Numbered from the whole stretch's first letter, positions 1-63,326 are shown. The stretch is DNA of 63,326 nucleotides, filler included, from Asterionella formosa (GCA_002256025.1; 4 parts of 4 records of this genome joined end to end with filler, not necessarily neighbours in it); one strand, 5' to 3'. The notes: generated by a model not told the origin, from the sequence alone. Program-made: numbers and translations.

Positions 1-164
1 TCATGCTGTCACCGCCTTGACCCTGATGAAAACCAACTATTTCTCATACATCAGGCAAGACCGTGTGGGACCATCGTAAGGAGTGTGGGAGTCAAACCCA
101 ACAAATGGGTTCTAAAAATTTTGTGGGAATCGAACCACACACCAACTTGTTGTGCTCAACCAAC

Positions 165-478
165 TACCTGGTACCGGTAGGTACCTGGTAGGATCACAGT
201 ACCTGGTACCAGGTACCGTAATCCATTCCATTAGCATGTCAGTATACTGGTATTATATGAATGTGCGTGGTAGACGTGTGTAATTTTCTACCTGTCTGGT
301 ACCAGGTACCAGGTACCATGATATGTGATGTGTCGTTCCTGGTACCATACCAGGGTACAAGTACCAGGTACCGTACACCGAGTCTACGAGTCCACCGTAC
401 CTGGGTACTGGAACCTGCAACTGTTACTAGACAGAGGGAGTACCAGGTACCAGGTACCAGGTACCGGTACCCTGGATA
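165..478. repeat. GGTACC/CCWGG low-complexity palindromic array
   Basis: Dense run of (G)GTACCAG/CTGGTACC units, e.g. 440-472 gtaccaggtaccaggtaccaggtaccggtaccc. The same motif recurs near 6170-6350, 9270-9590, 15460-15850, 48360-48630, 53500-53710, 57610-58160, 60760-60855 and 61925-61972. Confidence 0.85.
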
Positions 479-667
479 CGCACCTCCATATCTTAGAGTT
501 CCCAGCTCCTCATGAATCGACGCAGACACCACCTGCCGCCCGGTGTAATGTTATACCTACAGAGCACATACAGGAATGAATCATATGGACATACATGTAG
601 CTATTTACCCCTCTATGATATAAAAATGCATGGATGGTAACAGTAGGTGTGTGATGGCAGTTTGACA

Positions 668-1622
668 ATGACAACTGGCACCGAGTCTGCTGAACCAGAC
701 ATTATAGTACCTTCCAAAGTCCCCCAAGAAGGACTCAGCACTTCGCATGAGACAGTGCCTAGGAAAGTAGCTGAAGCGACGGACTCAAACACGGGAGAAC
801 CTTCATCGAGTCCAGCGGTCCCGTTAGTCACATCGAAGACTCTCATTTCTACCGACAGCCCTGCTGAAACTGCTGCTCCAGTAGACACGAACACTCTACT
901 TGAATCAGAGACTATTACTATACCTGAATCAGAGACTATTCTGCAGAGCGATTCACAACCAGTCCTTCCAAATGATTTGACAGAGCCTCCCCTCGACTCT
1001 TCTGGGAACAGTGCAAATGCCCAGACGTCACTACCTGCCGCCGTCGGAGGTGGAACTGCGACACACCGGCAATCGAAACGTCCTATAGTTGGGGGAAATA
1101 ACAGCAATAACAAGAAACGAAAAATTGGCACGTCATCTCCGGTCGCTCGACCTCACTCGGTTCTGCCACTGGCAGATCCTCAAGTAGTGAGCATGGTCCA
1201 TGATCTCATGGGACTGTTGCAGATTTACGGGCCACTCACTTTGATGCAATTGGAATACAATTTGCCTCCAATACCCCGTGCTAGTGGAACTGGGGGTGCT
1301 GGAGGGGGGGCTGTTGTATGGACCAAGACAACTCTGGACGATATAGTTCAACTACTAGTGGCGACTGGCGTTGTTCAAGTTGTTCAAGACAGTGATCCTC
1401 CACAATATTGTATGTTCTCTGGAATTACTCGTGCAGATGTGATTTTGCCTTCCCGAATTATGGAAGAATTGGAAAATACCTATGAACAAATGACCAAAAC
1501 TGAAGAACGAGTCGCTGCTTTGAAACAGGCTTTGCTCGATAAGGTGCCTGCCAAACAAGTCCTCAAAACCTTGCTTCAAGAGTATCCTGAGATTGTGAAT
1601 GATCCTGTATATTTAGCAGCCC
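668..1622 (+). CDS. Hypothetical protein (Ser/Thr/Pro-rich N-terminus, basic NLS-like patch), 3' end lost in N gap
   Basis: Open frame from ATG 668 to the gap at 1623. It has a disordered N-terminus, an NKKRK patch and then a globular helical region. No family recognised. Confidence 0.7.
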
Positions 1623-3391
1623 NNNNNNNNNNNNNNNNNNNNNNNNNNNNNNNNNNNNNNNNNNNNNNNNNNNNNNNNNNNNNNNNNNNNNNNNNNNNNN
1701 NNNNNNNNNNNNNNNNNNNNNNNNNNNNNNNNNNNNNNNNNNNNNNNNNNNNNNNNNNNNNNNNNNNNNNNNNNNNNNNNNNNNNNNNNNNNNNNNNNNN
1801 NNNNNNNNNNNNNNNNNNNNNNNNNNNNNNNNNNNNNNNNNNNNNNNNNNNNNNNNNNNNNNNNNNNNNNNNNNNNNNNNNNNNNNNNNNNNNNNNNNNN
1901 NNNNNNNNNNNNNNNNNNNNNNNNNNNNNNNNNNNNNNNNNNNNNNNNNNNNNNNNNNNNNNNNNNNNNNNNNNNNNNNNNNNNNNNNNNNNNNNNNNNN
2001 NNNNNNNNNNNNNNNNNNNNNNNNNNNNNNNNNNNNNNNNNNNNNNNNNNNNNNNNNNNNNNNNNNNNNNNNNNNNNNNNNNNNNNNNNNNNNNNNNNNN
2101 NNNNNNNNNNNNNNNNNNNNNNNNNNNNNNNNNNNNNNNNNNNNNNNNNNNNNNNNNNNNNNNNNNNNNNNNNNNNNNNNNNNNNNNNNNNNNNNNNNNN
2201 NNNNNNNNNNNNNNNNNNNNNNNNNNNNNNNNNNNNNNNNNNNNNNNNNNNNNNNNNNNNNNNNNNNNNNNNNNNNNNNNNNNNNNNNNNNNNNNNNNNN
2301 NNNNNNNNNNNNNNNNNNNNNNNNNNNNNNNNNNNNNNNNNNNNNNNNNNNNNNNNNNNNNNNNNNNNNNNNNNNNNNNNNNNNNNNNNNNNNNNNNNNN
2401 NNNNNNNNNNNNNNNNNNNNNNNNNNNNNNNNNNNNNNNNNNNNNNNNNNNNNNNNNNNNNNNNNNNNNNNNNNNNNNNNNNNNNNNNNNNNNNNNNNNN
2501 NNNNNNNNNNNNNNNNNNNNNNNNNNNNNNNNNNNNNNNNNNTACGGTAGTCAACTGTAAAAAATTGTCAAGGAACTTTGAGTTGCGTCACCAACCACGA
2601 TTGATTAGCCTTGCAGAGACCTACAGGTGACTGGTAAGTGATCAGTCCCCCCTGTGTGTGCTGAAGGACAGATAACTTTGTCATTGTGACCGAATTCGCC
2701 TTGCTTTAGATATCGGTATGTTGGCTGTTGATTTTTTTCAAAATGACCACGCGAAAACCGGAGTTGGCATTTTCTATTGTAAGTACATTTCTGCATTCTT
2801 CCCTGTGCGTATTTCCAGCTCCTTTTACCATAACAGACATGACACAATTTGGTTTAATTTGTTGCTGATTCTGATCCCAAAATGTCGCTGCAGTACTAGC
2901 GTACCAGGTACCCCCCTGAAAATAAAATGGTATCCAAGGAGTAGATACTGTAACGCCCTGAAACTAAAATGTATTGGGTGTACTAAACATTTCGGCTCGC
3001 TTCTCGTTTGTCCCAGCCAGGCTCCTCCTTGCATGCAATGAAATGGCGCACTATGAGTATGAGATTTTCTCGTTGACGAAGCATGTATCTTGAAATACAC
3101 AGCAGCAACGCGTTTTGAACATCGTCTAGGTTTTTTCACGATAAATGCAACTTGATGGTGCTCCTTGACTCGTTCATTGACGGAGGAGGAAGACTTGAAA
3201 CCTCAAATATTATGAAGTATCATAATTTCCTGCTTTTAAGATTGAAAGTACAAGTCGGTGGAAAGTTAAGGAATTTTCATTTGAATTTGTTTTAATATTT
3301 TGCTTTTGACCTCGTGTCCTTCCAATTATTGTTATGTGGTAGTTCATCAAGTCATTCCGACTAATAACTTGGTAATGAGCCGTTGTTGAAA

Positions 3392-3688
3392 TCAGATTTC
3401 CCCAGCATTCGAGTTACAAGAAGGTGCTCCTGTTGATTGACTAAAAAATAGGTCCTCATCGGCTATTCCTTCATCGATGATTCGAATAGCTTCATTCAGG
3501 ATTTGCAATATTTCATGTCTTGCTAGTTTCCCTTGATTCAACGAGAACGAGGACCGTTGCTGCCCCAGCACTTGGGTTTGACGACCAGAATGCAGACTCT
3601 GTGCAATCTTGTGGTTGTAGTGTACACCACTTAAAGGAGATACATCATTCTGAGCAGAGATATCAAGATTGTCACACGAGCTCATCAT
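3392..3688 (-). CDS. Small hypothetical protein
   Basis: 98-aa ORF from ATG 3688 with an amphipathic C-terminal helix (EILQILNEAIRIIDEG). No other support. Confidence 0.3.
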   Translation of the reverse strand: MMSSCDNLDISAQNDVSPLSGVHYNHKIAQSLHSGRQTQVLGQQRSSFSLNQGKLARHEILQILNEAIRIIDEGIADEDLFFSQSTGAPSCNSNAGEI

Positions 3689-5249
3689 GAGAAATTGTTG
3701 TTCGTTTCCAATTATGCTTTGCAATCGTGATTGATTTTGTGAAAAATTCTGAAGGCAAAGATGGATACAAGAATACCGGGTACTGTTTACGTATCATATC
3801 TTATGGAATTGATCTCGAAGTGTGTGAAAGACCATTTTCCACAGCAACCTTGAAGTAAACTTTCGATGCTTTAACCAAGGTTGTCCAGCGATTGCACAGA
3901 GGACACAATGGACTTGAATTAAAATCTGTGCGTAAGACAAATAAAGTACGAAGGCAGTTATGTATGCGTTAAAAGAGAAGTAGTTACCTGCGAATAGACA
4001 TTTCCATTTATCCTGGCGAAATTTTATTTTTTCTTGCTCGAAGGACAACGAAGAAATAACGCTGAAATAGCTTGCAACCTCTCACAATAATGGCCTCTTG
4101 TATTCACAGGGGTCAGTATTAGGAATGGTTGTTCTAGCATACCACATAAGCTCGGTAAATTGTCACCACCTGTACCACTGCAAATATGGTCGTGATCAAA
4201 TCGCCATGGTCCATGCAGCCAACCGTACCTGCCTTACACCTATATACTGGTACATAGTTAGTAACTGATGGTATGACCCAGTACTTCTTACCGCCTCCCG
4301 CTCTTCACACATTGTTTTAAAAGGCGACCAAGCAAGTGGCGAAAGAAACAAGGTCATGAATAATGTGAACAGAATGTTAACAGTTGCCAAGCCCACAATG
4401 TTCGTCAATGTATTGATCACTACCAGCAACACATGATACATTCTCATTTAACATGAAGGGTCTNNNNNNNNNNNNNNNNNNNNNNNNNNNNNNNNNNNNN
4501 NNNNNNNNNNNNNNNNNNNNNNNNNNNNNNNNNNNNNNNNNNNNNNNNNNNNNNNNNNNNNNNNNNNNNNNNNNNNNNNNNNNNNNNNNNNNNNNNNNNN
4601 NNNNNNNNNNNNNNNNNNNNNNNNNNNNNNNNNNNNNNNNNNNNNNNNNNNNNNNNNNNNNNNNNNNNNNNNNNNNNNNNNNNNNNNNNNNNNNNNNNNN
4701 NNNNNNNNNNNNNNNNNNNNNNNNNNNNNNNNNNNNNNNNNNNNNNNNNNNNNNNNNNNNNNNNNNNNNNNNNNNNNNNNNNNNNNNNNNNNNNNNNNNN
4801 NNNNNNNNNNNNNNNNNNNNNNNNNNNNNNNNNNNNNNNNNNNNNNNNNNNNNNNNNNNNNNNNNNNNNNNNNNNNNNNNNNNNNNNNNNNNNNNNNNNN
4901 NNNNNNNNNNNNNNNNNNNNNNNNNNNNNNNNNNNNNNNNNNNNNNNNNNNNNNNNNNNNNNNNNNNNNNNNNNNNNNNNNNNNNNNNNNNNNNNNNNNN
5001 NNNNNNNNNNNNNNNNNNNNNNNNNNNNNNNNNNNNNNNNNNNNNNNNNNNNNNNNNNNNNNNNNNNNNNNNNNNNNNNNNNNNNNNNNNNNNNNNNNNN
5101 NNNNNNNNNNNNNNNNNNNNNNNNNNNNNNNNNNNNNNNNNNNNNNNNNNNNNNNNNNNNNNNNNNNNNNNNNNNNNNNNNNNNNNNNNNNNNNNNNNNN
5201 NNNNNNNNNNNNNNNNNNNNNNNNNNNNNNNNNNNNNNNNNNAGTGAGT

Positions 5250-5891
5250 TCACGGTCCATGCTCTCTTTCAGGTTCTCCTTCGTCCGATTCTTTCTTCGT
5301 TACGATGGTTTCTATTGTAGATGGAATACCAATGGCCTTACGTTGACGCTGTATCAATTGAACATGCACATCCAAGGCCTGCTTTGTGGCATCATATACC
5401 TTTACCACCTCATTCCACTTCTGTTCGTCCATTAGTTTCGGGCTTGACATGATATCATAGACTCTTTCGCCCATAATATGAGACAAGCGCTTCAAATTTC
5501 CTGGAATGTAGTCAGAACGATAGGCTGGTACTTGCGATCCATCAATTAGAGTCAACTCCAGCGCTTCCATCGCCGTGTGGTCTCGCCCGTCCGATTTGTG
5601 TGGCTTGAAGCGCACTTGCTCAAATACTTTGAGATATGGGTGATAAACGTCCTCTTTTGCACTTATCCAGGAAACAATGGACCGTCTATGAATGAAATAC
5701 TCCTGGTTCTCTGGCGCTTGGCCGACAACAATGCCCCAACTCTTGCGCTTGTCATAGAATTTGACAGTCCCCGTGACGAACCCTTCTGTTGTTGTGCTGG
5801 CTGCACTCGAGAACAAATTAGCTGCTAGTAATCTCCCTCCACTGTGATTTAGCAGACGAGAAGAAGTAATAGCAAGAGAAGTGGTAAACAT
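5250..5891 (-). CDS. Cold-shock domain protein, probably mitochondrial
   Basis: CSD RNP1/RNP2-like motifs TGTVKFYDKRKSWGIV and EYFIHRRSI. The N-terminus from ATG 5891 (MFTTSLAITSSRLL...) is Ser/Thr/Arg-rich and lacks acidic residues, like a mitochondrial presequence. Confidence 0.75.
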   Translation of the reverse strand: MFTTSLAITSSRLLNHSGGRLLAANLFSSAASTTTEGFVTGTVKFYDKRKSWGIVVGQAPENQEYFIHRRSIVSWISAKEDVYHPYLKVFEQVRFKPHKSDGRDHTAMEALELTLIDGSQVPAYRSDYIPGNLKRLSHIMGERVYDIMSSPKLMDEQKWNEVVKVYDATKQALDVHVQLIQRQRKAIGIPSTIETIVTKKESDEGEPEREHGP

Positions 5892-6713
5892 TGTGGTGCT
5901 TGACAAATGGATCAGATATATCAAATTGTTAATGGGCGGATGTATGGAATGATTCAGAAAATAAGGAGTGCAACAATCACATAACGGCATGCGTGTATAT
6001 ATATATATATCATATGTCAGCCATATATTATATGTATTGACAATAATGCATGAAAAAATAAAAAATAAACAATAATAAGAATTCTAAATATAAAGCAAAA
6101 TAAAAGCATCACCACCAAGAAATCTTGTGGTGGTGGTGGCTGCCTCGTCTGCAATTTGCCTTTACTGCCGGTATACCAGGTACCCCTGGTACCGTATACG
6201 GGGAAGAGCCAAATCACCATTTTTTATGACGACGATGGCACGGCGTACAGGCACTCATGAAGCGTCACTTTTCTTTTGGCTCGTCATGGTGCCGGTACCC
6301 TGGTGGGTAGCAGTAGTCTACCTACCGTAGTACCTGGTACCCTGGTACCTGATTTCAACAGTGGTTGCCATTCCAACCCCCATAAATATTACCGGTATAT
6401 GTATTCCCGAGTACTGCAAGTTGCAGTAGTTGCGCTGAAACTAAAACTTTAGCTGTTTTTATCCTAAATTTAATTGTTTATTTAAGCCCAAATGACCGCA
6501 TCTTGGTTGTCTACGGCAGTTAGTCGACCATAACAATTTATGAATACTCCCGGTAATCAGTCGAACGTAGGCAATAATAATAAATAATTCTTTTAGCACG
6601 GCGAGATGAGGTCATGTGACAATGTGGATGGTAAAGATAAATGAATTCGAAATATTCTCAGTTTAGCATTAAAGCAAAAATATTGATGGCACATATTTTA
6701 TGCCCACTTGAAC

Positions 6714-8713
6714 ATGAAGTTTCGCCTTTCCTGTCTATTACCTCTAATCATTGCGTCATCTACGGAGGGTCATAATGATAATGACGACTCAAGCCGTCGC
6801 CGTCGTTGCGCCACAAAGAGTCCAGATCCCGACGCTTCCGCTCATCTAAGCGCCGATATTCAGTCGAGGAAGCTACTACTATCAACTGCCATCCAAGAAA
6901 TTGTCATTCCGACACATTTTGTCATGTGAGAATGCACTACCAAAGAGCGCCAGCGTCAGATGCTTCTTTTCATTGTCTGTCACTCGAATTCGGAACTGAC
7001 GCCCTCTATCCATTTTCATGATTTTCTCAGATTCAAATCATCCAATGCACCCTCAGAAATGCCGCAAACATTCGTCAACGCACAGATGCAAGTCTTGAAT
7101 GAAGGATATTCTCAAACACCCTTTCAATTTAAGCTTGCAATCGTTCAATACGTCGTTAAAAAGACGCATTACTCGAGCATGGCTGAACCTAACGATAGTA
7201 ATGTTGGGGCACTCTACAAACAAGGTGGCACAAACACATTAATGGTTATTGGGGAAACAAGAACATAGGGGAGTCCTTTACACGTTTTACGACACTGTTG
7301 CATGTGGGCGAGGCTGACTTTTCAGCAGATGGTATCTTTATGGATATTTCTACTATCCCAGGAGGAAGCTCCAATTGCTGTCATCTTGGAAAGACATTGG
7401 TGCATGAGGTAGGGCATTGGCTTGGATTGTACCACACCTTCGAAGGCGAATCGTGTGCAGCTACCAACCCAGGAGACTATATCTCGGACACACCTCAGCA
7501 GGCCGATAAGACGGATAATGAATGTCCCTTGCATCGAGATTCTTGCCCAGGCATGGCCGGTCTCGATCCTATCCATAACTTTATGGATTATTCCAGTGAC
7601 GATTGTTTGAATGAATTTACCCCGGGTCAAATAGAGCGAATGTANNNNNNNNNNNNNNNNNNNNNNNNNNNNNNNNNNNNNNNNNNNNNNNNNNNNNNNN
7701 NNNNNNNNNNNNNNNNNNNNNNNNNNNNNNNNNNNNNNNNNNNNNNNNNNNNNNNNNNNNNNNNNNNNNNNNNNNNNNNNNNNNNNNNNNNNNNNNNNNN
7801 NNNNNNNNNNNNNNNNNNNNNNNNNNNNNNNNNNNNNNNNNNNNNNNNNNNNNNNNNNNNNNNNNNNNNNNNNNNNNNNNNNNNNNNNNNNNNNNNNNNN
7901 NNNNNNNNNNNNNNNNNNNNNNNNNNNNNNNNNNNNNNNNNNNNNNNNNNNNNNNNNNNNNNNNNNNNNNNNNNNNNNNNNNNNNNNNNNNNNNNNNNNN
8001 NNNNNNNNNNNNNNNNNNNNNNNNNNNNNNNNNNNNNNNNNNNNNNNNNNNNNNNNNNNNNNNNNNNNNNNNNNNNNNNNNNNNNNNNNNNNNNNNNNNN
8101 NNNNNNNNNNNNNNNNNNNNNNNNNNNNNNNNNNNNNNNNNNNNNNNNNNNNNNNNNNNNNNNNNNNNACCAAACCTTCAACGCCTTCGTTGCCACGAAC
8201 CAAATCTCCAACAAAACCATCCCAACGCTGGGACCAAATATTTCAAAGCCAAGCAAAGCGCCAATCAAACACTCATTCCACGCTGAAACTAAATCGACAA
8301 AGGCACGACACAGCACCAGAATCCCATTTCGACCAAGCGTTCATCATAAGATGAAATCAAATCCCAAGAAAAGACCGAAGGGGAAAAACTGCAGCGATCA
8401 CAAAACGACGAGTTTCTTTGTAAGCAACATTCAAGAGTTTCGAAACTGTAATTGGCTATCGAAACAACAACCAGAGTACAAAAAGGTCCTTTGCATCGAA
8501 GAAGGTACTGGGAAGATATGTTCCACGACATGCGGTCACTGCACTATAGTAAACAAGTGCATAGATTCATCTTCCAAATTCAAGCTTACCAACAACGTCG
8601 AACGCGATTGTAAGTGGTTACGTTTGCGTCCCGAAATTCAAAATCAGATTTTTCTCCCTGGAAGTGATGCATATAAAAAGTGTGTGGAGACCTGTAACTC
8701 TTGTGAACAATGA
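6714..8713 (+). CDS. Secreted M43 (pappalysin/ulilysin-like) zinc metallopeptidase with C-terminal Cys-rich repeats; apparent 1-bp frameshift
   Basis: Signal peptide from ATG 6714 and a GT-AG intron at 6926-7030 that restores the frame. Zinc motif HEVGHWLGLYH and Met-turn NFMDYS are present. The frame shifts near 7240, an N gap covers 7645-8168, and two C..WL...C..TC..C repeats end at the stop at 8713. Confidence 0.8.
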
Positions 8714-9759
8714 CGAAAAAGCAATGTATAATTATAAATCTTGAAATATTTTTTTCCGCAAATGGATTGTGGAAGGGGACCTTATACGCACGATTCATGA
8801 GATGCAACCAGTCGGGTGATGGTTCAGCAGAAAATGGGTAAGGTCATCACACACACCCCTTCACTTCTCCCCTGCCAGGGTCTAACATATAGAATCGCAA
8901 ACGAGCCAAAACTGTGTTTTCCACGCAGAAATCTTCATGTAGCTACACTTGCCGGTCCCGTCATGGCCTTAATATAGTACCAATCCTGATGGTACTAGTA
9001 CCAGGTTGTAATATAGGCAGTTTGTTGTCCTTATTAAAGTGTTTCGGTTAGCAAGGGAGCTATCCTAAATTGCAAGTATAACTAGTGCATACGTCTTTCT
9101 TTACTCCCAATTTAACAGGTCATAATGAAAATTATTACTGGTATATCCTTCTATTTAACAGTACACAATAAAATCGAGGCGAATACTAAAATGTTAATAG
9201 AAACACGTTTGCATATGCAAATATTCTTATTCGGATCATATTTTATTGAGGCCCTCACAGAGACTACCAACAGGTACCCCTTGAACCAGGCTCCTGCATG
9301 TATGCATGTACCAGGTACCCGGTAGCGGTATCAACCTACCGTTATTTATACCGGTGGAAGAGTATAATGATCGTTTCATCTTTTCAAACAGTACCAGGTA
9401 CTGGTACCAGGTACCCCTGTAAGGTTGGGGCTTTCCTTTTGTCCAATCCTGCTGAAGCAGATGGACTTAATTATTTGTGGTATTTAGACAACCTACCAGG
9501 CACCTGGTACCGCATGTACCCGTACCAGGTACCTACTGACCATCATTCATATTTAGCTAAGATGGACTACCGGTACCTGGTCCGGGTACGGTAACGGAAC
9601 TCACTCCTTACTCCAAGAGTTGTTGTACAATTATGATAGTAAATACCAAAGCTGCTGCAGGCTTCACACACCTTGCCTTGACTTTCCAAGTCATTTTGTG
9701 TCGTCCATAGCGATCTCATCGTCCCAAGTCTTTCCCTCCATCCAACAACAGCATCCACC

Positions 9760-11676
9760 ATGGCAGACCACGATCCCGAAGAAGAACTGGTCGACTACGA
9801 CGAAGAAGAGGTACGAGAAAGGCAAGGGGACGAGCCATTGTAATGCAATGATTTGATTGGCGTTTCAGATCATTGTGCCGTCTTGCCGGTGACCGTCGTA
9901 CTAATGTCTGTTTTTGAACTGCTCCAACAAATAATTATTTTTCGATTTTTCAAAATAGGAAGTAGCCGACGTTTCGGTGGACAAGGCCTCGGTCGATACC
10001 AAAGATGTCAAGAAGTGAGTCTAACGTAATACTTTGAGTTGTACGCGTTGAAATGTTATAATCAAAAAGCGCGAATGCAGGAAGCTTCGTTGTGATGGAT
10101 GATGGAGAGTATCAGATTGTGCAGGTTTGTGTGAACAGGAGACTGTTTGGGGCTGCGGCGCTGCGACCTTCCTGACCGATGCACGAGAGTTTTGTGACCG
10201 TTTGGCACTTGAGGAATGGCATGACCTGTGGAGCGAGCCACCCACGTGGGTTGCTTCAGGTCAATGAAACGCATATCTGCTATCCGCAACTCGCTCGGTT
10301 TCGACAAAACAACATCAGTGTATTGGAATGATCCTTTCAAACGATCGTTGTAATCATGGACAATGTATCAGCTTCTGTTCCCCTAAAATCCCAACCAAAC
10401 ACACAACGAAAGAAACTCAATACATCCATCACAGATCAAACTCGAAGACTAAACATTATCATTCCTCCATCACTTTCTTCGGAACAGGGGTCACTATGTC
10501 GGTATACATGCGTCTGGTTTCAAGGATTTCATTTTGAAGCCAGAATGTCTCCGCGCTGTTGTTGATTGCGGATTTGAGCATCCATCTGAGGTCCAACATG
10601 AATGTATTCCTCAGGCTGTCCTTGGTATGGACATTGTCTGTCAGGCAAAGTCTGGAATGGGAAAGACTGCTGTCTTTGTTCTTGCCACCCTCCACCAGCT
10701 TAACCCATCGGCCTTCCCTGAAGGCGAAAACCAAGTTTCCGTTTTGGTTATTTGTCACACACGTGAGCTTGCCTTCCAGATTGCTCATGAGTACGAACGT
10801 TTCGCCAAGTACCTTCCAGATGTAAAGACTGCTGTTTTTTACGGCGGTGTGCCCATTCAGCAGAACCGAGATATCTTGAAGAGCGACTGCCCTCATATTG
10901 TTGTCGGAACACCTGGACGTGTCCTTGGTCTCGCTCGTGAGAAGGCACTGAAGCTAGATCACATCAAACATTTCGTCCTAGATGAGTGTGACAAAATTTT
11001 GGAGTCTCTTGATATGCGTCGCGATATCCAGGAAATCTTCAAAATGACACCTCATGAAAAGCAGGTCATGATGTTCAGTGCTACTCTCAGCAAGGAAATA
11101 CGTCCTGTCTGTAAAAAGTTTTGTCAAGATCCTATGGAGATTTACGTTGACGATGATACGAAATTGACTCTCCACGGTTTGCAGTTGTATTACACGAAGC
11201 TCGCAGAGGCGGAAAAGAACCGTAAGTTGAATGACTTACTCGACGCTTTGGAATTTAATCAGGTTGTCATTTTTGTGTCCAAGGTTGCTCGCGCAAACGA
11301 GCTTAATCGTCTCTTGACCGAGTGTAATTTCCCTTCTATTTGCATCCATGCTGGACAAAAGCAAGAAGAGCGCATTGCCAAATACAAGTCATTCAAAGAG
11401 TTCAATGCGCGTATCCTAGTTTCCACCGATCTTTTTGGTCGCGGAATTGATATCGAACGTGTCAATGTCGTTATTAACTACGACTTCCCTGACGATTCTG
11501 ACCAGTTCCTTCACCGTGTTGGTCGCGCTGGTCGTTTCGGAACCAAGGGTATTGCGATCTCGTTTATCTCCAGTGATGCTGACAAGGAGATCCTCGATAA
11601 GGTGCAGAGCCGATTTGAAGTTTCCATTCCCGTCCTTCCGGATGAATTGGACGTGAGCTCCTACATGACGACGTAA
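9760..11676 (+). CDS. UAP56: DECD-box RNA helicase UAP56/SUB2 (DDX39), TREX mRNA export
   Basis: Exons 9760-9810 ([17 protein letters not shown]), 9959-10014 and 10488-11676 splice in frame with GT-AG ends. Motifs [29 protein letters not shown] and [10 protein letters not shown] are present. Confidence 0.97.
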
Positions 11677-12216
11677 TAAATGACAACATGTAGTGGTTTT
11701 GGGGACACGAGGATGTTAGCCGTATACAAGCAGAATTAGCCGTATGCAAGCAAACTTTTTAAATTTCATTTCATTGCAGAGCATTCCTCAACAGATTGTA
11801 AAAAAGTTTTTGCATATGCCTCTGGCCAAAAAGTGGATCTAGAACATTAGTAGTTACTGCATGCTTTTCCGTGGTATTGTCGAGAGATGTGTGTCCCCGA
11901 TCTACCCCAGGCAATCGGAAACATATACCTTATGATATTCATCCCACAATTGCCATGTCTACTCACATCTTATCTTTGGCGGAGGCTTATATTTTAAATG
12001 CACAGATGACAATTGTGAGGACATGCAAACGACAGGCTAGGATGGCTTTCAAGTAGCGTTTGCCAGGACCCTATGAACAAATCGATTGCGCCACTTGTTG
12101 CATCAATGAAGGAGAGTCCTCACAAGAGGGGTGTAACCACTACTACATATAGAACACCATTTTAACACACAAGTCTGTATTTCAATCGGATAGTCATGGA
12201 CATGGGCACTCTTTCG

Positions 12217-12435
12217 TGATCTGGATCTGCAGAGGCAATAACAACTAGCTCATCGAAATTGGCAATCTTGGCCCTTCGCAGGTGAGCTGCTTGTACCCAG
12301 TAGATCCCCTCCCATGTGAGTGGCTAACGGTAGAGAACTATAGGGTGGAATTGTTCGGCTATGAAAAGCATTGGTTGGTTCTCCTCAGCTTTCAGTATTA
12401 TATTTAGCGTTTCTCTATTGAAAGCTTGTGTCACT
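12217..12435 (-). pseudogene. Degenerate copy of the VWA-protein cytoplasmic tail
   Basis: The minus strand reads VTQAFN..AEENQP / PYSS / GSTGY..TCEGPR / ELVVIASADP with frameshifts. This matches the tails at 12995-13270 and 17344-17620. Confidence 0.75.
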
Positions 12436-12994
12436 TTGTTATTAAAGTGAGCTCATCTACGGTGTTATGACTCACAGTCAAACGAGTCAACTTTGATGTA
12501 CCAAGTGCTCATCAACCACACGTTCAACGTTGTTACTCTGGCTATAATGAGCCGGACGGTATAAGCTATTTCGGAAGACCGATAGTTTGAAAATAAATGA
12601 TCAATGGATAAAAACCTATGATCAGTAAGTGTGAGATAGACATGGGTCTATCTATGACTGTATGTTTCTAGAAATGCAAACAGCATTTGGAGAATTGTTT
12701 GTTTGTTCAAACAGAACAACCTAAACTAGTTTAGTAAACTCACCAAAAGATTATAGAAACGGAAAGAGAAGTGAAGGTCTCTATCTACTGTCTTCTTTGT
12801 ACAACAATATAGAGCTATCTAATAAAGGTAATACTTTAACATCACTTGAGCATCCCATCTCGGTTTTCGACCGTTCGTTGTGAACCAAAGAGTAAACTCA
12901 CAAACTGGAAGTGCGACGCTTACAAGGCAGAACATAGAATTGCGTGTGTTCTATTGGCATTGCGGGTATCAATGGTATTAGGCATATGCAGTTC

Positions 12995-15258
12995 TTAGTG
13001 AACTGGATCTGCATAGACAATAACTACATGCTCCTCTGGTGATGGCGATCTTGGCCCTTCACAGATGAACGGTGGGTATCCGGTAGTTACCCCTTGTGAC
13101 TGGACAAAGGAAGAAGAACCGGTGAACGATGAGTATCCAGTAGTTCCCCCTTGTGATTGGCTAAAGGAAGAAGAACTATAGGGGGTAACCGGGTCTTCTG
13201 TGGTAGGAAAAGGTTGGTTCACATCAGCTTCATGTGTTGACGATTGTTCATTGAATGCCTGGGTCACTTGTGTATCCTCGGCTGAGAGCGATTTTCGTCT
13301 CTTCTTGGTGAACCAAAGAGCGAACACGCAAGCCGGAAGGAGGACGCCCAGAAAGACGGAAAGTAGAATTACATTTGTTTTATTGGCATTGCTGGTATCA
13401 TAGCATTGGGTCGACGGTTCCGTCTGGCCCACTGTACAGCACACTTTTTCCTGGGAAAGTCAAGGGCAAAGGTTGCACGTGGTGAGTTTAGAAAAGACTG
13501 AAAAAATAGGCTATAATGTTCAATTCACCCACCCTATACGATCCTTTTGACTGAAAATTCTTGTTATTCCAAACCTCGATTTGATAATGTGATATATTTT
13601 GACAAACTTTGATAGCTTCGAGTGTGCAATTTTCGCTGAAGTAGCAAACAGATTCGTTACCAGCGAAATATCGAAATTTTTCCAACGCGCATGAGTCCAG
13701 CTCGTTCAGGGATGGGTCAGGCTGAGTTGAAGATACAATACGTCTTGTAAGCACTTCTTCCCTCTTCCATTTTTCGTCGCCGAACAAAAGGTCAAGAGTC
13801 TTCAAGTTTAAGTCAATTCCAACCACCCCTAAGAGGAGCGGTGGGTTCTGTGAATTATCAAAAGCAGCAGCAGAAACGGTGGTACCATTTATTTTGCCAC
13901 TGATATAAGGGTAGGGTTTCACCCACGAATGATTACCAGTTCCAATAGCAAAGATTCGAGAGTACGACGTCAAACCATCAAAGACTGAACTTATATTGAC
14001 AATTTCAGACCAGAATCCAATCGAATTGTTGGTTGTACTTTGGCATGCTAGTGTCTTGTTGAAATCGTTGCTGCGATCACCAATACTGTAGGTGAAAAAG
14101 AGGATTTTGTGTTTTTCGTTAATTTCCTGAACTTTGTCATTGACAAGTTGCACGACAGAATCTGAGGAATTGGTAAGTTCGGGATCATTTGTCAACAGGA
14201 GAATGGCATAGGGGTATCCTTGATTGGTACTGAAGCGGTCAATGGATTCTTTGAGGGTGGCAAAGGCTCGTTCAAGGGCGCCATAAAGGTTGTCACCTCC
14301 ACTTGCAACAAGAGAATCAATCTTATCTAGGAGAAATTGCTTGTTTGATGCATTAAGCTCCAGCAAGGTGAGATTATTTTCCCCAATAACGTAAGAATCT
14401 TCGTTGAAGGGAATAATAGCAACGCGGTCGCCCACAATATTGTCACTCTTATAACCTACCAGAAGGTTGTTGATCACGGTTTGGGCTGTCTTCTTCAGTA
14501 TGCTGAAGCGTTCTCCGCTCATGGAATTGGAGGTGTCCAAGACCAAAATGACGTTCTTCGGGAAAGAGGTGGCAGCGTTGTACCAAGTCCGGTTTCGTGG
14601 GTCAAAGCCGCACGAACTTTCAAATAGGCGTGCAGGAAAGATACGAAACATGCCTTGTTGAGATCCAAAATACATGGGAAACGCCTCAACCTTGACCTTG
14701 GGCACACCAAATTCAGCGAATTTCTTGGTATATTTCTGCTGTATTTCTTGAAATAGAGTGTCAAGACTTCTGGAATAGCAAATGCTTTCAATAACCTTTA
14801 TTGGAAGGAAGTGGAGTAAGGGCGAGTGTTGCACTCAATCATGCGATGTTTAGGTGCTGGCCTGAGTCCTAAGCACTTACGACAGGGTCAGTTGGGTTTC
14901 CATCAATGCCGTCAATTTCACAATTCAAGACCACATTTGATGCGTTAAAGTCAAACAAAGCGCCACATTGACCTCCACCTCCACCACTTGAGGTGCAGTT
15001 GGCGACGAAATAATCCCCCAGACTGGTCACACATGTCGGGGTGGGAAATTTCGAGTAGTAAGCGTCGTAGTTGCTCCCATTGCAGCCGTGAAGAGCAGTG
15101 GTGCAGCGACTTTGAAAATCATTTTCGACTGCCTTGGCCAGGAGTTTCACGTCGTTCTCCATTTGGTCCATGAATTCTCTAGCTTGCGCCTCGTCCGCGG
15201 TGGTGATGCATGGCAAGAGTAGGCTCAAGAGAACTGCAGTGAATCGACCGAGATTCAT
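12995..15258 (-). CDS. Type I membrane VWA-domain protein, calcium-channel alpha2delta-like (paralogue 1)
   Basis: Exons 15258-14881, 14795-13533 and 13450-12995 (GT-AG, phase 0). Signal peptide, then FDPRNRTWY..PKNVILVLDTSNS (VWA_N/VWA junction, DxSxS) and a Cache-like WVKPY...LLGVVGID segment. TM helix VILLSVFLGVLLPACVFALWF is followed by KKRRK. Confidence 0.85.
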
Positions 15259-16529
15259 TGTGCTGTGCTGTGGGATCACAACTACTAGTATACTGTTGTA
15301 TAATATGTGTGGAAACAATCAATACATGCGACAATGATGATAGATACCGGTAGATATGACAAGTTGCGAACAACAACTCAAAATATAATACAGTTCTTGC
15401 CTTTGCTTTTTTGCTTTGTTGATCTTGCTTTCAAAAAATCTGCCATCTGGTGCTACCTGTTACCAGGTAAGAAATAGTAGGTACCAGGTAATCCCCAGAT
15501 ACCGGAATGTAGCTTACAGGTAACTACGTATGTTTACACGGTACCAGATACTACCGGCATATCAAACAGAATTCTTCTGCACGCCCACAGTCGTTATATG
15601 CATTGTTTTTTATGACGACAGGAATTGTAATACCGGTAAACGACCGGTGTGGTAAGTACGACAAAACGAGGTCTTCTTTTCAACTCGCATCGACTTGATG
15701 TTCCTTTCGGTAGACATACCGGTACCGGTACTTGTCCGGCGTACACATCAATGCATGGATACAATAGCTCGCTGAGTCGTGCCGAACATCTGAAATGCAT
15801 ACCGGTATTTCATAAAGTACCGGTGGTATATGCATACGTAAAACATAAGTCGAACTACGGTATCCAGAAGCCTCTGTAGGCTTCCACTATATCATAAGTA
15901 ATTGAAGAATTGTATTCAGGTTTGAAAGTAACTTAAAAAATAGATAAATAGCATGATGTAAACAAATCCTGTCGGGGAATATTAACTGGTCTATTCCCAC
16001 CAGTATGTAAAGGAATTCTTATTGCAGAATGACTTGACAGTTAATAAAATAAATGGAAGCCACAATCCTTCACCACCAGCAAAAGGAAACTCAAAGTAAC
16101 TCAACCCCACCAGAGAAAACTGTGGCATCCTATGGTCTCCAACTAAGATTTGTTATACACTGAAGCTGCTAGCTAGTAACTTACCAAATAGAAACCACTG
16201 ATATATTACCAACATGAATAGGAAAACTAACACACACTGGATAGCCAAATGTCCTTACTTATGGCTGGTATGAATGAAACACTTACTCCAAATGACACAT
16301 GATATTGCAAGTGCGCAAGAAAGTAATCCAAGAGCGCAATTGGAAAAACAACACACACACCTGGCCTTCATAAAGTTACTCTGCATGGGTTCTGCAGATG
16401 TTCTCATCACCTAGTATAGGAGGTTGTTCCCAGGGAGGAAGCCATGGGTTCTCAGAATACCCTTGTGCTGCCAGGAAGGAAGGGGCTACTAGTGGGAAAT
16501 GGTTCATCTGTACTTTCTCTGTTCCTGCA

Positions 16530-16960
16530 TAGTTGCAACAAAACTTAATGTCTTGGCTGATCATGAAGTCCAAGCTCCAATAATTTCCCAGATAAGAACC
16601 TCTACTATTAACAAATCATTCTGAATTGAGTGATGTTTACAATATATGTTCTAAGTAGTCTAGAATTAGGTGAACCTGACCTGGTTTTTCATGACTTATT
16701 TTCCTGATTGGAATGTTTGCTATGGACACCTCCCTTTTTTGTTGACTCTTTGTTAGTCAATAGACAGAAGAAGAAGAATTTAACACTGAAACAGTGACAA
16801 TACATTACCAATTGCTCATTTTGCAACCTTAAAAGAGATGTTGATGAGACCATCAACATGTATGGCCAGCTCATCATAAATCTGGGCATGCACAAAACTT
16901 TGGCTATATTAATCAATGCCTGTAGAAAAATGCGCATTTTGTCCAGAATTGCATGCTCTT
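16530..16960. repeat. Degenerate dispersed repeat, inverted homologue of ~23915-24370
   Basis: The reverse complement shares ordered blocks with 23915-24370: cttttaaggttgcaaaatgagcaa / cttttgaggttgcaaagcgagcaa, gtcaacaaaaaaggg, aggtcaggttcaccta, tcagaatgattt, gagcttg, cttcatga, gttgcaactat. There are many stops in all frames. Boundaries are approximate. Confidence 0.7.
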
Positions 16961-17343
16961 TAGTTTCTTTAGCTGTATCCCTTTGGTAGAAATTGCCACT
17001 ATTAGACATTCAAATACAGGTCAGTACACTGGCAAAGAAAAATCAACAGCCCTAAACAATCCACATGTATTGCAATTTAGCTACATACTCATCTAAAAAT
17101 ACTAATCTAACCTTTGCACTTGTTGCCTGCATTGTCTTCTGTAGAACATGAATACTGTTTCTACAGAGGGCTTCTTTTTAGGACATGGATTGAGGAATCC
17201 AATGAAAAGATTTGTTGCAATTATACCAGAACAGAGGGAGTACAAGGCACAAACTGGAAGTGCGACGCTTACAAGGCAGAACATGGAATTGTGAGTGTTC
17301 TATTGGCATCGTAGGTATCAATGGCATTAGGCATGTGCAGTTC

Positions 17344-19591
17344 TTAGTGAACTGGATCTGCATAGACAATTACTACATGCTCCTCTGGTGATGGCGATCT
17401 TGGCCCTTCACAGATGAATGGTGGGTATCCGGTAGTTCCCCCTTGTGACTGGACAAAGGAAGAAGAACCAGTGAACGATGAGTTTCCAGTAGTTCCCCCT
17501 TGTGATTGGCTAAAGGAAGAAGAACTATAGGGGGTAACCGGGTCTTCTGTGGTAGGAAAAGGTTGGTTCTCATCAGCTTCATGTGTTGACATTTGTTCAT
17601 TGAAAGGCTGGATCACTTGAGTATCTTCGGCTGGGAGCGATTTTCGTCTGTTCTTGGTGAACCAAAGAGCGAATACGCAAACCGGAAGTAGGACGCCCAG
17701 AAAGACGGAAAGTAGAATTATATTTGTTTTATTGGCATTGCTGGTATCACTGGGAGGTGGAGGTGTATCACATGATGTTGATACTTCAGTTTTGCTGGGG
17801 TTACAGCAATAAGCTGGCTGTAAAGCAAGTCAGGGATACTGGTGAGATACCAATGTTGTTAAAACACATCCTCCAAGGCTGGCACTCACGTCATTTGTGG
17901 TATTGCTTGTAAAAAGGTTAAATCCATAATCTTCAGCTGGACAATCTGAGGCTGCTTTTGGTGTGAAGTTAGTTAAGCAAATGGAGTCAGTTGAGACAAA
18001 ACTCCGAAACGTTTCAAATTGAGAGCGATTGAACGTCAATTTCTGACATGTGGGTTCTTTTTTTTCGATCCGTCTCTGAAGAATTTCAATCCAATTTGGT
18101 CCTTTGTAGCCTGGACTGTTCAACACGACCTCCATAGCTTTAACGGAAAGGTTCATGCCAGCCACTCCCAAAAGGCGAGGGGGGCTGGTGGAATTATCAA
18201 ACACAGGAGTGAACACTGTGCTTCCATTGACCCCACCAAAGGCAAAGGTGTATGCATCACTCCAGCTAACGTTTTGTGGACCTTCAAAAGATCCATAGGC
18301 AAAAAGTTGACGATAGGCCGACAATCTGGAAATGATCACCTGCTCATTCTCTATCTTGGACCAGAACCCAGCTATTTGTTGACAGGCAAGCTTCTGGTAG
18401 AACAAGTCGGTATCTTCATCGTCACCACCGATACTGTAGATGAAAAATGGAATGGAAGAATTACCTCCTATCTTGTAACTTGTATCGTTAAGTCTGGTAG
18501 TGACGAGGTCAATGATATTTTGAACAGAAAAGGCTCTGTCCGTGAATTTGGTGTCACCGCCAGTCAAAACAATAATCGCATTGCTACATCTATTGTTTTG
18601 CGCAGCCTCACCGGTTATGGATTGATCCAGAATGTCAAAGGAAGTGTTGAGCGCAACATACAAGTTCTTTAAGCCGGTGGCGTTAAGGCCATCAATTTCA
18701 TTAATGAGATTCAGTTTGTTTTCGTCGTTTGCCGGTTTCCATGGATTCAATACGTCACCAATCACGTGCGAAATGTTGTTATTAAAATGAATAATAGCAA
18801 TTTTGTCACTGTCTGTCAGATTTTGAATCACTGTTTTTGCAGTTATCTTGAGTAATTTTAAATTATTGTTGGTACTCGATGTATCAAGCACCAGGACAAT
18901 GTTCTTTAGAACAAAGGTTGTGGCCGCAACGTACCAAGGGCGTGTTCGTGCGTCAAAGCGGGTTGCCCAATCCGAGGTGATATATCGGGCAGGATATATT
19001 CGAAATACTCCTTCATGAGATCCAAAAAATATTGGAGGTGGCTCAATTCCATATGTCTTGTTGTAGCCTAGGAGAGTCTCTCGTTGATTTCGAAAATAGT
19101 GATCGAGGGCCATGGTGTAGCAAACACTGTCAATAATCTGAAACATTCATGTCGACGATGCAAACGTTGTCAATTCATGAATTGATAATAATCAGATACG
19201 TGGATATTCACTGGCGACTTACTTGTGGGTACCATTGTCCACCTTCTTTCTGAGTTACAGAATTCAAGACCACGTTGGACACAGTATAGTCAAGCGGTTT
19301 CCCTTCAAGCGGTTTCCCATTGCAGGCAATTGAACATTTCTCACTATATTGTTTGCTTTCATAACAGGTCAGGTTAGGCAGCACCGTTTCGAACCAATCG
19401 AAGTTGCCCCCTTTGCACCTAGCAAGTGTTTCGGTGCAGTTTCTGTCCAGGTAAACCTCTTTGATTGCTTCGCCTAGCTCGCGAACCATGCGCTCCATAT
19501 CATACATTAGATCATTCAGCTTATCCGCGCGTCCATCAACGAATGAAGGGAGGAGAAAGAGAAGAACAAAGATACGGGAGGCAAGGATCAT
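17344..19591 (-). CDS. Type I membrane VWA-domain protein, alpha2delta-like (paralogue 2)
   Basis: Exons 19591-19223, 19137-17890 and 17817-17344 (GT-AG, phase 0, equivalent intron positions to paralogue 1). Motifs FDARTRPWY..KNIVLVLDTSS, WSDAY and LLGVAGMN. TM and tail are nearly identical to paralogue 1. Confidence 0.85.
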
Positions 19592-22056
19592 GGCTCCTTC
19601 GAAATGACAAAACAAGGAAAAGCGTTCCACTGGTTTTTTTGTAAACCAATGGGCTTTCTTTAAAGATATTTTCTTCATCGCGTTATAAACTATACGTATC
19701 ATTTATTATTTTTGAGTACAGTACCTTTTACCAGGTACTGGCTAGTAGGTTACCGGTAGTCGAACTACTGGTAGATAATAATATAACAGACTCGTTCTGT
19801 TAATAAAAATTATACCGGTAGGTTGTTTACTATGTATAGAGGAAGATCAGAACAGTTGGATATGTTCCGATCTTGAGAATTTGAGAAAAAGGAATACGTA
19901 TGTTTGCATACCACGTCAATTCTGGGATTACGTATGCACTATTTAAGTATAGAGTCAGTATCACCCTACAGGAAGAGAGGAATGGATTGACCATTGGAGA
20001 TCATTTCCAATTTTCACAGGGTATTTCATAATTTTAGTTTATATTTTACATTTTCACCTTTATTATCCGGTATTGCCACTGAGAACATCGTCACTGCTGT
20101 TAAAGACAGTTTCTGGTTAACAATAATAGCCAGCCCTTTTTCCCTTAACTAATAATGTACAGGCTATATTATCTACAACCAGGTATCATTGGTATTCCAG
20201 GTAGACCTATCATTAGTAAACATTACACATGAAGACAGGAATTTATGTAGGTTGCGGAGTACCTGGTGTACTTATGTAAACTTGAGACACCTGCTGGTGG
20301 GCTACCGGTATGTATTTACAGTACATTTGCATAATATGTATACGTATTCTATACACTATATTGACTGTCAACTAATGAAGATGATAGTATTACCTGTCCT
20401 GATGTTATGCATACTGTATCAACTGTTGACTATCATATAGCAGGTTGCAACCTGAAGATAAATATAGTAGGATATGTAGGCCTTACTAGTTTAGTAGGGT
20501 TGTTTTATATTTTATTATCAAAAGTAAAAATTTGTGATGTGCAGCACACTAAATTGATGCATTATTTGTTCTATATCATATCCATAAATGTTCCCTCTGC
20601 TCATTTCCCCACAAAAGGTATGCAACATTGATCTGTTGTTATCGTTCATGTTTGTTGATTTTGTTGCTACTCATGTCGAAATGCCATCACCTTCTAGCCT
20701 GTCGAAATCTCGACCTCATTTGCTTCCAAAGATAGATTTGTAAACACCAATTTGAGATACATTATTAATCTACTAGTATTAAATTGTATTTTATCGCCAA
20801 TAGAGTACTTCTTATGAAGATACTGCTCCCTGAATTGATCGATCGGCACCAACCAAACACCATGAATGCTGACAGGGTTGCTGATGGTGGCCATGCTAAC
20901 TGATATTGCTTCAACTTTTGGAATATCATATGAAAAGTATTCCCCAAAAGCATTCCACTCATGAATAGACAAAAGAATCTAAAAGCGTTTGGGGAATCAC
21001 TTTTGCATAAGAAACAGCGGCGATATTGAGCAACATGGTGAGGCGATCAAAGAAAAGAAATTGGCATGATTTTTGTTAATACTTTGTGCTAGTATGTAGT
21101 TCTGCGTGGGCTTCTATAATTATTATTTCGGTGCAACAAGCCGTAGGAGTATATATACCGGTACCAGGGTTTTTTTCCCAAACAGGGCTGAAAAAGAAGA
21201 GAAAACTATTCGTAAATTCAACTGCCCATTGGCATTTGCCACCACAATTGCACCACCGATTGCACCACTATTACTTAGAGACACAATCAGGCTACCCACA
21301 CGCACATTAAATCCGTGCTACTGCCTGCACTACCGTAGTGATATTTGCTACATAGGATCACGATCACATTCATATAAGATATATGTATTTTGTTGTAGCC
21401 AACGGCCGTAGCCTACCTGGCAGCACATACACCATATAATGGTCCATTCATCACATACTTACCGGTATTATCTGGCACCGGTAATAATAAAATACTGCAA
21501 CATTTCATATCATATATAGATTACTGCCGGTAATGAATTTTTAACTAAGGCCATGTCCTAGTATATTACGGTACCCGAAAGAATACCAAGATTGCTTGCC
21601 TCAAACAGAGGATAGCGAACCACAGCAATAATGATATTTCACAATGACTCCTTGCTGACGTCATATTGTCGCTGCACCACATTGCACCACCATAGAAAGA
21701 CCTTACTGATACTATTTTAAGTAAACAATTTTGGAATCTCATCACGATCACGCTTCCATCATTCCCATCTCACAATGACTTGCTCCATTTTGCAGCGTCT
21801 ATACAAGCAATCAAATCTAAGCTATTGAATAACTTGTTTCACATCTTTTGCTTTACTTAATCATGTTATTGTTTAGTCGTCTTATAGTCGTTGTACAGCT
21901 ACTGTGGGGGTTGAATTGTTTTCACATTTTGGTAGAATATTCTACGAACGGACCTATGAAACCCTGCAGTATGCTATGGTATTGTCCAAGAAATTCTACC
22001 ATGATACAACATGGTATCAAATGGGATTGAAGTAAAAAATTAAACTAAATATCAAC

Positions 22057-23666
22057 ATGGCAACAATGTCAACAAGAAGAGTAAATGAACCTACACAATC
22101 CCCTGTTTACAAGAGTGTCCTTATTGCTATGATGTCATACAGAGATGGCATAGAATATTCTAAAAGCTACGAGTTTAGTCCAGATGATTTTGGGGAAGTT
22201 ACACCTGAGGATGGTGTCTACAAATGGCTGGCTATGAAAGTGTATGGCCATCCTGATCCAAACAATGATGACAATCCAGCACATGGCCGGTCTTCTTCCC
22301 TGGAATACTACAAAAAGGCATTTTCGTATTTTATGCCAAATCGACTCTCCACTTGGAATGCTATTATGCACAGCAGTGGCAATTCAACAAGTTCGGTGCC
22401 TGTCAATATGGTTTGATTGACACACACAGCCTTTGGAAGTACTCATCAACACATGCACGTCGAAATGGCTGCTCCCGGGATAATGTTGCCTTCCGTGGAC
22501 GCTGGAAACGGCGCACAGAACAAGTTGACACTTACATTGATGTTGAGCTACCTTATTCAGACACAAACAAGGTTGCGGCAGGAGCCCTTTGTATTGGCGG
22601 CCCATGCAAGCATCATGTTCTGAATGAAGAAAGCGGTGTGTCTGATGATTGGCTTCTGCAATAGCTATGTAGTGCCAAATATATGCATGGAATTTCCATG
22701 TAATGTGGCACTTACGCTGGCATTTCCGCTCTTTTGGGCGGTTTTCAAGCCAAGTCTGCAGGGTTTCTAACCACCAGGCAAGCTGACACAACGGATCAGA
22801 TGGCATCCGCACTTGTACGTACTAAGAATCTACCACCAGGTACAAATCCTGTGGGGAAACGGCTAATTGTTGTGAATGGTGCAGAGGCGGAACTCTACAT
22901 TGACGAGATCTGGGATCCAGATGATTTTTCGGACAATGTGGGTGAAGAAGTTGCTGAAGTGTCAACAGGAGTAGCTGCAGTTTCAACAGTAAATAATGGA
23001 GGAGGAGGCGTACAGCAGCACCACCAACAACAAGCCATCAATGCATTTATTCAGAGGAACCGGAACAAGAATGAATTCCTTGGGCTGTACTCACAGCAAA
23101 GGGAGATTCAACGAGAGTTGAAGGAGATGCAAAGCCAGATTGCCATCCTTATAAGCACTGTGAGCAAAGGGAGCGGCAAGATGCAGACAAGCTTGAATCG
23201 ACTTTCCCGGATTCCGGCACAAATGCTCAGGGGCAGTGTTTCTAATTTTGCTTTCGGCATAACAAATACCAACAAGAACCTGAATTCAAATGTCGAAAAT
23301 GTTGCTGTCATAGAAACCAACAACAACAACCAAGCAGGCAATGACGACAAACAAACGAACATGGCTTTGGATCCTGTTCACAATAATAGCCTTTCCAAGA
23401 CAACAAAAACACTATTTGTTCTTTGGCAAGAATGGGAAGTTGGAATTACAGGACGAAAGCCAGCAAGGATATTTACAAGGGCAGAGAGGGGGAGGACAAA
23501 TTTTATCTATTATCGACGCAAGGTTTTCTGGGATACTGTGGCAGGTCTTGTTCAAGCTGGGTACACTGCACATGCTGCAATCAACCAAATCTTTAAGGCA
23601 TATGGTCCAGAGAAGACTGTTACTCAAATTCTCAACCAAATGTGGAAAGATTGCACCAATTTTTAG
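22057..23666 (+). mobile_element. Decayed, internally deleted Crypton (CryptonS-like tyrosine-recombinase DNA transposon)
   Basis: Four frameshifted segments in order: SSLEYYKKAFSYFMPN..GNSTSSVPVN; THSLWKY..HARRNGCS..RGRWK..DTYIDVELPY..LCIGGP; YVVPNI..VALTLAFPLFWAVF; and a C-terminal GCR1_C-like domain LWQEWEVGITGRKPARIFT..YYRRKVFW. Confidence 0.75.
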
Positions 23667-23914
23667 TGTGAGGCTGTTACAACCTTCATCTTGATTGAAT
23701 TGGTGTAACTAATGAGTGTAGTGACAAGGAGTCTGAGATTCTTCCATAATCATGTGCATTCTTATGGTGGTTGTTGCTGATGTTGAGGAATCAATTTGTT
23801 AGCAGCTATACAAAATATCAGAGGGAGAGTATTCTATTCCACCTCGATTATATTTCTGGGATAGTGCCTGGTAGGATTCACTATCCCCATTTGTGAACAT
23901 TTGTGAACAATGCA

Positions 23915-24370
23915 AGCGCATGCTTCTAGATAAAATAAATTGTGATTCTACTGACATCGAATTTTTGAGGAAAATGAAGAGGATGAACACCCAGATTAAC
24001 TACAAGCTGGCCATCCATTCTTCATTTCCATCATCATCATCCCTTTTGAGGTTGCAAAGCGAGCAAACAATGAAGAATTGACACTATTCTTGTGTCAAAT
24101 CCTTAATCCTTCTCCTTATGCCTACAGGTTACCAAAGGGTCAACAAAAAAAAGGGGGGGGGTTCAGAGCTAACTTTTCAACTTGGGCATGATTCTCAAAA
24201 AATATAGAAATGAGGTCAGGTTCACCTATTTCTAGGCTATACTTAAAAATATGCAATGTACCCCATTTGATTCCTCAGAATGATTTTTAAATAGGAGGGG
24301 CTGTTAGCCAGAGAATTATCAGAGCTTGTGCTTCATGAAAGGCAGTGACCTACACTTTGGTTGCAACTAT
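23915..24370. repeat. Degenerate dispersed repeat, inverted homologue of ~16530-16960
   Basis: Shares the ordered blocks listed for 16530-16960. It starts about 250 bp after the Crypton ORF. Confidence 0.7.
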
Positions 24371-24760
24371 ACATGAATGGAGTAAGTAAGGTTTAGCTGC
24401 CAATCAGAAGGTAAGGTTGCAGTCAGCCATTCCATCATATTAGTCCATCTCTGTCACCACCTCATTTCCAGGTAGTACTGGGAAATGTAAATATTTTGTA
24501 ACCTCCTCAAAGCTCTGCAGCACGCAATGACACAAAACCTCTAACACAATTTACCTGTAATACATACCCTAAATAAAAAATTTATCTGCTTTACGCATAC
24601 ACGCCGATTTGCCGTGGGAATATGTCAAATACCAGGTGGGCACTTCTCATGTCCTGCAGAATGGGATAACTAGCACGTTTAATTTTTAGCTCAATCAGAT
24701 CTCAGCCACAGTTAATCGCCACTTCACAGAGTTTTGCCTTTGCTGAAATGGTTCGCTTTA

Positions 24761-27148
24761 CTATGTATACTTTTTTAGCAAACGCATCATTTTCTCTTCG
24801 GCTCCAATGGGAGACGCAAATTTGTGCTGGCCAGGGACTACGCGGTCATCATGAATTTTTACTGCAAGACGCGTTGCCATATCTATTGCTCGCTTGGCGT
24901 CCAATTCGCCTGCTTCAAAGGCACCACCAATAGTAAAAACCTTTCCCTCGACGGAAGTTCCCTTGGTCAACATCTCCAATTCATTCCTCACGACTTGACC
25001 AGCACAAACAACTATGCTATCTACTTCCAACACGCGCTTTTTGCCTTCCAATGTGGTAATGTGGAGATTACCGTCTTCGTCGACTTTGTCATAAGTAACA
25101 CCATTTACCATTTCGACCGCCTTGGAGTTCATCAACGTCGCTCGATGTATCCAGCCCGTAGTCTTGCCCAAGCCTGCTCCGAGTTTGCCTTTCTTCCGTT
25201 GTAGCAAGACAATTTCACGATACGGCTTCTTGAATTCAGTTGCTCTCAAACCCCCTCTCTCCACATTGTATGGATCGACACCCCATTCATCCCACCACTC
25301 CTTCATATCAACATCATTGGCCATTTTGTCTTGTCCATCGTGGAACAGCAAGAATTCCGATACGTCAAAGCCTATACCTCCAGCTCCAATGACAGCGACC
25401 TTGTTACCGACGGGAGCATTACGTCTCAAGACATCAATATACGACAACACCTTCGGATGTTCCATGCCAGGAATTTTCGGGTCCCGTGGATCAACGCCAG
25501 TTGCTACAATCCACTTGTCTTTCGAGGTATCGTCCTCCATATCCTTGACGGTGACAGTCGTACTCAGTCTAACATCAACATTCAACTTCTTCATCATGAC
25601 TTGAAAGTACCGAACTGTCTCATGAAATTCTTCCTTTCCAGGAACCCGCTTGGCCATATTGAATTGTCCTCCAATTTGTGGAGCTTCATCATACAGAGTC
25701 ACTGCATGTCCCATCTGAGCTGCTACAATGGCAAAGGCACATCCGGCTGGTCCAGCCCCGATAACACCAATTGTCTTGCGTTGGTCCTTTGGCAGCATTT
25801 TTGTTTCGAGTTCCAATTCATGACAAGCTCTTGGATTGACAAGACATGATGCAGTCTTTCCAACAAAAGCATGGTCCAAACATGCCTGATTGCAGGCAAT
25901 ACAAGTATTAATTTCATCTGCACGACCCGAGGCAGCTTTGATGAGAAAGTTTGGATCTGCCAAGAGAGGGCGAGCCATGGACACCATGTCTGATGCTCCA
26001 CTAGCCAGAATATCCTCAGCGACTTGAGGCATATTGATCCGATTCGTGGCCACCAATGGAATGCTAATCAAACCTGTTTCTTTCAACGCTGCCGTGGGTC
26101 TAACAAAGGCACCACGAGGAACACTTGTTGCAATTGTTGGGACTCGTGCTTCGTGCCAGCCAATGCCAGTATTGATCATACTGGCTCCTGCAGCTTCGAC
26201 GGCTTGAGCCAATTCGACAACTTCATCCCATCGCAACCCACCGTCTACAAGGTCTAAAAGTGAAAGACGGAATATAATGATAAAATCTTCCCCCAATGCT
26301 TGTCGCGTTTGTTTGATAATTTCAATGGCAAGTCTAGATCGATTCTCCAAACTCCCACCATATTCGTCCACTCGATGGTTCGTCCTGGGGCATAGAAACT
26401 GCGAAATCAGGTATCCTTCCGATCCCATAATTTCAACTCCATCATATCCAGCTTGTTGAGCAAGGGTGGCACAATGAACAAAGTCCTGAATAGTTCTCTC
26501 CACGCCTCCTTGACTCAATGCCTTTGCACGAAATGGTGAAATAGGTGACTTCGTTGCACTTGCACTGACGGCCATGGGATGGTAGGCATACCTCCCAGTA
26601 TGTAGAATTTGCAAACAAATTTTGGGTTGGACGGTACTAAGACTTTTATCTGGAAGATAAATGGGGACATGGACGCTATGCACTGCGGCCGTGACCACCT
26701 TGTGTCGCTCCATTTCAGATTCATTGGTTAATTTTGCCGCAAAGGGTCCTACCCATCCTTCCATATTGGGTGCAATCCCACCCGTTACCATCAACCCTAC
26801 ACCGCCCTCAGCACGTTCTTGAAAGTACTTAGCCATTCCAGCCAAGGTAGTATGGTGATTGTCCTTGTGTTGTAGAACATAGGTTTCGACAAGCTTGGGG
26901 ATAGAATGACCTTCCAAGCCAGTATGCATGGATCCCATCAGGACGCGGTTGGGAAGGATCAGTTTTCCATTGTGAAGTGACAGCGGTGCAAATAAATGAG
27001 GAAAGAACTCTGTTGCTTTGACTGGTAGTGGTGGTGATGCTAGTTGCGGCGAGGTAACATTTAATGTGGAAGTAGCAGTGGCCGATGAAAGGAGTCGCTT
27101 CGTGTGATAGTTGCTTATATTACTTCGTCGGGTGACGAAGTGCATCAT
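24761..27148 (-). CDS. fadH: Bacterial-type 2,4-dienoyl-CoA reductase (NADPH; FMN/FAD/4Fe-4S)
   Basis: Intronless 795-aa ORF. Motifs NRVLMGSMHTGLE, EIMGSEGYLISQF, GIGWHEARVPTIA, CIACNQACLDH..CLVNP (Fe-S), GAGPAG, GAGGIGFD and LGKTTGWIHR. The N-terminal extension is mitochondrial-like. Confidence 0.93.
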   Translation of the reverse strand: MMHFVTRRSNISNYHTKRLLSSATATSTLNVTSPQLASPPLPVKATEFFPHLFAPLSLHNGKLILPNRVLMGSMHTGLEGHSIPKLVETYVLQHKDNHHTTLAGMAKYFQERAEGGVGLMVTGGIAPNMEGWVGPFAAKLTNESEMERHKVVTAAVHSVHVPIYLPDKSLSTVQPKICLQILHTGRYAYHPMAVSASATKSPISPFRAKALSQGGVERTIQDFVHCATLAQQAGYDGVEIMGSEGYLISQFLCPRTNHRVDEYGGSLENRSRLAIEIIKQTRQALGEDFIIIFRLSLLDLVDGGLRWDEVVELAQAVEAAGASMINTGIGWHEARVPTIATSVPRGAFVRPTAALKETGLISIPLVATNRINMPQVAEDILASGASDMVSMARPLLADPNFLIKAASGRADEINTCIACNQACLDHAFVGKTASCLVNPRACHELELETKMLPKDQRKTIGVIGAGPAGCAFAIVAAQMGHAVTLYDEAPQIGGQFNMAKRVPGKEEFHETVRYFQVMMKKLNVDVRLSTTVTVKDMEDDTSKDKWIVATGVDPRDPKIPGMEHPKVLSYIDVLRRNAPVGNKVAVIGAGGIGFDVSEFLLFHDGQDKMANDVDMKEWWDEWGVDPYNVERGGLRATEFKKPYREIVLLQRKKGKLGAGLGKTTGWIHRATLMNSKAVEMVNGVTYDKVDEDGNLHITTLEGKKRVLEVDSIVVCAGQVVRNELEMLTKGTSVEGKVFTIGGAFEAGELDAKRAIDMATRLAVKIHDDRVVPGQHKFASPIGAEEKMMRLLKKYT

Positions 27149-27967
27149 AGTTGTTCGTTGGAGCTATAATACCGCTATGCTTAATTGCTTGTATTATGTG
27201 AATGATATCTATTGTGTGAAACGAATGGATTTGTGCTGTGTGAGATAATAATAAGTAATGTCACAGCCTACTGAATAAGGAGGAAAGCGATCTTTTCTTT
27301 GATTTCATGATTGATGATGCGCCTGATTTGCAATCGATATTCCGGTAAGATAAAGACATCCATCAGCACAGCGCTCTCCTTGCTGTCGTGATGGGTCGTG
27401 CGTACGTTTTTCTCTTGACACCCCCATGATAAAAAAGAACACCATTCGAGAACGTGTTATTTTACTGGTACTGTATATAAATAATCCCGGTATGTAGCTT
27501 CTTTATAAACACCTTCATCCCAACCTACATAAATACAGTATAGCATTGAACTTTCTATTGAGAATAAATACAATACTGTACTAAATGCTGTACACCATTA
27601 ACGACGTAAATTTGAGATATTTAGCTTAATCTTTTCCTAAGTAAAAAGTGCTGCAAACACCAAGGTCTCAAGTCACTACTTCAGTTATGAGGCTCAATCA
27701 GAGTCATCCTACGTGGAGTGTGATGAAGACAGCAAACATCCATTGGTCAAAGCCAACGAGACAAGTGACTCACAGAAGGAGCATACCAATATCGTTCTGT
27801 TGTTCAATAGCAATGCAGGCACCATCATTCGGACTAAATAAATGGCGCATCGCATCCATTTTTCATACCAAGAAGTTTAATAGCTTTGAAAACACTCTCA
27901 ACTGGAAGCCGAGAAAATGACTCTCATAAAAGAATCTCATGCTTTCAATTATTTCACTGTAACCATG

Positions 27968-29107
27968 TCATGCTTCCAAATCGCATTGAACAAATTGTTC
28001 TGGACTCAATTGTCGCACTTCCTTTACCATGGAAGCCATGGTACTGATATTGAACGCTGTCCCTGTGTATCCACGTCGCAATTGGTTTACAATAATTGTA
28101 TGGCATTTTAGTAATAGAAAGAAATCTAACCAAACTCCAAATTCAAGATCTGATTTTAAATACGACGTGGGTGGAATCGTTGTTGTGAATACAGTCGTCG
28201 AATACTTTTGTTGCGCCAAGTCCTTCATCATGACATTGTCAGTGGCGAGAAATATCATGGGCGGTGTTGAATTGGTACCATTTGCATGCTGTTGATGTGT
28301 CAGCATGGCGCACTTTACCATTTTATCCAATGCCAGCTCCAAATCACCCACCACACGAATGTCCTTGTTGGTAACTCCAAAGGCTACTCCATCTCCAGTA
28401 CGAAAGTGAATTCCAATGGAATGCATTGGATTGAGGTTGTATTTTTCCATCTCCGACAAAAGTCGTTTTGATGGTTGAAATAAAATAGGAAACCAACATG
28501 GATTGTATTCTTCTTTATTCCATTGATGACCCGCAAAGAAATGAGCAAACTGAATCCCGTGATTTCCCCATTTATTGGAATCCGTCGTTCGGCTGGACAC
28601 ATCATAGGCTCGTGTATGAAGTAAGTTACTCCATAGTCCTTCGCGATATACCAATGCTGATGGTATAACTAGATTCCCATTGGGATAATCCAATAAAATT
28701 GGTTGTTGGAGCTCCATGGCATGTTCTACCAAGGAAAATAAACTCCTTGTCCGATCTCCAATCCCAGCACAAGGGTCACAGTGACCCCACGTGCCACACC
28801 ATTGACGATGACATGCCAAAACGAGTGGATCCTTTGGTGACGTGCTTTGTAGCTGCCAAAACAATGTCGCTAACGACTGACAGTGCGACGGAAGGTAAGA
28901 TAGGTCCGGAATGGTAGTGAGGGGCTGTCGTGACTGAGTAGTGTTGAGCGCAATGGTAGAACAATAGACAAGGCACCAAAGCAGTAAACTCAATACTATT
29001 CGTAGGAATGTATTCCGTCGGGTCTGGTTGGAATGTGGAGACTGGCTCCCACGGGACACTCTTGGATCCTCGTGCTGCGGTCCCTTTCGTTGGTTCAACA
29101 GGCTCAT
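27968..29107 (-). CDS. Type II membrane glycosyltransferase, fucosyltransferase-like (GT-B; NodZ/GT23/GT11-like motifs)
   Basis: Short cytosolic tail plus one N-terminal TM helix. Motifs GIGDR, IGIHFRTGD, IFLATD and DFFLL resemble GDP-fucose-binding motifs. Confidence 0.6.
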   Translation of the reverse strand: MSLLNQRKGPQHEDPRVSRGSQSPHSNQTRRNTFLRIVLSLLLWCLVYCSTIALNTTQSRQPLTTIPDLSYLPSHCQSLATLFWQLQSTSPKDPLVLACHRQWCGTWGHCDPCAGIGDRTRSLFSLVEHAMELQQPILLDYPNGNLVIPSALVYREGLWSNLLHTRAYDVSSRTTDSNKWGNHGIQFAHFFAGHQWNKEEYNPCWFPILFQPSKRLLSEMEKYNLNPMHSIGIHFRTGDGVAFGVTNKDIRVVGDLELALDKMVKCAMLTHQQHANGTNSTPPMIFLATDNVMMKDLAQQKYSTTVFTTTIPPTSYLKSDLEFGVWLDFFLLLKCHTIIVNQLRRGYTGTAFNISTMASMVKEVRQLSPEQFVQCDLEA

Positions 29108-29696
29108 TCTTGCACGGTTCGCCGAGTCCAGCCTGGGCGCAAATGCTTATTGGAGTCTTTGATTCGCGCTTCTCTCCTCATTCACTCTCCATCCTTTAGC
29201 ATTGCATACTTGCTTGTGTGGCTATCTATCTATACGTAATATACTGAGCATTCATGATTGCTTTTCCCTGTTGCAACAGGTACCGGTATTATTAATCTCA
29301 CGGTAAAATGAGTACTGGCAAGGATCCGCTGCTTGCTTTTAATCATTTTCTCTGATAACAAAGTCGTCATAGGAAACATCCACGGTGGACAAGAAGGAAC
29401 CTGCTGGATGGTGCAAGTATGTCAGAGTGTGTCTGTTAGGCTGTTGATGTCGACAGGTGTCCGAAGACTAGGTAGTCTGAGGAATGTCTAAACGGAAATA
29501 GACAGGATTTATATAGCAGAAGAATCTGCAGACGAGCGGCGTGAGAAAGATCTTGACCGGTCATTCCAGGGCAGTACTGGAGCGCGCTAGAGTAGCGCCA
29601 TATATTTCAACATGGTAGCGGGCTCGTTAGTACAAGTGGTACGAGGAAGAACNNNNNNNNNNNNNNNNNNNNNNNNNNNNNNNNNNNNNNNNNNNN

Positions 29697-29708
29697 TTAA
29701 TTAATTAA
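29697..29708. other. Artificial assembly linker TTAATTAATTAA
   Basis: Six-frame-stop spacer flanked by 44 N on each side. Confidence 0.95.
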
Positions 29709-29752
29709 NNNNNNNNNNNNNNNNNNNNNNNNNNNNNNNNNNNNNNNNNNNN

Positions 29753-30519
29753 TGCACATAACATATTCTTCGGAAAATACCTCGAGGCACCCAATTGTTG
29801 GCTGCAAATCACGTCACTTACCTTTGGAACTTTCACCTCTTGTAAGAACGGTGGAAATGTGGTTCGGAGAAAAATGCCTGTTGTGTCTCCTAATCCAATC
29901 GCATTCAGAAGCGATCCATCGATAGGCAAACTGGAATTGTCGTTGAGTACCACAGGCTTTACTGTATCAACGGGGTTGGCCAATATCAGCAACGTGAAAT
30001 CATTTTGTGGGTCTGCCGTGTCATTATAGTTTGGATGGCGAAGGTACGAAAGGCCGTTAATGGCTTTGACCGAACGGTACACGTGGCCATCGTAAATTCT
30101 TTCTCTGGAGTACGCGTTCACGATGACGTCGTAGTAGTTGAAGCCTCCACAGTGGCCTTGTTGAAAAAGAGGGTTCTGTTTTTTGAGTAAAAAAGTAAAA
30201 GGAATGAAAAACGATCCACCATTGGTATGCACATCCCTAACGTACCTGCAGTCAAGATGACATCAGTGTGAATCAAGGATCCACCACAGGAAGGGTACGA
30301 ATAACCATTGATGTAAATGCTGGCAAAGTATGGATAAGCGCTTCGGGTCGCCTGTTGACCACCAACGATGCGACTCAGTGTTAACCTCTGGTTATTGGCA
30401 TTTAGTTCTGATGCAGACTTGACTCCATCAAGGACGCTCGCAATATCAGGAGTGACCTCAAATGCCAACAGAATAGGCAAGAGCCTAAACAAAAGTAGCA
30501 GGAAGAAGGGACTATACAT
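29753..30519 (-). CDS. Trypsin-like serine protease (S1A), 3' truncated at contig end
   Basis: Signal peptide from ATG 30519, RIVGG activation site and CGGSLI. Intron 30245-30157 joins ILTA-GHC (catalytic His), and NDFTLL supplies the Asp. The frame ends at NMLCA before the catalytic Ser. Confidence 0.88.
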
Positions 30520-30753
30520 CGCTGATCGTTGACTTTGAAAGTATGGAAAATATAGTGATTGTTTCAAATGCCATTGCTAGCTTCAAATAAATAATACGTA
30601 TCATAACTCGAGAGAATTTGGCGTGGGTCATTTCATTTTTGTTTTTGACAAGACTCATCCTCAAATTAGTGCCTCATATCACGCCCCATGCCCCATGCCC
30701 CATCCCCCATGCGAGCTATGCTACGAACCAGTACGTACTTGTACCTTTTACCT

Positions 30754-30794
30754 GGCTTTGGAGGCGCGAGTAGGTTGACCGAACGAGTGGTGCC
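30754..30794 (+). repeat. Fragment of the GA-hairpin repeat family, inverted relative to the copies at 33680-36960
   Basis: ggcgcgagtaggttgaccgaacgagtggtgcc matches the reverse complement of 33929-33960 (ggcgcgagtaggttgaccgtacgagtggcgcc) with 2 mismatches. Confidence 0.8.
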
Positions 30795-31337
30795 GGCAGG
30801 ATCTATATATCCACCCTTTGCATCATGAGCTGCTGGCTCCATCATTGTGGTCCCACCCGGGATTACCTGCACCTGCAAGTTGCGGTAATTTTAACCAACT
30901 AAAGATTTAGCTATCTTTATCCCGGATTAAATTGTTGATTTCAGCAAATTGACCGCAACTTAATTATCAATCGTTCGAAATCCAAGAACAATGATCTCGG
31001 ACGGTACCAGGTACCAGCATCACAGCGATGCCGATACTTACCGGTTGCAGACACAAATCTACTACTCAAAACAGTACCTGAACCGTATTCTACAAAGAAA
31101 CAACAAAATTTGTAGTCCTGTGTACATACCGGATTGAACCAATTTTGTCGGATATAACAGCTATCTATTCTGCTATAGCCGGAATGATGAAATCGCCCTT
31201 GTACGAAGTACTCAGTATGCCATTTAGATAGTGAGTGATAAAATCGACTCCGAGGGAATGAAAGAATACCGGTATTTCACTTGAATCATTTTCGTCCAAA
31301 TCATAACTACTGTCTATTTTCATTCGTTTCAAGCCGG

Positions 31338-31460
31338 TTTCTTAAGTATTCTCAAGCACGTCTTGATTTGCTTCGTTGGGTCGGTTTGTGCCAACTTTCA
31401 GTTTCATAAGTATTCTTAAGCACATCTTGATTTGCTTCCTCGGGTCGGTTTGTGCAACTT
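31338..31460. repeat. ~64 bp tandem duplication
   Basis: Two copies of taagtattct.aagcac.tcttgatttgcttc...gggtcggtttgtgc.aactt. Confidence 0.85.
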
Positions 31461-31660
31461 GATCACATAGGTTAAAAAAATTGATAAGGTTTGTCAAGGC
31501 AGCTTTGGACAAGACTTTGTTCGGTTGTTCGTGCGGTTTGCAAGAATAAGTGTGTGTACATATCCTGCCAATTTTAGCGACACTGCGCAGCCAAAGGGAT
31601 AACTAAAATGGACAAGNNNNNNNNNNNNNNNNNNNNNNNNNNNNNNNNNNNNNNNNNNNN

Positions 31661-31672
31661 TTAATTAATTAA
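31661..31672. other. Artificial assembly linker TTAATTAATTAA
   Basis: Same spacer within N runs. Confidence 0.95.
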
Positions 31673-32354
31673 NNNNNNNNNNNNNNNNNNNNNNNNNNNN
31701 NNNNNNNNNNNNNNNNTGCCTGTCTCCCAACGATTGTCATCCAAGTAGATACCACATTGATGGCTTCATTATATTACCTTAAACATTCTCCATCCTTCGA
31801 AGGCGCAATGTGTCGAAGTCACAATGTTTTTCGTTATGTATTGTGAAAATTTTCTTTTCTCTTAATGTGCTTTACTACGACGTATCTTTTCATGAAGCAG
31901 CAGGCATTGTTTGTTAACATGACAGAACGATTTCAAAAATATATTGGCCATGAATATAGTAATAAAATTTGTAAATATATATATATATATATATAGCGTT
32001 ATACATTTTATAAAATTCAAACGCGCTCTCGATATGGAACATCTGATATGGTTGAGATCATCATACTCGCATATACATAATTCGAAAATACTCAATGCAA
32101 TACATGTCCATTGTTTTCCACGACTACGTGTACCGGAATTGTTTCTGAAATTTGTTTGCATCGATATTTTCTATGTCCGTTGAAACTAATTATTTAGACC
32201 GTTAAATAGCCGCCAGGGTTTTGGTAGCAAATTGTTTAAGCCCCTTTTTTGGTCGGGAGCTCTTCATGTGTACCGGTACATCATACCGGTATGACAATAA
32301 CAATATATCATATACATATACAGAGTACCAGTAGCAGGTAGTAAGTGATATACT

Positions 32355-32778
32355 GGGGGTAGTCGGAGAAGTAAACTAGCAACAGAACACCAAATGTTCA
32401 GGACTGTTGCTACTGCAGTGGGACAGTAAATCATCATATTTTTAGGATCGTATGATCGTAAAAACCACCAAAAAAAACCATATGTTTATGACTGTTGTAA
32501 TTACATTGGGACAGTAAATTATCATAGTTTTAGAATCGTATGATCGTAAAACTAAAAACAAATAGAACACCATATGTTCATGACTGTTGCAATTACAGTG
32601 GGACAGTAAATCATCATAGTTTTAGGATTGTATGATCGTAAAACTGAAAAGCGGTATGGGTAGTCAGAGTAATAAGCAAGCAATAGAACACAATAGTAAA
32701 TCATCATAGTTTTAGGATTGTATAAATAGAACACCATATACATATGTCTATGACTGCTGCTACTAAAGCGGGACAGTA
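32355..32778. repeat. ~90 bp satellite with higher-order structure
   Basis: gggacagta occurs at 32420, 32508, 32600 and 32770. The unit is agaacaccatatgttcatgactgttgc...gggacagtaaatcatcatagttttaggat.gtatgatcgtaaaa, and gggtagtc.gag recurs at 32357 and 32658. Confidence 0.85.
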
Positions 32779-32811
32779 CCGGTAAATGAATTTAAGATCA
32801 TCGAACTTTAA

Positions 32812-33186
32812 GGAAGACAACGACAACCAGCTGGTCGTGTTGCTGGTCCACTTTTAATGGCCAAAGAAGGAAGCGACGAAAAGATCACCATTACGAGCGG
32901 AACGAGAGAAATCGCTTACAACGCCAAGTCTGGACGATTCTTTGAGAATAACTTGCAGGAAGAAGAATGCATTCCTGACGAGGAATACTGTGTCGTCGAT
33001 CCGGAAAGTGGGGAACTCATTCGTCCCACAGTAGCCGAAAAGGAGCGTATCTTTCTGGACGCGCTTCAGTCCTACTATGCCACTGGAAGGCAAATGCTCA
33101 AGGATGATGAGTTTGACCTATTGAAGGAGGATTTGCAATGGAACGGATCTGACATGGTTGTCTTGAATCTTTCTTCCTGTTTGTGA
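32812..33186 (+). pseudogene. PGRL1: Truncated fragment of PGRL1 (PGR5-like 1, cyclic electron flow)
   Basis: EYCVVD..EKERIFLDALQSYYATGRQMLKDDEFDLLKEDLQWNGSDMVVL matches the PGRL1 N-terminal repeat. Homology stops at ~33168 and a stop follows at 33186. There is an in-frame stop at 32809, and no signal peptide, TM helices or C-terminal CxxC. Confidence 0.75.
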
Positions 33187-33623
33187 TCAATATCCCATCG
33201 ATCCATTCATTCTCGCAAATGCTTTACTCGATGCCACCAGTCGAAACGATTGAGGTAGCTAATGAGTAGATATTGGCAGGACGCGCAGACGTTGAAGATA
33301 TATAGAAATAACATCCTCTGCAAATGCATTGTTTCATAGATACGAAATTAGTTATCATTTACTAACAGCTAGGTATATGTGTTACGGTTAGATCTCTTCC
33401 ATTTCTCCTTCTTCTTCACACTGCATCATATTTCTCCGAACACTACTACCCGTAGTAAGGTAATGTTCATAAGGTAGATGAACATTTTCTTCTCTTGCAG
33501 CAGCATATCTTCTGTTCAGCTCCTCAGTATGGCAAGCTCGTTCCCTTATATTGTAAGCAGAGAAATTGCCCGATGTCTCNNNNNNNNNNNNNNNNNNNNN
33601 NNNNNNNNNNNNNNNNNNNNNNN

Positions 33624-33635
33624 TTAATTAATTAA
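33624..33635. other. Artificial assembly linker TTAATTAATTAA
   Basis: Same spacer within N runs. Confidence 0.95.
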
Positions 33636-33679
33636 NNNNNNNNNNNNNNNNNNNNNNNNNNNNNNNNNNNNNNNNNNNN

Positions 33680-34368
33680 AATATCGGACCTTTGGCAATT
33701 TTCGAGGTGAAGATAGGAAATATCCAAAAAAAATTTATATGATGGGCAATAGTAGGCTAAAATTGACATTTATGCTAAATTTGTGGGCAGTAGGTAAGCG
33801 AATGACGCGACGATAGCTAGAGCGGGAATTGCCTCAACAATACCCTTCTCGGCGGCTACTTGCCTTCTCGTATACATGTGTAATCGACTGGGATGGCACT
33901 CGTAGGGTGACCTTCTCGCAGCGCTGGGGGCGCCACTCGTACGGTCAACCTACTCGCGCCACCCAGCCTCGAACACATGTATACTCGCAGGCAAGAGACC
34001 ACCTCGGGCGTGTATTGCCTTCAGCAATCCCAGGGCTAGAAAACCGAGGGGCAATTGGCGTCTGTTGTCTTGCCAAAATGCGAACGTATGAAATATACAA
34101 AATATATTTTAATGATGGGAAATATCGGACCTTTGGCGATTTTCGAGGTGAAGATAGGAAATATACGAAATATATATTATATGATTGGCAATAGCAAGCT
34201 AAAATTGACATTTATGCAAAATTTGTGGGCAGTAGGTAAGCGAATGACGCGACGATGGCTAGAGCGGGATTTGCCTCAACAATACCCTTCTCGGCGGCTA
34301 CTTGCCTTCTCGTATACATGTGTACTCGCAGGCAAGAGACCACCTTGGGCGTGTATTGCCTTCAGCAA
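33680..34368 (-). repeat. Head-to-tail tandem copies A (partial, 33680-34027, long hairpin) and B (34026-34368) of a structured repeat
   Basis: A and B are near-identical over the shared span. A carries an extra ~100 bp between acatgt microhomologies that extends a hairpin. Strand is assigned from the G-A and G-T pairing asymmetry. Confidence 0.9.
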
Positions 34369-35339
34369 GTATTTCATTGTGCGACCTGCCAACAAGAACT
34401 TCTAAGTAATTTTTAGGTTGCAAGTAATTTCTTAAGTAATTTTAATTTAGGGGCAATATGAGGCACATTAAAATTTCGGCATTAAAATTACAGATTTTGG
34501 CATGACAGCCAGAGTGATGGTAATATACATAGAAATTGCATAACCAGAGTTAAAGACACACAAATGATTGTAACAAGCAATATCAATGAGAATTGAACAT
34601 GATGTTTGGAGCAACCAAAGAATGTTATGCAATTTAATAATTATCTTCAAATGAGAAATAGAAAATATTGTTTTGGGATAGAAATAAAGTGAAAAATAGG
34701 AGTTTCAGTGGAGACGCATGCATTGTAGTACTTAAACAGGCAACTTTGACTTTCCATCACACAATCGAAGAGCGAAAGAAAACAGATACTAAGAAGAAAA
34801 ATCTGAACTGAATTGAGATCTGCATCGTGATGTAGCGTTGATGATCTGGTTGCTGCAACCAGCATGAACATCACATTTCTACTACGAGTTCGCATCACAA
34901 GCTATGTATATTCAGCTAGAGGGAGTCGATAGTGCTGGAGCATTCTGACGATCATAATCAATCAGAATGGATTGGAATGGAATGGAATGAGCGATCAGGA
35001 TTGCTTGGTGGGAGGAAGGACTTTTGGCGGAAGGGCTGCAACTTGTGTCAGGCTACTACAGAAGTAGAGCGCGTTAGTACTACAAGAAAAGCATTGCTTG
35101 GTGGCAATATTGACATCATGGTCAACGACTATACAAATCAACAAATAAGATCAACAACGGCGCAATATATCTTCAAAGAGTAGTCATTGATAAATATATT
35201 GGTTTTATGTAGATAGATACAATTGAAACAAAACGACAGTGCATAACGACAAACACCAATGGAAGCGATCAAAACAGACCATGGAAGCAATCAAATTGGA
35301 AATTCGATAAATAGGAGCGATCTACAATCTACATTCAAA

Positions 35340-35945
35340 TATAAATGTCATTTATTAAGCGCCTTATTGCTGCTCTATTATCAGTAGGGGAGCCCTCATG
35401 GCGCTTCCTGGCATACCAAGCCTGGGTTTCGTTGAAATGAGTAAAATTAACCCTAACCCGCCTGGTATCAACCCAACATATGTGGTGACTCTAGGTGCTT
35501 GTACGCGGGAGGTGGTGGTGGATACACTCTCTCGAGGAAGAGTCAGGGTAGTACTTAATTGTGCTGTTGTGCTGTGCTTTTCAGACTTCTGCCTCGTTTG
35601 TCAACGGGTGAAGAAAGTTGTGAGCTGGGTTTGTGAGCGCAAAGGAGTTTGCGGCCACACTGTAGGTCTTGGCTGTTTGTATTCCAAATGTCTTGGAGTT
35701 GTACTGTAAAATTGGTGTAGAGTCCGTTGACCTTTTTTGGCCAGATGCGCCGACTCTTCGAAAAGAAATGCTGCTTTTTCCAAAAACCTGCGTTTTGTTC
35801 CTAGCCGTGCAGTCAGCAATTCCTGGAGGGTCTTAGAGAAAAGATGTGAATCTCTTTGTTGATTGTGTGTTGCTGCTTGTACAACCTCTTGATTTTTTTA
35901 TCATAGTCAGATTGAGTTATGCTCGCGTTTGTTCCTTTGTGCATT
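35340..35945 (-). mobile_element. Probable 3' remnant of a non-LTR retrotransposon (ORF2 C-terminus plus 3' UTR)
   Basis: Frameshifted YDKKIKRLYKQQHTIN / DSHLFSKTLQELLTARLGTKRRFLEKA..QRTLHQF resembles my recollection of C-termini of diatom LINE RT ORFs. No RT core is present. Confidence 0.35.
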
Positions 35946-36618
35946 CAGTGTTTCACTGTCGTACTCACCGATCCCCTCTAACTAGCATAACTAGCAGCAG
36001 TCAATGGGATCAAAGAAAGACGAAAGTTGCTGTTGCAAGCCCGAATAGAGCAACGGCAAGCAGGATACTAGAGTGAGAATTATAATTGTGAGGACGAAAT
36101 CGGCCAGGCATACATAAAATCAATCAATATGTGAATGATATAATTTAACATTCTGTTAAAGTAAAGATAATACTGAGTTACAGCAATAATATTATAATGT
36201 GTTCAAAGTTAGCATTAAAGTTTAGCTCAAACCATGCATGGTTGTTTTTAGCCGTACCACGTATATATATAGGCTATATGACTGGAATATCCGTTAAGCA
36301 TCATTACATACTAGTACATGACCGGAGCAAAAACTTGCCACCCACATCAGATTTATACCAGAGCAATATCATTGTTTGTCCAAAGAATTATGGACAATGA
36401 TGTGACAACATGAATCCCACGAGAAGACAACAACGAATTGCTACTGGCGTCATCACTGAACTGATTTCGCTTCAGACTGGGCATGATGGATAATGATCGG
36501 CATGGTGAAAGGTGAATTGCCGGAGTCAGTTTTCAGGAGAGGAATAAAAACGAGGTGAATATTAATCAAATCTGTAGAGTATATAAAATGGTGTCAGGTT
36601 AACCCAATTTCGGCAAAA

Positions 36619-36960
36619 AATCCCAGGGCTAGAAAACCGAGGGGCAATTGGCGTAAATTGTATTGCCTAAATGTGAACATGTGAAATATTCAAAACATAT
36701 TTTAATGATGGGAATACAGACCGATTGCAAATTTCGATGTGAAGATAGGAAATATTCAAATTATATTTTATATGATGGGCTGTAGCAAGCTAAAATTGAC
36801 ATGTCTATTCAATTAGTTGGCAGTAGGTAAGTGAATGCGGCGCGACAATAGTTAGTTTGTGAATTGCCTCAACAATACCGTTCTCGGTGGCTACATGCCT
36901 TCTCGTACACATGTGTACTCGCAGGCATGAGTCCACCTCCGGCGTATTGCCTTCAGGATT
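36619..36960 (-). repeat. Diverged copy C of the structured repeat
   Basis: Begins aatcccagggctagaaaaccgaggggcaattggcgt, identical to 34026-34061, and is collinear with copy B to gtattgccttcag. Confidence 0.9.
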
Positions 36961-37086
36961 AAACCTACGTCACTAATCGTGATACAGTCGATTTCGAAGA
37001 ATTTCATAGCAATCGATGACGTCCTCTATTATTTTCATCAAAATGACCGCAACTTGCTGCTTATTTGCTTTCAACATACCAGCACC

Positions 37087-37944
37087 ATGACAATGTTGAT
37101 CCGCTTAGCGATCGTAGTTGCCTGCGTCCAATACGAGGCTAGCAACAGCCATGCTTTTCCATTAAATCGAAACTCTTTTCGTCCAATTAGATCATTAGGA
37201 AACACTGCTCGAAGTCCACGGTGGCTTCTTCCTCTATCCATGTTGTCTGATGAAAGGGTACAATATCTCAGGGACAGGGCCGCTCAACTTCGTGAGCAAG
37301 CTCGGGAGATCCGTTCGACCCTTCCAGTCGAGCCTCCAACTATCCCTTCTACGGAATTACCTCTGAAACCTGTCTCTGAATGGGAAGTGTCCACCGACTG
37401 CGAAGGAGTCGGATATCGCCTGCATCTTGACATTGGCAGAGAACCGGGAACTTGGATGGACCCTCTATGGGGAGCGAGTGGAAAGCGAATAGAAGCAGCA
37501 CTCGATATATTTTTTTGTTCCGAAAACTTGGCTAGCGAAGCGAGACGAGAAAAAATGGTCAAGGATAACTTCGGGGGCAAAAGCTCTGCGGTGTACCAAC
37601 TCGAGTCGGCAAAATCAGCTCGACTTCGAAATGGGTTTGATAGGATGAAGTGTTCTGGTGGAGGATATCGTGTAGATAAAGCAAGCGATGGAAAGACCTT
37701 GAGATTTTTTGTGCAAGTTGAAGGGAAAGAAGGCGCAGACTATGGCGACATTTCCATTCCAAAGGGCGACCTCTACTTTTCACTTCCTTGTTTTGGCCAA
37801 GGAGTCTCGCAACTGTCGTCAAGGGAGGGCCTTATTTCAGTGCGCCAAATCGGATGGCATACTGGTTTTCGAAGAAAAGAGAGTAGAATTGTAGGAATAT
37901 TCCGGGCTGCGCCAATAAATAAGGCGAACAAACTAAATTTGTAA
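37087..37944 (+). CDS. Hypothetical protein, probably plastid-targeted
   Basis: ATG 37087, hydrophobic signal ending SHA|F, then an Arg/Ser-rich transit-like region. A coiled segment precedes a globular domain (LDIGREPGTWMDPLWGASGKR). Confidence 0.75.
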   Translation: MTMLIRLAIVVACVQYEASNSHAFPLNRNSFRPIRSLGNTARSPRWLLPLSMLSDERVQYLRDRAAQLREQAREIRSTLPVEPPTIPSTELPLKPVSEWEVSTDCEGVGYRLHLDIGREPGTWMDPLWGASGKRIEAALDIFFCSENLASEARREKMVKDNFGGKSSAVYQLESAKSARLRNGFDRMKCSGGGYRVDKASDGKTLRFFVQVEGKEGADYGDISIPKGDLYFSLPCFGQGVSQLSSREGLISVRQIGWHTGFRRKESRIVGIFRAAPINKANKLNL

Positions 37945-38071
37945 TAAATCAACACGATCAAAACAAATACGTCACAATCGACTGCAGTCAAACAATAAAT
38001 CTGAGGAGTGTATAATGTGCGAATTTTGAAGCATCTTATAATTGTCATTTCCTATTCTCCACTCACAACAT

Positions 38072-41000
38072 TCAGTGCAATAACCCACGGCAAATGTCAC
38101 AATTTGGATCAGGCGGACTTTGGATGGCTGGTGCGCCTAAAAGTAGAGTTGATAGCGTAGATCCTCCGATTCTCAGTTCACTAGTCAAATCACCATGATA
38201 CATAGCCTCCAGCTTCTCAGTGAAAGCTCGACTTTTATTTCCTTCGTTGCTGCTGTATTCGTCTCGCTGTCGCTTCTGCTGATGATCGCTTCGGAATTTT
38301 GCGACGTTGTCCAATGCTCGTTTGCTGCGAGCAAGAAAATGGTCACCGTCAGAAACGTTTTCTTGCAGCAACGCAGGGGTCTCTGGTACATAAGCATGGG
38401 AACATGGCGATTTAGGCACCTGGTTTGTTGCAATATTGCAATCCGAATCTAGTAACATTTCATCATCCAATTGTGCCTCCTGCTTTATAGTTGGTAACCA
38501 TGTTGTACGAAGAGGGAATCGGTTGGATCTTGTGGCCTCACCAAAGTTCCCAAATGCTTCTGGAATAAAAACAACATTGTCCCCGGGGTGACTCAAATGT
38601 TGAATGCATCCTTCAACAACGTGATCAAGCATACCTGCAGGTAGGTAAACAGTCCCAGCTCCTTTATTTGCTTGATACTCTCCCCACCATTCTGTGGCAC
38701 AATCTAAACAACGCTGGAATTGTTCGACTACCATCATGGACTTTAACTCGGCCTTTATTTGATCTGGTGCGTTGGAAACAAGATTTCCAACTGATCTCTC
38801 AAATGGCGACAAAAGCAAACTGTGCAAGGCCTCAAGAGTCGGTTCGACATTACTCCTCATCAGACTTTTTTGCCAGTGCAATGGAAGATCTCTGCCTTCA
38901 CCGAAATAATCTGGCACTACCCCATGCTGTGCGAATTCAAAGGATGGCCATGAGAACCACTGTGACAAGCGAAAATTTGTTGCAAAAGTCTCTAGCTCAA
39001 ACGGAATTCTCAACAAAGTCGCCCTTGCCCTTTCCAACAAAACCTCAGGAGCAGTGACGGAGCACGTCCACAATGTTTCCTTTAAACAAGCAATGATTAT
39101 TTCATGAATCCCGACGATACATACTCTTGATACCTGATCCAATTCGATCGACGAGTTCATTAGTGACTCGGAAGCAGTAACGAGTGATTGCTCAAAGTCA
39201 TGGAGTTCGTTCCCACAGAGCGTTACAACTGATTCAGAAAAACTGGCGGCAATCAGCTTTTCAACACTACTACCGTATCGCTCATCGGAACCATTGTCAA
39301 GATTTAAGACCGTGATAGACACACTTTCGTCCAACAGTGACAAAGTCGAATAAATGTCAGTTTCAGTGATTTCCGCATCCCCCATGGCAGGTGGAATAAC
39401 TAACAAAGCCATGTCAGTTCCTCTCAGACTTTCAGGTTCAGCACCATTGACAACAACTACCCTTAAATCATATTGATGGGCAACAGAACGTTGCCTCGTA
39501 TGGATTTTGCCGTATTTGAGCCGCATACCAATCCATTCATGAAGTAGATCATAAACGCCTTCGCCCTCAACCGAATCGAATTGTTGTAGCCTGGGAATAA
39601 CTACTGCAACCTTCAGTAACACTAAGAGTCTTTGCTCCTTTGAATCTGGCATATTCTCTTGAACGGGAAATCGAAGATCTTGACATGTCTCATCCTTTCG
39701 CAACGATGCAAGATCGACGATTTGGGAATCATGGTGGCAAAGCAACTCAAGAAAATCACTGATGAACAACTCAACTGGACGGTTTGAAGCTGTCTCACAT
39801 TCACCAATGAGATCCAATTTAATTGGGACAGAGAAGATTGATTCTTGTTCAGTAAGCGTGGTTATCATCTGTGACAAGGTCTGTCTCGTTCGAACTCGAC
39901 GCAGGCGAGAATGCAGACTCTGGCGTAATCGTCGCCACAAGATTATTTTCCTAGCAATATCAATCTTCTCTTCCCATTCTCGTCGTTCTGCTTCTTCATT
40001 TCGTCTCCTTTCCTCCTGTTCGCGTCTTTCCTTTAATAACAGAATTTGGAGTTGTCGCAAGTGCTCCTCCTTAGCTTTCAGCTGTTTCATTTCCTCGAGA
40101 ATCAGTAGCCTTTGGTTTTCGGCTTTTCGTGTTTCTTCTTCCATGCGTTGTCGCTCTTCCTTTTCTGCGGTTATCCTAGCTACCTCTTTTTCTGCAGCAG
40201 CTCGCTTGATTTCAGCTTCCTTTCTGTTTCGTTCCTCCTCTGCAGCGATGGCGGTCATTCGAGCTACTTCTGCTTCCATCTGTAGGCGCTCCACTTCCGT
40301 TCGGCGCTTGTCATCTTCTAATGCCAGAGATTGGGCCATTTCCTCCTCCTGTTTCCGTTTCAAAAACAGCTCTCTCTTCTTGGCTTCTTCTGCTTCTGCC
40401 CTGGCTGCTTCAAAAGAGAGCCGAATTTCAAGTGCTTTCCTTTCAGCTTCTCGACGATTGTTGGTTTCTTCCTCCTCTTTCTTGAATAATTCTTGTTTTG
40501 TTTCGATCATTTGCCTATCTTCGTCAACATCAAGCACCGCGGGTTGTGTTTCTACGTACATGCGTGGATGCTTTTCTTTCACTTTTACGGGGGGACCGGC
40601 AGCAAGGGTATGGAATGATTTGGAAAGAGTGGCACCGGGACCACTCACTTCGCCTCGACAAACAGCAAGACGTGTCGCTCCTTTCAGCTTCCTTTCTATT
40701 GTATTAACCATTTTCCAAGGCCTCAAACGAATAATTATTCCTCGCTCCTCATCTTTTGGCTCACGGAATTTGGATCGCTTCCAGAACACAAACTCCATGC
40801 TTTTCTTTCCAGTTGGCGATGAAGTGGATGATACAAAATGATCTTTGACTGTTATGTTGTAATGTCCACATGCAATTCTAGCTTCATCCATACTTTCAAA
40901 GCAAAGGAGTCTGGTCAGATCTTTGAGCAGATAATTATCATAAATAGGTTCCGAATCCTTTCTTCTGTATCCATAGGTTGCACACATAGTTCGCAAGGCC

Positions 41001-43664
41001 ACTTTTCTCATTTCCTCGACATGTTTGAACATCAAACAGGAAAAAAGATATGGCGTCGACGGTGATCTGAGAATAGAAAAGAATCGAGCGTAATTCACCT
41101 CATGCTTTGCTTTAAAAACCTCCATTGCAAGCTGAACTGGTTTGGAGAGGAAGATCTCAGGTCGCCTACGCGAGAGCTCGGCAGCGTAACTAAGGACTTC
41201 CATTCCATTGTCATTGTCTAACGTGAGTAAAATGTACAGCCCTCGCATTTCTGGTTCTGCGGTAGTGTTCTTCGAGCCATTCGCAGTATGTGCACCAATC
41301 AGGCGATCTGACAAACGAATCTTGTCCTTGTCATTATTCAATGGAGTGCCGTCATAGTCGACAGGGGGAACACCTTGAACTATGTCGAATTGGCAACCAA
41401 AGGCTTGACCGGCGATAGAAGTCCTGGTTTCCGTCCCTGCCTCGTCCGGAACTTCAACAGTTGACCGTCTCAGAGAATCGTCGTAGAACTGGTTTAATGT
41501 TTTCATCGCTTGACCGAGTTCCGCAATATTTTGTTGTGACTGCATTCGTACAAAATCAGGAATATGACTAAGTTGGTGTTCGCACATTGCATGCCATCGG
41601 GCAATGCGTTCATGACAACGGACAGCTCGAGCATCACATTGGCCACCACTACCGACGAAATTCTGAAGAATGAAATCCTTCCTAATCATTCGAGTTCGAT
41701 CCCAAATAAATTGATAGACATCTAAAGGCGGAGGACTTGGTGCTTGCGTAAAACGAGGGTCCGGCCCCTGCCTGTCACGTTCCTATCATCATATAAATCG
41801 TGTTGCTTTTGTGTAAGTAACAACGAATTTTTAGCACGAAATAAAGAACACATGCCGTACTCACCATAACCCATTCTTCAAGATATGAACATGTACGTTC
41901 CAAGACATCTGGTGGTCTAACCCACTCAGGAATATCCAACTTGTAATCGGCTGCTGATCGACGAAAGCGTTTTACGGCCGTCTGCCTTAAATTCCAGTCT
42001 TGGGGATGAATTGTTCCAGGTTGAGGAATTTCCAACAATTGAATGTCTCCTTCTTGTTCTCGCTGTCTCAATTCGTGATCAGGACACATATGTGGACAAG
42101 TGCCGACTAATGCGACGGCATATTCTAAATCAAGTTGAGTATGTAATTTTCCCTCTTGAGTTGATGAGGTTGGCTTCTTCACTATCGTATCGAGCACCAA
42201 GTCTGAAGGCATCTGAGAACGAGTGGCGGTGTTTACTACCTTTTGAGAAAATCGCAGTGAATTTCTGTCTGCCAACGAAGAATTGGGACTCACAGGACAT
42301 GTTGTGTCCAAGGGTGACGGTGACTTCGTGGATGTCGGTGGAGGTGTCGCCGACGTCAGTTTGCGTTGTTTATGCTCCTCCAGTTTTTTCTTTTTCGCGG
42401 CAAGTTTAGCCTTTAGTGATGCCAGCTTGTCCTCCTGTTCTTTCTTATCAGGGACAGGGTCAGACATGGACTCTTCCAGTAGATTTGACTGATCGACTGC
42501 ACTATTCATAGTATGTTGCCCGCCAAACGCCATTTCGTTTTGCCCATAGGGAACAGGTGCGACATGAGTACCCATGTCAGATTTCTGATCCCACGCAGAG
42601 CCTCCGTCGGCCATACTTTCGTCATAGAGTTGTTGGTCTTGTGAAGAACCAAAGGTTGTATTTCCAAACCCAGATGATGATGTCCCAAACGCGGCGCTAC
42701 TGTCATAATGTGCAGGTGCCGCTGGTGATCCAAATCTTCCCAACCCTGGGGGTCCAGATGCCGCATTACCAAAGGATCGCGGTGCAGTCGCTCCAAAAGG
42801 CGTACTAGTGAAATTGCTAGAATTTTGAAATGATTGTTGGGTACGATCATTGGTAAACCCCTGAACAGGAAACGAGAGCTGCCCAGATGCTGGCGCGATC
42901 ATCGAAGAAGCTCCAAATATGATTGCTGGAGCTGGTGCCGCCGAAGTGGTACCAAATGGACTTGCTTGAAATGATGGTGACTGTGATACATTCGTAATAG
43001 CTGCGTTGCTCAGAACGGAAGAACTGGTCCCGAACCCTCCAGTTGCAGAAGCTGGGCCCATTCCTCCAAAGCCGCCACCGGCGGCTGCTGCTCCGAAGGG
43101 TGTTTGATTGAACGAATTTCCAGTATTATGTCCGCCGAAATTAAGAAAGGATGCCTGTGAGACCTCGTTTTGAACTGGAGCGAGAAAGGCGTTTGGAGGC
43201 TGTATGGTGCTACTGGTATTACTAAAGGAGGCAGGAATAAAGGCTGATGCTGTTACATTCATTCCGGAGGAAGTACCGTACGACGGCGCAGATGCGCCAA
43301 AGGTCGGAGGATGAGAAGCGAAGGAAGGATTCAGATTTGCTGTAGCAAAGGGTGTTGCAGTAATAGAATTACCAAACGGAATCGATGGCGCAGAGGAACC
43401 AAAAGAATTCAATGCCTGGGATGATCCAAACGAGGCCGTATTGTTGGTGTTTCCAAAGTTTGACATCCCCTGTGCTGCATTCGTAGAACTGCTTCCAAAG
43501 CCGAATACAGGCGCTACATTGCCGAAACCACTTGCAGCAAAGGAAGTTGGGGGCTGTGACGAACCAAAGCCTCCTGCTTGAAAGTTTTGTTGTTGCTGTT
43601 GTTGCGATTGACCATAGTGGGGCGCTTGTTGACCGCCAAACCCGCTATTTCCAAAGCCGGACAT
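38072..43664 (-). CDS. SAC3: SAC3/GANP-family protein (TREX-2 scaffold) with FG-repeat N-terminus
   Basis: Exons 43664-41865 and 41782-38072 (GT-AG, phase 0). FG-rich N-terminus, then LVGTCPHMCP, AVKRFRRSAA, VRPPDVLERT, FIWDRTRMIRKDFILQN, ERIARWH and NYARFF, followed by a long coiled coil. Confidence 0.9.
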
Positions 43665-45799
43665 GCTCAAGAAATATTGCGGCTATCTGAAATAATCAAT
43701 GACCTTATGGGAAACAGCAAATGAACTGCATTCGCCATGAGCGTCGTTTCTGCTGTCAATTACCGGTATGCTTTCTCTCGATCCTCAACAGAACAGCATA
43801 CCAATGTGTGTACCGGTATATTGGGTATTATATTTGTTTAGGAAATAAATAATATACCACTATGTAGGGATGACAATTTCCATCTTTGCCTGAGTCCAGC
43901 ACCAAACAATAAAAATAATATGACGAGTCACGAGGATCGTGGACTCGACAACAGTCCAATGAATCAAATGGTGCGTGCCCAGCATGTCAAGACACTTGCT
44001 AACAAGCAAGATTGTTGTTATATCGGAAATAATTTTGAAATATCAATAACATTATCTGTTAGATCAATTGAATTGATATCTCAGGTTATGACTTTACACA
44101 GATCACCTTATCTTTTTGTAAAAACTTGAACCAGATGATTGCATAATGATTTTTGTGCATAAGTTCTTTGTTGCCATTCCGATTTGAACACTTTACATGT
44201 GTTGATGCATTTCATGTACTGGCACACTGGTAATCAAATGTCTTCCCTTTGTGCTCATCGAACAACCCCTCATGAGCTACCATCTCAGGGGGACAACAAA
44301 GATCTTGGTCTTGCAATGACTGATATGGTTTCGATTTTGAAGGGGAATTAAGACAGAAAAGTCAGATTGTTTGTTTGTTAAAAAAAGCAAAAGCTTTGGT
44401 CAATTAATATGACGGAATTGGAGAACAATCCATTGAAGGCCATGCCTGTTTACCATCCAAAATCAAGAAGATAATTCTTTTTTATCATAATTCTCCTAAT
44501 GCAAACATTGGTTCATATTTCGAATCTGTTCTTCAAGATGAGATATGGATCAAAGTGAAGATGGTCCAGATGGCCGCACAGTTTGTTTCTTGTGGCCTTT
44601 ATCATGGGTCTTCCAGTCTCATTGGCTATTGGAGAGAATGTTGCAGACTTAGAGAGCACAGACATCATGAATCAGGAAGTAGCTTCATCACTTGAACAGA
44701 ATGATCAATCTGGAAATAGCAGCATTATGTCAGACAGACAATGATTTGCAATAAGTTGATACATACTTAGCTATGCATAGGAATAACTTGTCTGATTCTT
44801 ACTATATTATTTAACTATATGATTACAGAAATAAACTGGAATGCTCAAAATCATGAAAAGAAGTGTGGGTTCGAAATGATTAGAATTTTTATTAAGTCAC
44901 TAACTTCTACGTCAGGTAACAACAACACCAACTGCCATGCTTCGTTCCAGCAGCTTCTTCCTGCATTCAATAGACAAATCGAGCCTTGTTACATGGTCGT
45001 AAAATGTTTGGAACAAGTTCTACACCACCGGTGTACCGGTACCTGGTACACGAGGGAATACAGGATGATTGGGGGATACAGGACACCGGGTTTACGGTCC
45101 TATGTAGGGTACCCTGCCTTGTAGTTCGGGTGAAAGAATAAGAAGGAACTATCTGGTACAATCCACGCAATACAACTCGTCACCAAGATACTGACAACTT
45201 CTTCAACCCCATGTGCCCCCAGTGGTTCTTTGTTGTCGCTTGCTGCTGACGCACGCAAACAAAAAACAACATTACAACAACAACGAGCACCTCGTGCCCT
45301 TGTCCTCACTGGAGCCCGTGCAGGATCGGTTCCTCTCCTATCAAAAGGCCTTGTTGCATGTTCTGGTTATAGTCAGCCGGCTCGATCGGCTTTTTCTTCC
45401 GATTCAAAGATGCAGTTTACCTGGTACTCTCTGGTACTATTCTGCATGACATCCGAATGTAAGTCGGCGGATGCCCAATTATTGATTTGCACGAATACAC
45501 ATATAGTTTTGTATGCATTCGTAAAGGTATATGTATATATTGACCTACAAGACTCTTGCTCGGCACGACCTCAACGAAAAATATGTCCCACTCCACAATA
45601 AGACTGGCGTACTATCCAACTGCCAAGCCGATTGCCACCAAAAATCACTTGATGCTCAGTATATATACCTGGTACTCAAGGTACCCTGGGACCTTGTAAG
45701 AAATACCCCGTACCCTCCTAGCTGTAATGTGATTCATATCAAGGGATTGCAGCAATCACAACGAACAAAAGGTTTGGATATCAAACGGACCAATCCACT

Positions 45800-46549
45800 A
45801 TGCCTCCTCACGCCGCCGCCTTCTCCGATCACGCTATCGATGAATCCCAATGTTCTATTGAGGTCGAGACGGATGGCAAGTTTGCAGTTTCCAAGATCAT
45901 TGTTGTAGGGCCGAACCAAGCGTCTGTTGTGCTCCCTCCGTATCACTCCGCTGTAGCGGACGACGACGACGATGAAGACAACATTGTGTTGAACCCTATC
46001 ACCCTCGGGAGACAATTGGAATCTCAAGAAGAAGCATACTTTTACGAAACCTTGTCTGACAACCTTATGAATGCCTGTACAGCTTGCACATCATCAACGC
46101 CTGAGGTGAAACCCAGAAAATCTGCTCTGAAGAAGCCCTCATCCACTTTCAAGTCGTCTTCTCAGGACCGAACCGTGGGATTCAATGCTCTCAAGATTCG
46201 GGAGTACGCGTTGACACTTGGTGATCATCCTTCCGCTTCCTCGGGTCCTCCCATGACGCTGGACTGGACACCGACGGGCGAAGAAAAGATTATTTCTGTC
46301 GATCAGTACGAACAGGGTCGTCAGCCTCGGCGTTCCAGACGAGCCTTGAAGATGAGTTATCAAAAGAGAGAGGCTGTACTTGAAGCGCAAGGATTCACTA
46401 TGGATCAGGTGAGGTTAGCATGGGAAGAATCACTGAAGGTTCGAAAACAACGGCACGAGACAATTTTGCAAGGTGCCTTTTCCACCAAGTTGGAAGAAGC
46501 ATGTCAGAGTGCAGCCAGAAAGTTTTGGCGAACACTGAATTACGCATAA
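45800..46549 (+). CDS. Hypothetical protein of a diatom-typical family
   Basis: Motif KSALKK..VGFNALKIREYALTLGDHPSASSGPPMTLDW..ISVDQYEQGR, which I recall from many uncharacterised diatom proteins. Confidence 0.8.
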   Translation: MPPHAAAFSDHAIDESQCSIEVETDGKFAVSKIIVVGPNQASVVLPPYHSAVADDDDDEDNIVLNPITLGRQLESQEEAYFYETLSDNLMNACTACTSSTPEVKPRKSALKKPSSTFKSSSQDRTVGFNALKIREYALTLGDHPSASSGPPMTLDWTPTGEEKIISVDQYEQGRQPRRSRRALKMSYQKREAVLEAQGFTMDQVRLAWEESLKVRKQRHETILQGAFSTKLEEACQSAARKFWRTLNYA

Positions 46550-46930
46550 ATTGGAGTACAGCTGGGGTTGGGCTGAACTTTAGTTGTGCTTGTTGTCCCT
46601 AGATGTGAACGAGAAGCGTAGAAATTGTTTTTCCAGCATGGGCGGTCACTTTGCACCATTGTTGAAAACTATATTTATTTTTACATATCACTTGCCTATC
46701 CGAATAACCCGATTTTCTCGTTCTTACGTGTCCTTGCATTGTTATTGTAGTGTTGCTGGAATATGTAGGCCACTCCGACCCCCCCCCCGCCGAAGATTGC
46801 ATATTAGTCACAAGGATGGAGTGTTATTAGGTGAATGCAACTTGTAAGATCATTAGGTTGTGCTTGCATAATTGGAAAGGTTCCTCGTATTACCCTATTT
46901 AGAAATGTAACTCTTATACGTCGTATCACT

Positions 46931-48046
46931 CTACTTTGATATCGCCTTTGGTTGGCACTCTGAGTCCAACATGGATCGAATGAAGATTTCATCTCGTGGA
47001 TGCTCCCGTTCCCCTTCTTCAAATGTATAGCTCGAAGCTATTGCCAATTCAGAGCCATCCATGTTGAACGCAAGAGCTGCAATCGAGGTCGCAAATTTGG
47101 GTAGCGAGGTCAACTTCTTCTTGTTGGCTCCATCCCAAGTCACGACTGTTCCGTCGCAGCCACCAGTGGCAAATGTCCCGAATCTAGGATTGAAGGCAAT
47201 GCAGTTGACAGGGTAGACAATATCTCCTTGGCGGTGGCATTTGAAAGCGTACTTTTTCTTCCCTGCCGCGTCTACTCCAATGTCATCTAAATATTCGACA
47301 GCCACTCGGCCTTCAATGGATCCAAGTGCAATGGCAGTGCCATCTGGGAAAAATTTAACTGTACGAGTTTGGTATTTGAGGGATGATTCTCTATCCATGA
47401 TCAACTCAGCTGATGTAGTAGCTCCATTCGTTCGAATATCAATGAAGCAATTTCTTCTTCCAGAAGTTGCCACCACAATACGCTGTCGTGAAACATCGAT
47501 ATCCATACCAAAGGCCTTACCAGGAAGGGTAACAGTCGCTACCGCGATCCCCGCAGCTCGAGCATCCCACACGTGCACATTGGAGTCCCAACCGGCTGAT
47601 ACAAAAATGTTGGCATCTAAATCCTTCAGGCAAGAACATGCCAGCTTGTCTTGTGTGACCCCACTGTGTTGACCAAGGAGCGTTGAAGTAGTAGTGGCAA
47701 TGTCAAGTGATCGAACTGAACGACGGTGTGCAATGTGTGCATGTGTTAGTATAGGTCAAGGTCATAAGTCGCATGGTGAGTTTAAATAAAGCTATGAAAA
47801 CTCACTGGATCCATCCATTCCTCCTGCTACTAGCCTATTTCCCCCAGGCGGCGTGGCCAAACTCAACAGAGGCCCCGATTCAAGAAAATGCGAGAGTTTG
47901 CATTGCAGATCAACGGTGTCGTGCAGACGCACAGATCCATCCCAGCTCGTCGACGCTACCAAGTTATTGGTCATATATGAGAGGGATGTGATTCCGTCCT
48001 TTGGAGGATCCGAGACGGGACGTGGTTCAGGAAGGGAAGTCGCCAT
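46931..48046 (-). CDS. BUB3: Spindle checkpoint WD40 protein BUB3
   Basis: Exons 48046-47806 and 47715-46931. Motifs PPKDGITSL, STSWDGSVRL, RESSLKYQTR, GSIEGRVAVEY, KKKYAFKCHR, YPVNCIAF, TFATGGCDG and LAIASSY. Confidence 0.93.
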
Positions 48047-48975
48047 GGTGGAATTGAGATTTGAATTGGATGACTTTTGATGGGAGAATGTGTCGATCGA
48101 TGGGAGATTTTTTGGTCATAAAAACGTATATATCATAGGAAAATAAAGGTCAAAATCGAATACAGTACTAAACTATTTCCCACTGTTATCATTCTTCGCG
48201 CAACCTCCGCCCTTCTCCCCTCCTCCACCACCCCCAATGATCATGCACCTGAGAAATTCATGAAGTCGTTGTTGGGAGTGAGACCCACGAACGCGCAAGC
48301 ATAATCTCTGATGACGTCAGGCGCGCCAAAAAAATCCCCCGGCCGTCAGCCATTATGGCTTACCGGTACGTTGTATGTACCAGGTACCTGGTACTCACTC
48401 AGCTGGTACCAGGTACTACCAGGTACCAGGGTACCAGGGTAATATGGCGCGCGGAGGATGATGGGGTTCGGATACACATACATCATATGTACCAGTAAAT
48501 GAAGTACCCTATCGACGTTTTCATTTAATATACCGGTATAAATACTACGAAATGCTGTGGGTATGTGTACCGGTGTACGGTACCTGGTACTAAGGCAAAC
48601 AAGGAATGATAAACTAGTACGAGTGTGTACCGGCAGGTTTCAGAAGTGACACCGCCGACCGAGTTCACGAGCATGATGGCTATGTCGCTGTGTCGTTCAC
48701 GGCATTCAATTTAAAGGAGAGGATTTCTGCTGACACTCTTCAATCACAACGACCGAAACCTAGGCTACTGCATGAGTCGACGGATGCATCAGCGTACAAT
48801 CAATGAAGACACAGGAGTCAAGTCGACGAGAAGACCAGCGTCAACACCTTGAACATCCAACCCCTGCTGAATTGCGCATTAAAAAGAGCAAATCGAATTC
48901 TATTTCGTACTACTAGCATTCCTGTTGAACCTAGTAAGAAACTCTACTCATCCTGCCAGGAATCCAAGAAGGAAG

Positions 48976-50706
48976 ATGCACGCTGTCCCATGCACATTAG
49001 ACGTACCAAAACCAGATATGAACACCTCACAAGGCTTTGCATCTCATCGAAGGAGATCTCAGCGCACTTGTGCACAACGCATCGCTCAACATCGAATTCT
49101 GAACCAGAGCTCAAGAGCTGAAGTCGTTTCTCGGTGTGACACCCATTATATGATCGATCAGAATGGCTATACCAGCGTAGCCTTTCTCAACAAACACGAT
49201 ATTGTGTTGGGTGCTGATCAGTTTGGGAGAATAGACATTGTGCGCTTACCCCGTTACGGATCAGATGGAAGCGCAGAAGTTCTCGGAACGCGATTGGCAA
49301 CTAAGGTCGAGCTGAGACCATTTTGTGAGAAGTTATCTTTTGTCAAGCTCAAGAGTTTTCACAATGGCGAAGCTTTTGCAGTAGGCCTTCCCACTGGGGA
49401 ATTCCGAGTCTTTGCTACGGAACATGCTTATTCGTGGAGGACGGAACACTACAACAAGGGGAACGACATTCAACAGCGATTCATACCTGAACCTAGATTT
49501 AATTTGGATGGGTGGCGTTTCCTTGGACCCCGAAGAAGATACCATCGAGACTTTCTGGACTCCAGCCGAGCACTTCTGAATATGCTGGACAATCACAGAG
49601 GTAGTCCGGTAATGAACAACATGTCTCAAGTAATGGACTGGAATGACAACGACAGTCTCTCGAGACCATCAGACAGTCATAATTGGCTACGTCGCACTGA
49701 ATTTCTACCTGGAGGTTTCCCTTCTTTCAATGATGATGCACGTTGGGACTTTAGAGAGACACCGAGTGGATTGCACGCTGCATTTGTGGATCAAGAGCGG
49801 GATTGTTTTTCCATTCTGTTTCTCGACGATCGAACAAATTCAAATTCGAGACGACCCAAGCTCATGATAGATACAGATTCCAGAGACGATGCAAGACTTT
49901 GCCAAGAAGACGTCACTTCTATTTGCTTCGTCTCGGATAACTATCTTGTCACTTCTCACGTCTGGAAAAAGCCAAATCAACGGAACCCAACCAACGCACT
50001 GAAGCTTTGGGATATTCGAATGGCGTCAACGGGACGGTACGGAAAACATCTCGTTGAGAATGTTCTTCCTTCGTTTCCTCTCGACTCGGTTTCCAGGGCC
50101 AGTGCTGATACCACATGGCTCGCAAAAGTAAACTCAGATGACGCAGCAGACTGTCAACTGATTTCACATGACGTGAACACCGACTGGAGTTGCCCGTTTT
50201 CGGTCACGCGATTGTCATCCTCAGCTGAAGGTGTTGGGACTGTAATGGTGACCCTTCAAAGCATTTCGGGTCCGAAACTGATGGAACACTTGATCTTTGA
50301 CCCATGCGAAGGAAAAGTAGTTCACCGCCACCGCTCGATTAAGGCTGGGCTACCAAGTTGCAACGTCTCGTCACCAGTCTTTACCGTCAGTGCGTCACAC
50401 GATTTGTTTGCTTCCTATCAAATTGGCGACCACTCCGGGAACTCGAAGCTTTGCTTTCACACTTTCTCGCCTCCTAGGAGGAACGAGAGAAAACCTTCGA
50501 TGAAGATGAGTCGAAAGCGATCTAAGGATGATTTTCGATGTGAGTCGAAAGAGGATGAACAAGGATTCATGGGAGACATTTCGCCAAACGTTTTTGACCG
50601 GGACGGTATTCCATCGCGTATCACTGCTCTTGCTTTCAATGATACGAGTACATCACTTGTCGGAGGCACCCTTGACGGAGACATTTTTGTTTGGAGGGGC
50701 GGGTAA
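48976..50706 (+). CDS. Hypothetical protein with divergent WD40-like repeats
   Basis: Long intact ORF with WD-like ends (VTSICF..LKLWDIR; ITALAF..LVGGTLDGDIFVW). The start is uncertain, with a possible upstream exon from ATG 48772. Confidence 0.7.
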   Translation: MHAVPCTLDVPKPDMNTSQGFASHRRRSQRTCAQRIAQHRILNQSSRAEVVSRCDTHYMIDQNGYTSVAFLNKHDIVLGADQFGRIDIVRLPRYGSDGSAEVLGTRLATKVELRPFCEKLSFVKLKSFHNGEAFAVGLPTGEFRVFATEHAYSWRTEHYNKGNDIQQRFIPEPRFNLDGWRFLGPRRRYHRDFLDSSRALLNMLDNHRGSPVMNNMSQVMDWNDNDSLSRPSDSHNWLRRTEFLPGGFPSFNDDARWDFRETPSGLHAAFVDQERDCFSILFLDDRTNSNSRRPKLMIDTDSRDDARLCQEDVTSICFVSDNYLVTSHVWKKPNQRNPTNALKLWDIRMASTGRYGKHLVENVLPSFPLDSVSRASADTTWLAKVNSDDAADCQLISHDVNTDWSCPFSVTRLSSSAEGVGTVMVTLQSISGPKLMEHLIFDPCEGKVVHRHRSIKAGLPSCNVSSPVFTVSASHDLFASYQIGDHSGNSKLCFHTFSPPRRNERKPSMKMSRKRSKDDFRCESKEDEQGFMGDISPNVFDRDGIPSRITALAFNDTSTSLVGGTLDGDIFVWRGG

Positions 50707-51014
50707 TCACTATGCAAACAACGCCAAATGCAAGATTTCTTCTCACTAGGAATGTTGACACAGTGTCATTTGCCTACACTTCCACAACGACACTACCGCG
50801 TTCCACATGCACTGTAATCAGTTTTTGTGGCAGGAATGATAAATGTGGGCAGGGTTGAATTTTCCTGTTTATCCGCAAATCGGTAACTTTAGAAGCCACT
50901 TTTTAGAGCTTTTAATTGCTGTGGTTTCGGTCAGATGCCCCAAATGGTATAGTAGAGTATAGTATATATAATATATATAAAATGTAAGAGTCAGTCAGGA
51001 TAACAAATATCGGC

Positions 51015-53408
51015 TCATGTTTTAGCTAGAGTCAGAGTCAACAATCCGGTTCGCGACATTATTGATGATATTCGTAGATTCAATCGATCGCCTGGAAGCA
51101 ATTCTCCCATTTCAGAAATATATTTCTGTTCAAATCCAATCTCTGGCAAGTATAATACATACTGCTGTTTATCGTTGTCCACACATCCGAGCACCAAGGC
51201 ATTAAACACCGGAGGATCGGTCTCCATTCTTCTTGAGAGGTACTCAAACAACCAGTATTGCTGAGAATTCCGTTGTACCTGCCGTGACGCGGTCACCAAG
51301 GCTTGTCCTCTGGCATAATCAATGTCTCTGTCGACTTCAGCGGGACCAATTTTTGAGGAAACAGTCCCTTCCATAGATGGTATAGGACATCCAAGATCAG
51401 CTTCACTTAGCTGCGAAGGCAAAGGTTTTCCACATTTGATAAGTTCGTTTACTTTCTCTCGACGGAGATATCTCTTAACTGCACAGTGCACAAGCAAATC
51501 ACTTAGACGCCGAATTGGGCTTGTCCACTGTACATAACTATCAATCCCTAGACCAGAATGTGGATTGGCTTGTTCTGATATTTTTACCGCAGAGAAGAAT
51601 CTCCGTGCATACCAGGCTTGGCAGTAGCCACCCCCTACATTGTCATCGAGGAGAGCTTTCATTACATTATATTCGCTTGAGCGAGCGAGGAAATCCGGTT
51701 TGGGCTGTGCCCGGAATGGGAGACGTAAGCCATTGTCAATTGCGTTGAAGGAAGGCGCATTTATTCGCTCATTATCACATCGAAACTTCCACGCTCCAAG
51801 AGCTTCGCCAGCCATAATCATCATTTCCGTCACCAACATAAATGAGGGCGATGCGGGAGCAGCAAAGCCTAACGTACCACACTCCGCATCCGCTGTAATA
51901 TTCTTGCCTGTATTATGTGTCGCTTCAACACCGACTTTAATACCAATGCCATCCGGTGAATCTTTATCAGGGAACGTAGAAACAGTAACTTGTGGCATGG
52001 GGTTGGGAATCATTGCTTCCGTCGATCCGTTTTTCATCCTATACTTCCGACGCTTTGTTGCAGCGGCATGCAACGCTCCAAGCTGCCATTCCTCACTGTA
52101 TCCCACTCCTTCCTCCAGCATTTCGTCAACATCGTCGTAAGTCAAACGGAAGGAAACGTTTATTTCGGATGGCGTCACTTCAATGCTTGCTGCATCAATA
52201 GAGCCATCAGGGTTCAATTCTACACCCAACGAGAGTGCACATACATCAGTATTCGCGGTCAACGACATCGCCGCCTGACTCAACACGCTGGGAAACATAG
52301 GAATCGAAACCCCAGGTAAGTAGTGGGAGGTCCATCGTCGCTGAGCCAGCTCAAATATCTCAGTATGTCGTGGTGCCCATCGATCTGCGTCAGCGATGTG
52401 CACCCAAAAGCGTTGCTTCGTAGTGCCATCTGCGTTCTCAACCACCTCCACAGACAAACCGTCATCAATCTCGTAGGTGGATACCCCGTCGATGGTATAT
52501 ACTTTTTGATGCCTTAGATCTTTTCTGATGCCTAGCATTCTATCTGGATCACTAGTTGATGTCGCCGCTTCTCTCGCAACAGCCTCTTGTTCGTCGGTAA
52601 AGCGAATAGGAAATCCACTCCGCAGGAGTGATATATCTTCATGCTTTGACCATGCGCCCAGAGCCACCAATAACTCAAATGCTCCCAGCGATGATCGTTT
52701 CCATGCAAGTGCCGCCAAAAGCTGTGTTCCAGCGGCCTGGTTAACTTCATACTTGATCCGTCGGATGGATTGCTCATTCCACTGTGTCACATCGACGCTA
52801 GCTTCGGGTAGTCTCAGGTGTGCGACCATTCGTTGTAGCTGATCCGGTGTTCCCTTTATTCCTGTTTGCATTGCTGCGATACATAGTGACTGCAAGGAAA
52901 TAATCGCCCCGTAAATTACGTCCTTTTCTTGCACCTCGGCCGCTGCTGGCGATAGAAATAGGTTCTCGAGTATCTGCTCGCCCTCAAGAGTGCAAGTAAG
53001 GTGTAAGAAGCGTCCTTTTGCCAACTCATAGGCTTTGTTGCTCTTCAGTTCAACGGGTGTCGTTGGGGGCGCTTCAGGAGTATATTTGAGTTCCTCTAAC
53101 CTATTTTTGATGAGGGTTGCCATGAGCCTCAACGATTCTTTTTCAATGGCAATGAATTTTCCATCCTGCGCAAAAATGTCGTCATCGAAGCGACCATCAT
53201 CAGTCCTTGGGAACCAGGTCGAAGCCAAGCGATCTTTGGCACTTTGCGACGGTGCCATGCACAGCGACGACGTTATTATCCTGTTTGGTATTTCCTTCGA
53301 CCCTGACTTGACAATAAAGCAAGTTGCCACGAGGAATATATTGGCCGCAACCAGCACCATCGTCCAACATCTTTGTATTGAGACAAACGGCCTCGCTGTT
53401 CTCATCAT
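51015..53408 (-). CDS. RNase II/R (RNB domain) exoribonuclease, probably plastid-targeted
   Basis: Catalytic motif YTIDGVSTYEIDDGLS, plus WVHIAD, LVTEMMI and HSGLG..YVQWTSPIRRLSDL. The signal peptide ends ATC|F. The start is 53408 or 53360. Confidence 0.88.
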   Translation of the reverse strand: MMRTARPFVSIQRCWTMVLVAANIFLVATCFIVKSGSKEIPNRIITSSLCMAPSQSAKDRLASTWFPRTDDGRFDDDIFAQDGKFIAIEKESLRLMATLIKNRLEELKYTPEAPPTTPVELKSNKAYELAKGRFLHLTCTLEGEQILENLFLSPAAAEVQEKDVIYGAIISLQSLCIAAMQTGIKGTPDQLQRMVAHLRLPEASVDVTQWNEQSIRRIKYEVNQAAGTQLLAALAWKRSSLGAFELLVALGAWSKHEDISLLRSGFPIRFTDEQEAVAREAATSTSDPDRMLGIRKDLRHQKVYTIDGVSTYEIDDGLSVEVVENADGTTKQRFWVHIADADRWAPRHTEIFELAQRRWTSHYLPGVSIPMFPSVLSQAAMSLTANTDVCALSLGVELNPDGSIDAASIEVTPSEINVSFRLTYDDVDEMLEEGVGYSEEWQLGALHAAATKRRKYRMKNGSTEAMIPNPMPQVTVSTFPDKDSPDGIGIKVGVEATHNTGKNITADAECGTLGFAAPASPSFMLVTEMMIMAGEALGAWKFRCDNERINAPSFNAIDNGLRLPFRAQPKPDFLARSSEYNVMKALLDDNVGGGYCQAWYARRFFSAVKISEQANPHSGLGIDSYVQWTSPIRRLSDLLVHCAVKRYLRREKVNELIKCGKPLPSQLSEADLGCPIPSMEGTVSSKIGPAEVDRDIDYARGQALVTASRQVQRNSQQYWLFEYLSRRMETDPPVFNALVLGCVDNDKQQYVLYLPEIGFEQKYISEMGELLPGDRLNLRISSIMSRTGLLTLTLAKT

Positions 53409-53831
53409 CGCAATCAAAGTTGGTCTTGGGGAATGGCAACCAACCTGTGTCGACACTCAGCAAGGGTTTTGTTCGTTGGAGGTTATTTTTATAATATGTT
53501 GGTGTACCGGTGTTAAAATCAAAAAAAATCCAGTGCATATTTTATCACCAGTATGTACAGCGGCTCTACATACAAGAATAAACGTCACTCCTTTGTCGCC
53601 CTGGTAATTATTTTTATGTACTACCAGTCTACCGGTACTACCGGTATGTATGATAGTATGATGAAAGTGAGAAGAACAGCACTACCGTATACCGGTACCG
53701 GTACCAGTAGTAAACAAATGAACATGATGTGGTGTGTCAGTGGTGAATCATACATACCGAAATCTCTAAAATCAACATATTTCAGATCCACTATGTACCG
53801 ATACGCAAATACATTTTGGCTTCAGGAGAAA

Positions 53832-55601
53832 ATGTCGTCAACTAGTTTGATCCGTGTCATGCTATGCCTTTCTTGGCAGTCGGCAGTATCTTTTTCTGCC
53901 ATTCCGCAGTCAACACACCACCAGCGTTGCCAGACTCGTATTTCTGCAGCCTCTCCCAGCGCCGACGAGTTGAAATCGAATGCTCCTCGGCCCAGCAAGT
54001 CTGTGCCCTCTGATTCTTATGATGTTATAGTCGTTGGATCGGGAATTGGCGGCCTGAGTTGCGCGGCAATGCTCGCCCACTATGGATACTCAGTTGCAGT
54101 CCTGGAATCTCACTATGCTCCCGGAGGATGCGCCCACGGATTTAGAATTGCCGACAAAGAGCTTGGTGGAGACTTTGTATTTGACACGGGTCCTTCCTTT
54201 TTTTCAGGACTCAATCCCACATTGCCTGCCAAGGCTTCGAATCCACTGCGCACCATCTTGGACGTTATTGAGGAGCAAGTGGAATGCACGCCTTACTCTA
54301 CTTTTGGTCTGAAGTTACCAGAAGGTGACTTTGTGCATACGCCTAATTTTGGTGGGGCGGGAGGGGTTCTGGATCAAGTTTCTGGAAGCCAGGCGACGAA
54401 GGAATGGTCGAAACTTATGGAAACGATGAAGCCACTAGAGAATGCTGTCAACGCATTGCCGACAGCTGCACTCCGCGCTGACATTGGAACGTTGATTACA
54501 GTTGCTCCGTTTCTGCCTAACTTTGCCTCCCTAAATCCATTGGAGAATCTCAAACTAACTACTTCTTTTCAGACCATCATTGACGCAGCAGGGGTTACGA
54601 ATAAATTCACCAAAAATTGGTTAGACTTACTCTGCTTTTGTTTATCAGGCCTCCCAGCCAAGGGCACCATTACTGCAGAAATGGCTATGATGATGGGAGA
54701 ATTCTACCAAGAAGGAGCTGTCATGGATTGTCCAAAAGGCGGAGCCAAATCTATCGTGGATGCGTTGGTGAGAGGGATCGAAAAGAAAGGAGGATCAATC
54801 TTTCTCAATTCTCACGTTGACAAAATTACAATTACAAAGGGAAAAGCTACTGGGGTCCGACTGAGGAAAAGTAACCGTAGGATCAATGCCAAAATGGCTG
54901 TTGTAAGTAACTTATCGGTTTGGGACCTTTTTGGGAGCGGTATTGTGGACACCACAGCTTTTCCGGAGGCATTTGTCAAAAGTCGATTAGAATTTCCAGT
55001 TGGAAAGTCATTCATGCATCTACACATTGGATTTAGAGCAACGAAAAAAGACTTGGCAAAAATGGAGGCACATTATATGTTCATGGATGATTGGGATCGA
55101 GGAACTGAGGCCGACGAGAATGCTGTTTTACTATCAATTCCATCGGTATACGATGATTCCCTGGCACCGGACGGTTATGCGGTCCTGCATATTTACACAC
55201 CAGCAACCGAGGACTTTTCTCGATGGGATAATGTCGACAGAAAATCCAAGGAATATGAAGCATTGAAGGAGGAACGAAGTGCTTACTTGTGGAATGTTTT
55301 GGAGAAATTCATTCCTGATATCAGGGAGCGAGCCCGTGTCGTCCGAGTTGGTACACCACTAACACATCAACGATTCTTGAGACGACATAGAGGTTCCTAC
55401 GGCCCCGCAATCCAACCTGATGAAGGATCCTTTCCATTCCCAGGCACACCAATAAAGGGGCTACTTGTTTGCGGAGATTCTTGTTTTCCTGGAATAGGTA
55501 TACCAGCTGTTGCCGGATCTGGGTTCCTAACGGCTAATTCAGTCTCCTTCGACTCTATTCAGCCTCAAAGAAAGATGCTAAAAAAGCTCCAAAAGAGGTA
55601 A
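53832..55601 (+). CDS. Carotenoid isomerase (CRTISO)-like FAD oxidoreductase, plastid-targeted
   Basis: ATG 53832 and signal ending AVS|F. Motifs [54 protein letters not shown] and [18 protein letters not shown]. Confidence 0.88.
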
Positions 55602-55636
55602 TAACACAATTTTCTGTGGCAAGAATTAAAATGTGC

Positions 55637-57152
55637 CTAGTGCGTCGCAATGCTCTCCAGCATGTCAAAGTAGGTAGGGAACGTTTTCGCCGTGCAACCA
55701 GGATCTTCGATAATCACATTGACTCCACCGCATGCCGCTAGACTGAAAGTCATGGCCATTCTATGGTCATCATAAGTCTCGATCACAACATTATCGTTTA
55801 TCTTGTTGTCCTTTGGTGGATGAATGATGCAGTAATCATGAAACTCCTCCACAGTTCCACCCAACTTGGTGCACTCAGCAACGATTGCTTTCATTCTTTC
55901 AGTCTCCTTCAGTCGCCAAGAGTAAACATTGCGAATTGTAGTAGGTCCTTCGGCAAACAAAGCTACAACACCCAATGTCATGGCAGCATCAGGAATTTTT
56001 CCACAGTCAACATCAACTCCCTTCAACTTGACACTTGGATCACGAGTCACCGTGATACTATCTGCAGCCCAGGTCACAGTGGCCCCCATTTGCTCCATAA
56101 CATTGGCGAACGCTACATCGCCTTGCACACTCTCCGATCCACAACCACGGACAGTGACTGTTCCTCCTGTTATGGCAGCTCCAGCTACAAAGTAACTAGC
56201 CGAACTCGCGTCACCTTCGACCAAAATCTTTTGAGGCGACATGTACTTTTGCTCAGCAGAAATATGGAAAGAGGGGGTTCCATTCATGTCACCTTCAATA
56301 TCAACAGTGACCCCAAACTTCTTCATCAAACCGATAGTAAGTGAAACATACGGAGCCGAAATCAGCTCGTCTTTGATGGAAATGGTTACGTCACCATCCA
56401 CAATAGGAGCAGCCATCAAGAGTGACGATAGGAACTGAGAGGACATTTTTCCACTGATAGACGCCTGAATCGAAGTGAGTGCAGGAAACCCAACGCGCCT
56501 GCAAAATGATGCAACTTCCATGACTCACCTTTCCGCCTTTCAATCCATTCGCATTGATAGTGACAGGAGGACAACCAGTCTCTTCGACACACGTAACATC
56601 GGCACCAAGCTGCCGCAATCCATCAATGAGGTCGGCGATAGGTCGCTCACGCATTCGAGGAACACCATCCAAGACAAACTTCCCTTTTCCCATACACAAG
56701 GCAGCAGCCAACGGTCTCATAGCAGTGCCGGCATTTCCCAAGAAGAGGTCACAAACTTGTTCTGGATCAGGGGAGTTGATTGGTCCAGCTTGTCCGGTGA
56801 CAATCACGGTGTCAGCGTTCACTCGCTCGACCGGAACATTCATCTGATCGAGCGCTTCGAGCATGAAGCGGATATCATCGCTCTCTAGTAAGTTCTCAAC
56901 TACGGTACTTCCCTCGCTCAACGCGGCCAAAAGCAAACATCTGTTACTCAAAGACTTGGATCCTGGTAGCGTGACAATTCCATCTAATGACTTGATGGGT
57001 GTCACTGTCAGCGTCTCCAACTTTTGCGCAGAAGCAGCCAGCGCAGTTGCCTTTGTTCCGAAATTCGCCTTCGTAAATGCAAAGCTATTGGCAGAATGGG
57101 TCATGCCCAAAATGCAGAAAGCAGCACGAAGGATCGTCATCGTCAACAACAT
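55637..57152 (-). CDS. aroA: EPSP synthase (stand-alone, plastid-targeted)
   Basis: Exons 57152-56529 and 56464-55637 (64 bp GT-AG intron). Motifs [59 protein letters not shown] and KTFP. The signal ends ANS|F. Confidence 0.96.
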
Positions 57153-58240
57153 GGATCAGCCTACCGGTATGCAAGTAGTATTGTAATTTTTTGTTGAAGA
57201 CGAACTGAATAGGAAAAAAAAGTACCTGGTCGGTGAAATATTTTCCTTGCACCGCATCACTTGCTCAAAGTAACGTTGATGTATCATGCGAATCTTGGCG
57301 CCAAAATTGAGGGGCTATCCTGCAGTTCATATTTTGCTCATCGCACTCATACTAGATCACATGTAACGACGTCGTGATGGTACGGACAGACGATCCAATC
57401 GCTCACGCTGCTCCTGTCGACGGTCTGACTTACTACAGTACGAATACCGGTAGTGATGATAGATGCATTACCACATAGGGAGTGTGTTCCGGTATCCATG
57501 CTGTGGGACCATCTTCCAGCCTGCTACGCACGGGTACACATGTGTTCCCTCACATCATTAGGTAACTCCTGTTGTGAGCGCCTGGTTTTGTAAGGCAAGG
57601 TTATGGGTGTACTACCTAGTACCTGGTACCTGGGTCTATTGCATTACCGGTAGTAACAGGTGCCAGGGTACCTGGTACCCTGTTACTCGAAGGAAGTACC
57701 AGGTACCAGGTTTGAGGTTTGGGCCCAGCAATCTTCTTACCCTACCGGTATTCGTATGGTAACTGGTAACTGGTACCAGTACCGTACCAGGTACCAGGTA
57801 CCACCTGGTGCACTACACTACCACATGTGAAAGTACGGTCGCACCCGGAACACGAGGTAACAGGTACATATCGTAGACTGTGAATGCATACAAGGAAAAA
57901 TGCAGCACGTCCATGTTCAAGAAGCACAAGGTTGTGTCAGAGGCAGGCGCTTATTATATAAGTACATATCATTAGGAAATATATTCGTGTATGAGCATAA
58001 ATTATTGATATATAATATGTGTATATTTCCAACAGTATGTATATCTGGTAGCAGGTACCCCATTACCTTTGTACTCTACTGAATGTATGAAACAAATTTG
58101 TCAGAAATATGTCAGCAGCACTAAAAGTTGTACCCCGGCCGGTAACAAATACCGGTACCGGTATGCAGTCTCTGCTATCATCCCACCTACTCGGGAAACT
58201 GATGGCTATTCTGTCCTAACAGAACCTCCCAGTCCAGACG

Positions 58241-59341
58241 ATGTTGTCCCGTTCTTCGAGGGTATGTGCCTCTCTCTGGCGAAGACGATTCGCCACTCGA
58301 TCCTCCACTGCAGTAGCTCTTCGATGGAACTTAACCCATGCGTCGAAGAAGTCACTCCTAACAAGTTCTGCCATGATGCTCAGTGGAGGAGCGCTTCTTG
58401 CTTCATCCATGTGGACGGTGTGCGAAAGTCAGGAGGCTGACCGATTCCATCAATGCTTGGAATATCATCGTGAAAACCTGGAGGAATTTCGGAGAAAGTG
58501 GGATTATAATAATCCGAGCAGTCGAACTCCAACAACGACCGGTTGGCCCAGGAACATACCTTCAGATGAGGAGATATCAATGCTTGAAGTAGACTTGATG
58601 TACTGTAAGAAGTCACCTCAGTATCAAAATGACAAGAGATACTTTAAGAGCCTCCAGTTTCGCATTGCGAATTACTATTTGAGGCAAAATTCAAAGGAAG
58701 ATCAGTACAAGGGGTACCTATTGATGAAGGAGCTGGCGAATGTTGGTTACCCTGACGGCATGTGTATGTATGGCATAATATTGAACGAAGGCCGCGTCGT
58801 GGATGCTGATCCGAATCAAGCTTGCATCTGGTGGAGACGAGCTGTGGAGGAACATCGTCATATCTATTCCTGTCATGAGCTTGGAGTTGCGTTCTATACT
58901 GGTGAAGGCGTCCCTGAAAACGAGGAACAGGCTGTTTACTACTTCCATAAAGCAGCTGAGCAAGGTCACCCGGGAGCAGCCTACATGTTAGGAGACTGCT
59001 TATTAGATGGCGTAGGGATAGAACGGGATCGAGCAGATGCCTTGGAGTGGTTGATTCTTGCTGGAGACTTGGGCCACCGAGGAGCACGAAGTCGAGTAAT
59101 GGCTGTACTAGAGAAACAGGAGGGCGAGGACTATGGACGTTTCACGGATTCTAGTCGGCAAACAATTAAAGAATTTATCAATGCGCAGAAAGAGGAAGAA
59201 TCAAGGTGGACTGCAGACGATTTGAAGAACATACCCTTGCTAGAGCGTCGATTTACCAAAGGTGGGGGCACCGACAACCCAGTCATTCTGAAACGACGGA
59301 AAACGGTGGCCGAAAGGAGCCGACCAAAAATGGAGGAATAG
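58241..59341 (+). CDS. Sel1-like repeat protein, probably mitochondrial
   Basis: Repeats ELGVAFYTGEGVPENEEQAVYYFHKAAEQGHPGAAYMLG and GVGIERDRADALEW, with an Arg/Ser-rich presequence. Confidence 0.85.
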   Translation: MLSRSSRVCASLWRRRFATRSSTAVALRWNLTHASKKSLLTSSAMMLSGGALLASSMWTVCESQEADRFHQCLEYHRENLEEFRRKWDYNNPSSRTPTTTGWPRNIPSDEEISMLEVDLMYCKKSPQYQNDKRYFKSLQFRIANYYLRQNSKEDQYKGYLLMKELANVGYPDGMCMYGIILNEGRVVDADPNQACIWWRRAVEEHRHIYSCHELGVAFYTGEGVPENEEQAVYYFHKAAEQGHPGAAYMLGDCLLDGVGIERDRADALEWLILAGDLGHRGARSRVMAVLEKQEGEDYGRFTDSSRQTIKEFINAQKEEESRWTADDLKNIPLLERRFTKGGGTDNPVILKRRKTVAERSRPKMEE

Positions 59342-59600
59342 CAAGAAAGAAAATCGGGCTTTAGTTGATTGTTATGCTGCTACATAGCACTCAATGATTC
59401 CTGCCTAGCTATAATCTGTGTATCCCATAATGAGTGTCGTATTCATGTATAATGGTTGAATTGTTGGGTTATAGTCAACCGTATTCCTCGTCGTTGAACT
59501 TTCTATTAGGCAACTTCAAGAAGCCTGCCACCCATGCTTATTATTTCGCTATCATTCAATCTGACTGTCGTTAGCGAAAGGGCCCTACAAACTGTCTATT

Positions 59601-60623
59601 CTAGTTCTGTTTTGTGTCGAGAAGAAAGATGTCAGCCGCCTTGTGCATGACACCACGGTGCAAATGCGCAGGAATTTTCTTTTCCATCTCCTTTTTGACA
59701 AGAAACGCGTCTCGTAGGAGCATGTTCTCTTGTTGACCAGATAGAGGAACAAGCACTCGCCGGAAGACAACGTCTGCGCCTCTGAACATTGGTAAGAAGA
59801 GATAAACAGTGGTAACCAAGCACAAAGAGTAGAACCCAGGGATGGAACCCACAAAGTTTTCCAAGTAGTCCATAGATATGAACAGCAAGCTGAAACAAGA
59901 CCAATAGGTCAACCAAAAGGTTTCGTCTTCTGATCGGGTGGTAATAGACACTGTGGAAGCAACAATTGGATAAATGGTGCCTACAGCAACCACAACAAAG
60001 CGACGTGCCTCTTCAGGCAATGTCATGAAAGTTGACCACAAAATCCAGATATATCCTGAGTTTACAACTGCCATGAGGAATTCAATCTTTCCATCCATAG
60101 ACTTTTTGATGCTTATGGCAACTGGTGCAATAAAAGGCTCGGTAAAGACATCATAAATCAAAGTGCTCCCATCTGTGAATGGCGAGAGGAACCAAAGAGT
60201 GCAAAAGAACTCAAGCTCATGCCAATGTTCAGCCAACGCAGGAGCACTCAGTCTAAAAGAGTCCATAAATTCTGTAGCGTAGGTAAATGTAGCGTTGACT
60301 ATCCAAAATTGCAACCATACTTCGTCATCTGAATCTCCGATAGTGCAAACGGCAACAATGCTCTCGTAAATGGGTACGAGGCTTCCAGCAATAAGGACCC
60401 CTGCCTGAGAGAATAGTACGTTTTGTATGCTTTCAGGGACGAAGAAAAAACATAAAATTGCCGCTCCGAGAAATATGAGATGATTGAAAGGATTCCGTCC
60501 ACGAGTACGCTTGACCTTCGCTAGGATTGGAATGAGCAAAGCAAAAACTCCAATTGAGACAGTGTAGATAGCCCATTTTGGAACTTCTTGCTCACTTATA
60601 AGCTCGTCAGTTTGCTTTGACAT
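59601..60623 (-). CDS. Tandem TB2/DP1/HVA22 (REEP-like) membrane protein
   Basis: Two repeats, PIYESIVAV..DDEVWLQFW..LWFLSP and YPIVAS..DETFWLTYW..YLFLPMFRGA, from ATG 60623. Confidence 0.85.
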   Translation of the reverse strand: MSKQTDELISEQEVPKWAIYTVSIGVFALLIPILAKVKRTRGRNPFNHLIFLGAAILCFFFVPESIQNVLFSQAGVLIAGSLVPIYESIVAVCTIGDSDDEVWLQFWIVNATFTYATEFMDSFRLSAPALAEHWHELEFFCTLWFLSPFTDGSTLIYDVFTEPFIAPVAISIKKSMDGKIEFLMAVVNSGYIWILWSTFMTLPEEARRFVVVAVGTIYPIVASTVSITTRSEDETFWLTYWSCFSLLFISMDYLENFVGSIPGFYSLCLVTTVYLFLPMFRGADVVFRRVLVPLSGQQENMLLRDAFLVKKEMEKKIPAHLHRGVMHKAADIFLLDTKQN

Positions 60624-61463
60624 GGTCCCTAGACGAGCACCGGTAGTAATGCTGTATTTAGACTCTCTGGTGTATGCTCTTGGGTCTGCCACTATTGGGG
60701 TTAAGTTACCTTTGTCCCACTGGAACAAATACCTCCGTCTGTTTTAGACTTCACTAGTCTACCTGGTACCATACTGTGCATATAATACACTGTGTAGATA
60801 TCTAGATCTGTACGAACAACGGTACCAGGGGTACCCTGGTACCAGTACCAGGTACAATGTCGCAATTGTAACACAGTGGTCGGAAATCCTATCCTTTCAA
60901 AGTCAGTCCCGTATAGATTGTGTTAAGACCAAGGAAGGCGATGGGATCGATTAAATGAAGTACCGTATACTTCAATGTCCTAGACCCCCTATGGTTGCTG
61001 GACCCCCCTGTACATTTTTCTCGAGGTGGAACCAAACACCCAAAAATTTTCTTGTCATAGACAAAGTAAAATGCTGTAATTCTTTTTGTCCTCGTAGGCA
61101 GTAGTATATAATTATTTAGCCACCATTTTGCGATTCTTTTGTTCATACAAAACACAAGAGACGACAGGTAGTGGCTGTGAGCAGCTGGAGAATCCTTTAT
61201 GATGTTGTCGCAACCTTGACCATGACGAAAATACGAATTATCTCCACGAAAATAGAGAACGACGCTTTGCTACTTGCTACCAGTATTAAGAACGACATGG
61301 AAAATACAATCGTAAAAGAAGAAAAGTAATAACACTAATAATGACAACGAAAATTGAGATCGCCGATAACAACATGAAGTCGCGTTTTTCTTGCGAGGTG
61401 AAGAACTCTCTCATTTTTCACAAGACGGAAATAATTGTCATATTAAATAATACATCTTAAAAT

Positions 61464-62398
61464 AGGGTCGTTCTTATCATTTTCGATTTGGTATCATTTT
61501 TTTGAAAAAGTATCATGTAACGGCTACTCGATTTAAACCGAAAAAATCCATTCTCCACAAAAATAAAAATGAAATTGTATCACCAAAAAGTATCACGAAA
61601 ATTCAACGGTTACGGGCTGGCTACAAACATGTGCTTTTCCTTCCTGACTTCCGGTACATAATGATGCCAAACCAGTCCTCAAACCACACAAGAAATCTAC
61701 GCGAATTATGTATATGGACTACTATAGTCAATTGTATTTGGACATGTTTTTGTTGTAGTCACGTGATCATTTTCGTATTCTATTGCCTAGTACGTGCTGG
61801 ACGAGTGATAGTAGAATGTACCGGTAGTGACACCCAAAGCCAAAGTATTTGCACAGCTAGTATATGTCGTAGTCACGTGATCATTTTCGTATTCTATTGC
61901 CTAGTACCTTGTCATGAATTCCCGGACCAGGTACCAGGGTACCAGGTACCTGGTACTGGTACCAGGTACCTGTAATTAGATAGCGGGTATGTCTCTATGC
62001 ACATGACTCAATCTGTTCAATTCTCGACTCAGTGGTTTTCGTCCTTTGGTGTTGTGGCTGAACATTACCACACACGGCCGCTATAATGATTGTATTGTGC
62101 TTCTTTGATGCACACCATAATAATTTTTGTGTATATTATATGGATGTCAATAAAAGTACTGCCCTGCAGGCGTATTATCGGTTATTTTATCAGTGACAAC
62201 GGAAATGATACCCGCGTGAAAACGTCAGTATCACTGATACCGTTTTTGGAGGCAAAAAAAGGTATCAATTTTGTATCAATGATACAAAATTGATACCATC
62301 AAGTTACCGTTGCTGATACCGTGTTTTGATACCAACCGTCATTTTTTGCCCACAACCCGGAAATGATACAGCAAATTCGGAATGATAAGAACGACCCT
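61464..62398. mobile_element. Non-autonomous TIR DNA transposon (MITE-like, ~935 bp)
   Basis: Perfect 18 bp TIR: agggtcgttcttatcatt (61464-61481) and aatgataagaacgaccct (62381-62398), extending imperfectly to ~35 bp. Many subterminal GTATCA/TGATAC motifs, no transposase ORF and no clear TSD. Confidence 0.85.
61755..61907. repeat. 39 bp direct repeat inside the TIR element
   Basis: gtagtcacgtgatcattttcgtattctattgcctagtac at 61755-61793 and 61869-61907. Confidence 0.9.
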
Positions 62399-63326
62399 TA
62401 GAAAAATTTGCGCTATCCTGTAGAACTAAAGAAATTTACTTAGGACCATTTCGCATTTGAAGGATTATGCATACAACATACCAAATTGCTACGTGAGCGT
62501 CGGCTTACTCGAAAAAATGCGTTTTCAATGATTTACATACACGTGAACATATACCGGTAATCGGTTTCTGTAATTAAAGTTTTAGCATTTAAATAAATTA
62601 ATCGAAACCAATTTAACATACGCATACGGATATCCATTGCATACATGTACAAATCGCCGACTGCTGTTTCACATCGGCCGGCCAGTCAAATATTTGCGGG
62701 AAACCAAACACAACAAGCCACTATCATAATTATAACCTGAAAAGAATAATTGTCGTTATGTATACTTTCTACGGTTGTTGCACCTACACGGACCATGCCA
62801 CCTGATGTTTAACGGTTACAATTCCCAAAACGATCATACCGTCGTTTTCTTCCTTCCCATCATCGCCACTTTCGGGGTTGCACATTCCATAATTGAACGC
62901 AAGTTGCAGTTGTTCTACTGTTATATCGTACTTTGTACGTATGTTGAGAATATGTGGTTCGAAGAAAAATGGGTCCTCATGCATCTGCATTTTGCTCGAG
63001 ATCGCTACAAGTGAAAATCGAAAAATCCCAAAAACGGTTTTTTCAAATGTAGTTGCCAATTTTCATCTTTCTATATACCGTATAATGAATGCATGATTCT
63101 GTAGCTGAGAGCAAGCCGCACAACAGGGCAATTGAGCCGGAGAAAATCGTAGGAGTCAAAATGGCCCCGGATAAATTTGAATTATCGATGCAACTGTTAC
63201 TACCGTAAATACCGGAAGTTAAACTCCACTGGGAGATAAGCTGCAAGGACGGAATTTTTGGAACATCGTATAAACACAAACTGCTGGGAGTCAAGCTCCA
63301 CGTAACCGAAATACTATGTATTGCGT

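Follow-up and report, generated by a model that had tools for sequence, protein, structure and literature searches.

A non-coding repeat that is present in many copies in Asterionella formosa contains a very stable, rod-like hairpin of 200-250 nt in which G-A mismatch loops recur at regular intervals. The hairpin was analysed in a stretch of DNA of 63,326 nt, here called the window. It looks shaped for one strand only, the minus strand of the window, and the repeat is most likely a non-autonomous mobile element. The explanation that we favour, tentatively and at a little under even confidence, is that the hairpin is a cis-acting structural module of this unclassified element, selected on the minus strand and probably acting as RNA.

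Fold and loops of the long hairpin

The long-form hairpin of copy 1 (Table 1) was folded on both strands with DNA and with RNA parameters and compared with 200 dinucleotide shuffles in each case, the control proposed in an earlier sequence-only reading of this DNA. With DNA parameters the plus strand folded at -48.6 kcal/mol (z -6.87) and the minus strand at -56.0 kcal/mol (z -7.53); with RNA parameters the values were -91.9 kcal/mol (z -7.32) and -120.6 kcal/mol (z -10.09), the minus-strand RNA being the most stable of the four. None of the 200 shuffles folded as well for any strand or parameter set. The structure had been described as strand-specific, and the fold is indeed biased to the minus strand under both sets of parameters.

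The complementary arms and the CTCG and ATCG positions listed in the sequence-only reading were all present. CTCG occurs at 33848, 33867, 33899, 33915, 33936, 33953, 33968, 33984 and 34003, and the tenth site, at 33883, reads ATCG. Successive sites are 19, 16, 16 and 16 nt apart in the left arm, 21 nt apart across the centre and 17, 15, 16 and 19 nt apart in the right arm, so that the spacing of ~16 nt that had been claimed holds (15-21 nt, mostly 16). The nine CTCG words in 208 nt compare with 0.58 expected from the frequency in the whole window (170 CTCG and 164 CGAG; Poisson P(>=9) = 1.2e-8), and CGAG was absent from the plus strand over the same 208 nt.

In the minimum free energy fold of the minus strand the opposed words pair as C-G, G.A, A.G, G-C five times, which is the loop composition that had been predicted. 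A sixth purine loop, GAA opposite GA, was found near the base, where a further loop of the GA type had been placed. Four of the five CGAG/CGAG loops are accompanied by a further mismatch, one pair from the loop in the direction of the base. Tandem sheared G.A pairs stabilise helices in a pyrimidine-GA-purine context.

Table 1. Features of the repeat and its hairpins in the window
Feature	Position	Strand	Description and basis
Assembly gap linker	33580-33679		adjoins copy 1 on its left; 44 N, 12-nt all-frame stop word, 44 N
Repeat unit 1, full	33680-34120		blastn
Head of copy 1	33680-33823		A/T-rich; ~69-nt subrepeats ending in GATGGGCAAT-like words; repeat families, blastn, L003 fold
Long-form hairpin, copy 1	33824-34031	-	folds, loop ladder, CTCG count, pair census
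Tail	34032-34120		stretch of the left part of the element, attached where hairpin 1 ends; blastn and sequences
Repeat unit 2, directly after unit 1	34121-34368		blastn
Head of copy 2	34121-34265		93.8% identical to copy 1
Short-form hairpin, copy 2	34266-34368	-	without the central ~97 nt; covariance model 149.4 bits (minus strand)
Right part, also repeated	34369-34879		covered by many X1 contigs
Copy 3 left part, tail and head	36378-36860		~82% identical to L003 107-615; left limit approximate
Short-form hairpin, copy 3 (diverged)	36861-36956	-	compensatory changes; covariance model 132.1 bits
Isolated 35-nt fragment of the long form's right arm	30760-30794	+	opposite orientation; 91% identity

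Asymmetry between the strands

A plain inverted duplication would put CGAG opposite CTCG, so that CTCG on both arms requires two transversions at each of the five sites; simple inverted duplication had been dismissed as the source of these words, and on this count it is excluded. On the other strand the CTCG sites are pyrimidine-pyrimidine mismatches (U.C/C.U), and the duplex DNA does not make a perfect palindrome. That both arms carry one and the same 4-nt word, in one orientation and regularly spaced, suggests that a single-stranded form is under selection.

The pairs of the minus-strand fold were counted in the window copy (42 C-G, 24 A-U, 10 G.U, 11 G.A, 3 A.C, 2 U.U, 2 C.U and 1 G.G) and in the related metagenome contig L003 (52 C-G, 32 A-U, 10 G.U, 11 G.A and 2 A.C). 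It is true that mismatches become G-T wobbles on the minus strand, as the sequence-only reading had it, but the effect is weaker than it appears: the 10 G.U of the window copy compare with 3 opposed A.C (binomial p 0.09), and the 10 of L003 with 2 (p 0.04). Taken alone this wobble bias is marginal; the main strand asymmetry of the hairpin is the G.A loops themselves.

Copies of the repeat in the window

A blastn search of the repeat unit against the 63,326-nt window found three copies and one fragment (Table 1). Copy 1 begins directly at a gap linker, which indicates that the assembly broke inside the repeat. Its tail is joined at a GCAAT word that is common to the end of hairpin 1 and to the left part of the element, and copies 1 and 2 are therefore a partial tandem duplication. 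The blastn match of copy 3 extended over 36619-36956, and its leftward continuation to about 36378 was recognised by comparison with L003; on the right, copy 3 stops at the hairpin base against unrelated flanking sequence, ~130 nt upstream of a plus-strand ORF. When the window was searched with a covariance model built from the short form, only three loci were found, all of them already known and on the minus strand (149.4, 132.1 and 49.2 bits), and no further copies. Separately, a GCCCCAT tandem repeat (x4.3) was noted at 30683-30712, 50 nt upstream of the isolated fragment.

Taken together, L003 and the window copies give the order of the element as a left part of at least 280 nt, then tail and head, which hold two or three of the ~69-nt subrepeats, and then the hairpin. 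The last ~25 nt of the head of copy 1 correspond to the left half of an outer stem that is complete in L003. Copies of the L003 type continue past the hairpin into the second half of this outer stem and then into the right part, which was aligned between L003 697-1184 and the window from about 34309-34403 to 34771 with 80% identity. In the metagenome contig L021 and in copy 3, by contrast, the element goes no further than the base of the hairpin, where unrelated sequence begins. Behind 34026-34028, all four of the sequencing runs whose contigs were placed on the repeat also have loose ends, and their continuations are mixed (agreement 0.36-0.62). These loose ends and the ends of L021 and copy 3 point to a boundary at the hairpin base in one subfamily. 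Copies of the L003 type run on into more repeated sequence, so only in the subfamily with this boundary is the hairpin terminal.

GGCAAT, counted together with its complement, has a density of 9.7 per kb in 33680-34400 and of 8.6 per kb in 36378-36956, against 0.76 per kb in the window (~12-fold), and could, judged from this distribution, be a protein-binding word that the element repeats. From 34040 to 36930 no stop-to-stop frame exceeds 121 codons, and coding sequence was rejected for this region accordingly. The sequence-only reading had proposed a search for an HUH-Rep, RT, tyrosine recombinase or PolB ORF; a domain search of the larger ORFs found none of these in the window. The larger ORFs are ordinary eukaryotic genes, one of which has a diatom cluster as its nearest Atlas cluster.

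Several features of the surrounding DNA were also recorded. Three scaffold linkers of identical sequence, each with a 12-nt all-frame stop word between two runs of 44 N, lie at 29653-29752, 31617-31716 and 33580-33679, and plain N gaps at 1623-2542, 4464-5242 and 7645-8168. The window is thus a scaffold of several contigs, and adjacency across those points is unproven. A 92-nt tandem repeat at 32380-32778 (TRF: 3 copies, 84% matches; diverged copies reach 32778) lies just upstream of an ORF starting near 32830, and a 64-nt unit is repeated twice in tandem at 31337-31460. EPSP synthase (55637-57152, minus) and SAC3/GANP (38072-43670, minus) are each encoded by two adjacent or overlapping ORFs matching complementary parts of the Pfam profiles, probably as a result of introns or frame breaks.

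The short form and conservation of pairing

Copies 2 and 3 and L021 carry a short hairpin without the central ~97 nt, the junction lying where the third and the ninth site each have a TACTCG word in direct orientation. This short form is common to copies that are 12-18% divergent, which indicates a deletion derivative that spread as such and kept the outer hairpin with two loops. The outer hairpin has thus survived in a separately amplified deletion form.

As read from the sequences, CTCG is intact at 10 of 10 sites in L003, 9 of 10 in copy 1, 4 of 4 in L021 and 3 of 4 in each of copies 2 and 3, the base-most site of the copy 2 hairpin having decayed to CTTG; retention counts from these five sequences have too little power against neutral decay.

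An alignment of the three short forms gave 34 pairs, and 97.1% of the 102 cells were paired, compared with 33-47% when the partners were slid by 1-3 columns; pairing was lost in 3 of the 102 cells. Copy 3 has two double changes: in the CTTGCCT/AGGCAAG stem a U-A pair has become A-U, and closer to the base a C-G pair has become G-C. Two one-sided changes that preserve a standard pair (U.G to U-A and U-A to U.G) were also present among the short forms. In the covariation control, 59 of 500 shuffles reached the observed values, a weak result for which three sequences give little power. Covariation and retention of the GA dinucleotides, which the sequence-only reading had made its test of a selected structure, are therefore upheld in part: two compensatory pair changes in copy 3 and a consensus CTCG at 33883 speak for them, and the shuffles that do equally well, with only three sequences, speak against. 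Additionally, the C-G to G-C change in copy 3 is evidence for a GCCN/NGGU helix, a competitor of the base-most CGAG/CGAG loop. In copy 3 that loop is better explained by the alternative pairing, and it is the least secure of the loops.

Metagenome contigs and public sequencing runs

Metagenome contigs were scanned with a 16-nt pattern, too short to be specific, which gave at least 120 loci; the same pattern gave 11 loci in viral contigs. Among the matches listed, the true members of the family were L003 and L021, both metagenome contigs. None of the 11 viral loci was related, and L004 was rejected as a member as it has only 21 nt in common. A 21-nt pattern found no stretch in prokaryote genome contigs and none in viral contigs.

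L003 is an independent contig of 1,185 nt that contains the long hairpin at 97.7% identity over 353 nt, and the hairpin is for this reason not an assembly artefact. All ten sites of the L003 hairpin read CTCG. Its outer stem adds ~24 pairs, extending the rod to ~246 nt, and the minus-strand RNA folded at -150.5 kcal/mol compared with -122.9 kcal/mol for the plus strand.

L021 is a contig of 1,008 nt with a coverage, from its name, of about 1.5, and a chimeric assembly at the repeat is therefore possible. To the right of its hairpin end (L021:520-1008, minus) is an open-ended frame of 162 aa that matches the phage tail-fibre family phrog_4492 (E 1.7e-18) and had no Pfam match.

Parts of 33680-34400 were present in 20 of the 24 public sequencing runs listed, from 16 studies and from freshwater, lake, estuary, marine, industrial-waste and algal samples; six of the runs are on record as RNA. 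Contigs of four runs were placed on 33680-34879: 32,791 from X1, an algal DNA run, and 631, 40 and 7 from the RNA libraries X15, X18 and X16, respectively. As all four are contigs, from which strand, ends and transcription cannot be read and whose summed depths are not copy numbers, they are taken to establish a many-copy family that is present in RNA libraries, and nothing beyond this. The sequence-only reading had assigned the hairpin to a mobile element, and the window copies, L003 and L021, and the X1 contigs bear this out as a repeated, apparently mobile, non-coding element.

Each listed hairpin position was covered by 115-127 contigs in X1. At 33883 the majority of contigs read C in all four runs (115 showing C in X1, 24 in X15, 1 in X16 and 2 in X18), so the ATCG of the window is a private change from a CTCG consensus and the ten sites are all CTCG, as in L003. 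The T at 33925 is likewise private to the window copy. A minority of contigs has CTTG at 33953-33956 (79 in X1, 13% by depth, 10 in X15 and 2 in X18), the change expected from CpG decay.

Record 17 of X16, an RNA-library contig that reveals neither strand nor transcription, spans 33734-34013 with 2 differences and joins 34013 to 34074, without the end of the hairpin and the start of the tail. The X1 contigs contain many further skips, and one joint of opposite strands inside the hairpin (33873/33924). These skips and joints suggest that rearrangement at the palindrome is frequent.

Comparison with known elements and structures

Rfam 15 gave no match over the hairpin at E up to 10 (33000-35000), where the only hits were two sub-threshold snoRNA matches at 33100-33154, and no match at E up to 1 in L003, L021 or 34800-37200. 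The failure of the sequence-only reading to recognise a known family thus agrees with these searches of the hairpin, L003 and L021. ARAGORN found no tRNA-like gene in 33000-37200, and a SINE head derived from SRP RNA, 5S RNA or tRNA was rejected in the absence of an Rfam or ARAGORN match. A ribozyme-bearing retrozyme was rejected in the same way, as Rfam matched nothing in the hairpin region, L003, L021 or 34800-37200. Full-text literature searches found no description of a comparable hairpin in diatoms.

Foldback elements and MITEs are non-coding, have long inverted arms at both termini that fold to a hairpin, and in some cases are built of subrepeats. The present element resembles them in being non-coding, in its long arms that fold into a hairpin and in its subrepeats. 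It differs in that a 4-nt word has the same orientation in both arms, where their arm motifs are inverted, and in that the hairpin accounts for just 100-250 nt of an element whose length is at least 0.6-1.2 kb and in which neither terminal inverted repeats nor a target-site duplication was found. A MITE or foldback element was rejected because both hairpin arms lie together at or near one end, preceded by at least 380 nt of unpaired left part, and because copy 3 has no duplication. An independent small foldback MITE inserted in another repeat was also rejected, no boundary or duplication having been found at the palindrome ends of L003.

Single strands stabilised by G.A pairs are known from dodeca-satellite and satellite III strands, the bubble of the parvovirus terminal hairpin and Streptomyces telomere folds. 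The likeness is that purine-purine pairs stabilise the hairpin of one strand only; however, those are simple-sequence satellites or replicon termini, and the A. formosa structure is an array of CGAG/CGAG loops at ~16 nt separated by unrelated 12-nt helices in a dispersed element. A kink-turn has a 3-nt bulge on one strand directly 5′ of tandem sheared G.A pairs that are flanked by C-G. The loops described here share the tandem G.A flanked by C-G pairs, and four of five have a nearby basal mismatch, but they are symmetric 2x2 loops (C-GA-G / C-GA-G) without an Rfam match, and a kink-turn was rejected. Viroids and delta-like agents are long imperfect rods without a long perfect duplex, as is the hairpin; they are, however, circular, autonomous RNAs without a DNA copy, whereas the hairpin is part of a DNA repeat of a nuclear genome and has loops of a single uniform type.

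Canonical Helitrons have 5′ TC and 3′ CTRR ends, insert between A and T and carry a palindrome of 16-20 nt about 11 bp from the 3′ end, according to PMC4067079. The right ends of the present element read ...CCTTCAGCAA(T/G) or ...CCTTCAGGAT, followed by CCAC, TATT or TAAA. A canonical Helitron was rejected on its ends, which lack CTRR, and on its palindrome, as the hairpin extends up to the boundary and is ~100 nt long in the short form and 208-246 nt in the long form. HINE/DINE-1 elements are described in the same source as non-coding, very high in copy number and often near genes, with internal tandem repeats, an end-proximal palindrome and tandem partial units; they have subterminal inverted repeats of 12-15 bp, TT (or A/T) targets and palindromes of 5-20 nt located 8-35 nt from the end, the 3′ palindrome of the Helentron-associated HINE/DINE-1 group being 5-10 bp. 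Set against that description, the present element is similarly non-coding, with central tandem subrepeats, a palindrome at one end and partial tandem units, and is unlike in its hairpin of 100-250 nt, located 0-2 nt from the boundary in one subfamily. The length of the palindrome therefore does not fit this group as there described and the tandem subrepeats do; the left terminus is known only approximately, from two copies, and neither subterminal repeats nor a T-rich target could be defined from the few ends at hand. Replitrons, according to PMC10288648, have short direct terminal repeats, a short right-end hairpin with an 11-bp palindrome and a Rep HUH gene in autonomous copies, and were not detected in diatoms. 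On these features a Replitron was rejected, as the window contains no Rep gene.

Interpretation

Under the favoured explanation, minus-strand RNA would form helices of about 12-14 pairs joined every ~16 nt by tandem sheared G.A pairs (CGAG/CGAG), which would keep the helix stacked and so give a continuous, stable rod in the minus strand only. At the DNA level the opposed CTCG sites break up perfect complementarity. The rod may be what the machinery that copies or moves the element recognises or uses as a scaffold. Its G.A loops, about 1.5 helical turns apart, might act as repeated contact points, for a protein if one binds, and would keep the long rod stable while avoiding a palindrome or a long stretch of perfect duplex. 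That arms which are otherwise inverted carry one word in one orientation at an even spacing argues for selection on a single-stranded minus-strand fold, in preference to homogenisation at the DNA level. Against this reading, the covariation comes from three sequences and was equalled by 59 of 500 shuffles, and correction of one arm by the other in palindromic DNA could also yield 'compensatory' double changes. The bias of G.U over A.C is marginal and could be produced by a strand-specific C-to-T mutation bias, and the helix competing with the base-most loop of copy 3 weighs on the same side. In addition, the right boundary is drawn from the loose ends at 34026-34028 and two copies (L021 and copy 3), and the hairpin is terminal in only one subfamily.

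The hairpin might act instead in minus-strand ssDNA, as an end-recognition or termination signal of rolling-circle, HUH-type or other ssDNA-dependent transposition, which we consider unlikely. The folds with DNA parameters are far below the shuffles and slightly favour the minus strand (-56.0 vs -48.6), and the element ends 0-2 nt after the hairpin in one subfamily (L021, copy 3 and the loose ends at 34026-34028). The partial head-to-tail tandems and ~69-nt subrepeats also recall non-autonomous Helentron derivatives with central tandem repeats and a 3′ palindrome, as these are described in PMC4067079, and DNA hairpins are commonly recognised by HUH enzymes, according to PMC10288648. The more stable strand, however, carries the hairpin at its 5′ end and not at its 3′ end, and the 3′ palindromes described in PMC4067079 are of 5-20 nt (16-20 nt in canonical Helitrons), compared with 100-250 nt here. 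There is moreover no CTRR end and no consistent T/TT flank among the few ends at hand, the ten G.T pairs would be costlier in DNA than in RNA, the window contains no Rep gene, and Replitrons are reported in PMC10288648 as undetected in diatoms. We regard RNA as roughly twice as probable as ssDNA on account of the larger energy gap between the strands, the ten wobbles that are cheap in RNA and the presence in RNA libraries, none of which is decisive.

If the hairpin acts as RNA, its role need not be in spreading the element. We judge it decidedly unlikely, however, that the locus is a source of hairpin RNA, whether as a small-RNA substrate directed against the family or as a co-opted UTR element for stability, 3′-end formation or translation control. 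RNA-library contigs join the right arm to long unrelated sequence (record 26 of X18 is 2,315 nt at a depth of 599.5), and loose ends of about 255 nt occur behind 34026-34028 in X15 and X18, though the contigs reveal neither transcription nor strand of the hairpin. The location of copy 3, ~130 nt upstream of a plus-strand ORF, and of the L021 hairpin, about 120 nt after the end of a minus-strand ORF, would suit a UTR element, but the orientation relative to the gene differs between the two. Identical, regular CGAG/CGAG loops, furthermore, are neither needed nor expected in a silencing hairpin that arose by inverted duplication. Less probable again is a palindrome without function, in which pairing is maintained by template switching from arm to arm, the strand bias reflects mutation bias and the G.A sites escape correction. 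The central 97 nt are dispensable, as the short form shows, the contigs contain rearrangements of the type expected at palindromes (the opposite-strand joint at 33873/33924 and several skips), the G.U bias is marginal and the covariation control is weak, all of which such a palindrome would accommodate. Yet no neutral process accounts for one word forming five loops, identically oriented and ~16 nt apart, within inverted arms (9 vs 0.58); the consensus that restores the tenth site would be left unexplained, and correction by template switching should remove such mismatches, not preserve them.

A more specific proposal, which we rate as rather unlikely, is that the array of identical CGAG/CGAG loops ~1.5 turns apart is an undescribed type of strand-specific rod on which an oligomerising protein docks at many sites, and that this protein mobilises or packages a non-autonomous diatom element of a new type. 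That the hairpin represents a new class of cis-element has a minority chance.

Significance

Diatom genomes hold many unclassified repeats. As a structured module of a non-autonomous repeat the hairpin is known in kind, and no description of its periodic CGAG/CGAG loop design was found in the literature. If neutral, it would be an instructive example of palindrome evolution. If a function were confirmed, it would be a natural case of periodic tandem G.A pairs building a long rod in one strand, and would provide an easily found sequence tag for metagenomes and metatranscriptomes from fresh and estuarine waters, parts of it being present in 16 studies. It would also give a handle for classifying an abundant diatom repeat family and for finding the enzyme that mobilises it.
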